64,000 bases of DNA from an uncultured cyanobacterium (GTDB taxonomy: Bacteria; Cyanobacteriota; Cyanobacteriia; Cyanobacteriales; CAWCAG01). The stretch covers positions 1,152,001 to 1,216,000 of the forward strand of contig CAWCAG010000005.1 of the NCBI GenBank assembly GCA_963793425.1, given 5' to 3'. Below the pieces are notes generated by a model. The model worked only from the letters and a program-made list of their open reading frames with translations. It was not told where the DNA came from and did not search any database. Both the position numbers and the translations under genes were made by a program. Shown piece after piece: positions 1-64,000 of this stretch; the stretch's first letter is position 1; each line of letters starts with the position of its first letter.

Positions 1-2
1 AA

Positions 3-470
3 CAAGGTTTAACCACCAGGGCGCAGTTAATGGCCCGAATCGCTGGTGCTATGGGGGGCAGGGCAGCAGAAGAAGAGATATTTGGCGATGCAGAAGTGAC
101 TACTGGTGCTGGAGGTGACTTACAACAAGTTACTGGCATGGCTAGGCAAATGGTAACTCGTTTTGGTATGAGTGATTTGGGCCCTCTTTCCTTAGAAGGA
201 CAACAGGGAGAAGTCTTCCTTGGGGGCAATGCTATGAACCGCGCCGAATATTCAGAAGTTGTTGCTGCTAAAATTGATGACCAAGTTCGCATCATTGCTG
301 AACATGGTCATAACTTAGCTAGGGAAATAGTTAGGGAAAATCGCGAAGTGATGGATCGCTTAGTAGATTTATTAATTGAAAAAGAAACCATTGACGGCGA
401 AGAGTTTCGGCAAATTGTTGCTGAGTATACTGATGTACCGGAAAAAGAACAGTATGTGCCTCAGTTGTAG
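3..470 (+). CDS. ftsH: ATP-dependent zinc metalloprotease FtsH, C-terminal part (truncated by window start)
   Basis: Peptidase M41 tail: [45 protein letters not shown]; frame open from position 3. Confidence 0.95.
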
Positions 471-605
471 GAAGAAGGGAGTGGGGAGTAGGGAGTAGGC
501 AGCAGCCCTTTCTGCTTCAACAATTAGGTTATGGGAGAAGGCGAGGAGAATCGCTTTCTCCTTTTTTTTGTTGTTAAGGAAACGTGTAAACATCCCATTC
601 TTGAT

Positions 606-669
606 GTAGGGGCGACCCAATTGTGTTGATTTATGGGGTACAAAAACAAGGTAAATGGGTCGCCCCTAC
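606..669. repeat. GTAG-type REP-like inverted pair
   Basis: GTAGGGGCGACCCA (606-619) and its exact reverse complement TGGGTCGCCCCTAC (656-669). Confidence 0.75.
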
Positions 670-683
670 GTTTTGGGAATAGT

Positions 684-691
684 GCGATCGC
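684..691. repeat. HIP1 octamer GCGATCGC (one example; recurs throughout the window)
   Basis: Palindromic octamer seen many times in the window; hallmark of cyanobacterial genomes. Confidence 0.9.
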
Positions 692-821
692 AGACTAAAT
701 ACGTTCCTGTATCTACTGGATTCTACTCCTGTTTAAAACCGTTAATTTTTCTTAAATCCTGGAACAAAATACCTGGGAAATTTATCTAGAAATAGGGTCG
801 AACTATAAAATTATTTCTATC

Positions 822-1490
822 ATGTCTAACTTTAAATATGGTCGCTTTGGCATTTCTTTACTAGTTGTTTGCGGTGCGATTGCCACTGCAACAACTCCTT
901 TACTTACAGCCATTCCTGCTTCTGCCCAACTGTTTCCTGCCCAGGAAAATAACAATGTTACTCCGCAACCAATAGTTATGCCTGCTGCAACAACTTTACC
1001 CGTTGAATACAAAGAAGCGGAGAAAATCATTCTCACCAAAGAAGAAACCGTTCCTTTAACCCTGACGGTAGCAGCAAATATTAAAAACAAACAAGGAGAA
1101 GTTTTAATTCCCTATGGCAGTGAAATTATTGGGGAATTACAGCCTAAAGATGGTGGCTCTCAGTTTGTGGCCCAAGAATTAGTTATTAGTACAGAAAAAC
1201 GACAACCTTTACAAGCCACTTCTCAAGTTATTACTCGCACAGAAAAAATTAATGAAGGAACTGATACAGGAGATATTCTGCAAGGGGCAGCTATTGGTGG
1301 TGCAGCAGCAGCAATAATTGCTCTGATTACCGGAGATAATTCTATTGATCTTTTGGAGGTTTTAGGAGGAGCAGGTTTAGGGGCGTTAGGAGGGATTCTC
1401 CTTGGTGGCAAGGAAACTGAGGTTATTTCCATCAACCCTAACGAAGATTTAAAGGTGACTTTGCTTGAAGATTTAAGTTTAGAAAATTAA
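822..1490 (+). CDS. Secreted/membrane hypothetical protein with glycine-zipper-like C-terminal segment
   Basis: Signal peptide ending ASA-Q; GAAIGGAAAAII...GGAGLGALGG. Confidence 0.75.
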   Translation: MSNFKYGRFGISLLVVCGAIATATTPLLTAIPASAQLFPAQENNNVTPQPIVMPAATTLPVEYKEAEKIILTKEETVPLTLTVAANIKNKQGEVLIPYGSEIIGELQPKDGGSQFVAQELVISTEKRQPLQATSQVITRTEKINEGTDTGDILQGAAIGGAAAAIIALITGDNSIDLLEVLGGAGLGALGGILLGGKETEVISINPNEDLKVTLLEDLSLEN

Positions 1491-1645
1491 GGCAAATTTA
1501 GTTGATTTATAGTCTGGAATTTAGTTTAAACCAGATGTAGAAATACAGGGAAAAGTATTGAGTAGTTTAGTGATTTGGCTGCTCTTTATTTCCTATGGTT
1601 AAAAACTTTACTACTTTCTTCATCTAATACTATTTCATAAAAATA

Positions 1646-3055
1646 TTGAAAATGCACAAACAATTTTTCGGAAAACTATCTCTATTCGTATTTATTTTCA
1701 CAGCAACTCCAGGTTTGCTTCCTGCTGGCCCCAACTCACCTTTTTGCCCTCCTGCTGCTTGGGCTAGTAATAGGCATTTCGGTCAAGATGGTCGTGATGG
1801 CAGGGATGGCGAGACTGGCAGAAAAGGTCAATATGGAGAAAATCGCGAGATTTTTGTGGATGGTTCCCCTTTGAATCTCGACATCTCCGGTTCGGATGGA
1901 GAGGAAGGATATGATGGTGAAGATGGTGATCGTGCTAATTGTCACAACCAACCTAGAGATGTACGTCATGACTTAGAAGCTGCTGATGGGGGTGATGGTG
2001 GCGATGGGGGTGATGGTGGCGATGGGGGTGATGGCGGTATTCTTACTGTTTATTACAACAATATTGCCGACTTACGCCAAATTAATGTCCGTGCAGAAGG
2101 AGGAAGAGGAGGAGAATCAGGAGATTCTGGTTATGGTACAGCAGGTTGCAGTTGTCGGTGGCGACGTTGGGAGAAACGAACTTGTACTGGCAATCCAGGA
2201 GATCCTAATTATAGTTGCAAAACTGAAGAATTTGACTGTGAAGATGGGGAAAATGGCAGAGATGGTAGACGAGGTAGAAGAGGTAATAAAGGTGAATTGG
2301 GCAGGTTAGCACTAGTTAAAGACAATCAAAGATTAGCAGCAGATCAACCAACAGCTAATGTTTCTCTCTCTTCAGCCGCAGATAGGACTATCTCTTTATC
2401 TAAAAATATTTGGCAAACTCGGCGGGGGGCAAATTCTCTTTTAGCATCTGGTTCTATTATTAGCGATGAATATGATGAGTTTGTTGAACGTGTTGAAGGG
2501 GAGTTTCAGGTAGTTTGGAATGCTTCGCGCCCAATTACAGACTTTTATAATCAAAATCTTAGCTTAACTCTTGAGGGTCGCAACGATGTTAATATTGTTT
2601 CCCCTGAAGATGTTTGGTTAGAAAGTGAAACTTCCCAAAATAATGGCATCACTCAACTTAATATCACCAAAGCTGTTTTACGTCAAGAAGCAACTCAATT
2701 AACTAGGGCTGATTTTGCTGGTAATCGTTCTGGCTTAACTTTTAGCCTTATTGACAAAGCCAGACAGTCTGATGTCCTTGCTACTCAATTCCGCATTAAG
2801 TATCGTACAGGCAAAGACAGAAGTGGACCAAGACCTGATTCTGTGTTTAATTACACCACTAGATATGAAGGGACGATTCCTGGGGAACTAGTTAAACTGG
2901 AGGGACAACGCTTTACCCTAGATTTGGGTAAACTTCCTATTGATAGCGAATATCTTAGACCAGGAGTTAATGTTGATCTTGAAATTACGGCTGTTCGTTC
3001 TTTAGGAGGACGTTCGGCTGAACAAACCATTTCTTGGAAAGGAGAGATTGATTAA
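1646..3055 (+). CDS. Collagen-like (Gly-X-Y repeat) secreted protein
   Basis: Signal peptide, GxDGxDG and GGDGGD repeats, Cys-rich segment; ATG at 1652 is the likely start. Confidence 0.8.
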   Translation: MKMHKQFFGKLSLFVFIFTATPGLLPAGPNSPFCPPAAWASNRHFGQDGRDGRDGETGRKGQYGENREIFVDGSPLNLDISGSDGEEGYDGEDGDRANCHNQPRDVRHDLEAADGGDGGDGGDGGDGGDGGILTVYYNNIADLRQINVRAEGGRGGESGDSGYGTAGCSCRWRRWEKRTCTGNPGDPNYSCKTEEFDCEDGENGRDGRRGRRGNKGELGRLALVKDNQRLAADQPTANVSLSSAADRTISLSKNIWQTRRGANSLLASGSIISDEYDEFVERVEGEFQVVWNASRPITDFYNQNLSLTLEGRNDVNIVSPEDVWLESETSQNNGITQLNITKAVLRQEATQLTRADFAGNRSGLTFSLIDKARQSDVLATQFRIKYRTGKDRSGPRPDSVFNYTTRYEGTIPGELVKLEGQRFTLDLGKLPIDSEYLRPGVNVDLEITAVRSLGGRSAEQTISWKGEID

Positions 3056-3099
3056 GGCCGCATCCTCTAGCAATATATACAAGTTTTCGGAGAAAATTA

Positions 3100-4083
3100 A
3101 TGAAGAAAGTCTTTTTAGTCGGTTCCCTAATGCTTCTTTTGGTAGGATGTGGTAACAAGGATTCTGCTTCTAATAAGTCTGTTAGCAGTGTTGGTACTCA
3201 GAAGTCTGAAGCGGCGGTTGAGTCTCAAGATTCTCAAGCAGTTGTGAACACAAAAGTAGAATTAATTAACCCAGGTGCTGAACCCAGACAAGAGTTACGT
3301 TTTGCCCCCAAGGTAAATCAGGAACAAACTGTCCAGATGAATATGCAAATGGAGATGAGTATGTCTTTAGCGGGGCAAACCCAACCTGCTTTTAAGAGTC
3401 CGCAGATGCAGATGACGGTGGAAGCGAAGGTAACAGATGTAGATGAAAATGGCGATATCCATGTTGATTTTTCCTATACCGATGCTGATGTTGTTGCTGA
3501 CAGCAATACTTCCCCTGAGATGGCTGAGGCGATGCGTAACCAAATTAAACAAATCGTCGGCTTCAAAGGTTCTATGGTTGTAGATTCTATGGGTAACACC
3601 AAAGATGTGAATTTTGACTTACCTGAAAGCGTTGACCCCAACAGCAAGCAGATGTTGGAACAGATGTTAAACTCCTTAAAACAATTATCGTCCCCTGTTC
3701 CGGCTCAAGCTGTGGGAGAAGGGGCAAAGTGGCAGGTTGATAATACTTTAACGGCTAATGGCATTACTTTAGACCAAGTTTCTACCTACGAAGTAGAAAG
3801 CTTACAAGGAGATACTGTTACCCTAAAAACCACTGTACAACAACAAGCAGACCCCCAAAAAGTTAGTCCTCCTGGTTTGCCTCCCAATGCTTCTATTAAC
3901 TTGCAATCTCTAAATTCCCAAGGCGAAGGTACATTCACCATTAAGTTAGACCAAATCTTGCCTACCAGCGCAACTATGGCCATAACTTCCGATACACAAA
4001 TGGCGGTTAAACAACCCGATAGTCAAGAGGAAATTCCTATGGGGATGAATATGGTGATGAATATGAGTTTGCAAGGGCAGTAA
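3100..4083 (+). CDS. Lipoprotein of unknown function (DUF6263-like)
   Basis: Lipobox LLVGC; PGAEPRQELRF and P.PAQAVGEGAKW motifs. Confidence 0.7.
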   Translation: MKKVFLVGSLMLLLVGCGNKDSASNKSVSSVGTQKSEAAVESQDSQAVVNTKVELINPGAEPRQELRFAPKVNQEQTVQMNMQMEMSMSLAGQTQPAFKSPQMQMTVEAKVTDVDENGDIHVDFSYTDADVVADSNTSPEMAEAMRNQIKQIVGFKGSMVVDSMGNTKDVNFDLPESVDPNSKQMLEQMLNSLKQLSSPVPAQAVGEGAKWQVDNTLTANGITLDQVSTYEVESLQGDTVTLKTTVQQQADPQKVSPPGLPPNASINLQSLNSQGEGTFTIKLDQILPTSATMAITSDTQMAVKQPDSQEEIPMGMNMVMNMSLQGQ

Positions 4084-4110
4084 AGTATTCTGTTTTATGA
4101 AGAGGTTTGT

Positions 4111-4695
4111 ATGGTTAAACAGTTTGTTGCAATCCAAAAACATAATTACACTCCAGAAGAATATCTAGAGTTAGAAGCTAAAGCTGAATATAAAAGTGAA
4201 TATTTAGATGGGAAAATTATTCCTATGACAGGAGGCACTACCAATCATAATAAAATCGCTGGTAACTTTTATCGTCAGTTTCCTTTAACTATTGCTGGCC
4301 AAGATTATGATATTTATATAGGCGATGTGCGCCTATGGATTCCTGAATATCGCCATTATACTTATCCAGATATCATGATAGTTGAAGGAGAGACTGTTTA
4401 TGAAGGGAAAGGTACAACTACAATTACTAATCCCTTAATTGTTATGGAGGTTTTATCAAAATCTACCCAACAAACTGATAAAACTTCTAAATTTCGTTAC
4501 TATCGTTCTCTTCCTAGCTTCCAAGAATATATTTTAGTCAATCAATACAGTTATTATGCAGAGCAATATGTAAAACAAAAAAACGAACAATGGCTACTGC
4601 GTGACTATCAAGGAGAAGAGTCGATTTTAGCTTTGGCTAATCTAGAATTTGAAATTTCTTTTCTAGAGTTATACAAAAGGGTTAGTTTTACTTAA
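4111..4695 (+). CDS. Uma2 family restriction-like endonuclease
   Basis: YTPEEYLELE..AEYKSEY.DG.IIPMTGGTTNHN, YPD, EVLSKST. Confidence 0.9.
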   Translation: MVKQFVAIQKHNYTPEEYLELEAKAEYKSEYLDGKIIPMTGGTTNHNKIAGNFYRQFPLTIAGQDYDIYIGDVRLWIPEYRHYTYPDIMIVEGETVYEGKGTTTITNPLIVMEVLSKSTQQTDKTSKFRYYRSLPSFQEYILVNQYSYYAEQYVKQKNEQWLLRDYQGEESILALANLEFEISFLELYKRVSFT

Positions 4696-4862
4696 AAAGA
4701 TTGATGTTTTAGGAAAGGGCGAGTACATTGAGTCTTCTTTGAGTCCTACTTTTCCTTGTTTTCTTATTGTTGAAGGGATTGAGCAGTTTGTGCAATGAGT
4801 TTAAATGCGGCTTTCAGGGAACTCCAGAAAAGAAAGCACCGATGAGAGGCAATTGAGCAAAT

Positions 4863-4972
4863 AGTATAAGCAATAATATGTCTAAATTAATTTTTAGATT
4901 AAATCTTTTGAATTTACATAACTTCAACTTAAAATTTGTCAAGGCCAGAAAGTTGCTGCAAAAGACGCATTT
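4863..4972 (+). repeat. Degenerate dispersed repeat (MITE-like end); inverted copy at about 60753-60861
   Basis: 4906-4972 TTTTGAATTTACATAACTTCAACTTAAAATTTGTCAAGGCCAGAAAGTTGCTGCAAAAGACGCATTT aligns with the reverse complement of 60753-60819. Confidence 0.75.
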
Positions 4973-5302
4973 GTGTGGTTTAATGGAATAATTAAAAAAT
5001 CATACTGCTCCTCTTGTATGCAAAATTTATATCTAATCCTTACAAGCAAGCTAAACCGTTGATTAAGCTACCATTTTCCTCAAAATTGTAGTGATTAGAA
5101 CTACTTTGTTAATCAAATATTGAGGGCGATTACAAAAGTTTTTTTGACAAATATGACTCTTTGGCTTAAAGTGTGTAATTTCAAATTGTGACCTTTGTCT
5201 CTAAACATTCAACGGAACACAAAAAAGCGATTAAGCATTGGTGACAAGTCAAGCAAAAGCACAAGTAGAATCATCTCCCTAGCTCCCCACCTCCCCCTGT
5301 AC

Positions 5303-5308
5303 TATAAT
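5303..5308 (+). promoter_or_regulatory. Candidate -10 box of the RT gene
   Basis: Perfect TATAAT 28 nt upstream of the RT ATG. Confidence 0.45.
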
Positions 5309-5336
5309 CTCTTCAGACATCTATTTTTCCGAAATA

Positions 5337-6740
5337 ATGACCGAGCAACCCCGTAACCGTCAGGAACTCTATGATCTTGTTCGCGCAAGAGGGAAACAAG
5401 AATTTATTTTAGAAGAAATGACTCGCTTGGGTTTTTGGCCAGAGGAAGGAGAAATTCCCCAAGATCCGGCTGATGAAATCCGTCGCACAGGAGAGATTCG
5501 CAGAGAGTTAGAGCTGTTACGGCAAGAAAGTTCCCGACTTCACAACGAAAAAGCCCTTCGTAAAGAAGCTTTGAAGCAGAGGTTAGCAGAATCTCGGCGC
5601 AAACAGGCGGAAACCAAAGCAAGGCGGGAAAGAGAGCGACAGGAACGCGCAGAAGCTTGGCAGCAACGACAAGAGCAAGATATTGTTTATTTAGGGGAAG
5701 GAGTTTCAGGGGGACTTAATCATACCAACTGCGACGAAGAAAGGTTGCAATCGCGAGATTTACCACTCCTGGGAACAGCCCAGGAAATTGCCCAAGCAAT
5801 GGAAATTAGCATCGGGCAGTTGCGTTTCCTCGCTTTTAACCGCAAAACAGCTACTATCTCCCATTACATACGCTTCAAAATTCCGAAAAAGACGGGGGGA
5901 GAGCGACTAATATCGGCTCCTTTGCCGAAGTTAAAACAAGCCCAACACTGGCTTTTAAGCAATATTTTAGCAAAAATAGCCATTAATGATGCCGCTCATG
6001 GTTTTCGCCGCGATCGCTCTATAGTAACCAATGCTCAACCCCATGTTGGTGCTGATATTGTGATTAATTTTGACCTTAAGGATTTTTTCCCTTCTATCTC
6101 CTACAAAAGGGTTAAAGGATTGTTTCGCTCCTTCGGTTACTCAGAAGCTGCCGCCACTATTTTCGCTTTGTTATCTACCGAAGCAGCATTAGAAACAGTA
6201 CAACTAGATAATCAAACCTATTATGTCGCTTTAGGAGAGCGTCATTTACCCCAAGGCTCCCCGGCTTCCCCCGCTATTTCTAACCTTCTCTGTCGCCGTT
6301 TAGATAAACGCTTAACCACTGCAGCCGCAGAATTAGGCTTTACCTATACCCGCTATGCCGATGATCTCACCTTTTCAGCTTCTGGCGATCATCTCCGCTA
6401 TGTTTGTAATCTCCTTCGCCGTACTGAATCAATTGTTAGTCATGAAGGTTTTACCATTAACCCAGAAAAAACCAGGATCTTACGTCGCAAATCTAGCCAA
6501 TTAGAAGTAACTGGAGTTGTGGTTAACGAATTTCTTAACTTAGACCGTAAAACTCTCAAGCGCTTCCGTGCGACTTTGTACCAAATTGAAAAAGATGGCT
6601 TAACGGGAAAAACCTGGGGAAATTCCAACGATCTCCTGGCAGCAATCCAAGGTTTCAGTAATTTTGTGGACATGGTTAATTCAGTTAAAGGAAGCCAGTT
6701 TCAAGCACAAGTTAAGCGTATTAAGGAAAAGTGGTGTTGA
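5337..6740 (+). CDS. Retron-type reverse transcriptase with long charged N-terminal extension
   Basis: IPKKTGGERLISAP, AHGF, retron region X NAQPH (NAxxH), DLKDFFPSI, LPQGSPASP, YTRYADDLTFS, region Y VTG (LEVTGVVVN). Confidence 0.92.
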   Translation: MTEQPRNRQELYDLVRARGKQEFILEEMTRLGFWPEEGEIPQDPADEIRRTGEIRRELELLRQESSRLHNEKALRKEALKQRLAESRRKQAETKARRERERQERAEAWQQRQEQDIVYLGEGVSGGLNHTNCDEERLQSRDLPLLGTAQEIAQAMEISIGQLRFLAFNRKTATISHYIRFKIPKKTGGERLISAPLPKLKQAQHWLLSNILAKIAINDAAHGFRRDRSIVTNAQPHVGADIVINFDLKDFFPSISYKRVKGLFRSFGYSEAAATIFALLSTEAALETVQLDNQTYYVALGERHLPQGSPASPAISNLLCRRLDKRLTTAAAELGFTYTRYADDLTFSASGDHLRYVCNLLRRTESIVSHEGFTINPEKTRILRRKSSQLEVTGVVVNEFLNLDRKTLKRFRATLYQIEKDGLTGKTWGNSNDLLAAIQGFSNFVDMVNSVKGSQFQAQVKRIKEKWC

Positions 6741-6839
6741 AAATCCGTTTAACTTTTGCTCAGACTAAAAAAGACTGCTGCTATCACAATTAAACATAAA
6801 AGAGCCAAGGGAACCAAAAGATTTAAAGGTTCGATCATC

Positions 6840-7589
6840 TCAAAAGGGAAAGGCAAATTTTTGGGAAGAAGCTTGTGTAGAATTAACTTGAGCAACAGCT
6901 TCTGCTAGAGGAACCAACCGTACTTCTTGCTGTTCTACCCTTACTTGATAAGCTAAACTATGGGTAAAGTCCAAAGCAGTCAGCCAGCCACTTTTACGGT
7001 GATAAGCTCCGGTATCAATATCTAACCAGCCCGGCCCTGAAGCGATTTTTCCTGGAGGTACTCCTGGTAGGGTAAAGGTAATGGTATGTCCTGTAATAAT
7101 TAATTTATCAGGAAAATAAGGTTTAGTGGTGCGGTGAAACTCTTCCCTAATCCAACAAAACTGTTCAGAAGTTTGTTGATCTAAAGGTAAATTAGGATTA
7201 ACTCCTGCATGAACCAGCCAAATATTCCCTAAATCGAGATAATTGGGTAAAGTGCGTAGCCATTCAATATGCTCTTTAGGAATACCTTCTTCCCCATAAC
7301 TAGCTATGGTGGCATAACCACCACTATACAGCCAAGCTTGTAGCGCTGCTTCAGAAGTAAATTCTTGATCCAAAACAGCAAGTAACATATCTTCGTGGTT
7401 GCCTAAAATACAAGAATAGTTATTCTGCATTACTAACTCAATTACTTGAGAACTTTTTGGTCCTCTATCAATAAGATCCCCAAGGAAATATACTCGATCT
7501 TGCTGTCCAGGAGCAACCGCTTCCAATAATATTTTCAAAGCATCGTAGTGACCATGAACATCACCAATCAAAATCTGGCGCTTTGTCAT
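6840..7589 (-). CDS. Calcineurin-like metallophosphoesterase (Ser/Thr phosphatase family)
   Basis: GDVHG, GDLIDRGP, GNHE, HAG, GHT, DTG motifs. Confidence 0.9.
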   Translation of the reverse strand: MTKRQILIGDVHGHYDALKILLEAVAPGQQDRVYFLGDLIDRGPKSSQVIELVMQNNYSCILGNHEDMLLAVLDQEFTSEAALQAWLYSGGYATIASYGEEGIPKEHIEWLRTLPNYLDLGNIWLVHAGVNPNLPLDQQTSEQFCWIREEFHRTTKPYFPDKLIITGHTITFTLPGVPPGKIASGPGWLDIDTGAYHRKSGWLTALDFTHSLAYQVRVEQQEVRLVPLAEAVAQVNSTQASSQKFAFPF

Positions 7590-7904
7590 TGCTGCTGTTT
7601 ACACTCTCAAACTGAACTTAAGTGCTAGTACTGGGAAGCTCCCTGCTTTTTGCTTAACTAGCCTAGAGATGACTAACTATCAATGGATACAAACCCAAAG
7701 TAACCAAAATTTTGGTTTCTCTTAGATCGCCCCTCAAGTGAGGTTGTGTTGTCCAAAAGTTAGTACTACTTCCCTTATTTTGCCCTTAGCCTCAATATTA
7801 GTTCCTATTGGGATAAATAGAATCTGCAAAAAGTAAAATTAGCAATAAGTTTTAGGGATAAGCTGTCACACAGAAAAAAATGCTTGTTTGATGTTGAGGT
7901 GATG

Positions 7905-7937
7905 GTGATACCAAATCCTAGTGAGCGGCATGACTTA
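7905..7937. repeat. MITE-like terminal repeat; inverted copy at 54123-54156
   Basis: GTGATACCAAATCCT-N8/9-GCATGACTTA at both sites, each near GGGAGTAGGG STRR units. Confidence 0.65.
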
Positions 7938-8034
7938 TCTGTGAGGGTACCGAAGCGTTGCCGTTAGGTTACAGGGAATAGGGAGCAGGGAGTAGGGTTT
8001 GAGAAATTTTCCAGTAGATTTTATATTAGCTAAT

Positions 8035-8214
8035 TTAGTTTGCTACTTTTACTAAGCCGCGTTCTACACCATAAAACAACCTTTTAATTAAGGTGCGCTC
8101 AGTTTCTTCAATACCGTCTTCTTGTAAAAGAGATGTGATTAATTTTTGCTCAACAAGAGAAATAATGCGGGCAGACATGATTTGGCAGAACAGCTCTTGG
8201 ATATCGGTCTTCAT
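8035..8214 (-). CDS. Small hypothetical protein (59 aa), absent from the ORF track
   Basis: Hand translation MKTDIQELFCQIMSARIISLVEQKLITSLLQEDGIEETERTLIKRLFYGVERGLVKVAN*; resembles a cyanobacterial small-protein family ending IxRLxYxxxRGxxxV. Confidence 0.6.
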   Translation of the reverse strand: MKTDIQELFCQIMSARIISLVEQKLITSLLQEDGIEETERTLIKRLFYGVERGLVKVAN

Positions 8215-8425
8215 GGCTTCTCAAAAATTGCGTGTTGACTGAAAACTTTGTTTCCCTTATGTATATAAGTATCGACTTTGTGAGCTACTATTTCCGTGAC
8301 TCAGTAATTATATTGAAGTGATAAAAGTTTGTTTTTGTAGTGACCGCGATCGCACCCTAATTTTCTCTTTTTAAAAGTAATCTTTTCTTAGCAACTAAAT
8401 AAAAATATCTGTTTTATTCACTGTT

Positions 8426-9145
8426 TTAAAAGGTTCGCAAAACTACTCCATCTAAGTTCGCTCCCAATAAATTAGCTCCATCTAAATTAGCTCCACTTAG
8501 GTCTACACCTGTTAAATCTGTTTGACTTAAATTTGCTTCCTCTAAATTAGCGCCGCTTAAATCTGCCTTACGGAAGTTGGCTCTTCCTAAGTTAGCTCCG
8601 GTAAGATTAGTATCAACCAAATCTGCTCCTAAAAAGTTTGCCCTATCTAAATTAGCTCCGGTTAAGTCTGCTTGGCTCAGATCCGCTCCGGTTAAGTCTG
8701 CTTGACTGAAATTACTTCGCAAACCGATGGCTTGAGCAAGATTAGCTCCCACAAGGTTAGCTTGGCTAAGATCAGCCCCAGTGAGGTTAGCTCTAACTAA
8801 GTTAGCTTTGGTAAGATTAGCTTTGGTAAGATTAGCTCGCATTAAGTAAATTTTTTTCAGACAAACTCGACTGAGATTCGCTTCTTCTAAGTCTGCTTGA
8901 ATACAAATTGCTTCTGTTAAGTTGGCTCTAGTTAAATCTGCTTTAACTAAATTAGCCTCGGTAAAATTTACTCTAGTAAGGTTAGCTTCGAGGAGTTCGG
9001 CTAAAGAGAAGTTTACTTTAGTTAAATCCCTCTCGGCTAAAACAACTCCAATTAAGTCAGGTACTAACTGGAGATTTTCAATTCTCCAGTTATTCCAGGT
9101 GATGATGCCTTGATCTAACAGAGCAATATGGTTGGGATCAGCCAT
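8426..9145 (-). CDS. Pentapeptide repeat protein
   Basis: Continuous A(N/D)Lxx repeats; WNNWR N-terminal motif. Confidence 0.95.
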   Translation of the reverse strand: MADPNHIALLDQGIITWNNWRIENLQLVPDLIGVVLAERDLTKVNFSLAELLEANLTRVNFTEANLVKADLTRANLTEAICIQADLEEANLSRVCLKKIYLMRANLTKANLTKANLVRANLTGADLSQANLVGANLAQAIGLRSNFSQADLTGADLSQADLTGANLDRANFLGADLVDTNLTGANLGRANFRKADLSGANLEEANLSQTDLTGVDLSGANLDGANLLGANLDGVVLRTF

Positions 9146-9517
9146 GTAAAAGTAGGGTTTCGGATGAAAATTAACTTTTGTTAAGTTTAATTGTAAAGGA
9201 ATTTCAAGAAAATTAACAATTAGTTAATGTTTCATTAGTTTGCGTTATTATATCTAACTAGTTTGATAATTTGGATAGCTAGTGATTACTCCTAGTAGTC
9301 CTATCCCGAAAGGCTCATGTTCAGCTACTATTCTGGCAAGAATTCAGCAAGGTGGTTTGGTTTCTAGGCGTTTGAGCAATGATCACAAAGATGCACTCAG
9401 AGCTTTTTTAGAATTATCTTAGAAGCATTTGAGTGTTTTCATTTGGATAAGTTAGGCTTTAGCAAGAAAAATAGCTAATCTAAATTTATATCTTTTGGGA
9501 TAAAATAAATTACCTCC

Positions 9518-10018
9518 TCAACTTTGCCAAGCTCTTTGTAACATTTGCCAAAGAGTTTGTACAGATTGCTTAAGTTGACGCTTGCGTTCCCACTTCAAAA
9601 AATCTTGTTCATAAGCTTCTCCTTTGCTTTGATAAGTTCTCCAAGCACTCAGAGAGAGAAACATACCAGAAATCAAAAGAGTATATACTGACCAAGAAAG
9701 ATGACTAGAACTGATTGAGTTGAGACTTACTAAAAAGACATTGATAATTGCATACTTGGCAACTTTCTGTTGTAGCTTTTCTTTTCGGTATAAATTAAAA
9801 GTTTGCCGTCTTTGGTCTATAAGTTGCTGAGATAGCCAATCTTGTTCCGCTTTCTGCATACATTCAAGGGGAATTTCTAATTCTGTGGCAATCTCCCAAA
9901 GTTCTTCTCTAGAAAACTCTTCTCGATCAGCTTGGCGAGTGATTGCCAGTTGCAGAATTTGTTGCAGTTGTTCTTGATTATAGGATGAGGGGGTTGAAAG
10001 TTCTGAAGCTGACATCAT
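9518..10018 (-). CDS. 2TM domain-containing protein
   Basis: YNQEQLQQILQLAI..Q, ELWEIATELEI, two hydrophobic segments. Confidence 0.8.
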   Translation of the reverse strand: MMSASELSTPSSYNQEQLQQILQLAITRQADREEFSREELWEIATELEIPLECMQKAEQDWLSQQLIDQRRQTFNLYRKEKLQQKVAKYAIINVFLVSLNSISSSHLSWSVYTLLISGMFLSLSAWRTYQSKGEAYEQDFLKWERKRQLKQSVQTLWQMLQRAWQS

Positions 10019-10273
10019 GCGATTACTGGGTTTGGGTTACAGGTAAGCGTCGCTGGGGTGAAGCAGCATTTACAAAGAAAATGGTCTAGGAATCCTAGTT
10101 ATATTATGCCTAACTTATTGAGGTAATGGCAGATCCTGAATTTGTCTTCATAACCGAACTTTAAAGGACGGCATTTACGGCAATCTGTTTGCGGTGGTTA
10201 TTTTTACACTTCGTTACAATGTTTTTATGGAGAAATAAAGTTTTTCCTAACTTAAGAAAAAAGGTCATTATTT

Positions 10274-11395
10274 ATGAACAATAATATTCGTGTTGGTAAT
10301 TTATTTGGTATTCCTTTCTTTATTAATCCCTCCTGGTTTTTAGTACTAGGATTAGTTACTTTATCTTTCGGGGGGCAGCTAGCTGGGTTTCCTCAGTTAT
10401 CAGGATTAGTACCTTGGATTTTAGGATTAATCACAGCTTTGTTATTGTTTGCTTCAGTATTGGCCCATGAATTGGGACATAGTGCTGCAGCTATTCAACA
10501 AGGAATTAGCGTCAAATCCATAACTCTTTTTATCTTTGGTGGTTTAGCTTCTTTAGAAAGGGAATCAAAAACTCCTGGAGAAGCCTTTCTCGTTGCGATC
10601 GCAGGGCCGTTAGTTAGTTTACTATTATTTGGCTTATTTACTATCTTGGCCCTCACCACAGGCGTTTCTGGACCTTTAGCAGTAATCATTAATCTGCTAG
10701 CTTCTATTAATTTAGTTTTAGCTTTATTTAACTTGCTGCCAGGTTTACCTTTAGACGGTGGTAATATTCTCAAAGCTTTGGTTTGGAAGGTTACCGGAAA
10801 TCCCTATAAAGGTGTAGTTTTTGCTAGTAGAGTTGGTCAGTTTTTTGGTTGGCTAGCAGTAATGGTCGGCGGCTTAGCTATCTTAGGAATTAGCCCTGTG
10901 GGTAGTTTCTGGACTCTATTAATTGGTTTCTTTTTACTACAAAATGCAGGATTTTCTGCCCAGTCAGCTAACCTTCAGGATAAACTCAACAATTTAACTG
11001 CCGCAGATGCAGTAATTCCTAACAGTCCAGTTATTTCTGCTGATTTGAATTTACGGGAATTTGCTAATAACTATGTAATTGGTAATGGTAAATGGCGTAA
11101 GTTTTTAGTAACGAATGAAGCCGAACAACTAATTGGTACTGTTGTTGTTGATGATATGAAATTAGTTTCTACCTCTTTATGGCCAGAAACTTCTATCCAA
11201 GAAGTGATGAAATCAACGGCTGAAACAATTACGGTGAATGCCCGCCAATCTCTTTTAGAAGTTGTACAATTACTTGAACAAAAAGAAGTTCAACAGCTAC
11301 CAGTTATTAGTGAAAATGGTACTGTGGTAGGGTTATTAGAAAAAGCATCAATTATGAGCTTATTACAAAAGCAGGGACAAACTAATCCTGCTTAA
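10274..11395 (+). CDS. Site-2 protease (M50) with CBS domains
   Basis: HELGH, AGPLVS, FNLLPGLPLDGG, C-terminal CBS pair. Confidence 0.93.
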   Translation: MNNNIRVGNLFGIPFFINPSWFLVLGLVTLSFGGQLAGFPQLSGLVPWILGLITALLLFASVLAHELGHSAAAIQQGISVKSITLFIFGGLASLERESKTPGEAFLVAIAGPLVSLLLFGLFTILALTTGVSGPLAVIINLLASINLVLALFNLLPGLPLDGGNILKALVWKVTGNPYKGVVFASRVGQFFGWLAVMVGGLAILGISPVGSFWTLLIGFFLLQNAGFSAQSANLQDKLNNLTAADAVIPNSPVISADLNLREFANNYVIGNGKWRKFLVTNEAEQLIGTVVVDDMKLVSTSLWPETSIQEVMKSTAETITVNARQSLLEVVQLLEQKEVQQLPVISENGTVVGLLEKASIMSLLQKQGQTNPA

Positions 11396-11422
11396 AGCTT
11401 AATACCAAGTAAAATAATTGAT

Positions 11423-11467
11423 GTAGAGACGTTAAACTTAACGTCTCTATTTCTTTAGAGACGTTAA
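11423..11467. repeat. GTAG-type REP palindrome plus partial second copy
   Basis: GTAGAGACGTTAAACTTAACGTCTCTA followed by TAGAGACGTTAA. Confidence 0.65.
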
Positions 11468-11557
11468 GTTTTACTATACAAATATACATAGGAACTGATA
11501 TATTCATCTGCCCAAGTAAAAAAGAAAACCTTGAATATTTTGCGAACTTAATTTTTA

Positions 11558-14011
11558 ATGCTGCTTCAATACTTTGAAAACCGCCCCAATCTTGCTGTTA
11601 ATTATGTATTAACCAGTACTTCCATATCTCTAAACTCCTTTTTGTGGTTTTTACTTATCCTTGCTTTGGTTTTGCTTTTTGCCAGATTAAGAAAAGTCAA
11701 GGAAAGAAACAATGAGGTTATTTTACGAGATCGCTACATAAGTGCCTTGATTGAGGTTCAATTTGAGTTACTAGCTTATTTAGGCAATTCCCACAGTTAT
11801 GAAAAAATTATCTTGACTTTAGGAAAAGCAGCCAGAGCTAGTCGAGTCTATATTTGGGAAAGTGACCTAAATAAAGAAAGTTCACTAACTCATTATCAAG
11901 TAGAATGGTGCGCTTCAGAAATTGCTTCTCCTAAAAAAGATCGTCTTTCTCAAACTTTTTACCAAGAAATACTTGCTAATAGAATCTCTTTTTTTTCTCA
12001 AGGTCAATATCTCCACGAAGTAGTTGAGGATTTACCAGGATTGGAAAAGAATTTTTTTATAGCTAGAGATGTTTTGTCGGTTTTAATCTTTCCTTTAATG
12101 GTTAACAAAGAATGTTGGGGAATTATTGGTTTTGAGAACTGTCTAGAAGCTAAGTTGTGGGAATCTATAGAAATAACTTGGTTACATTCATCCGCTAATG
12201 CTATTGCTTTAGCTCAAGCAAATCAAATTAGTAAAGAAGAGTTAGAAAAAGTCAATTTTCAACTAGAAGAAAGAGCAACTGAACGTAGTGCAAAGCTAAT
12301 TCAGACTAACGAAAAGCTTTTAAAAGAGCTTACACAAAGAAAGCAAATTCAAGAAAACCTTATTGAAAGCCAATTATCTTTAACTACTATCAATAGAATA
12401 TCCACTGGTATTATTGATGATTTATCGATTGAAAAAATTATAGCAGAAACTTTTCAAAGACTAGGTAAATATTATTTAGATATTAGTATAGCTTACGCAG
12501 TAAGGCATGGTAGAGGAGAGTTAGAAGTCAGATACCATTATAGTCATCCTGGAAGTAATGATAGTTTAATCGGCAAAAAAATAGAGCTTAATGTGGTTCC
12601 TAATTGCCTAGAAAATCTCTCCAAAGGAGCCATGATTATAGCCAATGATATAAGCAAAGAACCACAACTGCTTCCTCTTTTACCTCAACTTTCTAACCAT
12701 CAAATTGGCAGTTGGCTAGTTGCTTCCCTCCATAATAGTAAAAAGTTTTTTGGTTTAATCTACTTCTATACCTCAGAACCAAGAAACTGGAGTTATTATG
12801 AAATTTCTACTTTAAAAGAATCTGCTAAATATCTGTCCATTGCCCTTAAAAATTATCAAACCGAAACACAATTGCAAGAATATCGTAATCATCTTCAGCA
12901 GCTAGTTCAAGAACGCACTCAGTCTCTAGTAAAAACAAACCAGAAACTCAAAAAAGAAATTAGCGATCGCTTACAAGTTGAAGAAGCTTTACGCCATAGC
13001 GAAGATAGATTTAGAGTAACTTTTAATCAAGCTGCTATAGGAATCATTCAGACTGATTTAAAAGGAAACTTCCTTAACATGAATCCTAAGTTTTGCCAAA
13101 TCATTGGTTATTCTCGGAGTGAACTTCTTACCAAGAATATCGAGGAGATTACTCATCCTGATGATCGGGAAAATTCTTGGCAGTTATTTAGCCAATTATT
13201 AGCAGGAGAGACTTCTACATTTGTTCTAGAAGAGCGTTATGTCTGTAAAAATGGCAGCCTTATTTGGGCTAATTCAACTGCTTCTTTAGTCTATCTTCCT
13301 AATGGCAAACCCCACTATACTATCGGTATTATTGAAGATATTAGTGAGCGCAAAGAGATAAAAGAGAAAATCAAAGCTTCTTTACGAGAAAAGGAAATTC
13401 TCCTTAAAGAAATTCATCACAGAGTTAAAAACAACTTACACATAATTTCTAGCTTACTAGACTTACAATCTGACTATCTTGAAGACGAACGTTTTTCTAG
13501 TATTTTTGCCGATAGTCAAAGTCGCATTGAAACTATGGCCTTAGTTCACGAACAGCTTTATCAATCTAAAGATTTGAGGCAAATTAATCTAGAAGATTAT
13601 ATACATCGATTAATGGACAACTTAGCTATTTCCTACAACTGCGATTTGAGTATTATCTCACTGTTTGTAGAAGTTGAACCTGTCATTCTCAACTTAGAAA
13701 CAGCAATTCCCTGTGGTTTATTAATTAATGAATTAGTTACTAATTGTTTCAAATATGCCTTTCCCTATGGACGTAGCGGCAAAATTCACATTAAACTTCA
13801 ACAAAATACTGAAAAAAGAATCTGTTTAGCGGTTTGGGATAATGGTGTTGGCATTCCCCCCAGCGTTGATTGGCAAAATTCTAACTCTTTAGGCTTAGAA
13901 TTAGTGCATACATTAGCTGAGCAGTTGCACGCTGAAATAACTCTTGATCGTAAAAATGGTACTTCTTTTACTTTCAGATTTTTTCAACTCAACTACAAAG
14001 CCAGATTTTAA
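11558..14011 (+). CDS. Sensor histidine kinase (TM-GAF-GAF-PAS-HisKA_2)
   Basis: LLKEIHHRVKNNL H-box, ITHPDD PAS motif, NELVTNCFKYAF, DNGVG, SLGLEL. Confidence 0.92.
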   Translation: MLLQYFENRPNLAVNYVLTSTSISLNSFLWFLLILALVLLFARLRKVKERNNEVILRDRYISALIEVQFELLAYLGNSHSYEKIILTLGKAARASRVYIWESDLNKESSLTHYQVEWCASEIASPKKDRLSQTFYQEILANRISFFSQGQYLHEVVEDLPGLEKNFFIARDVLSVLIFPLMVNKECWGIIGFENCLEAKLWESIEITWLHSSANAIALAQANQISKEELEKVNFQLEERATERSAKLIQTNEKLLKELTQRKQIQENLIESQLSLTTINRISTGIIDDLSIEKIIAETFQRLGKYYLDISIAYAVRHGRGELEVRYHYSHPGSNDSLIGKKIELNVVPNCLENLSKGAMIIANDISKEPQLLPLLPQLSNHQIGSWLVASLHNSKKFFGLIYFYTSEPRNWSYYEISTLKESAKYLSIALKNYQTETQLQEYRNHLQQLVQERTQSLVKTNQKLKKEISDRLQVEEALRHSEDRFRVTFNQAAIGIIQTDLKGNFLNMNPKFCQIIGYSRSELLTKNIEEITHPDDRENSWQLFSQLLAGETSTFVLEERYVCKNGSLIWANSTASLVYLPNGKPHYTIGIIEDISERKEIKEKIKASLREKEILLKEIHHRVKNNLHIISSLLDLQSDYLEDERFSSIFADSQSRIETMALVHEQLYQSKDLRQINLEDYIHRLMDNLAISYNCDLSIISLFVEVEPVILNLETAIPCGLLINELVTNCFKYAFPYGRSGKIHIKLQQNTEKRICLAVWDNGVGIPPSVDWQNSNSLGLELVHTLAEQLHAEITLDRKNGTSFTFRFFQLNYKARF

Positions 14012-14108
14012 CTTATACATTAAGATATGCGCGATCACAAACACCTTTCCCTGATGCTAGAAATAACCAGAGCAAGAAAGTCTCAGCAAAATCGCTAAAA
14101 CTATTTTT

Positions 14109-15251
14109 ATGCTGACAGTAAACAAGCAGGTGAATCAGGAAAGACAACATACTTCCCCAGCCAAAATCTTGGTTGTAGAAGATGAGTTGATTGTTGCCAA
14201 AAACCTGACTCGTAGCCTAGAAAAACAAGGCTATCATGTAACGGGAGTAGCTAGTTCCGGGAAGCTAGCTATTGAAAAAGCAAGAGAAACCCAGCCTAAT
14301 CTAGTTTTAATGGATATCACTCTTCAAGGGGATTTAGATGGTATCGAAACTGCCGAGATCATTAGCTCTCAACTTCATATTCCCATTATCTATATGACAG
14401 CCCACGCTGATGATTCTACTTTAGATAGAGCCAAAAGAACAGGACCCTATGGTTATTTAGTCAAGCCTTTTAAACCTCAAGATACCAAAACTACCATAGA
14501 AATGGCTTTAGCTAAACATAGTGCCGATCAACAAAGGGAAACAATCCTTTTAGAAGAAAAAGAACTCAACACTCTTAAAACTCGCTTTCTTTCTATGGCT
14601 GCCCATGATCTCCGGACTCCTCTCACTGCGATCGCGGGTTCTGCGGAATTGCTCAATTTGTATAGCCAAAAGGGTGATTTTAAGCAAAAAGGTGAAAAAT
14701 GTTTCCATCGTATTCAAACAAGTGTAGATTGCATGAATCAGATGCTGGAGGATCTCTCTATTTTAGGTGAATCTCAATTAGCACAATTACCTTTTAACCC
14801 AGTTTCAGTCGATATTGTAGCATTTTGTCAAGATTTAGTCAACGAATTTCAAACTATTTCTCAAGCTCAAATTATCTTTATTGAGGACAGAAAAAACATT
14901 CAAGGGCAAATGGATATTCAGGGTTTGCGCCACATCTTAATGAATTTGCTTTCCAATGCCATCAAATATTCCCCTGATGAAGACACCATTGAATTCACTC
15001 TTACTTCTGAAAATAAAACAGCTATCTTTGTAATCAAAGATCAAGGTATTGGTATTCCTCAAGAGGACTTAGAACGTCTTTTCGAGCCATTTTGTCGTGC
15101 AAAGAATGTCGGAAAAGTTAAAGGTAGCGGCTTAGGACTAGCAATTGTTAAGCAATTTGTTGATCTTCACAAAGGTACAATTAAAGTTGAGAGTCAAATT
15201 GGTCAAGGAACTACTTTAACTCTAACTATGCCTTTAATAGCTTCGTCGTAG
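14109..15251 (+). CDS. Hybrid receiver / histidine kinase
   Basis: ILVVED, LMDI, KPF receiver; HDLRTPL, NLLSNAIKYS, DQGIG, GSGLGL. Confidence 0.93.
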   Translation: MLTVNKQVNQERQHTSPAKILVVEDELIVAKNLTRSLEKQGYHVTGVASSGKLAIEKARETQPNLVLMDITLQGDLDGIETAEIISSQLHIPIIYMTAHADDSTLDRAKRTGPYGYLVKPFKPQDTKTTIEMALAKHSADQQRETILLEEKELNTLKTRFLSMAAHDLRTPLTAIAGSAELLNLYSQKGDFKQKGEKCFHRIQTSVDCMNQMLEDLSILGESQLAQLPFNPVSVDIVAFCQDLVNEFQTISQAQIIFIEDRKNIQGQMDIQGLRHILMNLLSNAIKYSPDEDTIEFTLTSENKTAIFVIKDQGIGIPQEDLERLFEPFCRAKNVGKVKGSGLGLAIVKQFVDLHKGTIKVESQIGQGTTLTLTMPLIASS

Positions 15252-15260
15252 TTAGTAAAT

Positions 15261-15626
15261 TCAAGTCCAGGACTTCAAAATCCAGCCACAAAGGATACCC
15301 AAGCCTCCAAACCTAACCGCTTGCCAGAAAGGTTCCTTGAAGCTACCCCAGCTAAACAAACGACTTTCTAAGTTGAGTTCAATAGTTTCTAGTTCCTGTT
15401 GAACTTGTCGTAATTCTGCTTTAATTTGCTGGTAATTACTAGAACTACGTTTTTGTTTGTGGAGTTGCTTTTGTTCTTGCTGAAGCTGTGTTTGCCTATT
15501 TTGCGAATGAGTCACCTGCTTATAGCGTTCCTTAACAGCTATCAATAATTCTTCAACCTCTAATAAAGCTTTCTCTATTTCTGGATCGCCATTTTCTAAG
15601 AATTTTGGCTCTTTAGGTGGATTCAT
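15261..15626 (-). CDS. Conserved cyanobacterial coiled-coil membrane protein
   Basis: Coiled coil followed by LESRLFSW..FWQAVRFGGLG. Confidence 0.75.
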   Translation of the reverse strand: MNPPKEPKFLENGDPEIEKALLEVEELLIAVKERYKQVTHSQNRQTQLQQEQKQLHKQKRSSSNYQQIKAELRQVQQELETIELNLESRLFSWGSFKEPFWQAVRFGGLGILCGWILKSWT

Positions 15627-15703
15627 CTGTTGCCATAGAGTAGTATTTAGATTGCGGCGATAAACTTAAAATCTTAACTTCAACATTTCTATCACAAAAA
15701 TCT

Positions 15704-15997
15704 ATGTCTCAACTAACCCAGCGATCGCACTCCCAAGCAACTCTAGATGAAGTGAGTACCCTAGAGTTGGCACAAGCCCTGGCAGAGCGCTTAAGCATCA
15801 AGCCTAATGATTGGCATCGTCTTAAAGCTAACCGCCCTGCCCAAGCTAGCCAGCAAGCTGCCGCAGCTTTAGTCTTCTTATTAAGAGACAACTCCCAAGA
15901 GGCATTAGTGAGATTTAAGCAAGCTGTAGGGTGGTTAGATCGTTCTATTTCTGCTCCTCCCTGCCCGACTCATGGGGCCAAGAAAGACCAAGCTTAG
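15704..15997 (+). CDS. Conserved cyanobacterial hypothetical protein (DUF6439-like)
   Basis: ELAQALAERL.I.PNDWHRLK, C-terminal PPCPTHG. Confidence 0.75.
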   Translation: MSQLTQRSHSQATLDEVSTLELAQALAERLSIKPNDWHRLKANRPAQASQQAAAALVFLLRDNSQEALVRFKQAVGWLDRSISAPPCPTHGAKKDQA

Positions 15998-16000
15998 GGT

Positions 16001-16453
16001 TCAGGTTACTAAAGTAGGTCTTAGCTTAGTTTTCCTCATCTGCTTGTAAAGCATCAACTGAGTTCCTTGAGAGTTCCAATTAACTTCATCAAAAACTTGG
16101 TTTAAGATACAAAGTCCTCTACCGCTTTCAGACTCTTCTGGAGGCAAGTGTTCTTCTGGATGAATGCTGCACTCGCAAGTAGGAGCAAAACCAGAACCTT
16201 CATCAGAAATAATCCAAAAATAACTATCCTCTAAGATGGAAAATTCTACTGCGACAGTTTTGCTAGGGTCGAGCTTGTTACCATGCTTAGCAGCATTAAC
16301 CAGTGCCTCTTGCAGTCCTAACCTCAACTCGGCTTGCAACTCACCAGGTATTTTAGCCAGAAGTAAATCTAGAATTGGACAAAGATAGAGGGTAGAGGCA
16401 AAGCTCATTTTAGACCATTCTTGTCTACTTGGAAGCATTGATATAGCAATCAC
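16001..16453 (-). CDS. pmgA: Anti-sigma-factor-like HATPase PmgA
   Basis: SFASTLYLCPILDLLL, LRLGLQEALVNAAKHGN.LDP.K, GRG; GTG start at 16453 (VIAIS...). Confidence 0.8.
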   Translation of the reverse strand: MIAISMLPSRQEWSKMSFASTLYLCPILDLLLAKIPGELQAELRLGLQEALVNAAKHGNKLDPSKTVAVEFSILEDSYFWIISDEGSGFAPTCECSIHPEEHLPPEESESGRGLCILNQVFDEVNWNSQGTQLMLYKQMRKTKLRPTLVT

Positions 16454-16486
16454 ATCATAAACCTCTAGCTTTGATAACAAAAGAAG

Positions 16487-17873
16487 GTGAACTACCTACA
16501 CTGACCTGACGGTACAGTGTAGGCTTCCTGCCCAACAGAAAGCGTAGTAGTGGATTTCTTGCGTCCTCCCTTACTCCGACTTACATCTGGGCGACAGGCT
16601 TTATCCCCCGTTCCAGAGGTTAAAATTCGTAGTCCCTCATCTCTGAGGTTAATAGATGCATTCACATCCCTATCATGTTTTGTATGACAGTTTTCGCAAG
16701 TCCAGAATCTTATATTTAGCGGTAAACTGCCAACTTGATTCAAGCACATACAACAGGTTTTTGAACTAGGGAAAAATCTATCAACTTCCTGATATATTTT
16801 TCCTGACATTTCTGCTTTGTATTTCAGCATTGTGCAAAACATTGCCCACCCTACTTGATGGATGGATTTAGCCAAACAATGATTTTGCATCATGCCTTTA
16901 ACATTGAGATTTTCAACCACAATAACTTGGTTTTCGTTGACCATCCTACGAGATAGCTTGTGTAGAAAATCTTCACGACAGTTAGTTATTTTTCTATGAA
17001 CTCTAGCAACTTTCCTTCTGGCTTTAATACGGTTATTAGAACCTTTCTGTTTTCTAGATAGTTGCTGCTGTTTTAGCTTTAAATTCTTTTCATGTTTGGT
17101 TAAAAATCTAGGATTATCAAACTTTGACCCATCACTAGTAACGGCAAAGTGGGTCAACCCCAAATCAATACCTATTGCTTTACCATCAATGCTTGCAGAA
17201 GGTTTATCCTTGCCATCGTTAAACACAATAGCCGCAAAATATTGATTGGAACAATTTTTGGATATGGTTACAGTTTTAACTTTTCCATCAATCGGTCTAT
17301 GAATTGTTGCTGATACACTCCCTATTTTAGGCAGAATTAAATAATTATCAGCAACCTTGACGTTTTGAGGATATTGTATTGACTGCTTACCATGTTTTGA
17401 TTTGAATCTAGGGTATTTAGCTCGTTTTTCAAAGAAATTATTGAAAGCTACACCCAAATTTAAGCAGACTTGTTGCAAGCATTGTGAATAAGTCGAAGTT
17501 AACCATTTATACTCTTTTTTTAACTGGGGAATTATCTTTTTTACTGCGTAGCCAGATAAACCCTTACCAGTTTCTTTGTATGTTTGATTCATCAAATTCA
17601 GGCAGTAATTCCAAAGCCAACGACAACAGCCAAAAGACTGCGCTAGAGACTGCTGTTGTTGGGCATCTGGATATAACCTGACTTTGACGACTTTTAACAT
17701 ATTAGAGTAAACAAAGTTTGCTATAAAAGAGTATAACATTTCTATTTGTTCGTTTCCTCCATGTTTTGCTCCCTGTTCTTCCTGCGGAAGAATTTAGTCA
17801 CAAAACTGTCGTCAACTCACGCGCAATTCATCTCAACACTTACCGCGAAGCGGAAGTGTGAGGCTTCTTGCTG
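16487..17873 (-). mobile_element. IS200/IS605-family element carrying TnpB only
   Basis: On the minus strand: TTGAA, then CAGCAAGAAGC-CTCACACTTCCGC-TTC-GCGGTAAGTGTTGAG left-end hairpin; right-end hairpin CCTACACTG...CAGTGTAGG followed by TAGTTCAC; no intact tnpA. Confidence 0.8.
16492..17700 (-). CDS. tnpB: RNA-guided endonuclease TnpB
   Basis: KVRLYP..FGCCR.LWN HTH; RuvC IGIDLG / VVENL / HDRDVNAS; zinc ribbon CCMC..CENC. Confidence 0.95.
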   Translation of the reverse strand: MLKVVKVRLYPDAQQQQSLAQSFGCCRWLWNYCLNLMNQTYKETGKGLSGYAVKKIIPQLKKEYKWLTSTYSQCLQQVCLNLGVAFNNFFEKRAKYPRFKSKHGKQSIQYPQNVKVADNYLILPKIGSVSATIHRPIDGKVKTVTISKNCSNQYFAAIVFNDGKDKPSASIDGKAIGIDLGLTHFAVTSDGSKFDNPRFLTKHEKNLKLKQQQLSRKQKGSNNRIKARRKVARVHRKITNCREDFLHKLSRRMVNENQVIVVENLNVKGMMQNHCLAKSIHQVGWAMFCTMLKYKAEMSGKIYQEVDRFFPSSKTCCMCLNQVGSLPLNIRFWTCENCHTKHDRDVNASINLRDEGLRILTSGTGDKACRPDVSRSKGGRKKSTTTLSVGQEAYTVPSGQCR

Positions 17874-18196
17874 TTCAAGCTAAATATTCTATTTCTAGCT
17901 CTATTATAACCAAACTGAGTACAAATACGTCAATTGATTGTCCATAACTATTCATTTCATGACCATCATTCCTTTGGTTCTTTTCCTGTTAAAGCCCAAA
18001 CCAAATAAGCTTTTTGAGGTGAAAACTTCTTACCTGTATTGAGGTGACGTACCTGAAAATGGAGATGGGGCCAGTGCTTCTGCCTGTATTTCCTGTTTTC
18101 CCTACTAATTTTCCTGCTGCTACTTCCAAAGGAGAGCTGTTAGTCTTGTCTGCACACCAAGACAGATGCAGAACATCAAATTGTAGTTCAGGTAAA

Positions 18197-20266
18197 CTAG
18201 GAGAAGTCATTGTCGCCACTTCCCCTCTTACGGGCTTGGACTGCGGCTTTGAGTACCTTAACTTTATAAGGATCAGTATCCTTGCGTCTGATCAGACGAT
18301 GTCCTTTGATAGTGGCACAATGGTCTTCAAGACATCTTAACCAGCCCTGGAGATGTGAAATACTACTCAAGTCATCTAATAGGCCCCAGTCTTGTTCCTG
18401 GCGGCTGAGACGGGCAAACTTTTCATACAAAGGATAATCTGTCGTAACTAAGGTTTCTTTTTGGTGCAGAATAGGGGGATTATCAGGCTCATATTCCCAA
18501 TAACTGACGTGTAAGTCTCGTAAGTCTATTTGCATACTAGTGTGAAGAAGGGGATGAGATTCTGTATCAAAATCTGGGTAAAAGAGGTAAGAAATCTTTG
18601 GCTTGCGGCTATGAAACTTAATTAAGGTTACTTCTTCCATTCTGCCGATGGTGCGGCTGGCACAACCTTCATAAAGTCGTAGCAAAGGGTTAAGGTTTTC
18701 CAAAGAACTAATGTGTACGAGGAGAGAGTTACGCTGCTTCTGCCCGATCTTACTATGTAAACAACACTCGGCAATCACTTCTGGATCACCAAGGCTAAAT
18801 AACATATCTTCTGCCTCAAAAGTTGCTTGGCGATAGCTACCAAATAGGCCTTTAAAATCTTCTTTCACCGTAGGGGCAAATTCTCTTAACTTGGGACGGC
18901 GATTCAATTCAGCCAAGGCTAAATAAAGTTGTAAATCTTGGCGACGTTTTGCGGCGATCGCCTCCCACTCTTGAGGTTCTGTTACTTGTAAAATTACTTT
19001 GAAGGCTCGGCGCAAAGTACCAAATTCTTCTTTAAGGGCAACTTCTTGGGCTAACTCTCCTTTGACTGGTAAGCGTCCTCGTTCAGTGAAAAAGGCCATC
19101 AAGGGGTTAAGTAATTCTTGATAATCTTCAAAACTTCTAATGGGTTTGCGTACCTTTGGAGTGATAGCCCTAGAACGGAAGCGGGAAGCACGGAAAGTTT
19201 GGGCTTGGGTTTCGTTACGAAAAACGAAGTAAATTCCCAACCCCACCGGGATAGCATCGGCGTTAAGAACCTGGTCAATATAACTTTTTAACTCTTCTTG
19301 TTCATAATACTTTTGAAACGTGCTGCGGTTGGTGATTACCCCATCTCCATAGGCAATTTGTCCTCTGCTGCTGCTACTAATTAAGACTTGCGCTGCTACA
19401 ATCAAAACCTGTTGAGTTAGTTCCCAGGCTCTTACAAGGGCTTCCCGCCGTTCTGCCAAGTCTTCTATAACGTTGATAATATAACCCAAGTTGACCACAG
19501 CAGAAGATGTTGGGGCTGTTTCTGGGCGATAATAGGGGTCCCAACCAGAACTCTGATAACCTTTTTTAGCCATGCGTTCGACATCTCCTCCCCAACCACA
19601 ACCATAGTCAAAGAAAGTTGTATCAGGGGAGAATAAGTCGGCTTCTAAGGCTAAACGGACAGGACGGGAAAGAGACTTACGTACCATTGCTGCTTTGTGG
19701 CGTTCAATCTTGATGGTACGAGTTTTGAAGGCTTTGTGCAGCGGACAAGCGAGATAATGTCCTTGTAACTCTACACCGTAGTTAGCAAGGCGTTGTTGCC
19801 ATTCCTTTTGAGTACCGATGAAGCGAGATTTATCTAATAAACCCAAAACTTCTTCAGTGGAAGTAAGTTGGGCAAATTTCTGGTAAAGAGGATAGTCAGG
19901 AGTGACAAAAGCTTCTTTGCGATGCAGTATGGGAGGATTTTCTGACTTACTATAATCTCGATAACTAGTTGCCAAACTCAGCACATCTACCTGAATACTA
20001 CTTTGTAGGGCTGGATGGGGATCTTCATCAAAATCTGGATAAAAAAGATAGGAAATCTTTGGTTTGTTAAGGTTAAATTTAACCAAGGTAGCTTCAGCTA
20101 ATTGTTTGCTAGTTTCCCTAACTCGGCTTTCATAACTTCGGAGTTGAGGAGCAAGGCAACTCAGAGCAGAAGTATGCACGTATAAAGCAGTAGGAAGAAG
20201 TTTACCAACTTTACTTTGCTGACATAGTTGCCAAATTTCACCCTTGGGATCAAGATTGGAAAGCAT
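18197..20266 (-). CDS. DNA phosphorothioation-associated putative methyltransferase (TIGR04096-like)
   Basis: IERHKAAM.R, FFDYGCG.G.D, GWDPYY, VNLGYIINVIED..ER, TFQKYY.Q.EL; internal repeat KISYLFYPDFD..HP.L..NPPILH occurs twice. Confidence 0.8.
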   Translation of the reverse strand: MLSNLDPKGEIWQLCQQSKVGKLLPTALYVHTSALSCLAPQLRSYESRVRETSKQLAEATLVKFNLNKPKISYLFYPDFDEDPHPALQSSIQVDVLSLATSYRDYSKSENPPILHRKEAFVTPDYPLYQKFAQLTSTEEVLGLLDKSRFIGTQKEWQQRLANYGVELQGHYLACPLHKAFKTRTIKIERHKAAMVRKSLSRPVRLALEADLFSPDTTFFDYGCGWGGDVERMAKKGYQSSGWDPYYRPETAPTSSAVVNLGYIINVIEDLAERREALVRAWELTQQVLIVAAQVLISSSSRGQIAYGDGVITNRSTFQKYYEQEELKSYIDQVLNADAIPVGLGIYFVFRNETQAQTFRASRFRSRAITPKVRKPIRSFEDYQELLNPLMAFFTERGRLPVKGELAQEVALKEEFGTLRRAFKVILQVTEPQEWEAIAAKRRQDLQLYLALAELNRRPKLREFAPTVKEDFKGLFGSYRQATFEAEDMLFSLGDPEVIAECCLHSKIGQKQRNSLLVHISSLENLNPLLRLYEGCASRTIGRMEEVTLIKFHSRKPKISYLFYPDFDTESHPLLHTSMQIDLRDLHVSYWEYEPDNPPILHQKETLVTTDYPLYEKFARLSRQEQDWGLLDDLSSISHLQGWLRCLEDHCATIKGHRLIRRKDTDPYKVKVLKAAVQARKRGSGDNDFS

Positions 20267-20477
20267 ATTTCAGTTATTACCCTATCAAGGAAGTAGCACC
20301 CTATTATTCCTAATGAGAACATAATACCAGTTCTGAAAACTAGCGCTACCGATTTTCTGGCTATTTTCTTGGCTTTTATTATTCCCAAAAAGCTTTTAAA
20401 AGTAGCAATTAGTTGATTTCCTGTTCCCCAAAAAAGTTTCTGTATAAGTAACTAAGTGTTTAATTAATAGTTAGCTT

Positions 20478-20717
20478 ATGCAGATTAAATATTCATTACT
20501 AATAAATAGTCTATTGTTGGCTATAGTAACTCTAAACCCACATAATAGTGAAGGAAATTTTAGTATTTTAAAAGAAAATAATAACTTTGCTTACCGTAGT
20601 TGCAGAGTGAAGCTCAGTGGCTGTCGTGGCGGTACTGGTAGAAGAAGGATTATGTCTGCGATTCCTGACCAAACAGATAATCTTAATAGTAGTCTCACTG
20701 CTTTAAAAGTATCTTAG
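20478..20717 (+). CDS. Small putatively secreted peptide, PatX-like
   Basis: Hydrophobic N-terminus and CRGGTGRRR, resembling the RG(S/T)GR motif. Confidence 0.45.
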   Translation: MQIKYSLLINSLLLAIVTLNPHNSEGNFSILKENNNFAYRSCRVKLSGCRGGTGRRRIMSAIPDQTDNLNSSLTALKVS

Positions 20718-20727
20718 CTTATTCTGA

Positions 20728-21489
20728 TTAAGATAGCCTTAAGCGAAGAAGTAAATCGTTTAATGCTTCCTTGGCAGTCGCCTTTTCTGGTAAATGACTC
20801 TTTTCAGTAGCTTCTTTTAAGGCACTTTCTAAGCGTTCGTACTCTTTTCGATAAAAAGTTAAGTCAGTTTCTTTTAAAAAAGCTTTTTCTTGCCCTTCTA
20901 CTTTTTGCTCAATAAGTTCTTGCAGATAAGATAACTGAAATACTTCGTTTAAAGTCAGTAAATTTGCTTCCACTTTCCCTGTTTGCATGAGATGAATACC
21001 TGTCAACAACACACGGTAAACATAAAGTAAAGGTTTAACTTGTCGGGGTTGCTTTTTCTCAAACAGTCGCCATTGGGTTTTAGCAAACCCAAGATAATGG
21101 TAAGAATGATAGCTAGTAAGGCAATCATGAGCAATTACTTTTAGTTCTGCATGAGCTGCGGTAGTCTGTAGAATTAAAGGAGAGTAAAGCTGCTCTAAAA
21201 CGTAGCCATTTCTGGTTAGTAATAAAGTAAAAAACTTCTTGATATCATGGGTGACTAAATCAACTTCTATGCCCTCTTTAGTCTCAGATAATTCAATAGT
21301 TTCATGAGACTTATACAAACCAACAACTTCTACTGCTGGTAAAATATGGACTCCCCGTAAGTCGTAATCTGAATCTGCTGAAGGAAAACCATATAAGTGT
21401 GCGCCGCTAATAGTAACAAATAACAAAGGATAAGGCTGATTTTTGATGGTTTCTGATAATTGCTTAATCATAATTTTTCTAGCTATCAC
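20728..21489 (-). CDS. Pol-beta-fold nucleotidyltransferase (RlaP/YcgL family)
   Basis: SGAHLYGFPSADSDYDLRG, NGYVLEQLYSP, KPLLYVYRVLLTG. Confidence 0.85.
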   Translation of the reverse strand: MIARKIMIKQLSETIKNQPYPLLFVTISGAHLYGFPSADSDYDLRGVHILPAVEVVGLYKSHETIELSETKEGIEVDLVTHDIKKFFTLLLTRNGYVLEQLYSPLILQTTAAHAELKVIAHDCLTSYHSYHYLGFAKTQWRLFEKKQPRQVKPLLYVYRVLLTGIHLMQTGKVEANLLTLNEVFQLSYLQELIEQKVEGQEKAFLKETDLTFYRKEYERLESALKEATEKSHLPEKATAKEALNDLLLRLRLS

Positions 21490-22412
21490 CTCTTCTTTAC
21501 CTGTAAATGTCTTGCTTTAATTAAAAAAGCATTAGCTTTTTCATAATCAGGACGTTCTGGTAAAGAAGTCTGAGAAAATGCTAAGTCAAACTCTTTATGT
21601 AGTTTAAGTCTCCAAGCATTTACTTCTTCCCAAGGCATTTCTCCATTGCGAATCCCTAATAAATGTTGTCGATATTCTTCAACTTCAACGGGAACAAAAC
21701 CTTCTTTAAGCACAGTTATACCTGACAGTAACAAACGAATTAAGTGCATAGCGTGTTTCAATTTAACTTGCCCCTTAGTACGTAAATCCTGTTCCATCTT
21801 CTTAAACTGGGACATCACGTAACCGTTGTAAGTTTGATATACCAATTGAGAAAGAAACATTTCTCTTTGAGACAATAATTCTTCTCCCAAAGGAGTAGCT
21901 TTTTCTATTAAAGGTGTATAAAGACATTCCAAAACATTAGGATTAGCTTTTAAAGCGAGAATAAGAAACTTTTGTAATTCCCAATAACATTCTTGAGTAG
22001 CATCATTTTCGATTTGTTCTGGAATACCATAAAGTGACCAATGAATGGTAGCAGGAGGAAGATAAATACCCCGAATATCGGTATCAGAGTTAGCATTATC
22101 TAAGCCAAAAGCTTTAGAACCAACGATGCAACGATAAATTGTATAATCAAATAAGTTTAACTCTGCCAACATATCTTCAGCAGCAAGAAAACCTTCTTTT
22201 TGAAAATGCTTACGGATACTAAATTCTTGGCGATGTAAAGTAACTTCTGCATGGTTAGGAAGACGAACTCTATAAGCGTGAGAATTATCTGTAGGTGCTT
22301 TAATAATAACTCCCACTGCCCCCCGTAAACAGATTATTTCCTGGGCAGAATTTTTGACTTCCCGACGAGCAACAACTTGTGTACCTTCGGGAATAATGAG
22401 GTGGGGATTCAT
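21486..22412 (-). CDS. Pol-beta-fold nucleotidyltransferase (RlaP family) with extra N-terminal domain
   Basis: VGSKAFGLD..NSDTDIRG, LKANPNVLECL, KHAMHLIRLL, LPERPDY. Confidence 0.85.
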   Translation of the reverse strand: MNPHLIIPEGTQVVARREVKNSAQEIICLRGAVGVIIKAPTDNSHAYRVRLPNHAEVTLHRQEFSIRKHFQKEGFLAAEDMLAELNLFDYTIYRCIVGSKAFGLDNANSDTDIRGIYLPPATIHWSLYGIPEQIENDATQECYWELQKFLILALKANPNVLECLYTPLIEKATPLGEELLSQREMFLSQLVYQTYNGYVMSQFKKMEQDLRTKGQVKLKHAMHLIRLLLSGITVLKEGFVPVEVEEYRQHLLGIRNGEMPWEEVNAWRLKLHKEFDLAFSQTSLPERPDYEKANAFLIKARHLQVKKR

Positions 22413-22461
22413 TTTTTAAGTGATAAGTTAAAAAAATTTCTAGCTATTCTCTATTTCGTAA

Positions 22462-23358
22462 TTAAACACAATAAGCTAAAGCAAAACGTTCTACTCCTGA
22501 CAAATCAGGAATAATTTTTATATCTTGATAACTGCCTTGCTGTTGTAAAAGATCACGAACTTCTTCTGATTGCCCTATCATCATCTCAATCATAAAAATC
22601 CCCCCTGAATGGAGATAATCAGGAGCAGTAGTAACCAAATATCTGATACAATCTAAACCATCTTCCCCACCATCTAAAGCGAGATGAGGTTCATGTTTTG
22701 CCACTTCTGGTTGTAATTTAGCCACCGAAGTAGTGGGAATATAAGGCGGGTTAGAAATCATCCCCTTCACTTTGCCTTGAAGATGAGTTAGAGGTTCCCA
22801 CCAAAAACCTTGATAAAATTTGATTTGCCCAAAACCTAATCGATTAGCATTAGCTGCAGCTACTCTTAAAGCTGCGGCACTAAAATCTACAGCATGAATA
22901 GTAGCATCAGGGAAAACCTCCGCTAATCCTAATGCGATCGCGCCGCTACCTGTACCCAAGTCTACCCAATCTCCCCTTCTCAATTCTGGAGAATTGCCCG
23001 CAGCATTCACAGCTAGATCAATTAAACATTCTGTTTCTGGGCGAGGAATCAATACATCTGAGGAAACTTCTAGCCGAAAATTTCTCCAAGAACTTTTCCC
23101 TACCAGATATTGTACTGGTACTCTGGCAGAAAGACGTTGCTGCCAAAGTTGAGCTAGTTGGGGTAAAGAATAATCACTCTGAAGCTGAGAACACTCTTCA
23201 AAACTTGACAAACGCAATGCCAAGCTATCAAGTTCTGTTACTTCTTGCAACAACCAGTCTACCTCCTGGGGAGGTACAGAAGCAGCGATCGCCCCTTGCT
23301 TAGCTTCATACCTCCAAACAGCGAGTTGTTGCCCTGATACTAACTTCATCCCATCCAC
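22462..23358 (-). CDS. prmC: Release factor glutamine methyltransferase
   Basis: VLIPRPETE, DLGTGSGAI, SNPPY, HEPHLALDGG.DGL. Confidence 0.95.
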   Translation of the reverse strand: MDGMKLVSGQQLAVWRYEAKQGAIAASVPPQEVDWLLQEVTELDSLALRLSSFEECSQLQSDYSLPQLAQLWQQRLSARVPVQYLVGKSSWRNFRLEVSSDVLIPRPETECLIDLAVNAAGNSPELRRGDWVDLGTGSGAIALGLAEVFPDATIHAVDFSAAALRVAAANANRLGFGQIKFYQGFWWEPLTHLQGKVKGMISNPPYIPTTSVAKLQPEVAKHEPHLALDGGEDGLDCIRYLVTTAPDYLHSGGIFMIEMMIGQSEEVRDLLQQQGSYQDIKIIPDLSGVERFALAYCV

Positions 23359-23366
23359 TTTATAGC

Positions 23367-24164
23367 TTAATTTCCAGGGTTATTACTGGGTTGCCCCCCT
23401 TCTTGCTGTTTGAGCAACTCTTGCACTAAAGACTCCGCTTCTTGGGATCTAACCAAAAACATATTTTTAATCGCATCGCCGCTTTCATTCTCAAATAGCT
23501 CAATTACATACTCTAAAGGCAAAACCCTAATTTGCACATCAGAAGCCATTCCTGGTTCTTGTTGCTTAAAAAGTTCTGCTAATTTTTGGGCTTGTTCCTT
23601 TTCAAAAAAGAGGGGGATTTGATCACTTCCTGGTGCAGGCAAGTAGATTTCTTGCTTTTCTGACTGTCCTTCCCTTTGAACTTCTACCGTCGCAAAAAAT
23701 AATGGCACTCCCCTAAACTGACTCACTTCTTGCCCTTGCTGCTTAAGAAGACTCACCGCCGAATTCACCTCTTGCTGTATCGGTACAAACCGAAAATCAG
23801 GGCTATCAGTTTGTTGAGATGCTTCCTTAACTTTTTGGTAAATATCTGGTAGAGAAACAATAACTAACTGTGCTTCTTGGGCGATATCTGGGTTAGTTTG
23901 TTTTAACTGCTCAATAGCTGCTTCTGCATCCTTCAAGCTCAAGAATAAATTAGCAATACCCTTTTCTTGTCCTTGTCTAACCGTTAGTAGAGGTAAGCCT
24001 TCACTATCAGTAATGCTATAAATAGGAACCCCTTGCAAATTATCAATAACTTCCGTTTCCGGTAAAGCCATGGAGTTCGGGCTAACGCCAAAAACGACTC
24101 CAACCATAGTGCTGCTGACTAAACCTAGTGTGGCCGCAAAACGAATTAATGCTTTCATGTTCAA
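23367..24164 (-). CDS. Tic22 family protein
   Basis: Signal peptide, ALPE.EV..L..VPIY, FRFVP, F.GVPLF, IPLFFEKE. Confidence 0.85.
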   Translation of the reverse strand: MNMKALIRFAATLGLVSSTMVGVVFGVSPNSMALPETEVIDNLQGVPIYSITDSEGLPLLTVRQGQEKGIANLFLSLKDAEAAIEQLKQTNPDIAQEAQLVIVSLPDIYQKVKEASQQTDSPDFRFVPIQQEVNSAVSLLKQQGQEVSQFRGVPLFFATVEVQREGQSEKQEIYLPAPGSDQIPLFFEKEQAQKLAELFKQQEPGMASDVQIRVLPLEYVIELFENESGDAIKNMFLVRSQEAESLVQELLKQQEGGQPSNNPGN

Positions 24165-24260
24165 TTACCTCAAAAACTATTTGTAATTAGAAAAGTATCG
24201 CTTTAAGTAATATGGCGAGGACATAAACAATAGACTTCTAAACCTATCTACTAGTTTCCT

Positions 24261-25001
24261 TCACAAGGATCTCAAAAATTCTAAGGATTCTTCCGTTGGC
24301 TCTAAAATCATCTTACGCACTGTCTCGCTATCTTCTGTTTCAAAACGATTCAATATTAAGTCTAAAGAAGTAACACCAATCTCTAGCTGAAGAGTTAAAT
24401 CTGGATGTTCTCGTCTAAATTCAGCTACCATTTCCTCAGCCGCCTTTTTTTCAAAAAACAAAGGAATTACTGACGTGTCTTGCTCCTTTCTTTCTAAATA
24501 AGTAATTTGCAGGTCATCCCATCGTTTAATGCTCACGAAAAATAGAGGTACTCCCTGGAATTTTCCTGACTTTGTCACAGCTTCTGCGGCAGTTCTTTCA
24601 GCCGCAGAAGCTGCCGCCAAGCTAGGAGTTACGCTAAATACAGAGCTATTACTCTTTTGAGTATCTTCTTTGGTAAGTTGATAAATATCTGCTAAAGAAA
24701 CTGCCCTAACTTGTAGCCTTTCTACAAGTTCACTTTTGCCCAAAGCTTGTCTCTGGTTAATAAAACTTTGAGCATCATTTTGGCTAACGAATACAGGTTT
24801 TTCACGACTTGTATTATCTACCAAAGTTACTAAAGGAGAGCCTTGCTCATTAACTATAGCGAATACCACCACTACTCTTAATTTTTCAACAATCTCTTCT
24901 TCTGATATAGCTAAAGCTTGTTGGTTAAAAGCAAAAATAGAGCTGAGGAAAACACCACTAATCAAACTCAGGGCTGTACTCTTATTAGTTAAAAATTCCA
25001 T
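24261..25001 (-). CDS. Tic22 family protein (second, divergent paralogue)
   Basis: AISEEEIVEKL..V.VFAI...G.PL, FQGVPLF, IPLFFEK. Confidence 0.8.
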   Translation of the reverse strand: MEFLTNKSTALSLISGVFLSSIFAFNQQALAISEEEIVEKLRVVVVFAIVNEQGSPLVTLVDNTSREKPVFVSQNDAQSFINQRQALGKSELVERLQVRAVSLADIYQLTKEDTQKSNSSVFSVTPSLAAASAAERTAAEAVTKSGKFQGVPLFFVSIKRWDDLQITYLERKEQDTSVIPLFFEKKAAEEMVAEFRREHPDLTLQLEIGVTSLDLILNRFETEDSETVRKMILEPTEESLEFLRSL

Positions 25002-25121
25002 AGCTTAACTTTTATTAACCCTTGAGGTAGATTCTGACTTAACTCAATTAACCAAAGTCCATGTGTTCTAATAGCGCTTTGCTATTAAAATAACACTTCA
25101 TTATTTCTTAAAAATCTTCCA

Positions 25122-25195
25122 TCGGGATGACAGGATTCGAACCTGCGACATCCTGCTCCCAAAGCAGGCGCGCTACCAAGCTGCGCTACATCCCG
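25122..25195 (-). tRNA. trnP: tRNA-Pro (UGG)
   Basis: Minus strand CGGGATGTAGCGCAGCTTGGTAGCGCGCCTGCTTTGGGAGCAGGATGTCGCAGGTTCGAATCCTGTCATCCCGA folds as a cloverleaf with anticodon TGG; CCA not encoded. Confidence 0.97.
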
Positions 25196-25256
25196 TGTAT
25201 ATAGCTCATCTAGTATAACTTACTTTCCCGTTTTTTACTAGTAAAGATCATCAAGT

Positions 25257-25781
25257 TTAGTCGGGATACCAGAACATACCTTTAATGCCTTCTGGATCTA
25301 AAAGGAAACCAAGTTGACGATAAAAGTCCACTACTTGAGGATCAGCAAAAAGAGTAATATTACTAATATCTTCTCCTTTAAGTTTTTTGATTATATACTT
25401 CATCAATCCTTTGCCAAATCCTTTACCCTGATAATCAGGGTGAACTACAACATCCCAAATTGTCGCATTAAAGGCATAGTCAGACGTAGCTCTAGCAAAG
25501 CCAATCAAGCGCCGCCTGCTGCCTCTAACTTCCCACATAGATACAACCAAAAAACTATGTTGGAGAGCTTTTTTTACTTTTCTTAGGGGACGACGAGACC
25601 AACCAACGGCATCGCATAACTCCTCTAGTTCATATAAATCAAGCTCTCTATCCGTACTAAATAGTATTTTGGGTTGGCGGACGCTATCGTTAAGTTCTTG
25701 AAACGCCTCGCTTTCCGGTGCTATTGTTGCCGATGCAGAGACAGCATCAGAATTACTAAATAAATTTTTCCAAAACCCCAT
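25257..25781 (-). CDS. ycf52: GNAT acetyltransferase, Ycf52 type
   Basis: [47 protein letters not shown]. Confidence 0.85.
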
Positions 25782-26246
25782 GCCTATTTGGCTAAGTTAG
25801 GTGATTTCTTTGCTGCGCTAAGGTAACTCAACGCAATATTTCCTGATTGTAGACGAATCTAAGGACTTAACCTACCCAAGGTATAGGGGTAGAAGTCCTA
25901 GCTTAAGTAGCAAAGCCTCCCAAGCGTTAAGATACCGTCTCAAGGTAATCGCTATAATCAACTTACGTAGACTACACAAACTACTTTAATACAGTCAAAC
26001 TTTACAAACATACCATAAGTGAGCAATAGTGAAGGTTCGTTTACCTTTTCTTGATCTAAACTTAAAATCCACGATTTAGATATTAGCACAACAACGAACT
26101 CTTATTCTTCACATATACTCATTTCTAAGTAAGCTCAGCCATCGCATGATTTGAATTAGACTGGGTTTATTAAAAACTTTCTGGAGCTAGTTGAACATCT
26201 CTCTTGCTCCTTGTTCATCCTATCAGGCAAGACCTAAATAACCCTT

Positions 26247-26975
26247 ATGGCTGCGGGTTTAAAATCATCTACCTTGGAACTCTTAAAGCGCTTTAATAGA
26301 GCGTTTCCCAAGTTCTATGAACAGTTTGTTAGTAGTGAAATACAACTACAGAACCTGCGGTTAGCATATCGGCTCTACCGAACTAAACGGGCAGTGATTG
26401 AACTTAAACCAGAAGGCTCTAAAAGTGCTTTGCATTTTGCTTACCGTAATCAGTCTTTTTTGCTGAGCGATATTTTTGGCGTACTTCATGCCTATGGCTT
26501 AACCATCCACAGTAGTCTGAGCCTTTATGGTCAAATAAAACCACCAATGCTAGTATTCCTCAAATTGGTGGTTTCTCGCGGTAGCAAAGCTCTAACAGAA
26601 CAAACAGCAGATAATGTCTGCCGAGCCATTAGGGAAGCCCTAGCAGGAAGATTTGAAGTAGAAGAAATGCTCGCAGTAGAATTTAACCTTAATGCCGGTT
26701 TAGAGCAGGTAGAAACAGAGTTCTATATAGATCCGGTTTTCCATCTTCCTGCACTGTTAATAGAGGCAGATAACCAGCCCGGCCTTTTCTACAAAGTAAT
26801 GTACACCATTTGGCAAGAAGATTTGCTAGTTGTCAATGCTAATTTACTAGTCTGGCGTGGTCGTACTCGCTTAATCCTTTATTTACTAGGGCCTAACGAA
26901 AGCTTAATCCCTGAATATCTTGGCCAAAAAATCGCTGAAAGCGTACGACAAAGATTACTTGGTCAGCAATTTTAG
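26247..26975 (+). CDS. Conserved cyanobacterial protein with ACT-like repeats
   Basis: RNQSFLLSDIFGVL and ADNQPGLFYKV ACT-like motifs. Confidence 0.7.
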   Translation: MAAGLKSSTLELLKRFNRAFPKFYEQFVSSEIQLQNLRLAYRLYRTKRAVIELKPEGSKSALHFAYRNQSFLLSDIFGVLHAYGLTIHSSLSLYGQIKPPMLVFLKLVVSRGSKALTEQTADNVCRAIREALAGRFEVEEMLAVEFNLNAGLEQVETEFYIDPVFHLPALLIEADNQPGLFYKVMYTIWQEDLLVVNANLLVWRGRTRLILYLLGPNESLIPEYLGQKIAESVRQRLLGQQF

Positions 26976-27000
26976 AGGCTATAACTGATACGATTAACAT

Positions 27001-27939
27001 ATGGTAACGATAGATATTTTGGGAGTTCCTCATACTTATGAGCTTACACCTCCCGTTCCTCAACCATCAAAAGCTGTATTAGTTTTTATTCATGGCTGGC
27101 TTTTGAGCCGCCGGTATTGGAACCCCCTTATTGAGCAGTTGTCAACAAGTCATCAATGCTTAACCTATGACTTGAGAGGATTTGGAGATTCTCAAGAAAA
27201 TCCCACTGACAATCCCACAAACAGTTCTAGGGAGCCTGATTTCTCTCGCTTAACTCCTCAAAATACTCAGGATTCTAGTAGAGGAAATTACACTTTAGCG
27301 GCCTACGCGCAAGACTTACGTTTTCTACTGCAAAAGCTTCACATAGAAAAAGCTTGGCTTATAGGTCATTCTCTAGGAGGAAGTATAGCTGTGTGGGGAG
27401 CCGAGCTTCTTCCTGAACAAGTTCAAGGAGTTATTTGCTTAAATTCTGGAGGCGGCATTTATCTTGAAGAAGAGTTTGAGCGCTTTCGCTCTGCGGGGAA
27501 ACAACTCGTTAAACGTCGTCCTTCCTGGCTGAAACAGGTTCCCTTGATGGATTTTATATTTTCAAGAATCATGGTAGAGCGCCCTTTGAATCGCTATTGG
27601 GGACGACAAAGACTGATTGATTTTGTAGCAGCGGATACTAAGGCGGCGTTAGGATCTTTACTAGATTCAACAACAGAAAAAGAAGTTCATCTTTTGCCTC
27701 AAATTGTCTCTCGTTTGAAGCAGCCAGTTTACTTTTTAGCTGGCGCTAAAGACAAAGTTATGGAACCACAATATGTTCGTCACCTAGCTAGCTTTCATCG
27801 GTCATTCGGTAACTGTGGTGATAATGTTATAGAAATATCTGGTTGCGGCCATATGTCTATGGTAGAAAGAACAGATGCCGTTGCTTCAGAAATTAGTATA
27901 ATTTTGCAAAATCATGAACTTTCTCTACCTACGCTCTGA
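27001..27939 (+). CDS. Alpha/beta hydrolase
   Basis: FIHGW, YDLRGFGDS, GHSLGG, CGH. Confidence 0.92.
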   Translation: MVTIDILGVPHTYELTPPVPQPSKAVLVFIHGWLLSRRYWNPLIEQLSTSHQCLTYDLRGFGDSQENPTDNPTNSSREPDFSRLTPQNTQDSSRGNYTLAAYAQDLRFLLQKLHIEKAWLIGHSLGGSIAVWGAELLPEQVQGVICLNSGGGIYLEEEFERFRSAGKQLVKRRPSWLKQVPLMDFIFSRIMVERPLNRYWGRQRLIDFVAADTKAALGSLLDSTTEKEVHLLPQIVSRLKQPVYFLAGAKDKVMEPQYVRHLASFHRSFGNCGDNVIEISGCGHMSMVERTDAVASEISIILQNHELSLPTL

Positions 27940-28154
27940 ATAACAAATATTTGTTATTTATCGTCAATATTGTGTAACAATAACAGTATGATCTTAGCTT
28001 TAAAGCTCCATATTAAGATAAAAGGAAAATTTCCTCCCTAACTTTTAGATAAAATCACAATTGCAACTTTTGAGAATTTCTACTCAAATAAAAATTAGGT
28101 TAACCCGGTTGTTACGAAAATTGCCAGAAGATTTTTGCTTAGGAGAATTCATCT

Positions 28155-28466
28155 ATGCTACACCGCAAGATTTATCAACTCTGTGCAGATGGTCATGAAG
28201 TTTGTATTTTTTTGCGGGACCAGCAACGCTGGATAGAAGGCGCTCGCATCCTCCATCTTGAAGGTGATTTAGTCACTATCCGCTACGAAATCGACGAAGA
28301 TGATGAAATTAGTTCTTGGGAAGAAATGGTGCGATTAGAGAGCATCGGTGCTATCACTCGCAAGCTAGCCTCTGTACCAAGAGGAAATGCAGATGTTCTC
28401 ATTTCTGATGAATGTCCAGAAGCTGAGCAAATCCATCCCCATTCTCCAGATTCTAATCAAGAGTAG
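28155..28466 (+). CDS. Conserved cyanobacterial hypothetical protein (DUF6679-like)
   Basis: MLHRKIYQLC..G.EV.IFLRDQQRWIE, SWEEMVRLESIG. Confidence 0.75.
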   Translation: MLHRKIYQLCADGHEVCIFLRDQQRWIEGARILHLEGDLVTIRYEIDEDDEISSWEEMVRLESIGAITRKLASVPRGNADVLISDECPEAEQIHPHSPDSNQE

Positions 28467-28490
28467 CTGCATCCCAATCGATTATCAAGG

Positions 28491-30113
28491 TTATAGCTCC
28501 TCAGATTCAAAAACAGGACAGTACCCCTCTGGGGTTACCTTGAACCCATAAAGGGGGGAAGCTTTATTCCAGCAGCGTTGCCCCCTTTGATGAAGACAGT
28601 TACCGCAGCAGTCTACCTCTGCTAAAATTCTTGCATCGTCGCTCTGGCTTAACAATTCTCGTTGAGATAAACCCCGTAGAACTAGTTCCTCCCCTTGCCA
28701 ACGAGCTTCTATTAGCCCAGTATCCCCAAAGTTATTCCAGCGAGAATCTGTGGCAATTGAACTAGGTAAGGTTATGCTTACTCCAGTTTCTAGTTCACTC
28801 AATTGTCCTTCATAATAAATCTCTGGGGGAGGGGCTGGTTGAATGAATGTTTCCCCAATCGGCAGTTCGACTAAAGTACCTGCTAGGGGAGAATGTAAAT
28901 GGTAACGGTTTTGTAATTCTTCCAAACTAGTCAAATCTGCTAAATAAGCCGGGGAACCGTGGACAAAAACAACATGTTGAGGGCGTAAGTTATGAATTAA
29001 CTGTGTAGTTCCTTGGCGATCGCTGTGTTGGGCAAGGAGATAGGTTTCTGTCCTCAAATTTTGATCAGGTTCCTCCTTAAGTAAATATTCGAGATACTCC
29101 GGTAGCAAGATTAACCAGGACTCCCTGTCAAAGTAGGGGTTATTTTGCCAATCACCACCAATATCGGTCAGGAAAAGACATGGTTTTTGCTCAAATTGAA
29201 GAATTTGTTGCCAATTATCAAGACGACGCATTCTGGGGCGAACTCGTTCATCCCAAAATAGAGGTTGATGTTTAGCAAAGTTCTGAACTGAGGCTGGAAA
29301 TTCAGGTAAAAGATTTAAGTAGCGATCGCAACCTCTAGCAACTTTTTCATCTACCCATATATCCAAATCTCGCCCTGTAAATTGGTGATGAGAGCGCAAA
29401 AGTTTGAGAATTTCTTGCCCCAAACCTAAGGGAGGAACAGGCATCAAGACACTCTTATTCTGAGCGATCGCTTGATTAATTCGTTCCATCAATTGCTTTT
29501 CCTGCTGCCTTCGACGGGGGTGTCTTGCTGTACCGTAAGTACCTTCTACGATCAGCACATCTGGAGATAAGCTACGCAAAGCGTCCACCGATAATCCCTC
29601 TACTAACTGAGAGTTAGACAGGAAAAAGTCTCCTGTATAGAGCAAAGTATAGGAACGCTGATAGCTAGTATAGGTGAGGGCAATAGCTGCCGCTCCTGGT
29701 AAATGCCCTGCCGGAAAAAGTTGAGCTACTAAATTATCACCAAATTCAATGGGAGAATACCAAGGTAAACTTTTGCAGAACTTTTTGATCTCCTGGGAAG
29801 GTAAGTCAGGCCAATTAAGGGGCAGAAGTTCTACTGTTACTCCACTCGCGTAAATTGGTATTTGAGGAAAAGCTTGGTGTAAGAGCCAGATACCTTGAGC
29901 ATGGTCTTTATGGGCATGGGTACACAAAACCATCTCTGCTGGAGGATTAATACTACGGAGGGCAGAAATGTCCTCTAAACCGCAATCAAGAAGAATGCGA
30001 TGAGGACCCATTCTAATTAAAAGACATACTCCTTCAGAACTATCTCCTGAACCATAGATAAAACAACTTAGCTGATTCTCAGCATCAGAGGATGCCTGGT
30101 AGTTTCTACTCAT
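28491..30113 (-). CDS. MBL-fold / beta-CASP-type metallo-hydrolase
   Basis: LLDCG, THAHKDH, AGHLPGAA, YTGDF, FVHG; C-terminal Cys cluster. Confidence 0.88.
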   Translation of the reverse strand: MSRNYQASSDAENQLSCFIYGSGDSSEGVCLLIRMGPHRILLDCGLEDISALRSINPPAEMVLCTHAHKDHAQGIWLLHQAFPQIPIYASGVTVELLPLNWPDLPSQEIKKFCKSLPWYSPIEFGDNLVAQLFPAGHLPGAAAIALTYTSYQRSYTLLYTGDFFLSNSQLVEGLSVDALRSLSPDVLIVEGTYGTARHPRRRQQEKQLMERINQAIAQNKSVLMPVPPLGLGQEILKLLRSHHQFTGRDLDIWVDEKVARGCDRYLNLLPEFPASVQNFAKHQPLFWDERVRPRMRRLDNWQQILQFEQKPCLFLTDIGGDWQNNPYFDRESWLILLPEYLEYLLKEEPDQNLRTETYLLAQHSDRQGTTQLIHNLRPQHVVFVHGSPAYLADLTSLEELQNRYHLHSPLAGTLVELPIGETFIQPAPPPEIYYEGQLSELETGVSITLPSSIATDSRWNNFGDTGLIEARWQGEELVLRGLSQRELLSQSDDARILAEVDCCGNCLHQRGQRCWNKASPLYGFKVTPEGYCPVFESEEL

Positions 30114-30201
30114 GCTCCCCTCCCAAAATTACTATTTCCTTAAAATCCTCCAGCCATAACATCCATAACCTTATTTTTGTTTAAGTATCATTCATAATCT
30201 T

Positions 30202-30324
30202 TCAATGAGCAGAACCATTGCCATGGTAGTTGTCTGAATCATAAAACCCATTCTTAGTAGCAAAAAAGAGGCTAGATAGGGTAAAAATAGCCGTTAAAAC
30301 TATCAAGACTAATTTGACATCCAT
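30202..30324 (-). CDS. ndhP: NDH-1L small subunit NdhP (40 aa), absent from the ORF track
   Basis: MDVKLVLIVLTAIFTLSSLFFATKNGFYDSDNYHGNGSAH*, with the characteristic NGFYD.D.YHGNGSAH tail. Confidence 0.92.
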   Translation of the reverse strand: MDVKLVLIVLTAIFTLSSLFFATKNGFYDSDNYHGNGSAH

Positions 30325-30441
30325 AACTTTCATTGACCTCTACTGACTATATACATTCATGATAAGGCAAATACTGCTTAGGCAATTTTTACAAAAGCTC
30401 ACAACCTTAAGTATTTCATAAAGTTTAGATTTACCCAAATT

Positions 30442-32364
30442 TTATTTGCCTAGGGCTGGTTCAGTAGATATTGAAGCAATCGGCACTTCTTCTACTTCAG
30501 ACAACTTCTCTAAAGCCAACCGAGAGGACTGAGTACCACCGGACAAGCGCTTTAAAAGTTTTGGCCGAGGGTCGTGTAGCAAATAAATAATTTCATCACC
30601 TGCTTGCCATTCTTCAGATGCTGTTACTACTTGAAGTTTTCGCTCTCGCTTTAATAGCAAAGGCAAAAGCTCCCCAGAGCGAATTAGAGCTTTAAAATGA
30701 GCTTGTTGAAAAGCAAACCCTTGCTCTTTAAAGACTGTTTTCCCCAGCTTAACCTGTCCGTTATTAAGATACTGATTCCAGGTTTTAATTGGTAACTGAG
30801 CAATAAAAGCTTGATTGATCTTGGTCTTTTTCGTTTTGTTTCCTGGGTTATTGGCTTCTGGATTATGAGGAAATACAGCTAAAACCCGGGGAGGTTGAAA
30901 TTCTTCAGAAGCTCTTTGGGCTAACACCATATTAACTTCACCATTACTAGTGACAGCTAAAAAAGTTCCCATAGATTCAATACCCGCTTCTTCTAGGGCA
31001 TCAGGATCTAAACCACTACTTTGAAATACCGTTAAGTTTTCTGCTTCAGCTTTTTGGCAAGCTTCTGGATCTGTATCAATCAAAACTACAGATTCACCTT
31101 GCTCTTGAAACAAACGACCGATCATACGCCCTAAAGCGTTACAACCAACGATGACTGCCCCAGTTGCTTCAGAAGAATTTATTTGTAACCAATTCGCTAC
31201 CCAGCGTGCTGATAGTCCTTGAACAAATACTGTCATAGTAATAGTTAAAAAAACCAGAGCCTTAATGGAATCTCCTCCATTGACTCCCCTTTGGGTAAGC
31301 AAAATGGCGAATAAAGAGGCTACAGAAGCAGAAACTATTCCCCTAGGGGCAACCCAAGATACAAATAACTTTTGTCGCCAATTCAAGCCACCGTTCCAGG
31401 TACACAGGTGGACGCTAATGGGTCTGACTATTAACATCAGAGAAAGAACAGTAAAGATGCTTCCCCAACCGAGGGCAAAAATACTAGCAATGGAGAGATC
31501 CGCTGCTAAGAGGATAAATAGAACTGATACTCCTAAAACGGTCAACTGACCCTTGAATCTTCTTAACAAACGTTCTTCCGGTACAGAAGAAGCTCTTAAA
31601 ACGATTCCAGCTACTACAGTAGACATCAATCCTGATTCACTACGAATAGTTTGGGAGATACCAAAAAGACCCCAAACTACGGCCAGAACAACTAAATTTT
31701 TTAATTCTTCTGATAAAAAACTAGTGCGTTTGAGGATAAAGCCCAGCCACCACCCCCCTACAGCACCAATGGCTACACCAATACCTAAGCGTAGTGCTAG
31801 ACCACTAGCCACTTGAATTGCTCCAGAGTCGCTGTTTAAAATGGTATCGAGAACGACAACGGCTAGAATTGCCCCCACTGGGTCTATGAGGACACCTTCA
31901 CCCTCTAATAGAGTCGCTACTTGCCGATCAACTTCAACGTGTTTTAGTAAAGGGCTAATCACCGTCGGACCGGTGACAACAATTAAGGAAGCGTAGAGAA
32001 AGGCGATTGACCAAGGAAATTCTCCTAGCCAGTGGGCTGCCATTCCTCCCCCTAAAAGAGTAATGAGAGTTCCCAAAGTAACTAGATTACGAAGGCTACT
32101 AGATACTTTATTTAAAGCTCGTAATTCCAGGTTGAGTCCCCCTTCAAAGAGGATGACAGCAACAGAGAGAGCCACAATTACCTCTAAACCAACTCCTAAT
32201 TCATGGGGGTGTAACACTCCTAAACCATCTGTCCCCAGCAAAATACCGAAAATCAGCAGGAAGACTATGCTAGGAACTCTGAGATATTCAGCTAAAACCT
32301 GAGCGCTAATTCCTGCAACAACAGTAATTACTATTTGTAGGGTCAGTTCAAAGGATCCTTCCAT
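30442..32364 (-). CDS. CPA1 cation:proton antiporter with TrkA-N domain
   Basis: ILFEGGL, LEGEGVLIDP, APRGIVSA, multiple TM segments; GAVIVGCNALG. Confidence 0.92.
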   Translation of the reverse strand: MEGSFELTLQIVITVVAGISAQVLAEYLRVPSIVFLLIFGILLGTDGLGVLHPHELGVGLEVIVALSVAVILFEGGLNLELRALNKVSSSLRNLVTLGTLITLLGGGMAAHWLGEFPWSIAFLYASLIVVTGPTVISPLLKHVEVDRQVATLLEGEGVLIDPVGAILAVVVLDTILNSDSGAIQVASGLALRLGIGVAIGAVGGWWLGFILKRTSFLSEELKNLVVLAVVWGLFGISQTIRSESGLMSTVVAGIVLRASSVPEERLLRRFKGQLTVLGVSVLFILLAADLSIASIFALGWGSIFTVLSLMLIVRPISVHLCTWNGGLNWRQKLFVSWVAPRGIVSASVASLFAILLTQRGVNGGDSIKALVFLTITMTVFVQGLSARWVANWLQINSSEATGAVIVGCNALGRMIGRLFQEQGESVVLIDTDPEACQKAEAENLTVFQSSGLDPDALEEAGIESMGTFLAVTSNGEVNMVLAQRASEEFQPPRVLAVFPHNPEANNPGNKTKKTKINQAFIAQLPIKTWNQYLNNGQVKLGKTVFKEQGFAFQQAHFKALIRSGELLPLLLKRERKLQVVTASEEWQAGDEIIYLLHDPRPKLLKRLSGGTQSSRLALEKLSEVEEVPIASISTEPALGK

Positions 32365-32800
32365 AGGCTTAATTATCGCAGAGTATCTCTTTGGTTTATT
32401 GCTCTCAATCTCGTAGCTCTAATGGGCTTAGAAGCAGAAAACAAATACCGATAAGACCTTAAATTTTTTTTTAAAATATGGATTAAATTTGGGAATTTGT
32501 ATTCACCCCGCGTATTCTAACATCTCACTCCTGTCAAAAGGGGCAATAGTTTACACTAATAGTAGGTAGCATTATTAAAAAAGCCTTTTTCTACAAGGTT
32601 CACAACTAAATATATTGATTTACCCACTACATAGCTCTTATACCTTTGAATATGTATATTAATAGTTGATAAATGCCATAAATATTATTTATTAATTCTC
32701 ACTTTTAGGCTCAACAATTTTATCTAGGTAAAGAGCAGTCAATATTTACTTTAGTAATGAAGTAACAGCAACAAAAGCAATCTATAAGTTTTGTGGTAGT

Positions 32801-34510
32801 ATGGAACGCCAAATTTTTGTCGGAGATCGTCCAGAAAAAAATCTACGCAGCCGTGAATATTGGGTCGAATGGCTATGGATTTTGGGTCTGTTTTTAGCTG
32901 CTTTGGTTTTGTTTGGAACTAACCTTAATAATTTGCCTTTACAAGATGGGGACGAAGGGATGATCGCCCAGGTAGCTAAAGAAATTCATTTGGCTCCCCA
33001 GGGAAGTCGGCAATGGTTATTTCCTACTCTGTGGAAGATACCTTATTTGCATAATCCTCCTCTGATTCAGAGTTTAATAGCTATTTTATACTCTTGGTTT
33101 GGTGTTGATGAATGGACGACACGCTTGCCTACAGCCTTACTAACAGCTATTTCTGTACCTTTTGTTTATAGCATCGGTAGGGAAATTTTCTCTAATCGCA
33201 TTCCAGGAATTTTTGCTGCTTTAATTTACTTAACTTTTTTGCCTGTAATCTGCTATGGTCGTTTAGCTATTTTGGAAGGGCCTTTACTATGTTTTGAAAC
33301 TCTGACAATTCTATGTATTTTGCGATCGCGGCGTGATCTGAGATGGACTTTATTAGCAGGAGTTGGTTTTGGTTTAATGTTTTTAGTCCAAAAAACAGAA
33401 GGGCTATTAATTGGAGCAATTATTCTGGTTTTTTTAGCTTGGGATACACCTAGACTATTAAGTTCTCTATACCTCTGGCTTGGTTTGCTTCTAGGAAGTA
33501 TGCCTCTGATTTTTTGGTATGTCGCTCAATCTTTACACTACGGGCTACCTTTGATTAGTAAAATAGCAATTGGTCAATATTTTCAAGCTACTTGGCAGAA
33601 TTTAGCTACTCATAACACCTACCCTTTATATCACTTAGGAGAAATACTCAAGTACTCTTGGCCATGGTTGTTTTTTTCGCTTTATGGATTGAAGCAAGCT
33701 TGGATAGATCGTACTTGGGGCTGGGCTAAGTTAGTTTTAGTTTGGACTATATTTTATTTTGTAGCAGCTTCTTTTTTCCTCAGCGCAACTCCTGGGAATA
33801 TTTTACCTATATACCCTTCCCTCGCTTTAGCTGGAGGCGCTCAGTTAGCCCAGATTTATACATTACCTAGTTTTTCTGTATATCCACGTTCTTGGACAGT
33901 TATCTTTGGCTTATTAGCTTTGTTGAGTGGATCAGCTTCTATTTATTTTGGTATTACCTATTCTGCTGACAGCTCTTTAGTAATTATTTTTGCTTCGTTA
34001 GCTCTTACTTTTGGTGTTGTCGCCATACTAATTGAGCGGCAGGATCGGCAATTTATGACAATGCTATTTTGGGGAATGTATATATCACTTTTATTGCTAG
34101 TCCTTTCTCCTCACTGGATTGGTCAGTTAAATAATATTTATCCTGTGGAGAAGCTTGCTAGGGTTATTAAGAGTTCTGTACCAACAAATCAACTCATTTA
34201 TACTTCTTCTGAGTTTAGTTCGGCTCTGAATTTTTATAGCGATCACCAAATTATTGCTCTGTCTCCATCTAAGCAGGATGAATTAAGAATCTCTTGGTTA
34301 GAAAGACACTGGAAAAAGGCACCAGAGTCTTCACCCCAAGAAATTAAACACTACTGGTTAAAACAGCATTGGAATTTAGAGCCTAAGCCTTACTTATTGC
34401 TTGATTACAAAACTTTTAAAGATTTGGCTTTATTAAATGTCAAAGAACTAGCAGATATTTCTCCTGAGTGGAAATTGCTCTCTAAAGATAGATTTAAGTT
34501 AGAAAACTAA
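32801..34510 (+). CDS. GT39/ArnT-like membrane glycosyltransferase
   Basis: LPLQDGDEG..AQVAKEI, PYLHNPPL, RLP, many TM segments. Confidence 0.85.
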   Translation: MERQIFVGDRPEKNLRSREYWVEWLWILGLFLAALVLFGTNLNNLPLQDGDEGMIAQVAKEIHLAPQGSRQWLFPTLWKIPYLHNPPLIQSLIAILYSWFGVDEWTTRLPTALLTAISVPFVYSIGREIFSNRIPGIFAALIYLTFLPVICYGRLAILEGPLLCFETLTILCILRSRRDLRWTLLAGVGFGLMFLVQKTEGLLIGAIILVFLAWDTPRLLSSLYLWLGLLLGSMPLIFWYVAQSLHYGLPLISKIAIGQYFQATWQNLATHNTYPLYHLGEILKYSWPWLFFSLYGLKQAWIDRTWGWAKLVLVWTIFYFVAASFFLSATPGNILPIYPSLALAGGAQLAQIYTLPSFSVYPRSWTVIFGLLALLSGSASIYFGITYSADSSLVIIFASLALTFGVVAILIERQDRQFMTMLFWGMYISLLLLVLSPHWIGQLNNIYPVEKLARVIKSSVPTNQLIYTSSEFSSALNFYSDHQIIALSPSKQDELRISWLERHWKKAPESSPQEIKHYWLKQHWNLEPKPYLLLDYKTFKDLALLNVKELADISPEWKLLSKDRFKLEN

Positions 34511-34541
34511 GCAAGCTTCTCTGGAGAAATATCAATAACCT

Positions 34542-34940
34542 TTAAGATTCTTCATCCATTTCTTCAGATTCATCTACTTGTTTGAGATGAATGTGTTTTC
34601 TACCTAAAGTAATTTCAAACTCATCTCCAGGTTTCAAGCCCATTTTCTTTGTGTAAGCAGAGCCAATTAGTAAATTATGATTAGACTGTACACTAATACG
34701 ATAGCTAGCAGAACGTCCTCCACGGCCATGGCCATTGGCGGTACTGTCTAATTCAATTCCCTCTGCATCAATTAGAGCATTGAGAAATTTCATCATGTTG
34801 ACACGCTCTACATCGTTTTTAGTTACTGTATAGTAACCACACTCTCTTGCTTTTTCTTCCTTACTAAGATTGCCTAGTTCTTTAACTTTCTTAATTAGGG
34901 CTTCACCTGTTAAAGGTTCGACTTTTTTCTTTTTAGCCAT
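34542..34940 (-). CDS. cyAbrB transcription factor (cyAbrB2/Sll0822 type)
   Basis: LTGEAL..KVKEL, RVNMMKFLNAL, GRGGRSASYRISVQSN. Confidence 0.9.
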   Translation of the reverse strand: MAKKKKVEPLTGEALIKKVKELGNLSKEEKARECGYYTVTKNDVERVNMMKFLNALIDAEGIELDSTANGHGRGGRSASYRISVQSNHNLLIGSAYTKKMGLKPGDEFEITLGRKHIHLKQVDESEEMDEES

Positions 34941-35202
34941 CAACTTATATATATAACTAAAGACTTAACTACTAGATAGGTTTATTGTCTAGCTCTTTGA
35001 AAAGCAAAATCAACAAAATCCTAGTCTGTTATTAAGATATAAAACTATATTACACGCAGTAAGTCAATCTGATTATAAACTATCTGTCTGATAGCAAAAA
35101 TTTGCTATTTTTATGAACTAACACTTCTAGTGTTTTGAAGTTTCAAGACAACCATCATGAATAAGCACTCTATTTCCTTTAATTATTGATGTCAAAAAAA
35201 AG

Positions 35203-35646
35203 ATGAAGCTAACTACTCGTGGACACTATAGCGTTAAAGCTTTGCTGGATCTAAGTTTGCAACCTAATTATGGCCCTACTTCAGTAAAAGAAATTGCCTC
35301 TCGCCAAAATTTACCTGCTCCCTATTTAGAAAAATTATTGATTGAAATGCGTCGTGCTGGCTTGGTTAAATCAACACGAGGCTCTCAGGGTGGCTATCAA
35401 CTTGCAGATAGTCCAGGACAGATTTCTCTAGGACAAATTTTAACAGCAGTAGGAGAAACTATTGAACCATTACCTCACCATAATCTTGAGGCAGATCGAG
35501 TAGAAGATTGGGTAACTTTCAGCATCTGGCGACAATTACATCAAAGATTAAAACAGGCCCTCTATAGCATTACTCTAGCTGAACTTTACTATGATGCTAG
35601 GAGTTGGCAAGCTGCTCTTGGAGAAGAAACCAGCTTTGTTGTCTAG
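35203..35646 (+). CDS. Rrf2 family transcriptional regulator
   Basis: MKLTTRGHYSV.ALLDL, YLEKLL, STRGSQGGYQL. Confidence 0.92.
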   Translation: MKLTTRGHYSVKALLDLSLQPNYGPTSVKEIASRQNLPAPYLEKLLIEMRRAGLVKSTRGSQGGYQLADSPGQISLGQILTAVGETIEPLPHHNLEADRVEDWVTFSIWRQLHQRLKQALYSITLAELYYDARSWQAALGEETSFVV

Positions 35647-35709
35647 ATGATAATTAAAGCTGGAAAAGCGATTAGATAATTAAAATTAAGTGTTATTTTT
35701 TTACCGATC

Positions 35710-36723
35710 TTGTCTGAGCTAATTGACGACGAATATAGACAGATTCTCGTTTTACTACTAGCTGCGACTATCGATTACTTGATTGGAGATCCAGGCTATT
35801 TACTTCACCCTGTACAAATGATGGGCTGGGTAATTGCAAATTTTCAGCAATTTATGATTAAATACTGGCGAAAACCTTGGCAACGGCGCATAGCCGGAAT
35901 TGGTTTAGGATTGGGTTTAATTGTTGGTAGTGGTTTGTTGGGCTGGTTGATAGTATTTAGCGCCACGAAAATTAATTCTTTTTTAGCTATTGTCTTAGAA
36001 ATTATTATTTTGGCAAGCTGTTTTGCTGGCCGCAGTTTACGCCAAGCAGCAGAAGAGGTTTTGCCATCTTTAGTAAAAAGAGATTTAGCAGCGGCCCGCA
36101 CAAAACTAAGCCAATATGTTGGTAGAGATACCGCCGAGCTTTCCCATTCAGAAATCTTGCGAGCTGTTTTAGAAACAGTAGCAGAAAACACTACAGATGG
36201 AGTCACGGCCCCTCTTTTTTATAGTATTTTGGGAACTTTTATACCGGGGATCGGTGCTGTCCCCCTCGCCCTTAGTTATAAAGCGGCTAGTACACTAGAT
36301 TCTATGATTGGCTACCGTCAAGAGCCTTTTACTGAGCTAGGTTGGTTTAGCGCCCAATTAGAAGATTATCTAACTTGGTTTCCCTGTCGTCTTACGGTTT
36401 TGAGTGTGGCAGTTTTAACGAATAAATATCAACAAGTTTGGTATCTTTGTCAGCGCGATGCTATTCAAGATCCTAGTCCTAACTCTGGTTGGAGTGAAAC
36501 TGCTTTTGCTGCAGCTTTGGGAGTTCAATTAGGAGGGACAAATTCCTACGGTGGAATTGTTAAAAATAAACCACTTTTAGGAGAACCTGTTGAGAAGATT
36601 ACCATAGACAAGGTCAACCAAGCTCTTGCTCTGACTCGTAATTGTTTTTTGCTTTGGTTGAGCATAGGTTTAGGTATTCATTTAGGTCTATTTCTTCTTT
36701 ACGAGCAGCCAATTTTCTTTTAA
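35710..36723 (+). CDS. cbiB: Adenosylcobinamide-phosphate synthase
   Basis: GDP..LHPV, VGRDT, AENTTDGVTAPLF, TLDSMIGY, SPNSGW. Confidence 0.93.
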   Translation: MSELIDDEYRQILVLLLAATIDYLIGDPGYLLHPVQMMGWVIANFQQFMIKYWRKPWQRRIAGIGLGLGLIVGSGLLGWLIVFSATKINSFLAIVLEIIILASCFAGRSLRQAAEEVLPSLVKRDLAAARTKLSQYVGRDTAELSHSEILRAVLETVAENTTDGVTAPLFYSILGTFIPGIGAVPLALSYKAASTLDSMIGYRQEPFTELGWFSAQLEDYLTWFPCRLTVLSVAVLTNKYQQVWYLCQRDAIQDPSPNSGWSETAFAAALGVQLGGTNSYGGIVKNKPLLGEPVEKITIDKVNQALALTRNCFLLWLSIGLGIHLGLFLLYEQPIFF

Positions 36724-36760
36724 TTTGAACAAGTAAACATTAAATTGCTGATTTGAGCTT

Positions 36761-37303
36761 ATGCCTGGTGAGGTTGTCGAAATTCTTTCAGCCCAAGAAA
36801 TGCGCCGTACTTTGACTCGCCTTGCTTGCCAAATTGTTGAAAAATCTGGCGACATTTCCCAACTAGCTTTTTTGGGTATTTATACAAGAGGAGCAATGCT
36901 AGCCAAGTTGCTCAGGCAGCAAATCGAAGTATTAGAACAAGTTCAAGTCCCTGTCGGCTCTCTGGATATTACTTTTTATCGAGACGATCTAGATGAAATT
37001 GGCATACGAACCCCTACTCAAAGTGAGATTCCTTTTGATCTGACAGGTAAAACTATAGTATTGGTAGATGATGTAATTTATAAAGGTCGTACTGCTCGTG
37101 CCGCTTTAAACGCTATTGCAGAGTACGGGCGACCAGAAACAATTTTATTCGCTGTATTGGTTGACAGAGGCCATCGTCAATTACCTATTCATCCTGATTT
37201 TACCGGTAAAAAATTACCTACAGCAAAGGATGAAAACATTAAAGTTTATCTTGAAAAAATTGATGGTCGAGATGCTGTTGAGTTGATTAGAGGGCAGGGT
37301 TAG
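36761..37303 (+). CDS. pyrR: PyrR bifunctional regulator / uracil phosphoribosyltransferase
   Basis: [33 protein letters not shown]. Confidence 0.95.
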
Positions 37304-38447
37304 TTAATCGTTTCCAAGTTAGAGAAGAAGAGTCTTTTTGCCAATGCCAACGTAATAATTGAGTAGCCGAAGTTCCTATTCCTAAACCTTTCCAGCCCAT
37401 AGCTTGTCGCGGAGATTCTGTGGCTAAGGCGATCCCAACTCCTAAATCACATATTTCCCACTCTACTAAGTTTTTGACTCCTTTGAGAAGAGATAAAGTA
37501 GTTCCTGATAAAGTACCATCAGCGAGTCTGGCTGTTCCTTGTTTAACTTCTATCTGACGGCTATCCCAAGGATAAATACCGTCGGGTAAACCTATGGGGG
37601 CGAGGGCATCACTAACTAAGAAAATGCCTTGGTGATAGTTTCCTGCTTTGAGTAATAACTTCATCATCGTCGGACAAATGTGCTGTCCATCAGCGATGAA
37701 ACCACACTTAACCTGGGGATTAACTAACGCTTCCCCCAATAAACCTGGTTGACGGTGGTGTAAGCTGGGCATGGCATTAAAAGCGTGAGTTACCATGGAA
37801 GCTCCTTGGTTAAAAGCTTCTTTTGCCTGGGAAGCTGTGGCTAGGGAATGACCAAGGCTAATGGTAATTTTTAATGAGTTTAAGTAAGGAATTATTTGAC
37901 CTGTGGAATCTAATTCTGGTGCTAAGGTGATAATTTTTACTATCTGCTTGTAGTCTCCCAAAATGCTTTTAACTTTATCTAAGGTTAAAGGTAAAAGATA
38001 TTCTTGGGGATGAGCGCCTCGCTTTTCTGGGTTTAAAAAAGGCCCTTCTAAATGAACACCGAGAATTTGGGCTGTTTGGCTTGGTTGAGAAGAAATATAA
38101 GCAGAAATTGTAGCTAGCGATCGCTTAATTTTTTCTGGGGAAGTTGTGACAATAGTTGGTAAATATCCATCTACTCCCTGATTCCATAAATATTTACTTA
38201 TTTTGGCTAATAAAGGAAGATGCTTTTTTTCCAGGTCAGGAAAAGCTAAACCCAAACATCCATTGATTTGTAAATCTATTCCTCCTAAAGAAAGCCAGTC
38301 TCCTTGAAAATCTAAAGTGTTTTCCGGCTTTTGTCCCTCTTTTGCTGGCACTATGGCTGTGATTACGCCTTCTTCTACCTGAATTTGTTGTAAATTTTGA
38401 TATCCTGACAATCGGGCATTAATGATCGCAAAACTATTCGGTATCAT
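37287..38447 (-). CDS. nagA: N-acetylglucosamine-6-phosphate deacetylase
   Basis: DLQING, HLEGPFL..KRGAHP, TLAPE, THAFNAM, ADG.H. Confidence 0.95.
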
Positions 38448-38465
38448 AACGAGAAAATTTGTTTA

Positions 38466-38993
38466 ATGGATAAAACTAAAGCATCAATCGCTATTATTAT
38501 GGGTAGCGATTCAGATTTACCTACCATGAAAGCGGCGATCGCAGTTTGTGAAGAATTTGCCATTGCCTATGAAGTAGCTATTGTTTCAGCCCATCGTACT
38601 CCTGAAAAGATGGTCAGCTATAGCCAAAATGCCCATACCAGAGGAATTAAAGTCATTATTGCCGGAGCAGGAGGAGCAGCCCATCTTCCTGGCATGGTAG
38701 CTTCTTTGACACCTCTTCCTGTGATTGGTGTACCTGTGGCAACTCGTCATCTCAATGGGGTTGATTCTTTATACTCGATTGTACAAATGCCGAGAGGCAT
38801 TCCTGTGGCAACAGTGGCTATTGGTAATGCTCAAAATGCCGGGTTGTTAGCCATACAAATCATTGCTGCTCAGCAGCCAAAGTTATTGGAAAAAGTGCAG
38901 CAATACCGCCAAAATTTACGAGATTCGGTATTGCACAAACAAGAAAAGCTCGAAGCAATGGGTTATCAAGAATATCTTGCTAGTCAAGAATAA
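38466..38993 (+). CDS. purE: N5-CAIR mutase
   Basis: [40 protein letters not shown]. Confidence 0.97.
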
Positions 38994-39395
38994 TCTCAGG
39001 AAGACATTCAGCAATATTGTTCTGACAAAAGATAATAATCTCCTTAGCTAGATGACTAGTAACTCAGTAACAAATATCACGAAGCCAGCTAAATTTTCTC
39101 ATTTAAAATTCATTGAATTTATACTTTCTATCATTAATTAATTAAATTGATTAATATTTACAAAAGTGATTATTGTTACTTAACTTACATTAGTTACTGT
39201 TGCAAAATGAAAAACATAGCTTAATTTAGCATTCTTATTGCTCTGAGTAATGATGTTTTGGCTAAGAACCCCTATGTAAAAGTAGTTTCATATCTGTCCT
39301 GAAAATAGATATAAATATATGAATGTTCAAAAATTCTCACCTTAAGGATTAACCAAGTGTTTGTTGGGAAAATTTATCAGGATTTAGGTAAAACT

Positions 39396-39409
39396 GTACC
39401 TTCTGATAC
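39396..39409 (+). promoter_or_regulatory. NtcA binding site (distal) upstream of amt1
   Basis: T-GTACCTTCTGATAC-A matches GTA-N8-TAC. Confidence 0.7.
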
Positions 39410-39538
39410 AGAAAACTATGTCGAAGAAGCCGAACATTTCTAAACTTACTAGAATAACCTAGCTCTATTACTTGCTTCAACTGAAAAGAATACTTAGGTA
39501 TTCAGCTATTACTCTCTTGACTCTTTCACAAAATATCT

Positions 39539-39552
39539 GTAGTTTTCTTTAC
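39539..39552 (+). promoter_or_regulatory. NtcA binding site (proximal) upstream of amt1
   Basis: GTAGTTTTCTTTAC matches GTA-N8-TAC; TAGGGT (TAN3T) 20 nt downstream. Confidence 0.65.
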
Positions 39553-39757
39553 GTAGGACAACTTGCTGCTTTTAGGGTAGAAAAAAATTTGGTGCTTGCC
39601 TCTGCTCAGAAGCTCTAAATAGTAACTGAGCTGTAAAAGGTTTAATCTAGCTCAGCTAACTTCAAGAGAAAATGTTCCTAACCTTTCAGGAGGTAGTCTA
39701 CCCATTTCAATCAAAAAATTTGCAGTTATGCTTCACTAACTCAGGAAAGTCCAGTTC

Positions 39758-41230
39758 ATGATGTCTAATCCAAGTCTTAAAAAGAAAAAACAGCGTCCCC
39801 CAAGTCTTTGGGATGCGCCCTATTTTGAGCCAATTAAAACTGTGGCTCGTCTGTTTTCCCCTTATTGGCTAGCTTGTATTCCTTTAGCAGCAATCATTGT
39901 TGTTGTCTGGAACACTTCTGCCTCCGCTCAGGGTCTTGATGCTCCTTCAACTCCTGAAGAAATGCAGGTCGTTCTCGACTCTATTTTCTTGCTATTTTGC
40001 TCAGTCCTCGTTATCTTCATGAACGCAGGATTCGGGATGCTAGAAACAGGATTCTGTCGTCAGAAAAACGCCGTTAATATTCTGACCAAAAACCTAATCG
40101 TTTTCGCCATTGCCACTATTGCTTACTGGGCCATTGGTTTCGGTTTGATGTATGGCGAAGGTAACGGTTTCATTGGTTTAGATGGCTTTTTCTTCAACGG
40201 CAAGGCTGCTGCTTATGGAGATGATCCCTACCCAGAAGCTGTACCTGTAGCTATTTCCTTTCTTTTCCAAGTAGCCTTTGCTGCCACCGCAGCAACCATT
40301 GTTTCCGGGGCTGTTGCTGAAAGGATCAAGTTTGATGCTTTCTTAATCTTCAGTTTCTTACTCGTAGCTGTTTCCTATCCCATTACTGGACATTGGTTAT
40401 GGGATGGTGGCTGGTTAGGAGAACTAGGTTTTGTTGACTTTGCTGGTTCAACCATCGTTCACTCTGTGGGGGGTTGGGCTGCTTTAGTAGGTGCTGCATT
40501 GTTAGGGCCTCGTCAAGGTAAATATGCCGCAGATGGTTCCATCCGAGCCATTCCTGGCCACAACATGAGTATTGCCACCCTTGGTTGCTTAATTCTCTGG
40601 ATTGGCTGGTTTGGTTTCAACCCTGGTTCAGAATTAGCTGCTACTGCCAATGTTCCTTATATTGCCGTTACCACCAACCTAGCTGCCGCAGCAGGGGGTT
40701 GTACTGCCACTGCCACTAGTTGGATTACCTCCGGCAAACCTGACCTCTCTATGGTTATCAACGGTATCTTAGCGGGCTTAGTTGGTATTACGGCTGGTTG
40801 TGCAAATGTCAACTATATCTCCGCGATTATTATCGGTGCTGTTGCTGGGGTTATTGTAGTTTTCTCTGTAGCTTTCTTCGACAAGATCAGAATTGATGAT
40901 CCTGTGGGTGCTACTTCTGTCCACCTTGTCTGTGGTATTTGGGGAACTTTAGCTGTCGGCATCTTTTCTCCCGACGCTAATATTATCAACCAAATCATCG
41001 GTATTCTCTCTGTCGGAGCCTTTACCGTAGCTTTCAGTGCCGTTGTTTGGTCTTTACTCAAAGTGACTATTGGTATCCGCGTGACTCCAGAAGAGGAGTT
41101 CGAGGGCTTAGACAAAGCTGAACATGGTATGGAAGCCTACGCTGGATTTGTTACTGAAGCTGACGCTTTTGGTGTCAGCCCCAGTACCATTAGCAGCGCA
41201 ACCGATGTTGCTCCACCATCAGAAATCTAA
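39758..41230 (+). CDS. amt1: Ammonium transporter
   Basis: [52 protein letters not shown]. Confidence 0.95.
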
Positions 41231-41269
41231 ACTTCACTAGTCTTAACTTACCCATTTAGTTAAGAAAAA

Positions 41270-41320
41270 CCCGTCTTTAAGCGAGAAAAATAAATTCTCG
41301 GTTGAAGGCGGGCATTTTTT
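41270..41320 (+). terminator. Intrinsic terminator after amt1
   Basis: CCCGTCTTTAAGCGAGAA...TTCTCGGTTGAAGGCGGG stem followed by CATTTTTT. Confidence 0.6.
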
Positions 41321-41465
41321 GGTACAAAATTGTTAAGAACAATTCGTGTTTCTGCCATTCTGATAAAGTTACTGTTTGAGGCGCTTTTGATTAAAAAGCG
41401 GCTCCTCATCAATGTGTAACTTTTGAATATGTGACTTTTGACTTCCGCAAAGCGGCATTATTCTC

Positions 41466-42317
41466 TTGAAGCGCTCTCCTCGTTGGGCTTTTTTCTCCCT
41501 AGTTATTAACGGACTATTCATTCTTCTCCTCAGCTATATCTGGTGGGGGGACGAAGAAAGCAAGTTGCTTTCTGTGGCGAGATCAGACCTTTCAATCGAA
41601 AAAGATTCTTTTCCCGAAACCTCTTCTGGTGGTGAATTGGGGGAAAAACAAAAACTTACTTATCAGCAATGGGTTGATTTACTAAAACAAGAAGCCAAAG
41701 TTGCGGCGGAAAAACAACCGGAAAATCTTACTGTTCTTTTAGGAGATTCCATTAGTCTCTGGTTTCCTCCTGAATTATTACCTGAGAAAAGATATTGGCT
41801 CAATCAAGGTATTTCTGGGGAAGGCTCAGCCGGATTGCTTAGACGTTTAAAGCTGATAGACAAAACTAATCCCCAAGGTATTTTTATTATGATCGGTATC
41901 AACGATCTGATTCGGGGGGTGGAAGGAGAAACTGTTGTCGCGAATGTGGAGTTAATTGTTGAATATTTAAGGCGAAATCATCCCGAAAGTACGATCATTT
42001 TGCAATCTATTTTGCCCCATAGTGGTTCTCAATCAACTTGGGAAGGGCGAGAGCGTTTATTAGAACTTCCGAACCGAGATATTCGTGATATTAATCGTCG
42101 TCTGGAGAAAATTGCTGAACAAGAAGAAATTATTTATCTCGATCTCTACTCCCTTTTTGCTGATGATCAAGGTAATCTGAACACAGAGCTTACTACTGAT
42201 GGGTTGCACCTTAATCCCAAAGGTTATGAACTTTGGCGTATTGCCCTGCAAGTTTCTAGCCAGTTGGAAATTGGGGAAACAGGGAGCAGGGAGCAGGGAG
42301 TAGGGAGCAGAGAATAA
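41466..42317 (+). CDS. SGNH/GDSL hydrolase
   Basis: GDSIS, NQGISG, IGIND, DGLH; C-terminus reads through STRR repeats. Confidence 0.9.
   Translation: MKRSPRWAFFSLVINGLFILLLSYIWWGDEESKLLSVARSDLSIEKDSFPETSSGGELGEKQKLTYQQWVDLLKQEAKVAAEKQPENLTVLLGDSISLWFPPELLPEKRYWLNQGISGEGSAGLLRRLKLIDKTNPQGIFIMIGINDLIRGVEGETVVANVELIVEYLRRNHPESTIILQSILPHSGSQSTWEGRERLLELPNRDIRDINRRLEKIAEQEEIIYLDLYSLFADDQGNLNTELTTDGLHLNPKGYELWRIALQVSSQLEIGETGSREQGVGSRE
42281..42310 (+). repeat. STRR heptamer run (GGGAGCA/GGGAGTA)
   Basis: agggagc-agggagc-agggagt-agggagc; similar runs at about 477-500, 7975-7997 and 54075-54092. Confidence 0.8.
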
Positions 42318-42496
42318 TGTCAGGCATCAATAATTTTAAAGACTTAAGAATTTGGCAAAAAGGCATGGATATAGCAGAGAAGTGTTATTTTTTGACTAAA
42401 CTATTTCCTCAAGACGAGTTGTACGGTATGGTTCAACAAATTAGGAGAGCTGCAGTATCTATCCCCGCCAACATAGCAAAAGGATATGGAAAATGA
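42317..42496 (+). pseudogene. Truncated four-helix-bundle (23S rRNA IVP / bAvd-like) gene
   Basis: [59 protein letters not shown] is only the N-terminal half of this family. Confidence 0.8.
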
Positions 42497-43728
42497 GCAA
42501 TCACCAAAATAAACTAGATACAAAAGCTTTTAAACGTTCTCTGGCTCACTCGAAAAACTACCACCGTAAAGGATTTGGTCATAGTCAGGAAGTTAACACG
42601 GTTTTAAATTCAGAATATCAAAGCAATCTGATTCAAGAAATTCGTGATAACAATTACCGCTTAAGCAAAGGAGATGTTACCATTCACCTCGCTGAAGCTT
42701 TCGGTTTTTGTTGGGGAGTTGAACGTGCTGTGGCGATGGCTTATGAGACTCGTCAGCATTTTCCCACAGAACGCATTTGGATTACTAATGAAATCATTCA
42801 TAATCCTTCTGTTAATCAGCGTTTGCGAGAGATGAATGTGGGTTTTATTGCTGTTACTGATGGCGATAAAGATTTTTCTGTGGTTGGTACAAAAGATGTG
42901 GTGATTTTACCTGCTTTTGGAGCTAGTGTTACAGAAATGCAGCTTCTCAATGACAAGGGTTGTACTATTGTCGATACCACTTGTCCTTGGGTATCTAAAG
43001 TTTGGAACTCTGTAGAAAAGCATAAGAAAAAAGATTTTACTTCGATTATTCATGGTAAATATGCCCATGAAGAAACCGTGGCTACAAGTTCTTTTGCTGA
43101 TAAGTATTTAGTTGTTCTTAATTTAGAGCAAGCAAATTATATAGCTGATTATATTTTGTCTGGGGGCGATTCCGAAGAATTTTTCGCTAAATTCAAAAAT
43201 GCTCATTCCGCTGATTTTGATCCTGATAGAGATTTAGACAAAATTGGCATTGCTAACCAAACTACCATGCTCAAAAGCGAAACCGAGCAAATCGGCAAAC
43301 TGTTTGAACGTACTATGCTCAAAAAATATGGCCCTGCTGAGTTCACTGAGCATTTTATGAGTTTTAATACCATTTGCGATGCGACCCAAGAAAGGCAAGA
43401 TGCCATGTTTGGGTTGGTAGAAGAAAAGCTCGATTTGATGTTAGTGATTGGCGGTTACAATTCTTCCAATACTACTCATTTACAAGAGATTGCTATTGAA
43501 GAACAAATTCCTTCTTATCATATTGATAGTGCAGAGCGTATCGGAGAAGGAAACAGAGTTGAACATAAACCTTTAGGTAAAGATTTGGAAGTTAAGGAAA
43601 ATTGGCTTCCGGAAGGGCCAATTAATGTTGGTCTAACTTCTGGGGCTTCTACCCCCGATAAGGTGGTAGAAGATGCTATTAAAAAAATATTTGAAATAAA
43701 GGCGATGGCAGTAGCTGCTAATAGCTAG
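42493..43728 (+). CDS. ispH: 4-hydroxy-3-methylbut-2-enyl diphosphate reductase
   Basis: [49 protein letters not shown]. Confidence 0.97.
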
Positions 43729-43822
43729 TGGCTAGTGGTGACAGGAATAGGTAATAGGAATTCTAGCAATAGTTAGGTTCTTTACTTATTACTTGTTACT
43801 TATTACTTATTACTTCTTCCCA

Positions 43823-45366
43823 ATGTCTTTTCTTGATCCTCTTTACGCTCTTTTCCTCCTCGTCATCATAGAAGTTGCTTGGTTGCTAAGGCAATTAATT
43901 CCTCAAGGTAAAACCCGCAACCAAATACAACTGTGGTTGTTTTTAATAGCTAGTATTGCTTTCTATGCCTCCTTACAGTGGTGGTATATTCCTTTACTCC
44001 TAATCATGGCTTTGCTTAACTTTTATCTTGGTAAAGCCATGGAGGAAAAAGTCAGTATAGGAGTTCAACAGGCGCAGGATCAAAATCTTTCTAACCAAGA
44101 ATGGGAAAACTTACAACAATCTTGGAATCGTAAGGCTACTAATATTCTGATTCTGGGTATTGTTGCCAACATCCTAGTTTTGGTGGCTTTTAAATATCTT
44201 CCTTTTCTTCTCAATAGCTTTGCTGCTAGCTTCAACTCAGCTTCAGCAAGTGAAAATGCTAGTTGGTTGAGCAAAAACTTGCTTGCCCCTTTAGGAATCT
44301 CTTTTTTTACTTTTGAATGTATTGCTTATCTAGTTGATATTTCCAGGGGTAGCAAAGCTAGTCGAAGTTTGTTGCAATTTACTAGTTATAAACTCTTTTT
44401 TCCTAAATTAATTTCTGGCCCAATTACTCGTTATCACGAATTAGCTAAACAATTTAATAGTGATCAAACCCCAGTTATCAATGACTATATTGAAGGATTT
44501 TGGCTTATTGCTTTGGGGGCAGTCAAAAAAGCTTTGGTAGCAGATCGCTTGGGGATTTTTGTGGATTTATGTTTTGGCAATCTGGAAAGGGCAGGTAGTG
44601 GCGATCTTTGGTTAGCGATTATTGCCTATGGTTTACAACTCTATTTTGATTTTAGCGGTTACGTGGACTTAGCTCGTGGTAGCGCTATGTTATTGGGCTT
44701 TAATCTGCCAGAAAATTTTAACTATCCTTACTTTAGTACTAGTATTGCTGACTTTTGGCGACGTTGGCATATGACCTTGGGAGATTGGTTACGCAATTAC
44801 TTATACTTCCCTTTAGGAGGCTCTCGTCAGGGTTTAGGGAGGACTTGCCTTAATTTATTATTGGTGATGCTTATTGCCGGAATTTGGCATGGTGCAGCTT
44901 GGGGTTATGTGGTTTGGGGAGGCTTACACGGTTTTGCTTTAGCTATACACCGCCTCACAGATACATTAGTAAAGAGGTTGAAGGGTTAACAGTTTGGTGG
45001 AAAAGCTGGCCAGGAATGGTTATGGCTTGGTTGCTTACTCAATTAATGGTCTTTACTTCTTGGATCTTTTTTCGTCTTCCGGATCTCCGGCAAGCTGGTT
45101 TAGTGATTGGACATTTATGGAACTATTCAGGAGATGTCCAGTTTGCCCAGAAGGTTTATGGAGAAGCAATTGGTTTGGGACAATATCAAGTTTCTGTGTT
45201 GATTACTTTAATATTTGTCGCTATGGCGATCGCCTATTCTATTCAACAAGGTTTGCAGTTAAGGCTAAATTGGCCTATTAAATTGCTCTTTGCTCCTATT
45301 TGCCTTTTGGGAGTTTGGCTTTTAGCCCCGGAAGGAGGGCTACCGTATATTTATTTTGATTTTTAA
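43823..45366 (+). pseudogene. MBOAT (AlgI/DltB-like) O-acyltransferase split by a frameshift near 44966-44970
   Basis: PLGISFFTF, FFPKLISGPI, DFSGY, ENF.YPY, FWRRWH, GIWHGA in 43823-44989; the TM C-terminus ending LPYIYFDF is in another frame and ends at 45366. Confidence 0.8.
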
Positions 45367-45406
45367 AAACTGTTTGATGCTAAATCCGCAGTGTGATTAC
45401 ACTTTA

Positions 45407-45535
45407 GTAGGGTAGGCAAGATAAGCAAATTACATCAGCATCAAAAATTTATTTACTGTTGCCCACAAATAATTAACTAGGTAATGGTGGGCAAACATCA
45501 CAAAATGAGCTTGATAGACAACCTAATTATTTTTT
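45407..45535. repeat. Degenerate REP/MITE-like element; partial copy at about 51917-51949
   Basis: GTAGGGTAGGCAA...TTGCCCAC...GTGGGCAA; ATAGACAACCTAATTAT is shared with the 51.9 kb site, which ends TTGCCCACCCTA. Confidence 0.55.
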
Positions 45536-45700
45536 TACACACTTTGACTAATACTGTTCTTTTGAAAGAATAGTTTTTCTGTTCGGAATAGTTGCGATCG
45601 CCTCCTCAAAATCCAGTTTGCACATCAGTTATTATAATTATCGACACTGAAACCAAGCTTTTGCTTAAGTAAGATTAACTATAATTTTTCTACCTGTCCT

Positions 45701-46075
45701 ATGCCAGAAAATAACCTTGCCGTTAATATTACTCTCTTCGATTCCCAACTAAGCGATGAACAACTCCAGGAAGATACAAGTAATCTTCGTGAAGAAATCA
45801 TGGAAGTGGAAGGAGTTCAAGAAGCAAATCTCGTTCCCATAACCCAAGCCCCAGTAGGTTCTAAAGGTATTGGTGATTTCTTAATGGGGCAACTGGAAGC
45901 TTCCATAACCGTTAAAGGTTTGAAAACCTTGGCTAACTTTTTAGGTAATAACCTCTACGGTAAAAAAATTAAAATCAAAGCGGAAGGAAACGGCAAGAAG
46001 TTGGATGTGGAAATTAATCGCCCTGAAGATTTACAGAAGATTATGCCGGAGATTGATGAGTTTATAAATGGTTGA
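45701..46075 (+). CDS. EACC1-like small protein preceding a caspase
   Basis: DEQLQEDT..LREEI, AP.GSKG..D.L.G.L, KIKIKAEGNGKKL.VEI; lies directly upstream of a caspase gene. Confidence 0.65.
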   Translation: MPENNLAVNITLFDSQLSDEQLQEDTSNLREEIMEVEGVQEANLVPITQAPVGSKGIGDFLMGQLEASITVKGLKTLANFLGNNLYGKKIKIKAEGNGKKLDVEINRPEDLQKIMPEIDEFING

Positions 46076-46081
46076 AAACTG

Positions 46082-46158
46082 CCCCTTAGCCCCCAATATT
46101 GGGTGAACAAGAGTAATCAAAAGCTCAAAGTCCCCCAGGATTGTGGGATTTAGGGGGC
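46082..46158. repeat. Cyanobacterial small dispersed repeat
   Basis: CCCCTTAGCCCCCAATATTGGGTGAAC...AAAGTCCCCCAGGATTGTGGGATTTAGGGGGC, with imperfect terminal inverted repeats. Confidence 0.65.
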
Positions 46159-46193
46159 GATAAACTTTGCATTCTCAGAAAAAAAGTTAAGCA

Positions 46194-47789
46194 ATGAACA
46201 AACTAGCCCTCCTAGTCGGCATCAGCGAATATAAATCAGCATTGGAACCCTTACCCAGCGCTGAACAGGATGTGCTGGCTATGCAGCAGGTTTTGGAGAA
46301 TGAAGAGATGGGAGGATTTCGGGAAGTTATTCCCTTGGTTAATCCTCCCGTTCAAGACTTGCGGAGAGCTATTTATGACCTGTTTGCGGAACGGAATCAA
46401 GATGACTTACTTCTGTTTTATTTTTCTGGTCATGGGGTGAAAGATCAACATCGCAACCTCTATCTCACTACTCCAGAGACAGAAAAGAATCAAAGAGGCT
46501 CAGTTGTTACTCCCACTGCGATCGCAGCTAATTATCTGCAAAGTCAAATTAGTGCCAGTCGTTCGGAACGGATAGTCATAATTCTTGATTGCTGTTTTAG
46601 TGGGGCTTTTGCTAAGGGGATGACAGCAAAAGATGATGGGGAAGTGGATATTTTCGGGGAATTAGGAGGGAAAGGTAGGGCAATTTTAACTTCTTCTAGT
46701 TCAACGCAATATTCCTTTGAACAAGATGATTCCCAACTTTCTATTTACAGTCGCTATTTAATCGAAGGGATAAAAACGGGGGCCGCAGATCGGGATAATG
46801 ATGGCAGGATTTCTGTAGAAGAGTTACATAATTATGCTAAGGAGAAAGTACAACAAGCTTCTCCTGCGATGACACCGCAATTTTATCCTGTGGAGGAAGG
46901 GTACAAAATTTATCTGGCGCGATCGCCTCAAGATGATCCTCAACTGAAGTATCGTCAAGAGGCACAAAAACGCATTCGTAAGGGAAATTTTTCCCGTGTT
47001 GGTTTGCGTATCCTCCGGCAATTAAGAACAGATTTGGGCTTGTCTACAGAAGAGGCAGAAAAGATTGAAGCAGATGTTTTGCAACCCTACAGGCAATATG
47101 AGCAGAAACTGAAGGAGTTTACAGAAGCGGTGGAGGAGGTGATAGAGGATGAAGGAGGGATTTCCCCAGAAACCCTTGAGGAGTTGCAGGATTATCAAAA
47201 GCTTTTGAGTTTGGTTAATGAGGATGTGGAACCGATTATGGCGCAATATCTCGTCAAATTTAAACCTAAACCTGAACCCCAAGCTCACTCTCCCGCGAAG
47301 CCTCAGCCTAAATCTTCCGTTTCAGAAAAAGAAGCAGAAGTAGAACTAAAATCAGCTAAGGGAATTGACTACACTAAACTCCGGGACTTGCTAGCAGGAG
47401 GAGAGTGGCGTGAAGCAGATGAGGAAACAGCTAGAGTTATGCTTAAAGTTGCTGACAGGGAAGAGGAAGGTTGGTTAGATTCCGATTCAATAAAAATATT
47501 CCCCTGTGAAGACCTGCGTACCATTGACCAACTTTGGGTAAAATATAGCCAAGGACATTTTGGTTTTTCTGTGCAAAAACAGATTTATCAAGAAGTCCAG
47601 GAAGATTACGGAAAGTTTGGCGATCGCGTGGGGTGGAGAGTGAAGGAGACATGGATATATTATTCTGATACGACCTTCGGGTTAGATGCTCCTATGGGTC
47701 ATCTTCCGGGAGAATGGAATCCAAAGTGGCAAGCTGGTATTAAATCAAAGCGGGTATTCTTCTCTCGCGCTCAGACTTGTAGACTGTAG
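46194..47789 (+). CDS. Caspase-like peptidase (C14) fused to C-terminal GUN4-like domain
   Basis: ALLVGISEY, YFSGHG and LDCCFSG catalytic dyad; helical linker; DYTKLRDLL..GEWREADEET, FPCEDLRTIDQLWVKYS.G.FGFSVQK, GHLP. Confidence 0.9.
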   Translation: MNKLALLVGISEYKSALEPLPSAEQDVLAMQQVLENEEMGGFREVIPLVNPPVQDLRRAIYDLFAERNQDDLLLFYFSGHGVKDQHRNLYLTTPETEKNQRGSVVTPTAIAANYLQSQISASRSERIVIILDCCFSGAFAKGMTAKDDGEVDIFGELGGKGRAILTSSSSTQYSFEQDDSQLSIYSRYLIEGIKTGAADRDNDGRISVEELHNYAKEKVQQASPAMTPQFYPVEEGYKIYLARSPQDDPQLKYRQEAQKRIRKGNFSRVGLRILRQLRTDLGLSTEEAEKIEADVLQPYRQYEQKLKEFTEAVEEVIEDEGGISPETLEELQDYQKLLSLVNEDVEPIMAQYLVKFKPKPEPQAHSPAKPQPKSSVSEKEAEVELKSAKGIDYTKLRDLLAGGEWREADEETARVMLKVADREEEGWLDSDSIKIFPCEDLRTIDQLWVKYSQGHFGFSVQKQIYQEVQEDYGKFGDRVGWRVKETWIYYSDTTFGLDAPMGHLPGEWNPKWQAGIKSKRVFFSRAQTCRL

Positions 47790-47887
47790 CATATAAAGGG
47801 AAGAGTCGTTTGTAACAATCTTTTAACAGAGGGAGTTTCCACGAAACTACTAGTATTTGGGCAATTCCGATACCTGGCACTCTGGTG

Positions 47888-47947
47888 AGGAAGTTGTGGA
47901 AATGGGGAAGTGGGAAGTTGGGGAAATGGGGAAGTGGGGAATTGGGG
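47888..47947 (+). repeat. STRR-like purine-rich tandem repeat
   Basis: Repeated GGGGAA(G/A)T / GGAAGTTG units. Confidence 0.7.
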
Positions 47948-47949
47948 TT

Positions 47950-48231
47950 TTAGTTTCCTGTCCAAAAATAGGGATTTTCAAATAGCTTGCTTGTAGTTTT
48001 TGGGTCGTAACAATTAACCAAAACGAACTGTTTCGCCACCTCTGCCACCTCTTCTTGCAGCACTTCCCACCGCTCCCAAGGTAAACTCATTTGCCCAGGA
48101 GAAACTTTTTTTCTTCGCCCCTTCCTTTTTAGTTTCACGCCCCCCAACAATTTACTACCCCAGTGATATTTTCTTTCTGGTTTCGGTTTCGGTTTATATC
48201 TGGTACAAAACCCTTTGTATTTCCTGGCACA
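47950..48231 (-). pseudogene. 3' remnant of a probable cyanobacterial Y1/RAYT-like transposase
   Basis: Open frame CARKYKGFCTRYKPKPKPERKYHWGSKLL...SPGQMSLPWE with no upstream start or HUH domain; family recognised from memory only. Confidence 0.45.
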
Positions 48232-48263
48232 TACCTATTATTTATATTTTGCATATTTTGCTT

Positions 48264-48650
48264 TCAGTGAGAAACAGAATTTTCTTCTAACCACAGAGCC
48301 AATGAATCTTGATTTTCTCGATTTATGGCGACTCCTTCCATCATCATCACAACTTCTTGATTTGCAACCTCAAGGGAATAACCATTTAACTCTAAGAAAG
48401 TTGCCATCACTGCAAAAGCTGTCCTTTTATTCCCATCAATGAAAGGATGATTTTTTGTTAAAGCATATCCATAGGCAGCAGCTAATTCAAACAAACTCGG
48501 TTCACCATAACTCAAAAGATGTTGAGGTCTAGCCAAACTAGCTAAGAGAAGATTGTCATCTCTTATGCCTGGACTTCCTCCATGTTGAGTAATTTGATCG
48601 CCATGAATAGCCATAGCAATCTTCTCATTTATCCAATAAGGTTCGCTCAT
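48264..48650 (-). CDS. doc: Doc/Fic family toxin
   Basis: HGGSPGIRD..LL.SLARP, NHPFIDGNKRTA. Confidence 0.93.
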   Translation of the reverse strand: MSEPYWINEKIAMAIHGDQITQHGGSPGIRDDNLLLASLARPQHLLSYGEPSLFELAAAYGYALTKNHPFIDGNKRTAFAVMATFLELNGYSLEVANQEVVMMMEGVAINRENQDSLALWLEENSVSH

Positions 48651-48871
48651 TGAGCTAATTCACGCAAAGCATCTTCATATTTCTTACTTACCTTTTCATA
48701 AGCCGCCATTGCTTGAGCCAAGTTTCGCTCTTGGGTAGAAATTTGCACTCCATTTTCAGTTTCTACTAATAAGACTTCCTCTCCTTCAGCAATATCTAGC
48801 TTTTTTAAAACTTCGACGGGTAAAGTTATACCCAAGTCATCACCAATTTTTCTTATTTTGAGAATATACAT
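48647..48871 (-). CDS. AbrB/MazE-fold antitoxin paired with Doc
   Basis: LKIRKIGDDLGITLP.EVL..L; 4-nt overlap with doc. Confidence 0.88.
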   Translation of the reverse strand: MYILKIRKIGDDLGITLPVEVLKKLDIAEGEEVLLVETENGVQISTQERNLAQAMAAYEKVSKKYEDALRELAQ

Positions 48872-48889
48872 AAAACAGAGAGATTAAGA

Positions 48890-49000
48890 CTAGGAAATTA
48901 TTATAGTAGATTCCAATAAAATCTCTTCAAACTCTGAGGTAGGTAGAATCTTGACTGTAAACTTGGGAATACCATCAAGTTTGTGTTGGTCAAGGGTCAT
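48890..49000 (-). pseudogene. Truncated copy of the 76-aa gene at 50757-50987
   Basis: MTLDQHKLDGIPKFTVKILPTSEFEEILLE followed by an unrelated STIIIS*. Confidence 0.8.
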
Positions 49001-49226
49001 AGCTACCTTTGTAAGTGCTATAAATACGGTAGCCCGGTAAAACCAGAGCGATACCTGCATTAGAATGTATCGTACCTGGATAATCTTCCTCGGCTAAACT
49101 ACCACCAAGGCGAATCCGCAATCTACCCAACCAAATATACAACCCTGGAATCAGAGTATCTAAACTATAAGCAATCGCCTGCAATTGTGAATCACTAGAT
49201 TCAGTTTTTTGTTCAGGAGTAGACAT
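48990..49226 (-). CDS. Hypothetical protein (78 aa), copy 1
   Basis: Frame conserved in the paralogue at 50977-51213. Confidence 0.65.
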   Translation of the reverse strand: MSTPEQKTESSDSQLQAIAYSLDTLIPGLYIWLGRLRIRLGGSLAEEDYPGTIHSNAGIALVLPGYRIYSTYKGSYDP

Positions 49227-49560
49227 GGGAAAACTAGAAACCTACCGTCAATATGTCCAAAAAATTCTCACTCAAAGAGCCAGCTTTGAGCAAAATGAAG
49301 ATGGAATTGAAACCCATCTTATCTTAGATACAGAAAGGGACTATTATCAACTCTTAGATATAGGTTGGCAGCAAGAAAAACAAGTATTTGACTGCTATTT
49401 ATACTTGCAAATTAAAAATGGCAAAATTTGGATCTATAGAGACTTAACGGATAGAGCTATTGCAGATGAGTTAAGAGAATTAGGCGTACCGACTGAAGAT
49501 ATTGTCCTCGCTTTTTACACTCCCCAAAGAAGACAATTTACTAACTTTGCTGTTTGCTGA
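49225..49560 (+). CDS. xisI: XisI family protein
   Basis: MGKLETYRQYVQKIL, DTERDYYQL..IGW, IKNGKIWI, IADEL.ELGVP.EDIVLAF..P..R..T.FAV. Confidence 0.88.
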   Translation: MGKLETYRQYVQKILTQRASFEQNEDGIETHLILDTERDYYQLLDIGWQQEKQVFDCYLYLQIKNGKIWIYRDLTDRAIADELRELGVPTEDIVLAFYTPQRRQFTNFAVC

Positions 49561-49615
49561 AAATGTCAAGTAACAACAAATAACAAATTGGAGAGGTATT
49601 GGAAACTACAATCAC

Positions 49616-49879
49616 CTAATTTCTCAACTTTTCAAGAGTTTGCAAATCCTTTTCCAATTCAACCTCATCGTAATTAAGATAAACTCCCATCTTTTGTAAA
49701 AAACTGTGGGTTGCTAAACGAGAAGGCAACTTAAGTATTTGTCTTACCTCTGCGGTACTAATTTCGCCACAACCATAAGCATCAGCAACTAGCCTTTCCA
49801 ATAATCGCTCAGAAAGATTTCCCCACAGCTTGTCTAACCTTTGAGCAATTTCATCAGGAATTTCAATGGCAACTTGCAT
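49616..49879 (-). CDS. UPF0175-family antitoxin-like protein (no PIN partner adjacent)
   Basis: MQVAIEIPDEIA, AY..GEISTAEV..IL, FLQKMGVYLNY..ELEKDLQTL. Confidence 0.8.
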   Translation of the reverse strand: MQVAIEIPDEIAQRLDKLWGNLSERLLERLVADAYGCGEISTAEVRQILKLPSRLATHSFLQKMGVYLNYDEVELEKDLQTLEKLRN

Positions 49880-50034
49880 AAAACTCAGCCTTTAAAACCT
49901 AAACTACTTCTATAGTAAAAGACTTAGCTGTACTTTATTCAGCGATAATGCGTCACCCTCGCCAAATTGAGGAGTCGTGCTGGTCAATAAGTAGTGCAAT
50001 AATAAAATAATCAGCAGCGTGTCTAACTTCAATC

Positions 50035-50343
50035 ATGACAAAACTAACCATCGAATTACCTAAAAAATTAGAGAAGCAACTATTAGCGGTAGCTAAACAA
50101 GAAAACCTTTCTTTAGAGACTTTTGTTTTGAAGCTGCTAACCAAGCTAGTGAGTTTCTACACAAAAAAAGAGCAAGATAATCTCTTGAATATACAAATTA
50201 TCAAGACAGACTCAATTAGAAAAAACTCTCTTGACCAAGCTAAAGATTTGGATTTTGCAACTCTTTTAGAAATCACTCAAGATACTTGGAAACAAGAAGA
50301 TGGCTTAGTTTATCAAGAAAAGGTTAGACAGGAGTGGTCGTGA
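50035..50343 (+). CDS. Putative antitoxin of a VapBC-like pair
   Basis: RHH-like LTIELP..LEKQL..AKQENLSLE; C-terminal W..EDGL.YQ..VRQEW; overlaps the PIN gene. Confidence 0.75.
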   Translation: MTKLTIELPKKLEKQLLAVAKQENLSLETFVLKLLTKLVSFYTKKEQDNLLNIQIIKTDSIRKNSLDQAKDLDFATLLEITQDTWKQEDGLVYQEKVRQEWS

Positions 50344-50714
50344 AATTTTTGTTGGATTCAGTTATTTTGATTGACCACTTCAATAATATCAATAAAGCCA
50401 CAAAATACATAAACAGTGTGCATTCAGAAAGTGCCATTTCTGTAATAACGAGAGCAGAAGTTTTAACTGGATTTGATTCCCCTCAAAGAGACATAGCGAG
50501 CCAGTTCCTCGATTATTTTACTACCTTAGAAATGAATATCGCTATTGCAGATTTGGCTGCTACTTTGCGCCGTCAAGAAGGTTGGAAATTACCTGATGCT
50601 ATTCAAGCAGCTTTTGCACAAACTTACCAACTTATCCTCGTAACTCGCAACTTCCGAGATTTTCCACCTGAACGCTACAATTTTGTCTTGATTCCCTACA
50701 CTATACTGCCATAA
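50334..50714 (+). CDS. vapC: PIN-domain (VapC-like) toxin
   Basis: FLLDSVILID, SVITRAEVL.G, KLPDAIQAA, LVTRNFRDF; GTG at 50340 is an alternative start. Confidence 0.9.
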   Translation: MVVKFLLDSVILIDHFNNINKATKYINSVHSESAISVITRAEVLTGFDSPQRDIASQFLDYFTTLEMNIAIADLAATLRRQEGWKLPDAIQAAFAQTYQLILVTRNFRDFPPERYNFVLIPYTILP

Positions 50715-50756
50715 GCGGAAGTAGGAATAATATAGTGCGATCGCAATAATCTAAAT

Positions 50757-50987
50757 TCAACTAACATGATAAGCCGTAATTGCTATCCTACCGTCTGGAC
50801 TGTAAATCGCTTCAACTCGCCTAAACTGAGGATGACTCCACCAAACCTTAACGCGATTACCTCTAGCTGGGGCTGTGCCAATTTTACCGTATCCAGCTTC
50901 CAACAAAATCTCTTCAAATTCCGAAGTAGGTAGAATTTTGACTGTAAACTTAGGAATACCATCAAGTTGGTGCTGGTCAAGGGTCAT
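50757..50987 (-). CDS. Hypothetical protein (76 aa)
   Basis: Overlaps the upstream 78-aa gene; 5' half duplicated at 48911-49000. Confidence 0.65.
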   Translation of the reverse strand: MTLDQHQLDGIPKFTVKILPTSEFEEILLEAGYGKIGTAPARGNRVKVWWSHPQFRRVEAIYSPDGRIAITAYHVS

Positions 50988-51213
50988 AGCTACCTTTGTA
51001 AGTGCTATAAATACGGTAGCCCGGTAAAACTATAGCAATACCGGCGTTTGTATGTATCGTACCTGGATAACCTTCCTCGGCTAAACTACCACCAAGGCGA
51101 ATTCGTAACCCACCCAACCAAATATACAACCCTGGAATCAGAGTATCTAAACTATAAGCGATCGCCTGCAATTGTGGATCACTAGATTTAATTTTTTGTT
51201 CAGGAATAGACAT
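50977..51213 (-). CDS. Hypothetical protein (78 aa), copy 2
   Basis: Near-identical to 48990-49226. Confidence 0.65.
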   Translation of the reverse strand: MSIPEQKIKSSDPQLQAIAYSLDTLIPGLYIWLGGLRIRLGGSLAEEGYPGTIHTNAGIAIVLPGYRIYSTYKGSYDP

Positions 51214-51479
51214 GGGAAAATCGCAAACCTACCGCCAATATATCCAAAAACTTCTTACTCAAAGAGCCAGCTTTTAGCAAAATGAAGATGGAATTGAAAC
51301 ACATCTTATCCTAGACACAGAAAGGGACTATTATCAACTTTCGGATATAGGTTGGCAGTAAGAAAAACAAGTATTTGACTGCTATTTATACTTGCAAATC
51401 AAAAATAGTAAAATTTGGATCTATAGAGACTTAACAGATCGGGCTATTGCAGACGAATTAAGAGAATTAGGCGTACCGA
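51212..51479 (+). pseudogene. xisI: xisI pseudogene (duplicate)
   Basis: Copy of 49225-49492 with in-frame TAG at 51275 and TAA at 51359, and a 3' truncation. Confidence 0.88.
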
Positions 51480-51654
51480 ATGCGTCGCCCCCGCTAAATT
51501 GAGGAGTTTAACACCTAAGTATCACAGCCATTTGTAAAGACAACTTAGCTTTTATCCGGTGCGATCGCTGCTAAAAGTTACCACAAGTTTACTAATACTA
51601 ATTCTCACCAGTAATGCAATAATGAAATAATCAGCAGCTTGTCTAACTTCAATC

Positions 51655-51993
51655 ATGACAAAACTAACCATCGAATTACCTGAAAAATTAGAGAAGCAAT
51701 TATTAGCGGTGGCTAAGCGAGAAAATCTTTCTTTAGAGACTTTTATTTTAAAGCTGCTAACAAAGCTAGTGAGTTTCTATACGAAAAAAGAGCAAGATAA
51801 TCTCTTGAACATACAAATCATCAAGACAGACTCAATTAGAAAAAACTCTTTTGACCAAGCTAAAAATCTGGATTTTGCAACCTCAACATATCCCTGGTTA
51901 CATTCGTTTGGCAGGAATAGACAACCTAATTATCTTTTTGCCCACCCTAAGTTGACTGATACAAGCAAGAAATTTTCAAAAGTATACAAATAA
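51655..51993 (+). pseudogene. Truncated duplicate of the 50035 antitoxin, PIN partner lost
   Basis: Near-identical up to LDFAT (about 51881), then reads into REP-like sequence. Confidence 0.8.
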
Positions 51994-52303
51994 AGTCTAA
52001 ATCAAACACCAGCGTATACACAAACGCATATCCCAGGCTTTGATAATAGATATATAGCAAAGCAACGAAAAGAGGAACGCACTCTGTACAGCTAAAGGTA
52101 GTCAAACAAAAAATTGTTTTTATATGCCCTTAGTGTTGAGCCACGAACCTCGAATCAACTTGCTTTAATGCTTACTACTTTGTGGATTTTGCCTCAACAA
52201 AATCCCTTAGTAATTAATTCAAGGAGGTGTAAGGAAAAAGCAATTAGGTCTTTGATGTAAGATGGCTATTTTTTGACAAAGGTTAGTTCTCAGAATGGAT
52301 ATT

Positions 52304-52339
52304 AGCTGGGCCAAAGTTTGGGAGGCTCAGCTTTTTTTT
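52304..52339 (+). terminator. Intrinsic terminator (possibly bidirectional with htrA)
   Basis: AGCTGGGCC-AAAGTTTGGGA-GGCTCAGCT followed by a T run. Confidence 0.65.
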
Positions 52340-52391
52340 GTTGAGAATTAGTTTTGCTTCCTTACCTAGTGATAATGATAACAAGGAAAAT

Positions 52392-53555
52392 CTATTTCAG
52401 GTTGGGAGGTAAGACCCCTACTTTAAGATTCAACTCCACTGCTTTACCTTGGCGATCTAATTTTAAAGAGACTTTTTCTCCCACAGGGACTTTATTAACT
52501 ATGTTTTGTACTGTTTGAGAATCAATTACCTGATCTTCATTAATACTTTGCAAGACATCCCCTGTTTGTAATCCAGCTTGAGCAGCCGGAGAGTTAGGCA
52601 CAATTCCGGCAATAATTACCCCTTCTTGGGCTTCAACCCGAAAACCGTTTTGAGGATTGCTATTGATATTTTCCTTAATTTCTGGATTGAGGTCTACCAT
52701 TTGAATGCCTAAGTAAGGATGTTCAACTTTCCCTTTAGCAACTAGCTGATCAGCAATATCCTTAGCAGTATTAATGGGGATAGCGAAGCCAATACCTTGG
52801 GCATCGCGAAATATGGCAGTGTTGATGCCAATAACTTCACCGTTTTGATTCAGTAAAGGGCCTCCGGAATTTCCGGGGTTAATTGCTGCGTCGGTTTGGA
52901 CGAAATCCACTCTTTTGTCAGCAACACCTACTTGAGAACTAGACCTACCTGTCGCGCTGATGATTCCTGTGGTGACGGTATTATTTAAGCCTAAAGGATT
53001 GCCAATAGCAATGGCCCATTCTCCTGGTTTGAGTTGATCGGAATCTCCTAAAGCAGCAGCAGGAAGATTCTTTTCCTCAACTTTGATGACTGCCACATCA
53101 GTTACAGGATCACTTCCCATAACTGTTCCTTCTATAGTCCGACCATCTTTGAGGGTAACAGTTACAGTGTCAATACCATCAACAACATGGGCATTGGTGA
53201 GGATTTGACCATCTTTGCTAATGATAAAACCTGAACCTGTACCTTCACTCATTCTGAATCTTCCTGTTTGGCGAGAAGCATCAATACGTACAACGCTATC
53301 CCCAACCGTGTCAACAACCTCAGTGACGAAGTTATTAGGAATTAAGGAACTATTTATAGGAGGCGCGGCAACTTTCTTTTCTTGAAGCTGAGTTGAAGAG
53401 TCGGGAACGAGGGCAGATAGTTCTTTTTGCTCAACTAAAGCATTGCTACCAAAGGCAATACCTGCACCTAAAAGTACTAAAGATAAGTAAGTAACAGTTT
53501 TTTTAAGAGGATTGCTTTTTTGAGGGGAGGAAGAGTCTAGATTATTAATTTGCAT
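52392..53555 (-). CDS. HtrA/HhoA-family serine protease with PDZ domain
   Basis: GTGSGFII, LTNAHVV, D.AV, QTDAAINPGNSGGPL, PDZ. Confidence 0.95.
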   Translation of the reverse strand: MQINNLDSSSPQKSNPLKKTVTYLSLVLLGAGIAFGSNALVEQKELSALVPDSSTQLQEKKVAAPPINSSLIPNNFVTEVVDTVGDSVVRIDASRQTGRFRMSEGTGSGFIISKDGQILTNAHVVDGIDTVTVTLKDGRTIEGTVMGSDPVTDVAVIKVEEKNLPAAALGDSDQLKPGEWAIAIGNPLGLNNTVTTGIISATGRSSSQVGVADKRVDFVQTDAAINPGNSGGPLLNQNGEVIGINTAIFRDAQGIGFAIPINTAKDIADQLVAKGKVEHPYLGIQMVDLNPEIKENINSNPQNGFRVEAQEGVIIAGIVPNSPAAQAGLQTGDVLQSINEDQVIDSQTVQNIVNKVPVGEKVSLKLDRQGKAVELNLKVGVLPPNLK

Positions 53556-53663
53556 AGTTACTTAACTTTATTAATAACTTCACAGAGGAGGAAAAGTCAG
53601 CTAGTCGGTGTGAGTGAGTGTTCAAGGTGTTGATTAGCTGACACTTTTCAATTTAGATAAAGG

Positions 53664-53703
53664 AAATGACTTTCTTGTGACAATGTTGTGAAGATTGTGT
53701 GAC
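53664..53703 (-). promoter_or_regulatory. Four 11-bp-phased direct repeats upstream of htrA (OmpR/PhoB-type site)
   Basis: TGAC/TGAA at 53667, 53678, 53689 and 53700. Confidence 0.6.
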
Positions 53704-54205
53704 AAAGTTGAGGGGGCGATGGGGCGATGGGGCGATGGTTTGTTCCCTCGTTGAATCATAATATACTGCTTTTCGTTTTTAAGGGAAGGGGAAAGGCGAT
53801 CACAATACTTTAATAAGAACGTATACCAAATTCATACACAAAATATACATTAAACAAACATGAGCGCAAACAGTGTTGCTTGATAATAAGCAAAGAAAGC
53901 AAAATAGTCTGAACAAGGTAACAAAGTTATTGCCTTGCTTCTTCCATCAATAAGGTTCCTCGTAACATAGCTAAATCTATGTTCTCACTGACAAACGAGT
54001 AACTACCCCGCCCAACACCCATTGGGGGGGATTTTTTCTGTTTATCAATCTCAAAGCAAGCTGTTTAAATAGCTAGGGGTAGGGAGTAGGGAATATTAGA
54101 ATGTTGATAAGTTTCGAGATTTTAAGTCATGCAACAAGGGCAGGATTTGGTATCACTAGATTAGGAATTGCTATAGATAGGCTAATTTAGATTGACTTGC
54201 TCAAA

Positions 54206-54877
54206 ATGACCAAAATATCTACAAAAATTTTAGTTACCCTGATGTTTTTTGGGGGAACAGGTTTAACAGGTTTAATCGGTACGGCTGCTGTTGCCCAAAA
54301 TTATGATGACTTCAACTATTGGACTCAGCAATGCTATGAACTTAGGGGAGAATCGGGTTTAGAAGCTTGCGATCGCGCTATAGAATTACAACAGGATCAG
54401 GCTATTCTCTGGACGACGAGAGGGGCCATACTCCATCGAGATTTCCAGAAGTCTAGCGAAGCTTTAACTTACCACAATCGCGCCCTTGAACTTGATCGGG
54501 ATAATTCTTTAGCTTGGTACAATCGTTGTACCGCTTTGAATAATTTACGTAGGTACGAAGAGGCTGTTACTAGTTGTGAACAAGCATTAGCCGGAGATGG
54601 TAATTGGGGAGATGGAGAAATATATTTAGCTTGGACAGCAAAAGGGGTGAGTTTGCGTCGGTTAGGACGTTATACCCAAGCGATTGAAGCTTATGAACAA
54701 GCGATCACCCTGAAGCCAGATGACCAAACTACCTGGAATAATAAAGGTGTTGCTTTGTATAAGTTGGGGCGCTATTTAGAAGCTTTGGAAGCTTTTGAAA
54801 TAGCTTTAGAAATAGATTTTAATGATCAAGTTACCCAAGAAAATCTTGATTTGACTTTACGAAGATTAGGAAGGTAA
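54206..54877 (+). CDS. Secreted TPR-repeat protein
   Basis: Signal peptide; TPR units such as AWYNRCTALNNLRRYEEAV and TWNNKGVALYKLGRYLEA. Confidence 0.9.
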   Translation: MTKISTKILVTLMFFGGTGLTGLIGTAAVAQNYDDFNYWTQQCYELRGESGLEACDRAIELQQDQAILWTTRGAILHRDFQKSSEALTYHNRALELDRDNSLAWYNRCTALNNLRRYEEAVTSCEQALAGDGNWGDGEIYLAWTAKGVSLRRLGRYTQAIEAYEQAITLKPDDQTTWNNKGVALYKLGRYLEALEAFEIALEIDFNDQVTQENLDLTLRRLGR

Positions 54878-54908
54878 TTGATCATGGCTATTTGCTAATG
54901 GCTAATAG

Positions 54909-56237
54909 CTAATCGTCTTTACCAAAGCTTAAGGCTTTTCCTCGTACTTCTGTATTAACCTTGCCAGCCTCGTAGACAACTTGACCACCAACAATGGTTA
55001 ATTGTGGCCATCCGGTTAAATCCCAACCTTCAAAGGGACTCCAGCCGCATTTGCTTAGTATTTCTTCCCTTAATACCGGGCGATAATTATCTACATCTAC
55101 CAAAACTAAATCTGCATCATAACCAACAGCGATCGCGCCTTTATTGGGAATTTGGTAAGCCTTAGCAGGAGCAGTAGACATCCAATTAGCTACTTGGGCT
55201 ATGGTACAACGTCCTTGCATTGCTTGGGTAAGCATTAAAGGTAAGGAGGTTTCTACCCCTGGCATTCCAGAAGGACTATGGGGATAGCCTTTACCTTTTT
55301 CTTCTAAGGTATGGGGGGCATGATCTGTAGCAATGAAATCAATTACCCCATCTAGCAAAGCTTGCCACAGAATCGCGTTATCTTGGGGCGATCGCAAGGG
55401 AGGATTCATCTGGGCGAGAGTGCCAATTTTCTCGTAAGCTTGGGTATTTAAAAGAAGATGTTGAGGGGTTACTTCTGCTGTTACCCAATTCGGTTTATCT
55501 TGACGCAATAATTCCGCTTCTTCTCCTGTGGAAAGGTGGAGAATATGTAAACGTCTTTGATACTTTTTAGAGAGTTTCAGAGCTAATTTAGTGGCATTTA
55601 GGGCAGCTTGACTATCTTGAATCCGAGAATGGATAGCGGGGTTAGTTTCTCCGGCAAATAATTTACGCCGTTCTATAATCCTAGCTTGATCTTCAGCATG
55701 AACAGCAATTAAGCGCTCCCCTTGAGCAAAAATTGGTTCTATTTCTGCTTCTGTACTAACTAACAAAGCACCATGGGAAGAACCCATAAAAATTTTAATG
55801 CCACAACTAGGAGAAGCCTCACGAAGGGCAGCTAAATTTTCTGCCGTTGCCCCCATAAAAAAGCCATAATTAACTAAACACTTCTGTTCACAACGCCTTA
55901 ATTTATCGTCCAAGGCTTCTTGAGTTGTGGTTAAAGGACGAGTATTAGGCATTTCCAAAAAGGAGGTAACACCACCTTTAGCACAAGCACAACTCGCTGT
56001 AAACAAGTCTTCTTTATGTTCTAACCCTGGTTCGCGAAAATGTACTTGGGGGTCAATTACCCCAGGCAACAAAGTTAAATTAGTAGCGTCTATTTCTCTA
56101 TCAAAGTTATTTGTCTCTAGGTTGGTGGCAATTTGAGTGATTTTCCCTTTCGTAACCTCCACATCTCCCACCTGAAAGTTGCCATTAGGTAAGAGAATAC
56201 GGGCTTGACGAATTAGTAATTGAGTAGTATATGCCAT
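54909..56237 (-). CDS. pyrC: Dihydroorotase
   Basis: PGVIDPQVHFREPG, GGVTSFLEMPNT, MNPPLR, ATDHAPH. Confidence 0.93.
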   Translation of the reverse strand: MAYTTQLLIRQARILLPNGNFQVGDVEVTKGKITQIATNLETNNFDREIDATNLTLLPGVIDPQVHFREPGLEHKEDLFTASCACAKGGVTSFLEMPNTRPLTTTQEALDDKLRRCEQKCLVNYGFFMGATAENLAALREASPSCGIKIFMGSSHGALLVSTEAEIEPIFAQGERLIAVHAEDQARIIERRKLFAGETNPAIHSRIQDSQAALNATKLALKLSKKYQRRLHILHLSTGEEAELLRQDKPNWVTAEVTPQHLLLNTQAYEKIGTLAQMNPPLRSPQDNAILWQALLDGVIDFIATDHAPHTLEEKGKGYPHSPSGMPGVETSLPLMLTQAMQGRCTIAQVANWMSTAPAKAYQIPNKGAIAVGYDADLVLVDVDNYRPVLREEILSKCGWSPFEGWDLTGWPQLTIVGGQVVYEAGKVNTEVRGKALSFGKDD

Positions 56238-56379
56238 ATCAAGTTAGAATTAAACGATTCTTAAATAGTTGCAACTTTTGAGGTTGTGCAGTTACAAGTA
56301 GAAAAGAAACTATACATCAATTCCTAAATTTATTTTTTGTTGTTATTGAAGTGGTAATTGTTTTGAAATTGCATAAGCT

Positions 56380-56985
56380 ATGACCGAAACTTCTAATCAA
56401 ACCCCCAAACCCAAACCGGAAAGAAGCCCTGAAAACCCATGGATAGAGGGGCTGAAAACTATTGCCTTAAGCGCTGTATTAGCTGTTGGTATACGCAGTT
56501 TTGTCGCTGAAGCCCGTTATATCCCTTCCGGTTCCATGCTTCCTACCTTGGAAATTAACGACAGACTACTTATAGAAAAGGTAAGTTACAACTTTAGAAA
56601 ACCCGAACGAGGGGATATTGTGGTTTTTAACCCTACAGATACCCTTAAAGAACAAAATTTCCACGATGCTTTTATTAAGAGGGTAATTGGCTTGCCCGGA
56701 GAAACTATTCAAGTGAAAAACGGCAGAGTTGTTGTTAATGGTAAGGCAATAGAAGAAAAATATATTGAACAAGAACCTGCTTATGATTATGGTCCAGTAA
56801 AAGTTCCGGAAAACCAATACCTAGTTTTAGGGGACAATCGCAACAACAGCTACGATTCTCATGCTTGGGGTTTTGTACCTCGCGAAAATATTATTGGTCG
56901 TGCAGCAGTAAGATTCTGGCCTGTGGGGCGCGTGGGTTCCCTTGATGAAGATCCTCTCTATCAAGACAAAAAACAGCCAGAATAG
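56380..56985 (+). CDS. lepB: Signal peptidase I
   Basis: [30 protein letters not shown]. Confidence 0.96.
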
Positions 56986-57066
56986 GTCAGCGCTGGATAG
57001 TTCTCTTAGCTACTTTTTTGGGCTGGGCAGCTAGGGAGAAGTCATTTCAGTTGAATATTTCTTGGC

Positions 57067-57237
57067 CTATCTTAACCCTAGCCAAGTAAAGAAATCTTGG
57101 CGAGTAAAAAGCTCAAGCAGTAATAGAGCAACAAAGCCAATCATAGCAAAGCGCCCGTTAATTTTTTCGGCGTAAATATTCCAACCAAAACTGGGTTCTG
57201 TTTCCAGGCTGGAATTTTCTTCTGTCTCAGTACTCAT
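57067..57237 (-). CDS. High-light-inducible protein (HLIP/SCP)
   Basis: [19 protein letters not shown] chlorophyll-binding motif. Confidence 0.9.
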
Positions 57238-57255
57238 AAATAAGAAAAATGACAA

Positions 57256-57297
57256 TTAACAATTAGCAATTAGCAATTAGCGATTAGCGATTAGCAA
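57256..57297. repeat. Heptamer tandem repeat (TTAGCAA/TTAGCGA)
   Basis: About six units between the HLIP gene and sdhB. Confidence 0.75.
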
Positions 57298-58277
57298 TCT
57301 AAATTCTGGACAGACTCAATCAGCGATCGCACTTCCTGAGTTCCCTCAGAAGGGGTGAATTCAAGGGGGAATTTTCCCCGTGCTAACATTCTTAAACCTA
57401 AAGGGGCAAGACTGGCTAAGCCCTTTAAGTCCCGTAAATAGTTGCCCACAACCATCAAACTAAACTTACGCTCATCAATCCAGCCCCCTTGTTTAACTAA
57501 ATCTACTAAAACTTTACGATGGCGAACTGAACGGCTGCTTTGAGCATCTTGGCGCTCTAAAATTTCCTGCTTAATTTTACTGATTTGTTCCATAGGGGCC
57601 ACTTCCATAGGACAAACGGCGTTGCACATATAACAACGGGTACAACCCCATACCCCTGCTGTCCCTTGGTTATAAGACTCCAAACGTTCTTCTTTTTGCT
57701 CATCGCGAGAGTCTGTCACCATTCTTTCCGCTTTTGCTAAGGCATGAGGCCCCACAAAATCAGCATTGACATCCCTAGCATTACATTCTGAGTAACAAGC
57801 ACCGCACATGATGCAATTACCTGTTTGATCAAGCTGCGATCGCTCCTTGGGAGTCTGGAGAAACTCCCTTTCCGGGATTGACCTAGCATTGGTGCTTACA
57901 TAAGGCTCCACGGCTTCTAAGCCTTGCCAGAACCCTTGCATATCTACAACCAAATCTTTAATTACAGGCATATTTCCCAAAGGAGCTATAGTAATTTCTG
58001 GAGTTGATTGGGGAGATGTTGCCCAGAAGCGTTCTATTTCTTGCCCTACGTTTTCCTTACAAGCTAAAGCTGAACGTCCGTTAATTTTCATCCCGCAGCT
58101 ACCACAAATTGTATTGCGACAGTTCTTACGAAAAGCTAAGCTACCATCCAACTCCCACTTGATAATATTTAAACACTCAAGAATCGTCTTTCCTGGCTCG
58201 ATATCCAAACTATAACTCTGAAGCTTCGGAAAAGGTGCATTTTGTTTTTGGCGAACTACTTTAAAAATTACTTCCAT
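57291..58277 (-). CDS. sdhB: Succinate dehydrogenase iron-sulfur subunit
   Basis: CRNTICGSC, CIMCGACYSEC, CTRCYMCNAVCP. Confidence 0.93.
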   Translation of the reverse strand: MEVIFKVVRQKQNAPFPKLQSYSLDIEPGKTILECLNIIKWELDGSLAFRKNCRNTICGSCGMKINGRSALACKENVGQEIERFWATSPQSTPEITIAPLGNMPVIKDLVVDMQGFWQGLEAVEPYVSTNARSIPEREFLQTPKERSQLDQTGNCIMCGACYSECNARDVNADFVGPHALAKAERMVTDSRDEQKEERLESYNQGTAGVWGCTRCYMCNAVCPMEVAPMEQISKIKQEILERQDAQSSRSVRHRKVLVDLVKQGGWIDERKFSLMVVGNYLRDLKGLASLAPLGLRMLARGKFPLEFTPSEGTQEVRSLIESVQNLDC

Positions 58278-58665
58278 AGAATTAATCTTAAAAAACCTTC
58301 CTACCTTAGTGGAAATTTTTATTTAACTCAAGCAATTATCAGATAGCGTTTTAATTCCTATTTGTCAATAGCTTTTTTATGGTTAGAGATAAACTACCTT
58401 GATATTTCTAGTTTAAAACAAGGAAACCAAAAAATCTCCCCTTCCAGAAAAATCGCTGATTGTGTTGGGAATTTTATTTTTAAAACTGGACTTTCTTAAA
58501 TCAGACAAGTAACTTTAAGTGCAACAGTTTTTGTCAAAATCACCAACAGCTACTCAAAAAAATTGTCCATCGTTGGTTTTTAACGATATATTTTTTATAT
58601 AGCCAATAATTTGGTAGTAAGATATATTGTCTAATTAAGAAAGTTGAAGGATATTTTGTCGAGTC

Positions 58666-59076
58666 ATGACTGAGATGCCAACTACAGCATTAACAGGAAA
58701 ATCTTTACTACAAAAAGTTAAAGAGCTTTCCCACTTACCTCGCAGAGAAACAGCAAAACGCTGCGGTTATTACACGGTGACTAAAAATAATCAAACCCGT
58801 GTAAATTTAACTGACTTTTATGATGCAGTCCTTGCTGCAAAAGGAGTTCCTTTAGATCCAGAAGGAACAAAAGATGGTCGAGGAAGGGAACCTACCTATC
58901 GGGTAAGCGTTCATAAAAATGGTCAAATTGTGATTGGTTCAACCTACACTCAGGCCATGGGTTTAAAACCGGGGGATGAGTTTGAAATCAAACTAGGTTA
59001 TAAACACATTCACCTCAAACAGCTAGATGTTGAAGGTGAAGACTTAGCAGAAGATGCTGAGGCTGTAGCCGTGTAA
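58666..59076 (+). CDS. cyAbrB transcription factor (cyAbrB1/Sll0359/CalA type)
   Basis: LTGKSLLQKVKELSHLPRRETAK.CGYY, GRGREPTYRVSVHKNGQIVIG. Confidence 0.92.
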   Translation: MTEMPTTALTGKSLLQKVKELSHLPRRETAKRCGYYTVTKNNQTRVNLTDFYDAVLAAKGVPLDPEGTKDGRGREPTYRVSVHKNGQIVIGSTYTQAMGLKPGDEFEIKLGYKHIHLKQLDVEGEDLAEDAEAVAV

Positions 59077-59382
59077 TCTCTAGTGCCGAAAATCAAAGAA
59101 AAATAGAGAGGAGGGATTGAGAGACAAAGTAATATTTTTCCCTCTAAGTACCAGGCAATCTTTTTCAGGAATGAAAAAATTGCTTGCTATTTGAGGGTCA
59201 TATCCTGGTTGAATTACCAGCAAATAAATATTACTCTCTACTAGCGAGATTCTCAATCTGTCTCTCTGTTCCTTTTTTCTTACTAATCTACATTCAAAGG
59301 CTCTTCCCATGCCATTAATCGAGCCAAAGCGAAGCATTTTAACCAACAAATTCCTCTAATTTACTTGGCTTGATTTCTACCT

Positions 59383-60219
59383 ATGGTAGTATTGTCATTG
59401 ACCTTCGATGAGTGTCTAAATGCTCTAACAACAACCACAGCCTTAGTAAAAGTAACAGCTTTTTTTCTTGCTTGGGGAATTTTGTGGTTCCCTTTGTTAG
59501 TTCCTGTAGCAATTTTAGTTAAGTGGCGACCACCTCAACCCTTAAAGGAGAAACAAAAACTCTCTTTAGTAGCTTCTCTTTACTTAATTGCCCCCTTAAT
59601 TATTGCTGCTTCAGCTTGGACTGAAGGTGCTTCTTTTCAGGATTATGGCTTAAGTTGGCACAAAAGTATTTTTACTTCTTTAGGATTCGGCTTTATTTTA
59701 GGTATTTTTAGCTTAGTAGTCACTTTTGGCGGGGAGTGGTTATTAGGTTTGCTGCAATGGCGTTGGGAAAATCTCAAGCGTTTACCATCCCTTTTATTCC
59801 CCCTATTATTAGTAGGTTTGTGGATTGGTATCACTGAGGAATTAATCTTTCGGGGCTTTATTATCAATGAATTACAACAAGACTATAACCTAATTTTTGC
59901 GGCGGTAATTTCTAGTTTAATTTTTGCTTTATTACATTTAGTTTGGGAACAAAAAGATACCCTCCCTCAAGTTCCAGGATTATGGCTTATGGGGATAATT
60001 TTAGTTTTGGCACGTTGGGTAGATGGAGGTAGTTTAGGTATAGCCTGGGGACTTCATGCTAGTTGGATTTGGGGACTATCTTGTCTCGATTCGGCGGAGT
60101 TAATTTCCTACACAGGCAAAAGAGGGCAATGGTTAACAGGTGTAGGTGATAAACCTTTAGCGGGTATTGCTGGAATTTTCTGTTTATTGGTTGTAGGATT
60201 TTGCTTATTTCTTTATTGA
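59383..60219 (+). CDS. CPBP/CAAX intramembrane metalloprotease
   Basis: EELIFRG, FALLH, HASW. Confidence 0.9.
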   Translation: MVVLSLTFDECLNALTTTTALVKVTAFFLAWGILWFPLLVPVAILVKWRPPQPLKEKQKLSLVASLYLIAPLIIAASAWTEGASFQDYGLSWHKSIFTSLGFGFILGIFSLVVTFGGEWLLGLLQWRWENLKRLPSLLFPLLLVGLWIGITEELIFRGFIINELQQDYNLIFAAVISSLIFALLHLVWEQKDTLPQVPGLWLMGIILVLARWVDGGSLGIAWGLHASWIWGLSCLDSAELISYTGKRGQWLTGVGDKPLAGIAGIFCLLVVGFCLFLY

Positions 60220-60272
60220 CAAATATAGGGATTCTTACAACAGCATTTTGTCGTTTCATTCTATTTCAAGAT

Positions 60273-60740
60273 ATGGAAAAAGCAATTGGAGACATCAAAA
60301 TTTCCAAAATTGAATCAATTCAAACTCTTGAAAAATGTTCTGAATCATTAGTGTCAGCCTATAACGGTGAGCCATGGCATGATAATTGGACGAAAGAAAA
60401 GGCCTTAGAAAAACTGACTTGTTTTTACAATTCACCTAAATTTCTTGGCTGGATGGCAATGCAAGAAGATAAACTCTTAGGTTGTTGTGTGGGAAATATA
60501 GAGCCGTATTATATTGGTGACTATTTTTATTTGAAAGAAATGTTCGTTTCTGTTCAATCCCAGAGAATGGGAGTTGGTTCTAAATTAATGGCATCCTTAA
60601 AAGGATATCTAGAAACAATCGGCATTGAGACGATTATTTTATTTACTTCCAAGGAGGCATTTCCTTTTGATTTTTATCAAAAGACTGGCTTTAAGGAAAT
60701 GAAAGGTATGCGTATGATGTACTTTGGTCAGACAGAGTAA
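60273..60740 (+). CDS. GNAT acetyltransferase
   Basis: YNGEPWHDNWT, YLKEMFV...QRMGVGSKL, FYQKTGF. Confidence 0.85.
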   Translation: MEKAIGDIKISKIESIQTLEKCSESLVSAYNGEPWHDNWTKEKALEKLTCFYNSPKFLGWMAMQEDKLLGCCVGNIEPYYIGDYFYLKEMFVSVQSQRMGVGSKLMASLKGYLETIGIETIILFTSKEAFPFDFYQKTGFKEMKGMRMMYFGQTE

Positions 60741-60861
60741 ATATAGCAATATAAATGCGTCCTTTGAACAACTTTTTGGGGCTTGACATTTTTTAAGTTG
60801 AAGTTATGTGAATTCAAAATGTTTAATAACAAAATAGCTTCAATTGAATTTTTACTTATAC
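60741..60861 (-). repeat. MITE-like end, inverted copy of 4863-4972
   Basis: Begins ATATAGCAAT; about 65-nt core matches 4906-4972. Confidence 0.7.
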
Positions 60862-61049
60862 TTCTCGCAAAAACTCATTGAAAGCAACTTTTAAAACTAA
60901 ATCCCTCTAACGAGAAGGCTTATGGCAATAACTGTAAAAAAACAGTTAACCCAAACAGTAAAACAAGCCGTACAGTTTTTAATTGCGAAGTTCTATCTCT
61001 TTTGAGATAAAATTAAAAGTTTGCGATAACTATAAAAAGCTGGCATTAA

Positions 61050-62057
<1,008 letters not shown>

Positions 62058-62063
62058 AAAACC

Positions 62064-62094
62064 GTAGGGTGTGTTAGCGGTAGCGTAACGCACC
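62064..62094 (+). repeat. GTAG-type REP palindrome (left)
   Basis: GTAGGGTGTGTTAGCGGTAGCGTAACGCACC. Confidence 0.75.
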
Positions 62095-62156
62095 TTGCTC
62101 AAGACTAAGGAAAGCTATAGTGTGATCGCACTTTTTGTAGGAATTAGTCTAATCCA

Positions 62157-62693
62157 ATGGATTTTCAGGAATACTTAAAAGGGATGATTAGCGATCAAAA
62201 GTTTAGTGAAGTGTTGCATAAGCAACATTATTCTTTTGCTCACAAAATCATACCTTATATTGTAGAAAATCACTTCCCTGAGTTAGTAAGCAAAATTCTT
62301 GATCAATCTGTTCAAAGTTGGATTTTACAGCTTTGGAATGAATATGCTGAAATTTCAATTCCTGAATACACAAAAGCAGTTTACCCAACCTGTAACTTCA
62401 TACAACCATCTGACAATGTTGGGTTGATTTACTTTGTTATGCCTTCACCTAGAGTAAGTCCAGAAGTGTTGTATGCAGCAGCAATTTTTTTTATGGACGA
62501 TGATGCGCCATCTGAATGGCTGCGAGGTTACTTTACACTTGAATTAGGACTTTCTACATCTGCTTATTGGACTCTGTGTGAATGGGATGACTCTAATCAT
62601 ATTAATCTAGGAGGATTTGAATATGAGCCAACCCTAGAAAATTTTCTTAAGGTCGTTATTGCAGAAGCAAAGAAGAAGTGGCTTGAGTATTAG
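62157..62693 (+). CDS. Hypothetical protein
   Basis: 178-aa ORF with HYSFAH, YFTLELG, LCEWD..NHINLG; no family recognised. Confidence 0.75.
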   Translation: MDFQEYLKGMISDQKFSEVLHKQHYSFAHKIIPYIVENHFPELVSKILDQSVQSWILQLWNEYAEISIPEYTKAVYPTCNFIQPSDNVGLIYFVMPSPRVSPEVLYAAAIFFMDDDAPSEWLRGYFTLELGLSTSAYWTLCEWDDSNHINLGGFEYEPTLENFLKVVIAEAKKKWLEY

Positions 62694-62712
62694 TATTTGA
62701 TAGCTTGATAAT

Positions 62713-62742
62713 GGTGCGTTACATTTCATTAACACACCCTAC
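62713..62742 (-). repeat. GTAG-type REP palindrome (right, inverted)
   Basis: GGTGCGTTACATTTCATTAACACACCCTAC, the same arms as the left REP in inverse orientation. Confidence 0.75.
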
Positions 62743-62881
62743 TAGTGTGACCCAGCTAAAATTGTATTAAGGTTAATCTCATAATTTGACTGGTAAACCC
62801 CCCTACTATCGCCACATTTTAACTGTGTCACGCCACTACTTTTTTGATAATTAAATAAAAAACTTTATCATTCACAAAATT

Positions 62882-64000
62882 ATGGGTAAAGCAAATCGCC
62901 AATTATTCCTCGTGATCGCCCTAATAATCTGTTTACTTGGCAGTGGTTGCGAGAATTCTTTTCTGGGCAATAGATTTGGCGGAGTAAGAGAAAAACCTTT
63001 AAAAATAGGCGCTTTATTACCAGAAATAAAAGACCCCACTTTGCTAGGATACAATCTTTCTCAAGCCGTAAGCTTAGCAGTGGAGAAAGTTAATCAATGT
63101 GGTGGTGTTAATAACCAACCCGTTCAATTAATTGTTGCTGATACCAAGGCTGATCCTTTGGTGGGGGAAGCAGCCATGAATAGATTAGTAGAAATAGATC
63201 CTGTTGTAGGAGTGGTTGGGGGCTTTACTAGTAGTGTTAGCGATCGCGCTGTCAAGGTAGCAGCCCGTAATCAAGTAATGCTAATTTCTCCGGCTAGCAC
63301 AAGTCCTGTATTTACAGAAAGGTCTTATGGTGGTTACTGGGCGAGGACAGTATCGACGGATATTCTTAAAGCACAACAAGCAGCTAAACTTGCCTTAGAA
63401 AAGGGCTTTACCCAAGTTGCTACAGTGGCTATGAATAATGATTACGGTATTGGCTTTGAGGAAGAATTTATTAATGCTTTCCTTAACCAAGGAGGTGTTG
63501 TTACCAATAAAGATGAACCTATACATTATGACTCTACAGCCGTAAATTTAGATACAGAAGCCATGGCTGCTTTTGTTGGTAATTCCGAAGCTGTATTAAT
63601 TGTCGGCGACTTAGAAACCGGAAGTTTGTTGTTAGAGTCTGCTTATAACCATGGTTTTGATAAGCAAGCAATGTTTATTCCTACCGATAGTATTTACTCT
63701 CAAGCTTTCCCTCAACAAATGCCTAAAGACAGCAATAATAGATCAATTGTTACTGGGGTTTTGGGGTTAATACCTGGGGCAAATGGTATGGGGTTGTCGG
63801 AATTCGCGTCTTTTTGGCATCAGGAAACAGGGGAAGATATTACTCCTTTTGTAGCCCAAACTTGGGATGCAACGATGCTTTTAATGTTAGCAGCAGAAGC
63901 AGCCCAAGAAAATACAGGACAAGGCATTAAAAGTAACCTTATGGCTGTGGCAAATCCAGGAGAAAAGCTGGAGGAGAAAGAAGAAGTTAAGGATGTTTGT
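62882..64000 (+). CDS. Amino-acid ABC transporter substrate-binding protein (NatB/LivJ-like), truncated by window end
   Basis: MGKANRQLFLVIALIICLLGSGC lipobox, LKIGALLP, VNQCGGVN, ISPASTSP, YWART, NNDYG.GF. Confidence 0.85.
   Translation, partial: MGKANRQLFLVIALIICLLGSGCENSFLGNRFGGVREKPLKIGALLPEIKDPTLLGYNLSQAVSLAVEKVNQCGGVNNQPVQLIVADTKADPLVGEAAMNRLVEIDPVVGVVGGFTSSVSDRAVKVAARNQVMLISPASTSPVFTERSYGGYWARTVSTDILKAQQAAKLALEKGFTQVATVAMNNDYGIGFEEEFINAFLNQGGVVTNKDEPIHYDSTAVNLDTEAMAAFVGNSEAVLIVGDLETGSLLLESAYNHGFDKQAMFIPTDSIYSQAFPQQMPKDSNNRSIVTGVLGLIPGANGMGLSEFASFWHQETGEDITPFVAQTWDATMLLMLAAEAAQENTGQGIKSNLMAVANPGEKLEEKEEVKDVC

Follow-up and report, generated by a model that had tools for sequence, protein, structure and literature searches.

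The 64,000-nt stretch of an uncultured cyanobacterial genome that was analysed here (hereafter, the window) carries a retron-type reverse transcriptase (RT) gene at positions 5337..6740, and raises the question of what this enzyme works with, as neither an msr-msd RNA gene nor an effector gene is apparent beside it. In classical retrons, the RT and the non-coding RNA (ncRNA) are carried on one transcript. The text of Mestre et al. (2020, NAR 48:12632, PMC7736814) defines a retron as an RT plus a contiguous ncRNA gene and describes type XIII as comprising Retron-Mxa1/Mx162, Mxa2/Mx65, Nex2/Ne144, and Sau1/Sa163, with an RT of clade 10, a DEDE/winged-helix/SWIM partner of cluster 114 and a WGR-like HEAT/ARM partner of cluster 216. 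The same text reports orphan retrons, for which homologues of the associated proteins are missing from most genomes concerned. The analysis presented below leads us to regard the gene, with a probability of about 0.8, as encoding the RT of a complete, fully dispersed type XIII retron, of the Mx162/Ne144 kind, that works in trans.

The gene encodes an intact type XIII reverse transcriptase

The open reading frame (5337..6740, + strand; C5:1157337-1158740 in the genome) starts with ATG and is intact, and its 467-aa translation contains the motifs that had been read from the sequence, namely NAQPH (aa 232-236; nt 6030-6044, + strand), YADD (aa 340-343; nt 6354-6365, + strand), and VTG (aa 391-393; nt 6507-6515, + strand). 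We take NAxxH and VTG to be retron RT signatures, and YADD to be the catalytic motif. Residues N232, H236, Y340, A341, D342, D343, T392, and G393 were invariant in all 35 aligned RTs. The PADLOC RT_XIII profile matched the protein from aa 2 to 466 (profile positions 8-427 of 469) with an E-value of 7.6e-192, as compared to 8.5e-93 for the runner-up PADLOC model, and Pfam RVT_1 matched aa 182-395 (E = 1.1e-25). A search of the same genome identified this gene as its only RT_XIII; three other RT frames were unrelated (E-values from 1e-8 to 2e-4).

The protein is characterized by an N-terminal extension (5337..5741, + strand; aa 1-135) and an RT core (5736..6737, + strand; aa 134-467), in which the three motifs are located. 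The best Foldseek match of the AlphaFold model (mean pLDDT 80.7) was the RT of retron Ec86 (7v9x_A; E = 6.5e-24, TM-score normalized to the target of 0.75), and phmmer aligned the Ec86 RT with aa 136-417 (E = 3e-43). The extension consists of a GFWP head, a 72-residue Arg/Glu-rich helix and a YLGEGVS linker (aa 118-124), in agreement with the helical extension predicted beforehand. In the model, the helix runs continuously from aa 44 to 115, two short helices of low confidence are found within aa 8-30 (8-17 and 21-30), and the RT core starts at aa 134. The fold search confirmed the retron RT core alone; no solved counterpart of the extension was found, PDB matches of the RT beginning at aa 136, and the sequence search with the N-terminal helix gave no informative match. 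The extension was conserved in 35 of the 35 aligned RTs, including those of canonical WGR-SWIM-ncRNA-RT operons, of Nannocystis and of Pyrinomonadaceae, and the PADLOC RT_XIII profile itself includes it. Since it is family-wide, it is not a replacement effector, and the suggestion that an effector or scaffold resides in the N-terminal coiled coil as a special trait of this RT was not supported.

In the RT tree, which tracked host taxonomy, the window RT was placed among cyanobacterial RTs, with Nannocystis as the outgroup. This is in line with the vertical inheritance noted in the text of PMC7736814 for retrons such as type XIII.

The window contains no other retron part

The RT gene is preceded by a Uma2-family gene (4111..4695, + strand; Pfam Uma2, E = 1e-28) and followed, after a 99-nt spacer, by a convergent calcineurin-like phosphoesterase gene (6840-7589, - strand; E = 2.9e-15), as the sequence-only reading had proposed. 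The gap 5' of the RT gene is 641 nt long and, as also proposed, about half of it corresponds to a MITE-like dispersed repeat (about 4860-5163, strand not given), of which 12 further copies with 69-84% identity were found in the genome; this repeat and the Uma2 gene are considered as context, outside the retron. The perfect TATAAT noted earlier is indeed located at 5303-5308, 28 nt 5' of the ATG. It forms the -10 hexamer of a putative promoter-proximal block (5298..5336, + strand; TGTACTATAAT), which also comprises the 5' UTR, and probably functions as a promoter element of the RT gene.

A local msr/msd was searched for by several approaches. The type XIII ncRNA profile described below had no match anywhere in the 64-kb window, and an Rfam scan of positions 4000-8500 returned one chance-level match only (E = 2.9). 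The inverted-repeat search of 4690-5400 yielded 29 pairs, the best of which were 17-18 nt long with 72-82% complementarity, and none was retron-like. The 4960-5340 region folded more weakly than shuffled sequences (z = +2.16), with 99 out of the 100 shuffles folding at least as well. The weak pairing between 5189 and 5243 that had been proposed as the only candidate exists, provided that a bulge is allowed; it ranks below the 25 longest inverted repeats, and the stretch that holds it lacks conservation in the sister species (G156). These searches gave no sign of a local ncRNA near the RT, and the co-transcribed msr/msd that was looked for at 4985-5336 was absent there.

Comparison with the sister species also bears on the neighbouring genes. 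Synteny at the RT locus (blastn) comprised three blocks spanning 5298-12999; it included the -10 element, which is identical in both species, and the phosphoesterase gene, which adjoins the RT gene in G156 as well. Upstream of 5298, blastn detected nothing in common between the two species, and both the Uma2 gene and the MITE-like repeat are absent from the G156 locus; the Uma2 gene and the gap are therefore not conserved partners. It could be argued that a local partner escaped recognition, the Uma2 protein or the phosphoesterase being the effector and a divergent ncRNA lying in the 641-nt gap or the 99-nt spacer, because the Uma2 protein is nuclease-like (PADLOC candidate family PDC-S03, E = 5.9e-24) and the phosphoesterase stays beside the RT in the sister species. 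We consider this very unlikely. Indeed, the gap is not shared with the sister species, folds worse than its shuffles, is half made of a dispersed repeat and is matched by neither Rfam nor the type XIII profile. Moreover, neither neighbour recurred among 80 related RT loci, and Uma2 genes are very common in the surroundings in this genome, where another one adjoins the ncRNA.

The remaining parts are present elsewhere in the genome

A single type XIII msr-msd ncRNA was identified in the genome by covariance model R1 (C5:626674-626921; E = 3.0e-76, model positions 1-243) and by nhmmer (E = 2.2e-57). It is located between two minus-strand genes on the same contig as the RT gene, with 530,416 nt between its end and the RT start, and exhibits a 17-bp terminal stem, conserved hairpins and a T-run. 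A candidate promoter, TTGACT-17-TAAAAT, ends 4-7 nt 5' of the ncRNA. The ncRNA faces a convergent 202-aa ORF (L087 4926-5534), which stays with it in the sister species; this ORF was rejected as a partner, as it had no Pfam match and was near retron parts in no other locus.

Across 29 ncRNA sequences, 93.7% of the cells of the alignment could pair, versus 35-43% when the partners were slid, and double changes were observed in 35 of the 54 pairs, versus 15-21 when slid; none of the 500 shuffles reached the observed values. The family extends to Nannocystis loci. The ncRNA is thus a real structured RNA family. At the ncRNA locus itself, Rfam gave chance matches only (E-values from 0.11 to 7.7), and we therefore consider the family to be absent from Rfam 15.

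The two protein partners were both found on contig C9. The SWIM_XIII gene (C9:699175-700851; PADLOC SWIM_XIII, E = 3.5e-245; Pfam SWIM at aa 506-538) is present in a single copy (E = 4.5e-289, 73% identity to locus L060), without stops and full length according to PADLOC; its description as a SWIM/DEDE protein is based on domains and profiles rather than on individual residues. The WGR/HEAT-ARM_XIII gene (C9:833599-836754; PADLOC WGR_XIII, E = 0; Pfam WGR at aa 12-82, plus HEAT_2), located 132,748 nt from the SWIM gene, is likewise single copy, without stops and full length according to PADLOC. RT, ncRNA, SWIM_XIII, and WGR_XIII are therefore present in exactly one copy each, all intact and all unlinked. 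The view of the RT as an orphan without effector or msr/msd holds for the window, in which no msr-msd and no type XIII partner gene were found, and fails for the genome, where ncRNA, SWIM, and WGR all exist; the alternative put forward from the sequence, an RNA and a partner encoded in trans, is supported.

Judged against type XIII retrons as described in the text of PMC7736814, the genome has an RT of the same family from end to end, including the RT motifs, both partner families, and an ncRNA with a terminal stem from a family shared with Nannocystis. It differs from them in that the ncRNA is not contiguous with the RT (about 530 kb apart) and the partner genes are not beside it, being far from the RT, the ncRNA, and each other. 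Unlike the orphan retrons of that paper's text, it has kept the homologues of the associated proteins. In the canonical operon L060 (WGR 2927-6079, SWIM 6088-7728, ncRNA 7727-7970, RT from about 8001), the parts are orthologous (73%, 73%, and 55% identity for RT, SWIM, and WGR, respectively) and the ncRNA fold is the same. The L060 ncRNA ends 31 nt 5' of the RT start, so that one transcript can carry both, whereas each part in the window's genome would require its own promoter.

The dispersed parts are under purifying selection

The sister species presents the same four-way scatter, with intact parts on four of its contigs: the RT on C10, the ncRNA on C2, SWIM on C6, and WGR on C3. Comparison of the two species gave a dN/dS of 0.083 for the RT, 0.063 for SWIM, and 0.171 for WGR (dS of 0.51-0.56), and 0.106 for the N-terminal extension of the RT. 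The ncRNA was 95.2% identical to the G156 copy, versus 56% for the adjacent intergenic DNA, and its stems exhibited double changes from A-T to G-C and from G-C to A-T. Over a wider set of RT pairs, dN/dS ranged from 0.07 to 0.23 when unlinked (seven pairs) and from 0.07 to 0.14 when linked (five pairs). Unlinking has thus occurred without a relaxation of selection on the RT.

These data contradict the idea that the RT is a relic left after the break-up of a retron and heading to decay, which we regard as highly improbable. Its separation from all partners and the MITE-like insertion just upstream could suggest such a fate, but a low dN/dS (0.083 at a dS of 0.55) has been maintained since the two species diverged, including in the N-terminal part (0.106), the catalytic and retron motifs are all intact, and the unlinked RTs of six other lineages are equally constrained. 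The relaxed selection among orthologues that a relic would display was not seen.

It is hardly credible that the scatter itself results from an assembly or binning artefact. The genome is a nine-contig draft with 2% estimated contamination; however, the RT and the ncRNA share a 2.17-Mb contig (C5) and SWIM and WGR a 1.14-Mb contig (C9), on which either gene is hundreds of kb away from the ends. Moreover, all four contexts recur in the sister species, which was assembled independently, the flanks of the RT, SWIM, and WGR loci being syntenic, and unlinked RTs are also found in G151, G152, and G153, which are complete or near-complete chromosomes.

Linkage of the four parts varies among related genomes

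Among the related RT loci, 52 extended 6 kb or more upstream and 2 kb or more downstream, and the gene neighbourhoods of these orthologues were compared. ncRNA, SWIM, and WGR adjoined the RT in 26 of them, and the RT was solo in 20; the proteins beside the RT in relatives scored 1.3e-244 (SWIM_XIII) and E = 0 (WGR_XIII). On the RT tree, at least 11 changes between the linked and unlinked states were required by parsimony. In 14 of the 80 related loci, an RNase III gene immediately preceded the RT. It was rejected as a retron-specific fifth part, the same paralogue being present in 40 out of 151 sampled genomes, including all 17 of family f6, a family in which no full-length RT_XIII was found.

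Seven further cyanobacterial genomes (G029, G016, and G151-G155), picked because their RT is unlinked, all retained the other three parts. As in the window's genome, the RT is far from the other parts in these genomes, either 0.55 to 5.7 Mb away or on another contig, with all parts intact. Unlike in the window's genome, the ncRNA is directly downstream of SWIM in all seven, accompanied by WGR in six; among the unlinked genomes examined, an ncRNA standing alone and four parts all apart were observed only in the window's genus (the window's genome and G156). Altogether, the four parts were present in nine out of nine unlinked genomes examined, which, as retention in kin is not independent, represent perhaps six or seven lineages. 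In a sample of 150 genomes of the phylum, 11 had a full-length RT_XIII, with SWIM and WGR present in all 11 and the ncRNA in 10; among the genomes without a full-length RT_XIII, full-length SWIM_XIII or WGR_XIII was found only in G013. This genome (93% complete) has SWIM, WGR, and ncRNA and no RT match, and G163 (97% complete, 500 contigs) has RT and ncRNA and no SWIM or WGR match. The four parts are therefore not inseparable, unless these cases reflect assembly gaps.

In light of this distribution, we also considered that the RT could have been domesticated for a role without the retron ncRNA, SWIM, and WGR, whose presence elsewhere would be coincidental or serve another purpose. The RT does have its own conserved -10 element and ordinary genes around it, G163 suggests that the protein partners can be dispensable, and the text of PMC7736814 raises domestication for retrons passed on vertically, type XIII among them. 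Such a role is nevertheless unlikely: the msr-msd RNA, which has no known use without its RT, has been retained with 95% identity and compensatory changes, this RT is the sole RT_XIII in the genome able to use it, the four parts occur together in nine of the nine unlinked genomes examined, and every family-wide feature of the RT is kept, including the N-terminal extension.

Discussion

We favour the reading of the RT as part of a dispersed type XIII retron because all four parts are present, in single copy and intact, are under purifying selection with a conserved RNA structure, and are scattered in the same way in the sister species. WGR/HEAT-ARM, SWIM, ncRNA, and RT are normally arranged, in this order, as one operon; here, they occupy four chromosomal places. 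The -10 element at 5303-5308 would drive transcription of the RT, and the TTGACT-17-TAAAAT site that of the ncRNA, these separate promoters being proposed because they match the consensus and are conserved in both species. The RT would then find the folded ncRNA in trans, prime on the 2'-OH of the G that ends the 5' arm of the terminal stem, and copy the msd part into a predicted msDNA of roughly 150 nt. By analogy with linked type XIII retrons, the RT-msDNA particle may act together with the WGR/ARM and SWIM proteins.

Action in trans appears feasible by analogy with engineered retron editors such as CRISPEY, in which, according to the text of Simon et al. (2019, PMC6868368), the RT is supplied in trans to the msr/msd. 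As in these editors, RT and msr/msd are separate genes in the window's genome; unlike the editors, which are artificial and built from other retron types, the present arrangement is natural and under selection. No description of dispersed type XIII retrons was found in the literature covered (including the main text of PMC7736814 and the texts of PMC13712802, PMC8867640, and PMC6868368), nor any tested function, phage defence included, for a type XIII retron.

In many lineages, the RT immediately follows a housekeeping RNase III gene. On the RT tree, the operon would have been broken at least 8-11 times with no part lost. Repeated breaks without loss would argue against any selection for co-transfer and would point to a domesticated, perhaps non-defence, role of the msDNA. 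A tentative reading, to which we give less than even odds, is thus that the cyanobacterial type XIII retron is a vertically inherited, fixed cellular system rather than a mobile defence cassette, with parts that are independently transcribed and assemble in trans.

Detection methods based on contiguity would call such an RT an orphan and would not see the other three parts as a system. As 20 of the 52 related RT loci with enough flank are solo, the current count may be wrong for a considerable fraction of cyanobacterial type XIII retrons. Four parts kept under purifying selection after unlinking would imply that recognition of the RNA by the RT in trans occurs in nature, and that a retron can be maintained without co-transcription or co-transfer. 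This would fit the proposal, found in the text of PMC7736814, of vertical inheritance and perhaps domestication for type XIII retrons. The organism may also offer a usable test system, in which each part could be separately deleted or tuned in its native place, so as to determine the respective contributions of the msDNA and of the WGR/ARM and SWIM proteins.

The reverse transcriptase gene and its surroundings

The reverse transcriptase (RT) gene of the window encodes 467 aa from an ATG start (5337..6740, plus strand; C5:1157337 in the genome, where the window spans C5:1152001-1216000). Its translation contained the NAQPH, YADD, VTG and YLGEGVS motifs at the positions expected from the sequence-only reading, with a Pfam RVT_1 domain on aa 182-395; the RT motif labels, as well as the a1/a2 names and the term branching G, follow retron conventions. 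The PADLOC profile RT_XIII covered aa 2-466 with an E-value (7.6e-192) some 100 orders of magnitude better than that of any other retron RT model. Pfam identified the neighbours as a Uma2 gene (4111-4695, plus strand) and a convergent calcineurin-like phosphoesterase gene (6840-7589, minus strand), and TATAAT was located at 5303-5308, 28 nt 5' of the ATG. The 641-nt gap 5' of the RT contained no retron-like inverted repeats in an inverted-repeat search, folded more weakly than shuffled sequence (z +2.16) and had no match in Rfam; no msr/msd is evident beside the RT. Part of this gap (about 4860-5163), previously described as a MITE remnant, was indeed repetitive, with 12 further copies dispersed over the genome (69-84% identity). 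As motifs, neighbours, TATAAT and gap results all agreed, the local observation was confirmed in every detail. The family of this MITE-like repeat, about 300 nt long, comprises 13 copies or fragments genome-wide (69-84% identity), and a second fragment in the window was found at 60753-60835 (C5:1212753-1212835).

The canonical neighbourhood and its RNA

Among 219 matching stretches, 145 encoded a relative, and the best 80 of these 145 were kept. Most of these 80 were cyanobacterial, with 66-76% identity; those of Pyrinomonadaceae and Nannocystis had 57-58%. Clustering of the ORFs within 6 kb of the RT in the 80 loci revealed a recurrent same-strand pair 5' of the RT: a protein of about 1,050 aa, matching WGR_XIII (E 0, PADLOC) and carrying WGR and HEAT domains (Pfam), and a protein of about 546 aa, matching SWIM_XIII (E 1.3e-244, PADLOC) and carrying a SWIM domain (Pfam). 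WGR and SWIM are the two type XIII partner families named by Mestre et al. 2020 (PMC7736814).

Every SWIM-RT gap contained a conserved element, about 245 nt long, that folds strongly; it comprises a terminal stem whose sequence varies, one conserved hairpin, a long stem with a variable hairpin cap, and a T-run. When 29 copies were aligned, compensatory double changes were observed at 35 of the 54 consensus pairs; 93.7% of cells were paired, versus 35-43% with partners slid by 1-3 columns, and the observed pairing values were reached by 0 of 500 shuffles. The Nannocystis loci belonged to the same family, and the known retron Ne144 is assigned to this genus in Table 1 of Mestre et al. 2020 (PMC7736814). 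We interpret the element as the type XIII msr-msd, for which Rfam 15 has no model.

Some type XIII loci carried two RNA copies (L020, L024, L056, L075, L076, and G152:C1:1857887-1863950, in a genome with two WGR genes). The copies were in tandem in Pyrinomonadaceae loci; in Calothrix-type loci one followed SWIM and the other lay just 5' of the RT. The order ncRNA-RT-WGR-SWIM, versus WGR-SWIM-ncRNA-RT, was observed in family f24 (genomes G040, at C37:22474-29827, G031 and G067), where a shorter paralogue resembling SWIM_XIII (profile positions 97-504) was also present.

In 14 of the 80 loci (L001:7122-7895, L027:7158-7871, L080:7289-7966 and 11 others), the gene directly 5' of the RT was a same-strand ribonuclease III gene, the nearest copy being 34-606 nt away; one was also located at G029:C1:443030-443704. 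It occurred in linked and unlinked arrangements alike, often preceded by NYN-domain genes; the window's genome has its own paralogue at C7:121459-122109. RNase III was rejected as a retron-specific part because the paralogue occurs widely, in 40 of 151 sampled genomes, many of which lack RT_XIII. It is plausible that the long terminal duplex of the RNA is an RNase III substrate.

The other parts in the genome of the window

The window's genome (G000) contained a single RT_XIII, that at C5:1157337, and one intact match to each of the other parts. The SWIM protein (C9:699175; 73% identity to that of L060, a canonical cyanobacterial operon) and the WGR protein (C9:833599), both full length according to PADLOC, were encoded 132,748 nt apart on contig C9, not the RT's contig. 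The RNA (C5:626674-626921, plus strand; nhmmer E 2.2e-57) matched R1, our covariance model of the family, over its full length (E 3.0e-76) and lay on the RT's contig at a distance of 530,416 nt. It was flanked by two minus-strand genes, and a TTGACT-17-TAAAAT site ended 4-7 nt 5' of it; its 17-bp terminal stem was unlike that of other species in sequence, with pairing kept. Genes near the three loci were ordinary (ferritin-like, transaldolase, PLP enzyme, nucleotidyl transferase, FHA, P-type ATPase, response regulator). The earlier suggestion that RNA and partner are encoded in trans is supported by these single intact copies far from the RT.

Conservation and selection in a sister species

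The RT of G156, a sister species of the same genus, was 91% identical, and its four parts were intact on four contigs. Flanking synteny with G000 was observed at the RT (from window 5298 on), SWIM and WGR loci; at the RNA locus, only about 1 kb was shared, consisting of the RNA, the promoter-like site and one adjacent ORF. An artefact of assembly or binning, which would make the scatter only apparent, is therefore not tenable.

With a Nei-Gojobori script, dN/dS between the two species was 0.083 for the RT (dS 0.55), 0.106 for its N-terminal 135 aa alone (dS 0.54), 0.063 for SWIM (dS 0.56) and 0.171 for WGR (dS 0.51). Given these RT values, for the whole protein and its N-terminal part, a relic is not tenable either. 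The RNA was 95.2% identical, versus 56% for the adjoining 5' intergenic DNA; the few differences in the RNA included A-T to G-C in the terminal stem and G-C to A-T in the long hairpin.

At the RT locus, similarity began exactly at TGTACTATAAT (5298-5308), and everything 5' of 5298, Uma2 and repeat included, was unrelated in G156; the RT therefore moves as one self-contained unit that includes its own -10 element. A ACTATAAT-type -10 element, similar to TGTACTATAAT, was located 40-60 nt 5' of the start of other solo RTs (loci L002, L034 and L035). Uma2 genes flank both the RT and the RNA (L087:3820-4587, i.e. G000:C5:625819-626586), in each case on the side on which synteny with G156 breaks off, a hint that they mark rearrangement breakpoints.

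Frequency of unlinking

Linkage was scored in the 52 of 80 loci with at least 6 kb upstream and at least 2 kb downstream, the other 28 being too short to judge. RNA, SWIM and WGR were all beside the RT in 26 loci, RNA and SWIM in three, RNA only in three, and no part in 20. Five solo-RT genomes were searched whole, and each contained one RT_XIII, with intact SWIM, WGR and RNA either at a distance of 1.2 to 5.7 Mb or on different contigs; in Moorena (G153), the parts occupied three separate places.

Of 150 other genomes, sampled evenly across the phylum, 11 encoded a full-length RT_XIII (profile start ≤12 and E ≤1e-160, our own criterion, read off the match table). SWIM and WGR matches were found in all 11, being partial in G088 (82% complete genome), and the RNA in 10. 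WGR, SWIM and RNA formed an intact cluster 3.4 Mb from the RT in G029 and 0.55 Mb from it in G016. The RNA directly followed SWIM in each of the seven partly split genomes that fall outside the window's genus; only in G000 and G156 did it stand by itself. Genome G013 (93% complete) had SWIM, WGR and RNA and no RT match, and G163 (97% complete, 500 contigs) had RT and RNA (C103:482-2947, the place of L025) and no SWIM_XIII or WGR_XIII match; such incomplete sets reflect either gaps in the assemblies or genuinely partial systems.

A quick maximum-likelihood tree was built with 81 RT sequences, taken from 79 of the loci, the window and G156 (L021 was left out because its matched range contains an in-frame stop). 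The tree broadly tracked host families, with only 28 of 78 inner branches well supported. On the 62 rows of known state, parsimony required no fewer than 11 changes between linked and unlinked, and the well-supported branches alone forced at least eight ('linked' versus all other rows). Relaxed selection among orthologues was not observed, dN/dS being 0.07-0.23 in seven unlinked RT pairs and 0.07-0.14 in five linked pairs. The RT of L037, in a record labelled as an Actinomycetota MAG, nested within cyanobacterial RTs downstream of a cyanobacterial RNase III gene; its contig is therefore probably mis-binned.

The N-terminal extension

The predicted RT model (mean pLDDT 80.7) comprised two short low-confidence helices, a 72-residue helix (aa 44-115) and, leading into the core, a linker. 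The core resembled the retron Ec86 RT (Foldseek E 6.5e-24, TM on target 0.75), which phmmer matched to aa 136-417; sequence search found no solved structure for any type XIII protein. The extension was kept in all 35 aligned RTs, linked or not, Nannocystis and Pyrinomonadaceae included. On this alignment, it is a family trait and no stand-in for a missing effector, which does not support the proposal that its coiled coil may serve as effector or scaffold in this RT.

RT frames in the clade nearest to the RT of the window (Spirulina and other cyanobacteria; L008:222-1919, L017:1799-3508, L034:7947-9707, L035:6185-7906) were 565-586 aa, with a C-terminus about 100 aa longer. Five genomes encoded RTs without the extension, with a strong RT_XIII match only from profile position 66-92 (G020:C1:2835974-2837561, G065:C65:5946-7535, G059:C1:2279228-2280759, G107 and G073). 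A weak RNA-model match adjoined the RT in the first three, and none of the five had a SWIM_XIII or WGR_XIII match; these RTs may form a distinct subtype.

Comparison with known retrons and proposed mechanism

By its RT, RNA and both partner families, the system of G000 is a type XIII retron, but it lacks the contiguity on which both the definition and the detection of retrons rest. We found no description in the literature of a type XIII retron with all parts in trans; the supplementary tables of PMC7736814 could list one. Mestre et al. report associated-protein homologues as absent from most genomes with orphan retrons, and leave open the use of effectors in trans by these (PMC7736814). In contrast, both the homologues and the RNA occur here in trans, a pattern that recurs, with the parts under selection.

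The four parts in G000 are each single-copy, intact, under constraint and co-occurring. RT and RNA would be transcribed separately, and the RT would recognise the folded RNA in trans, which is feasible in principle since engineered systems described in PMC6868368 supply the RT in trans. The RT would then prime from a G at the end of the terminal stem's 5' arm and copy the long-hairpin region into an msDNA of about 150 nt, and the resulting particle would act with the WGR/ARM and SWIM proteins.
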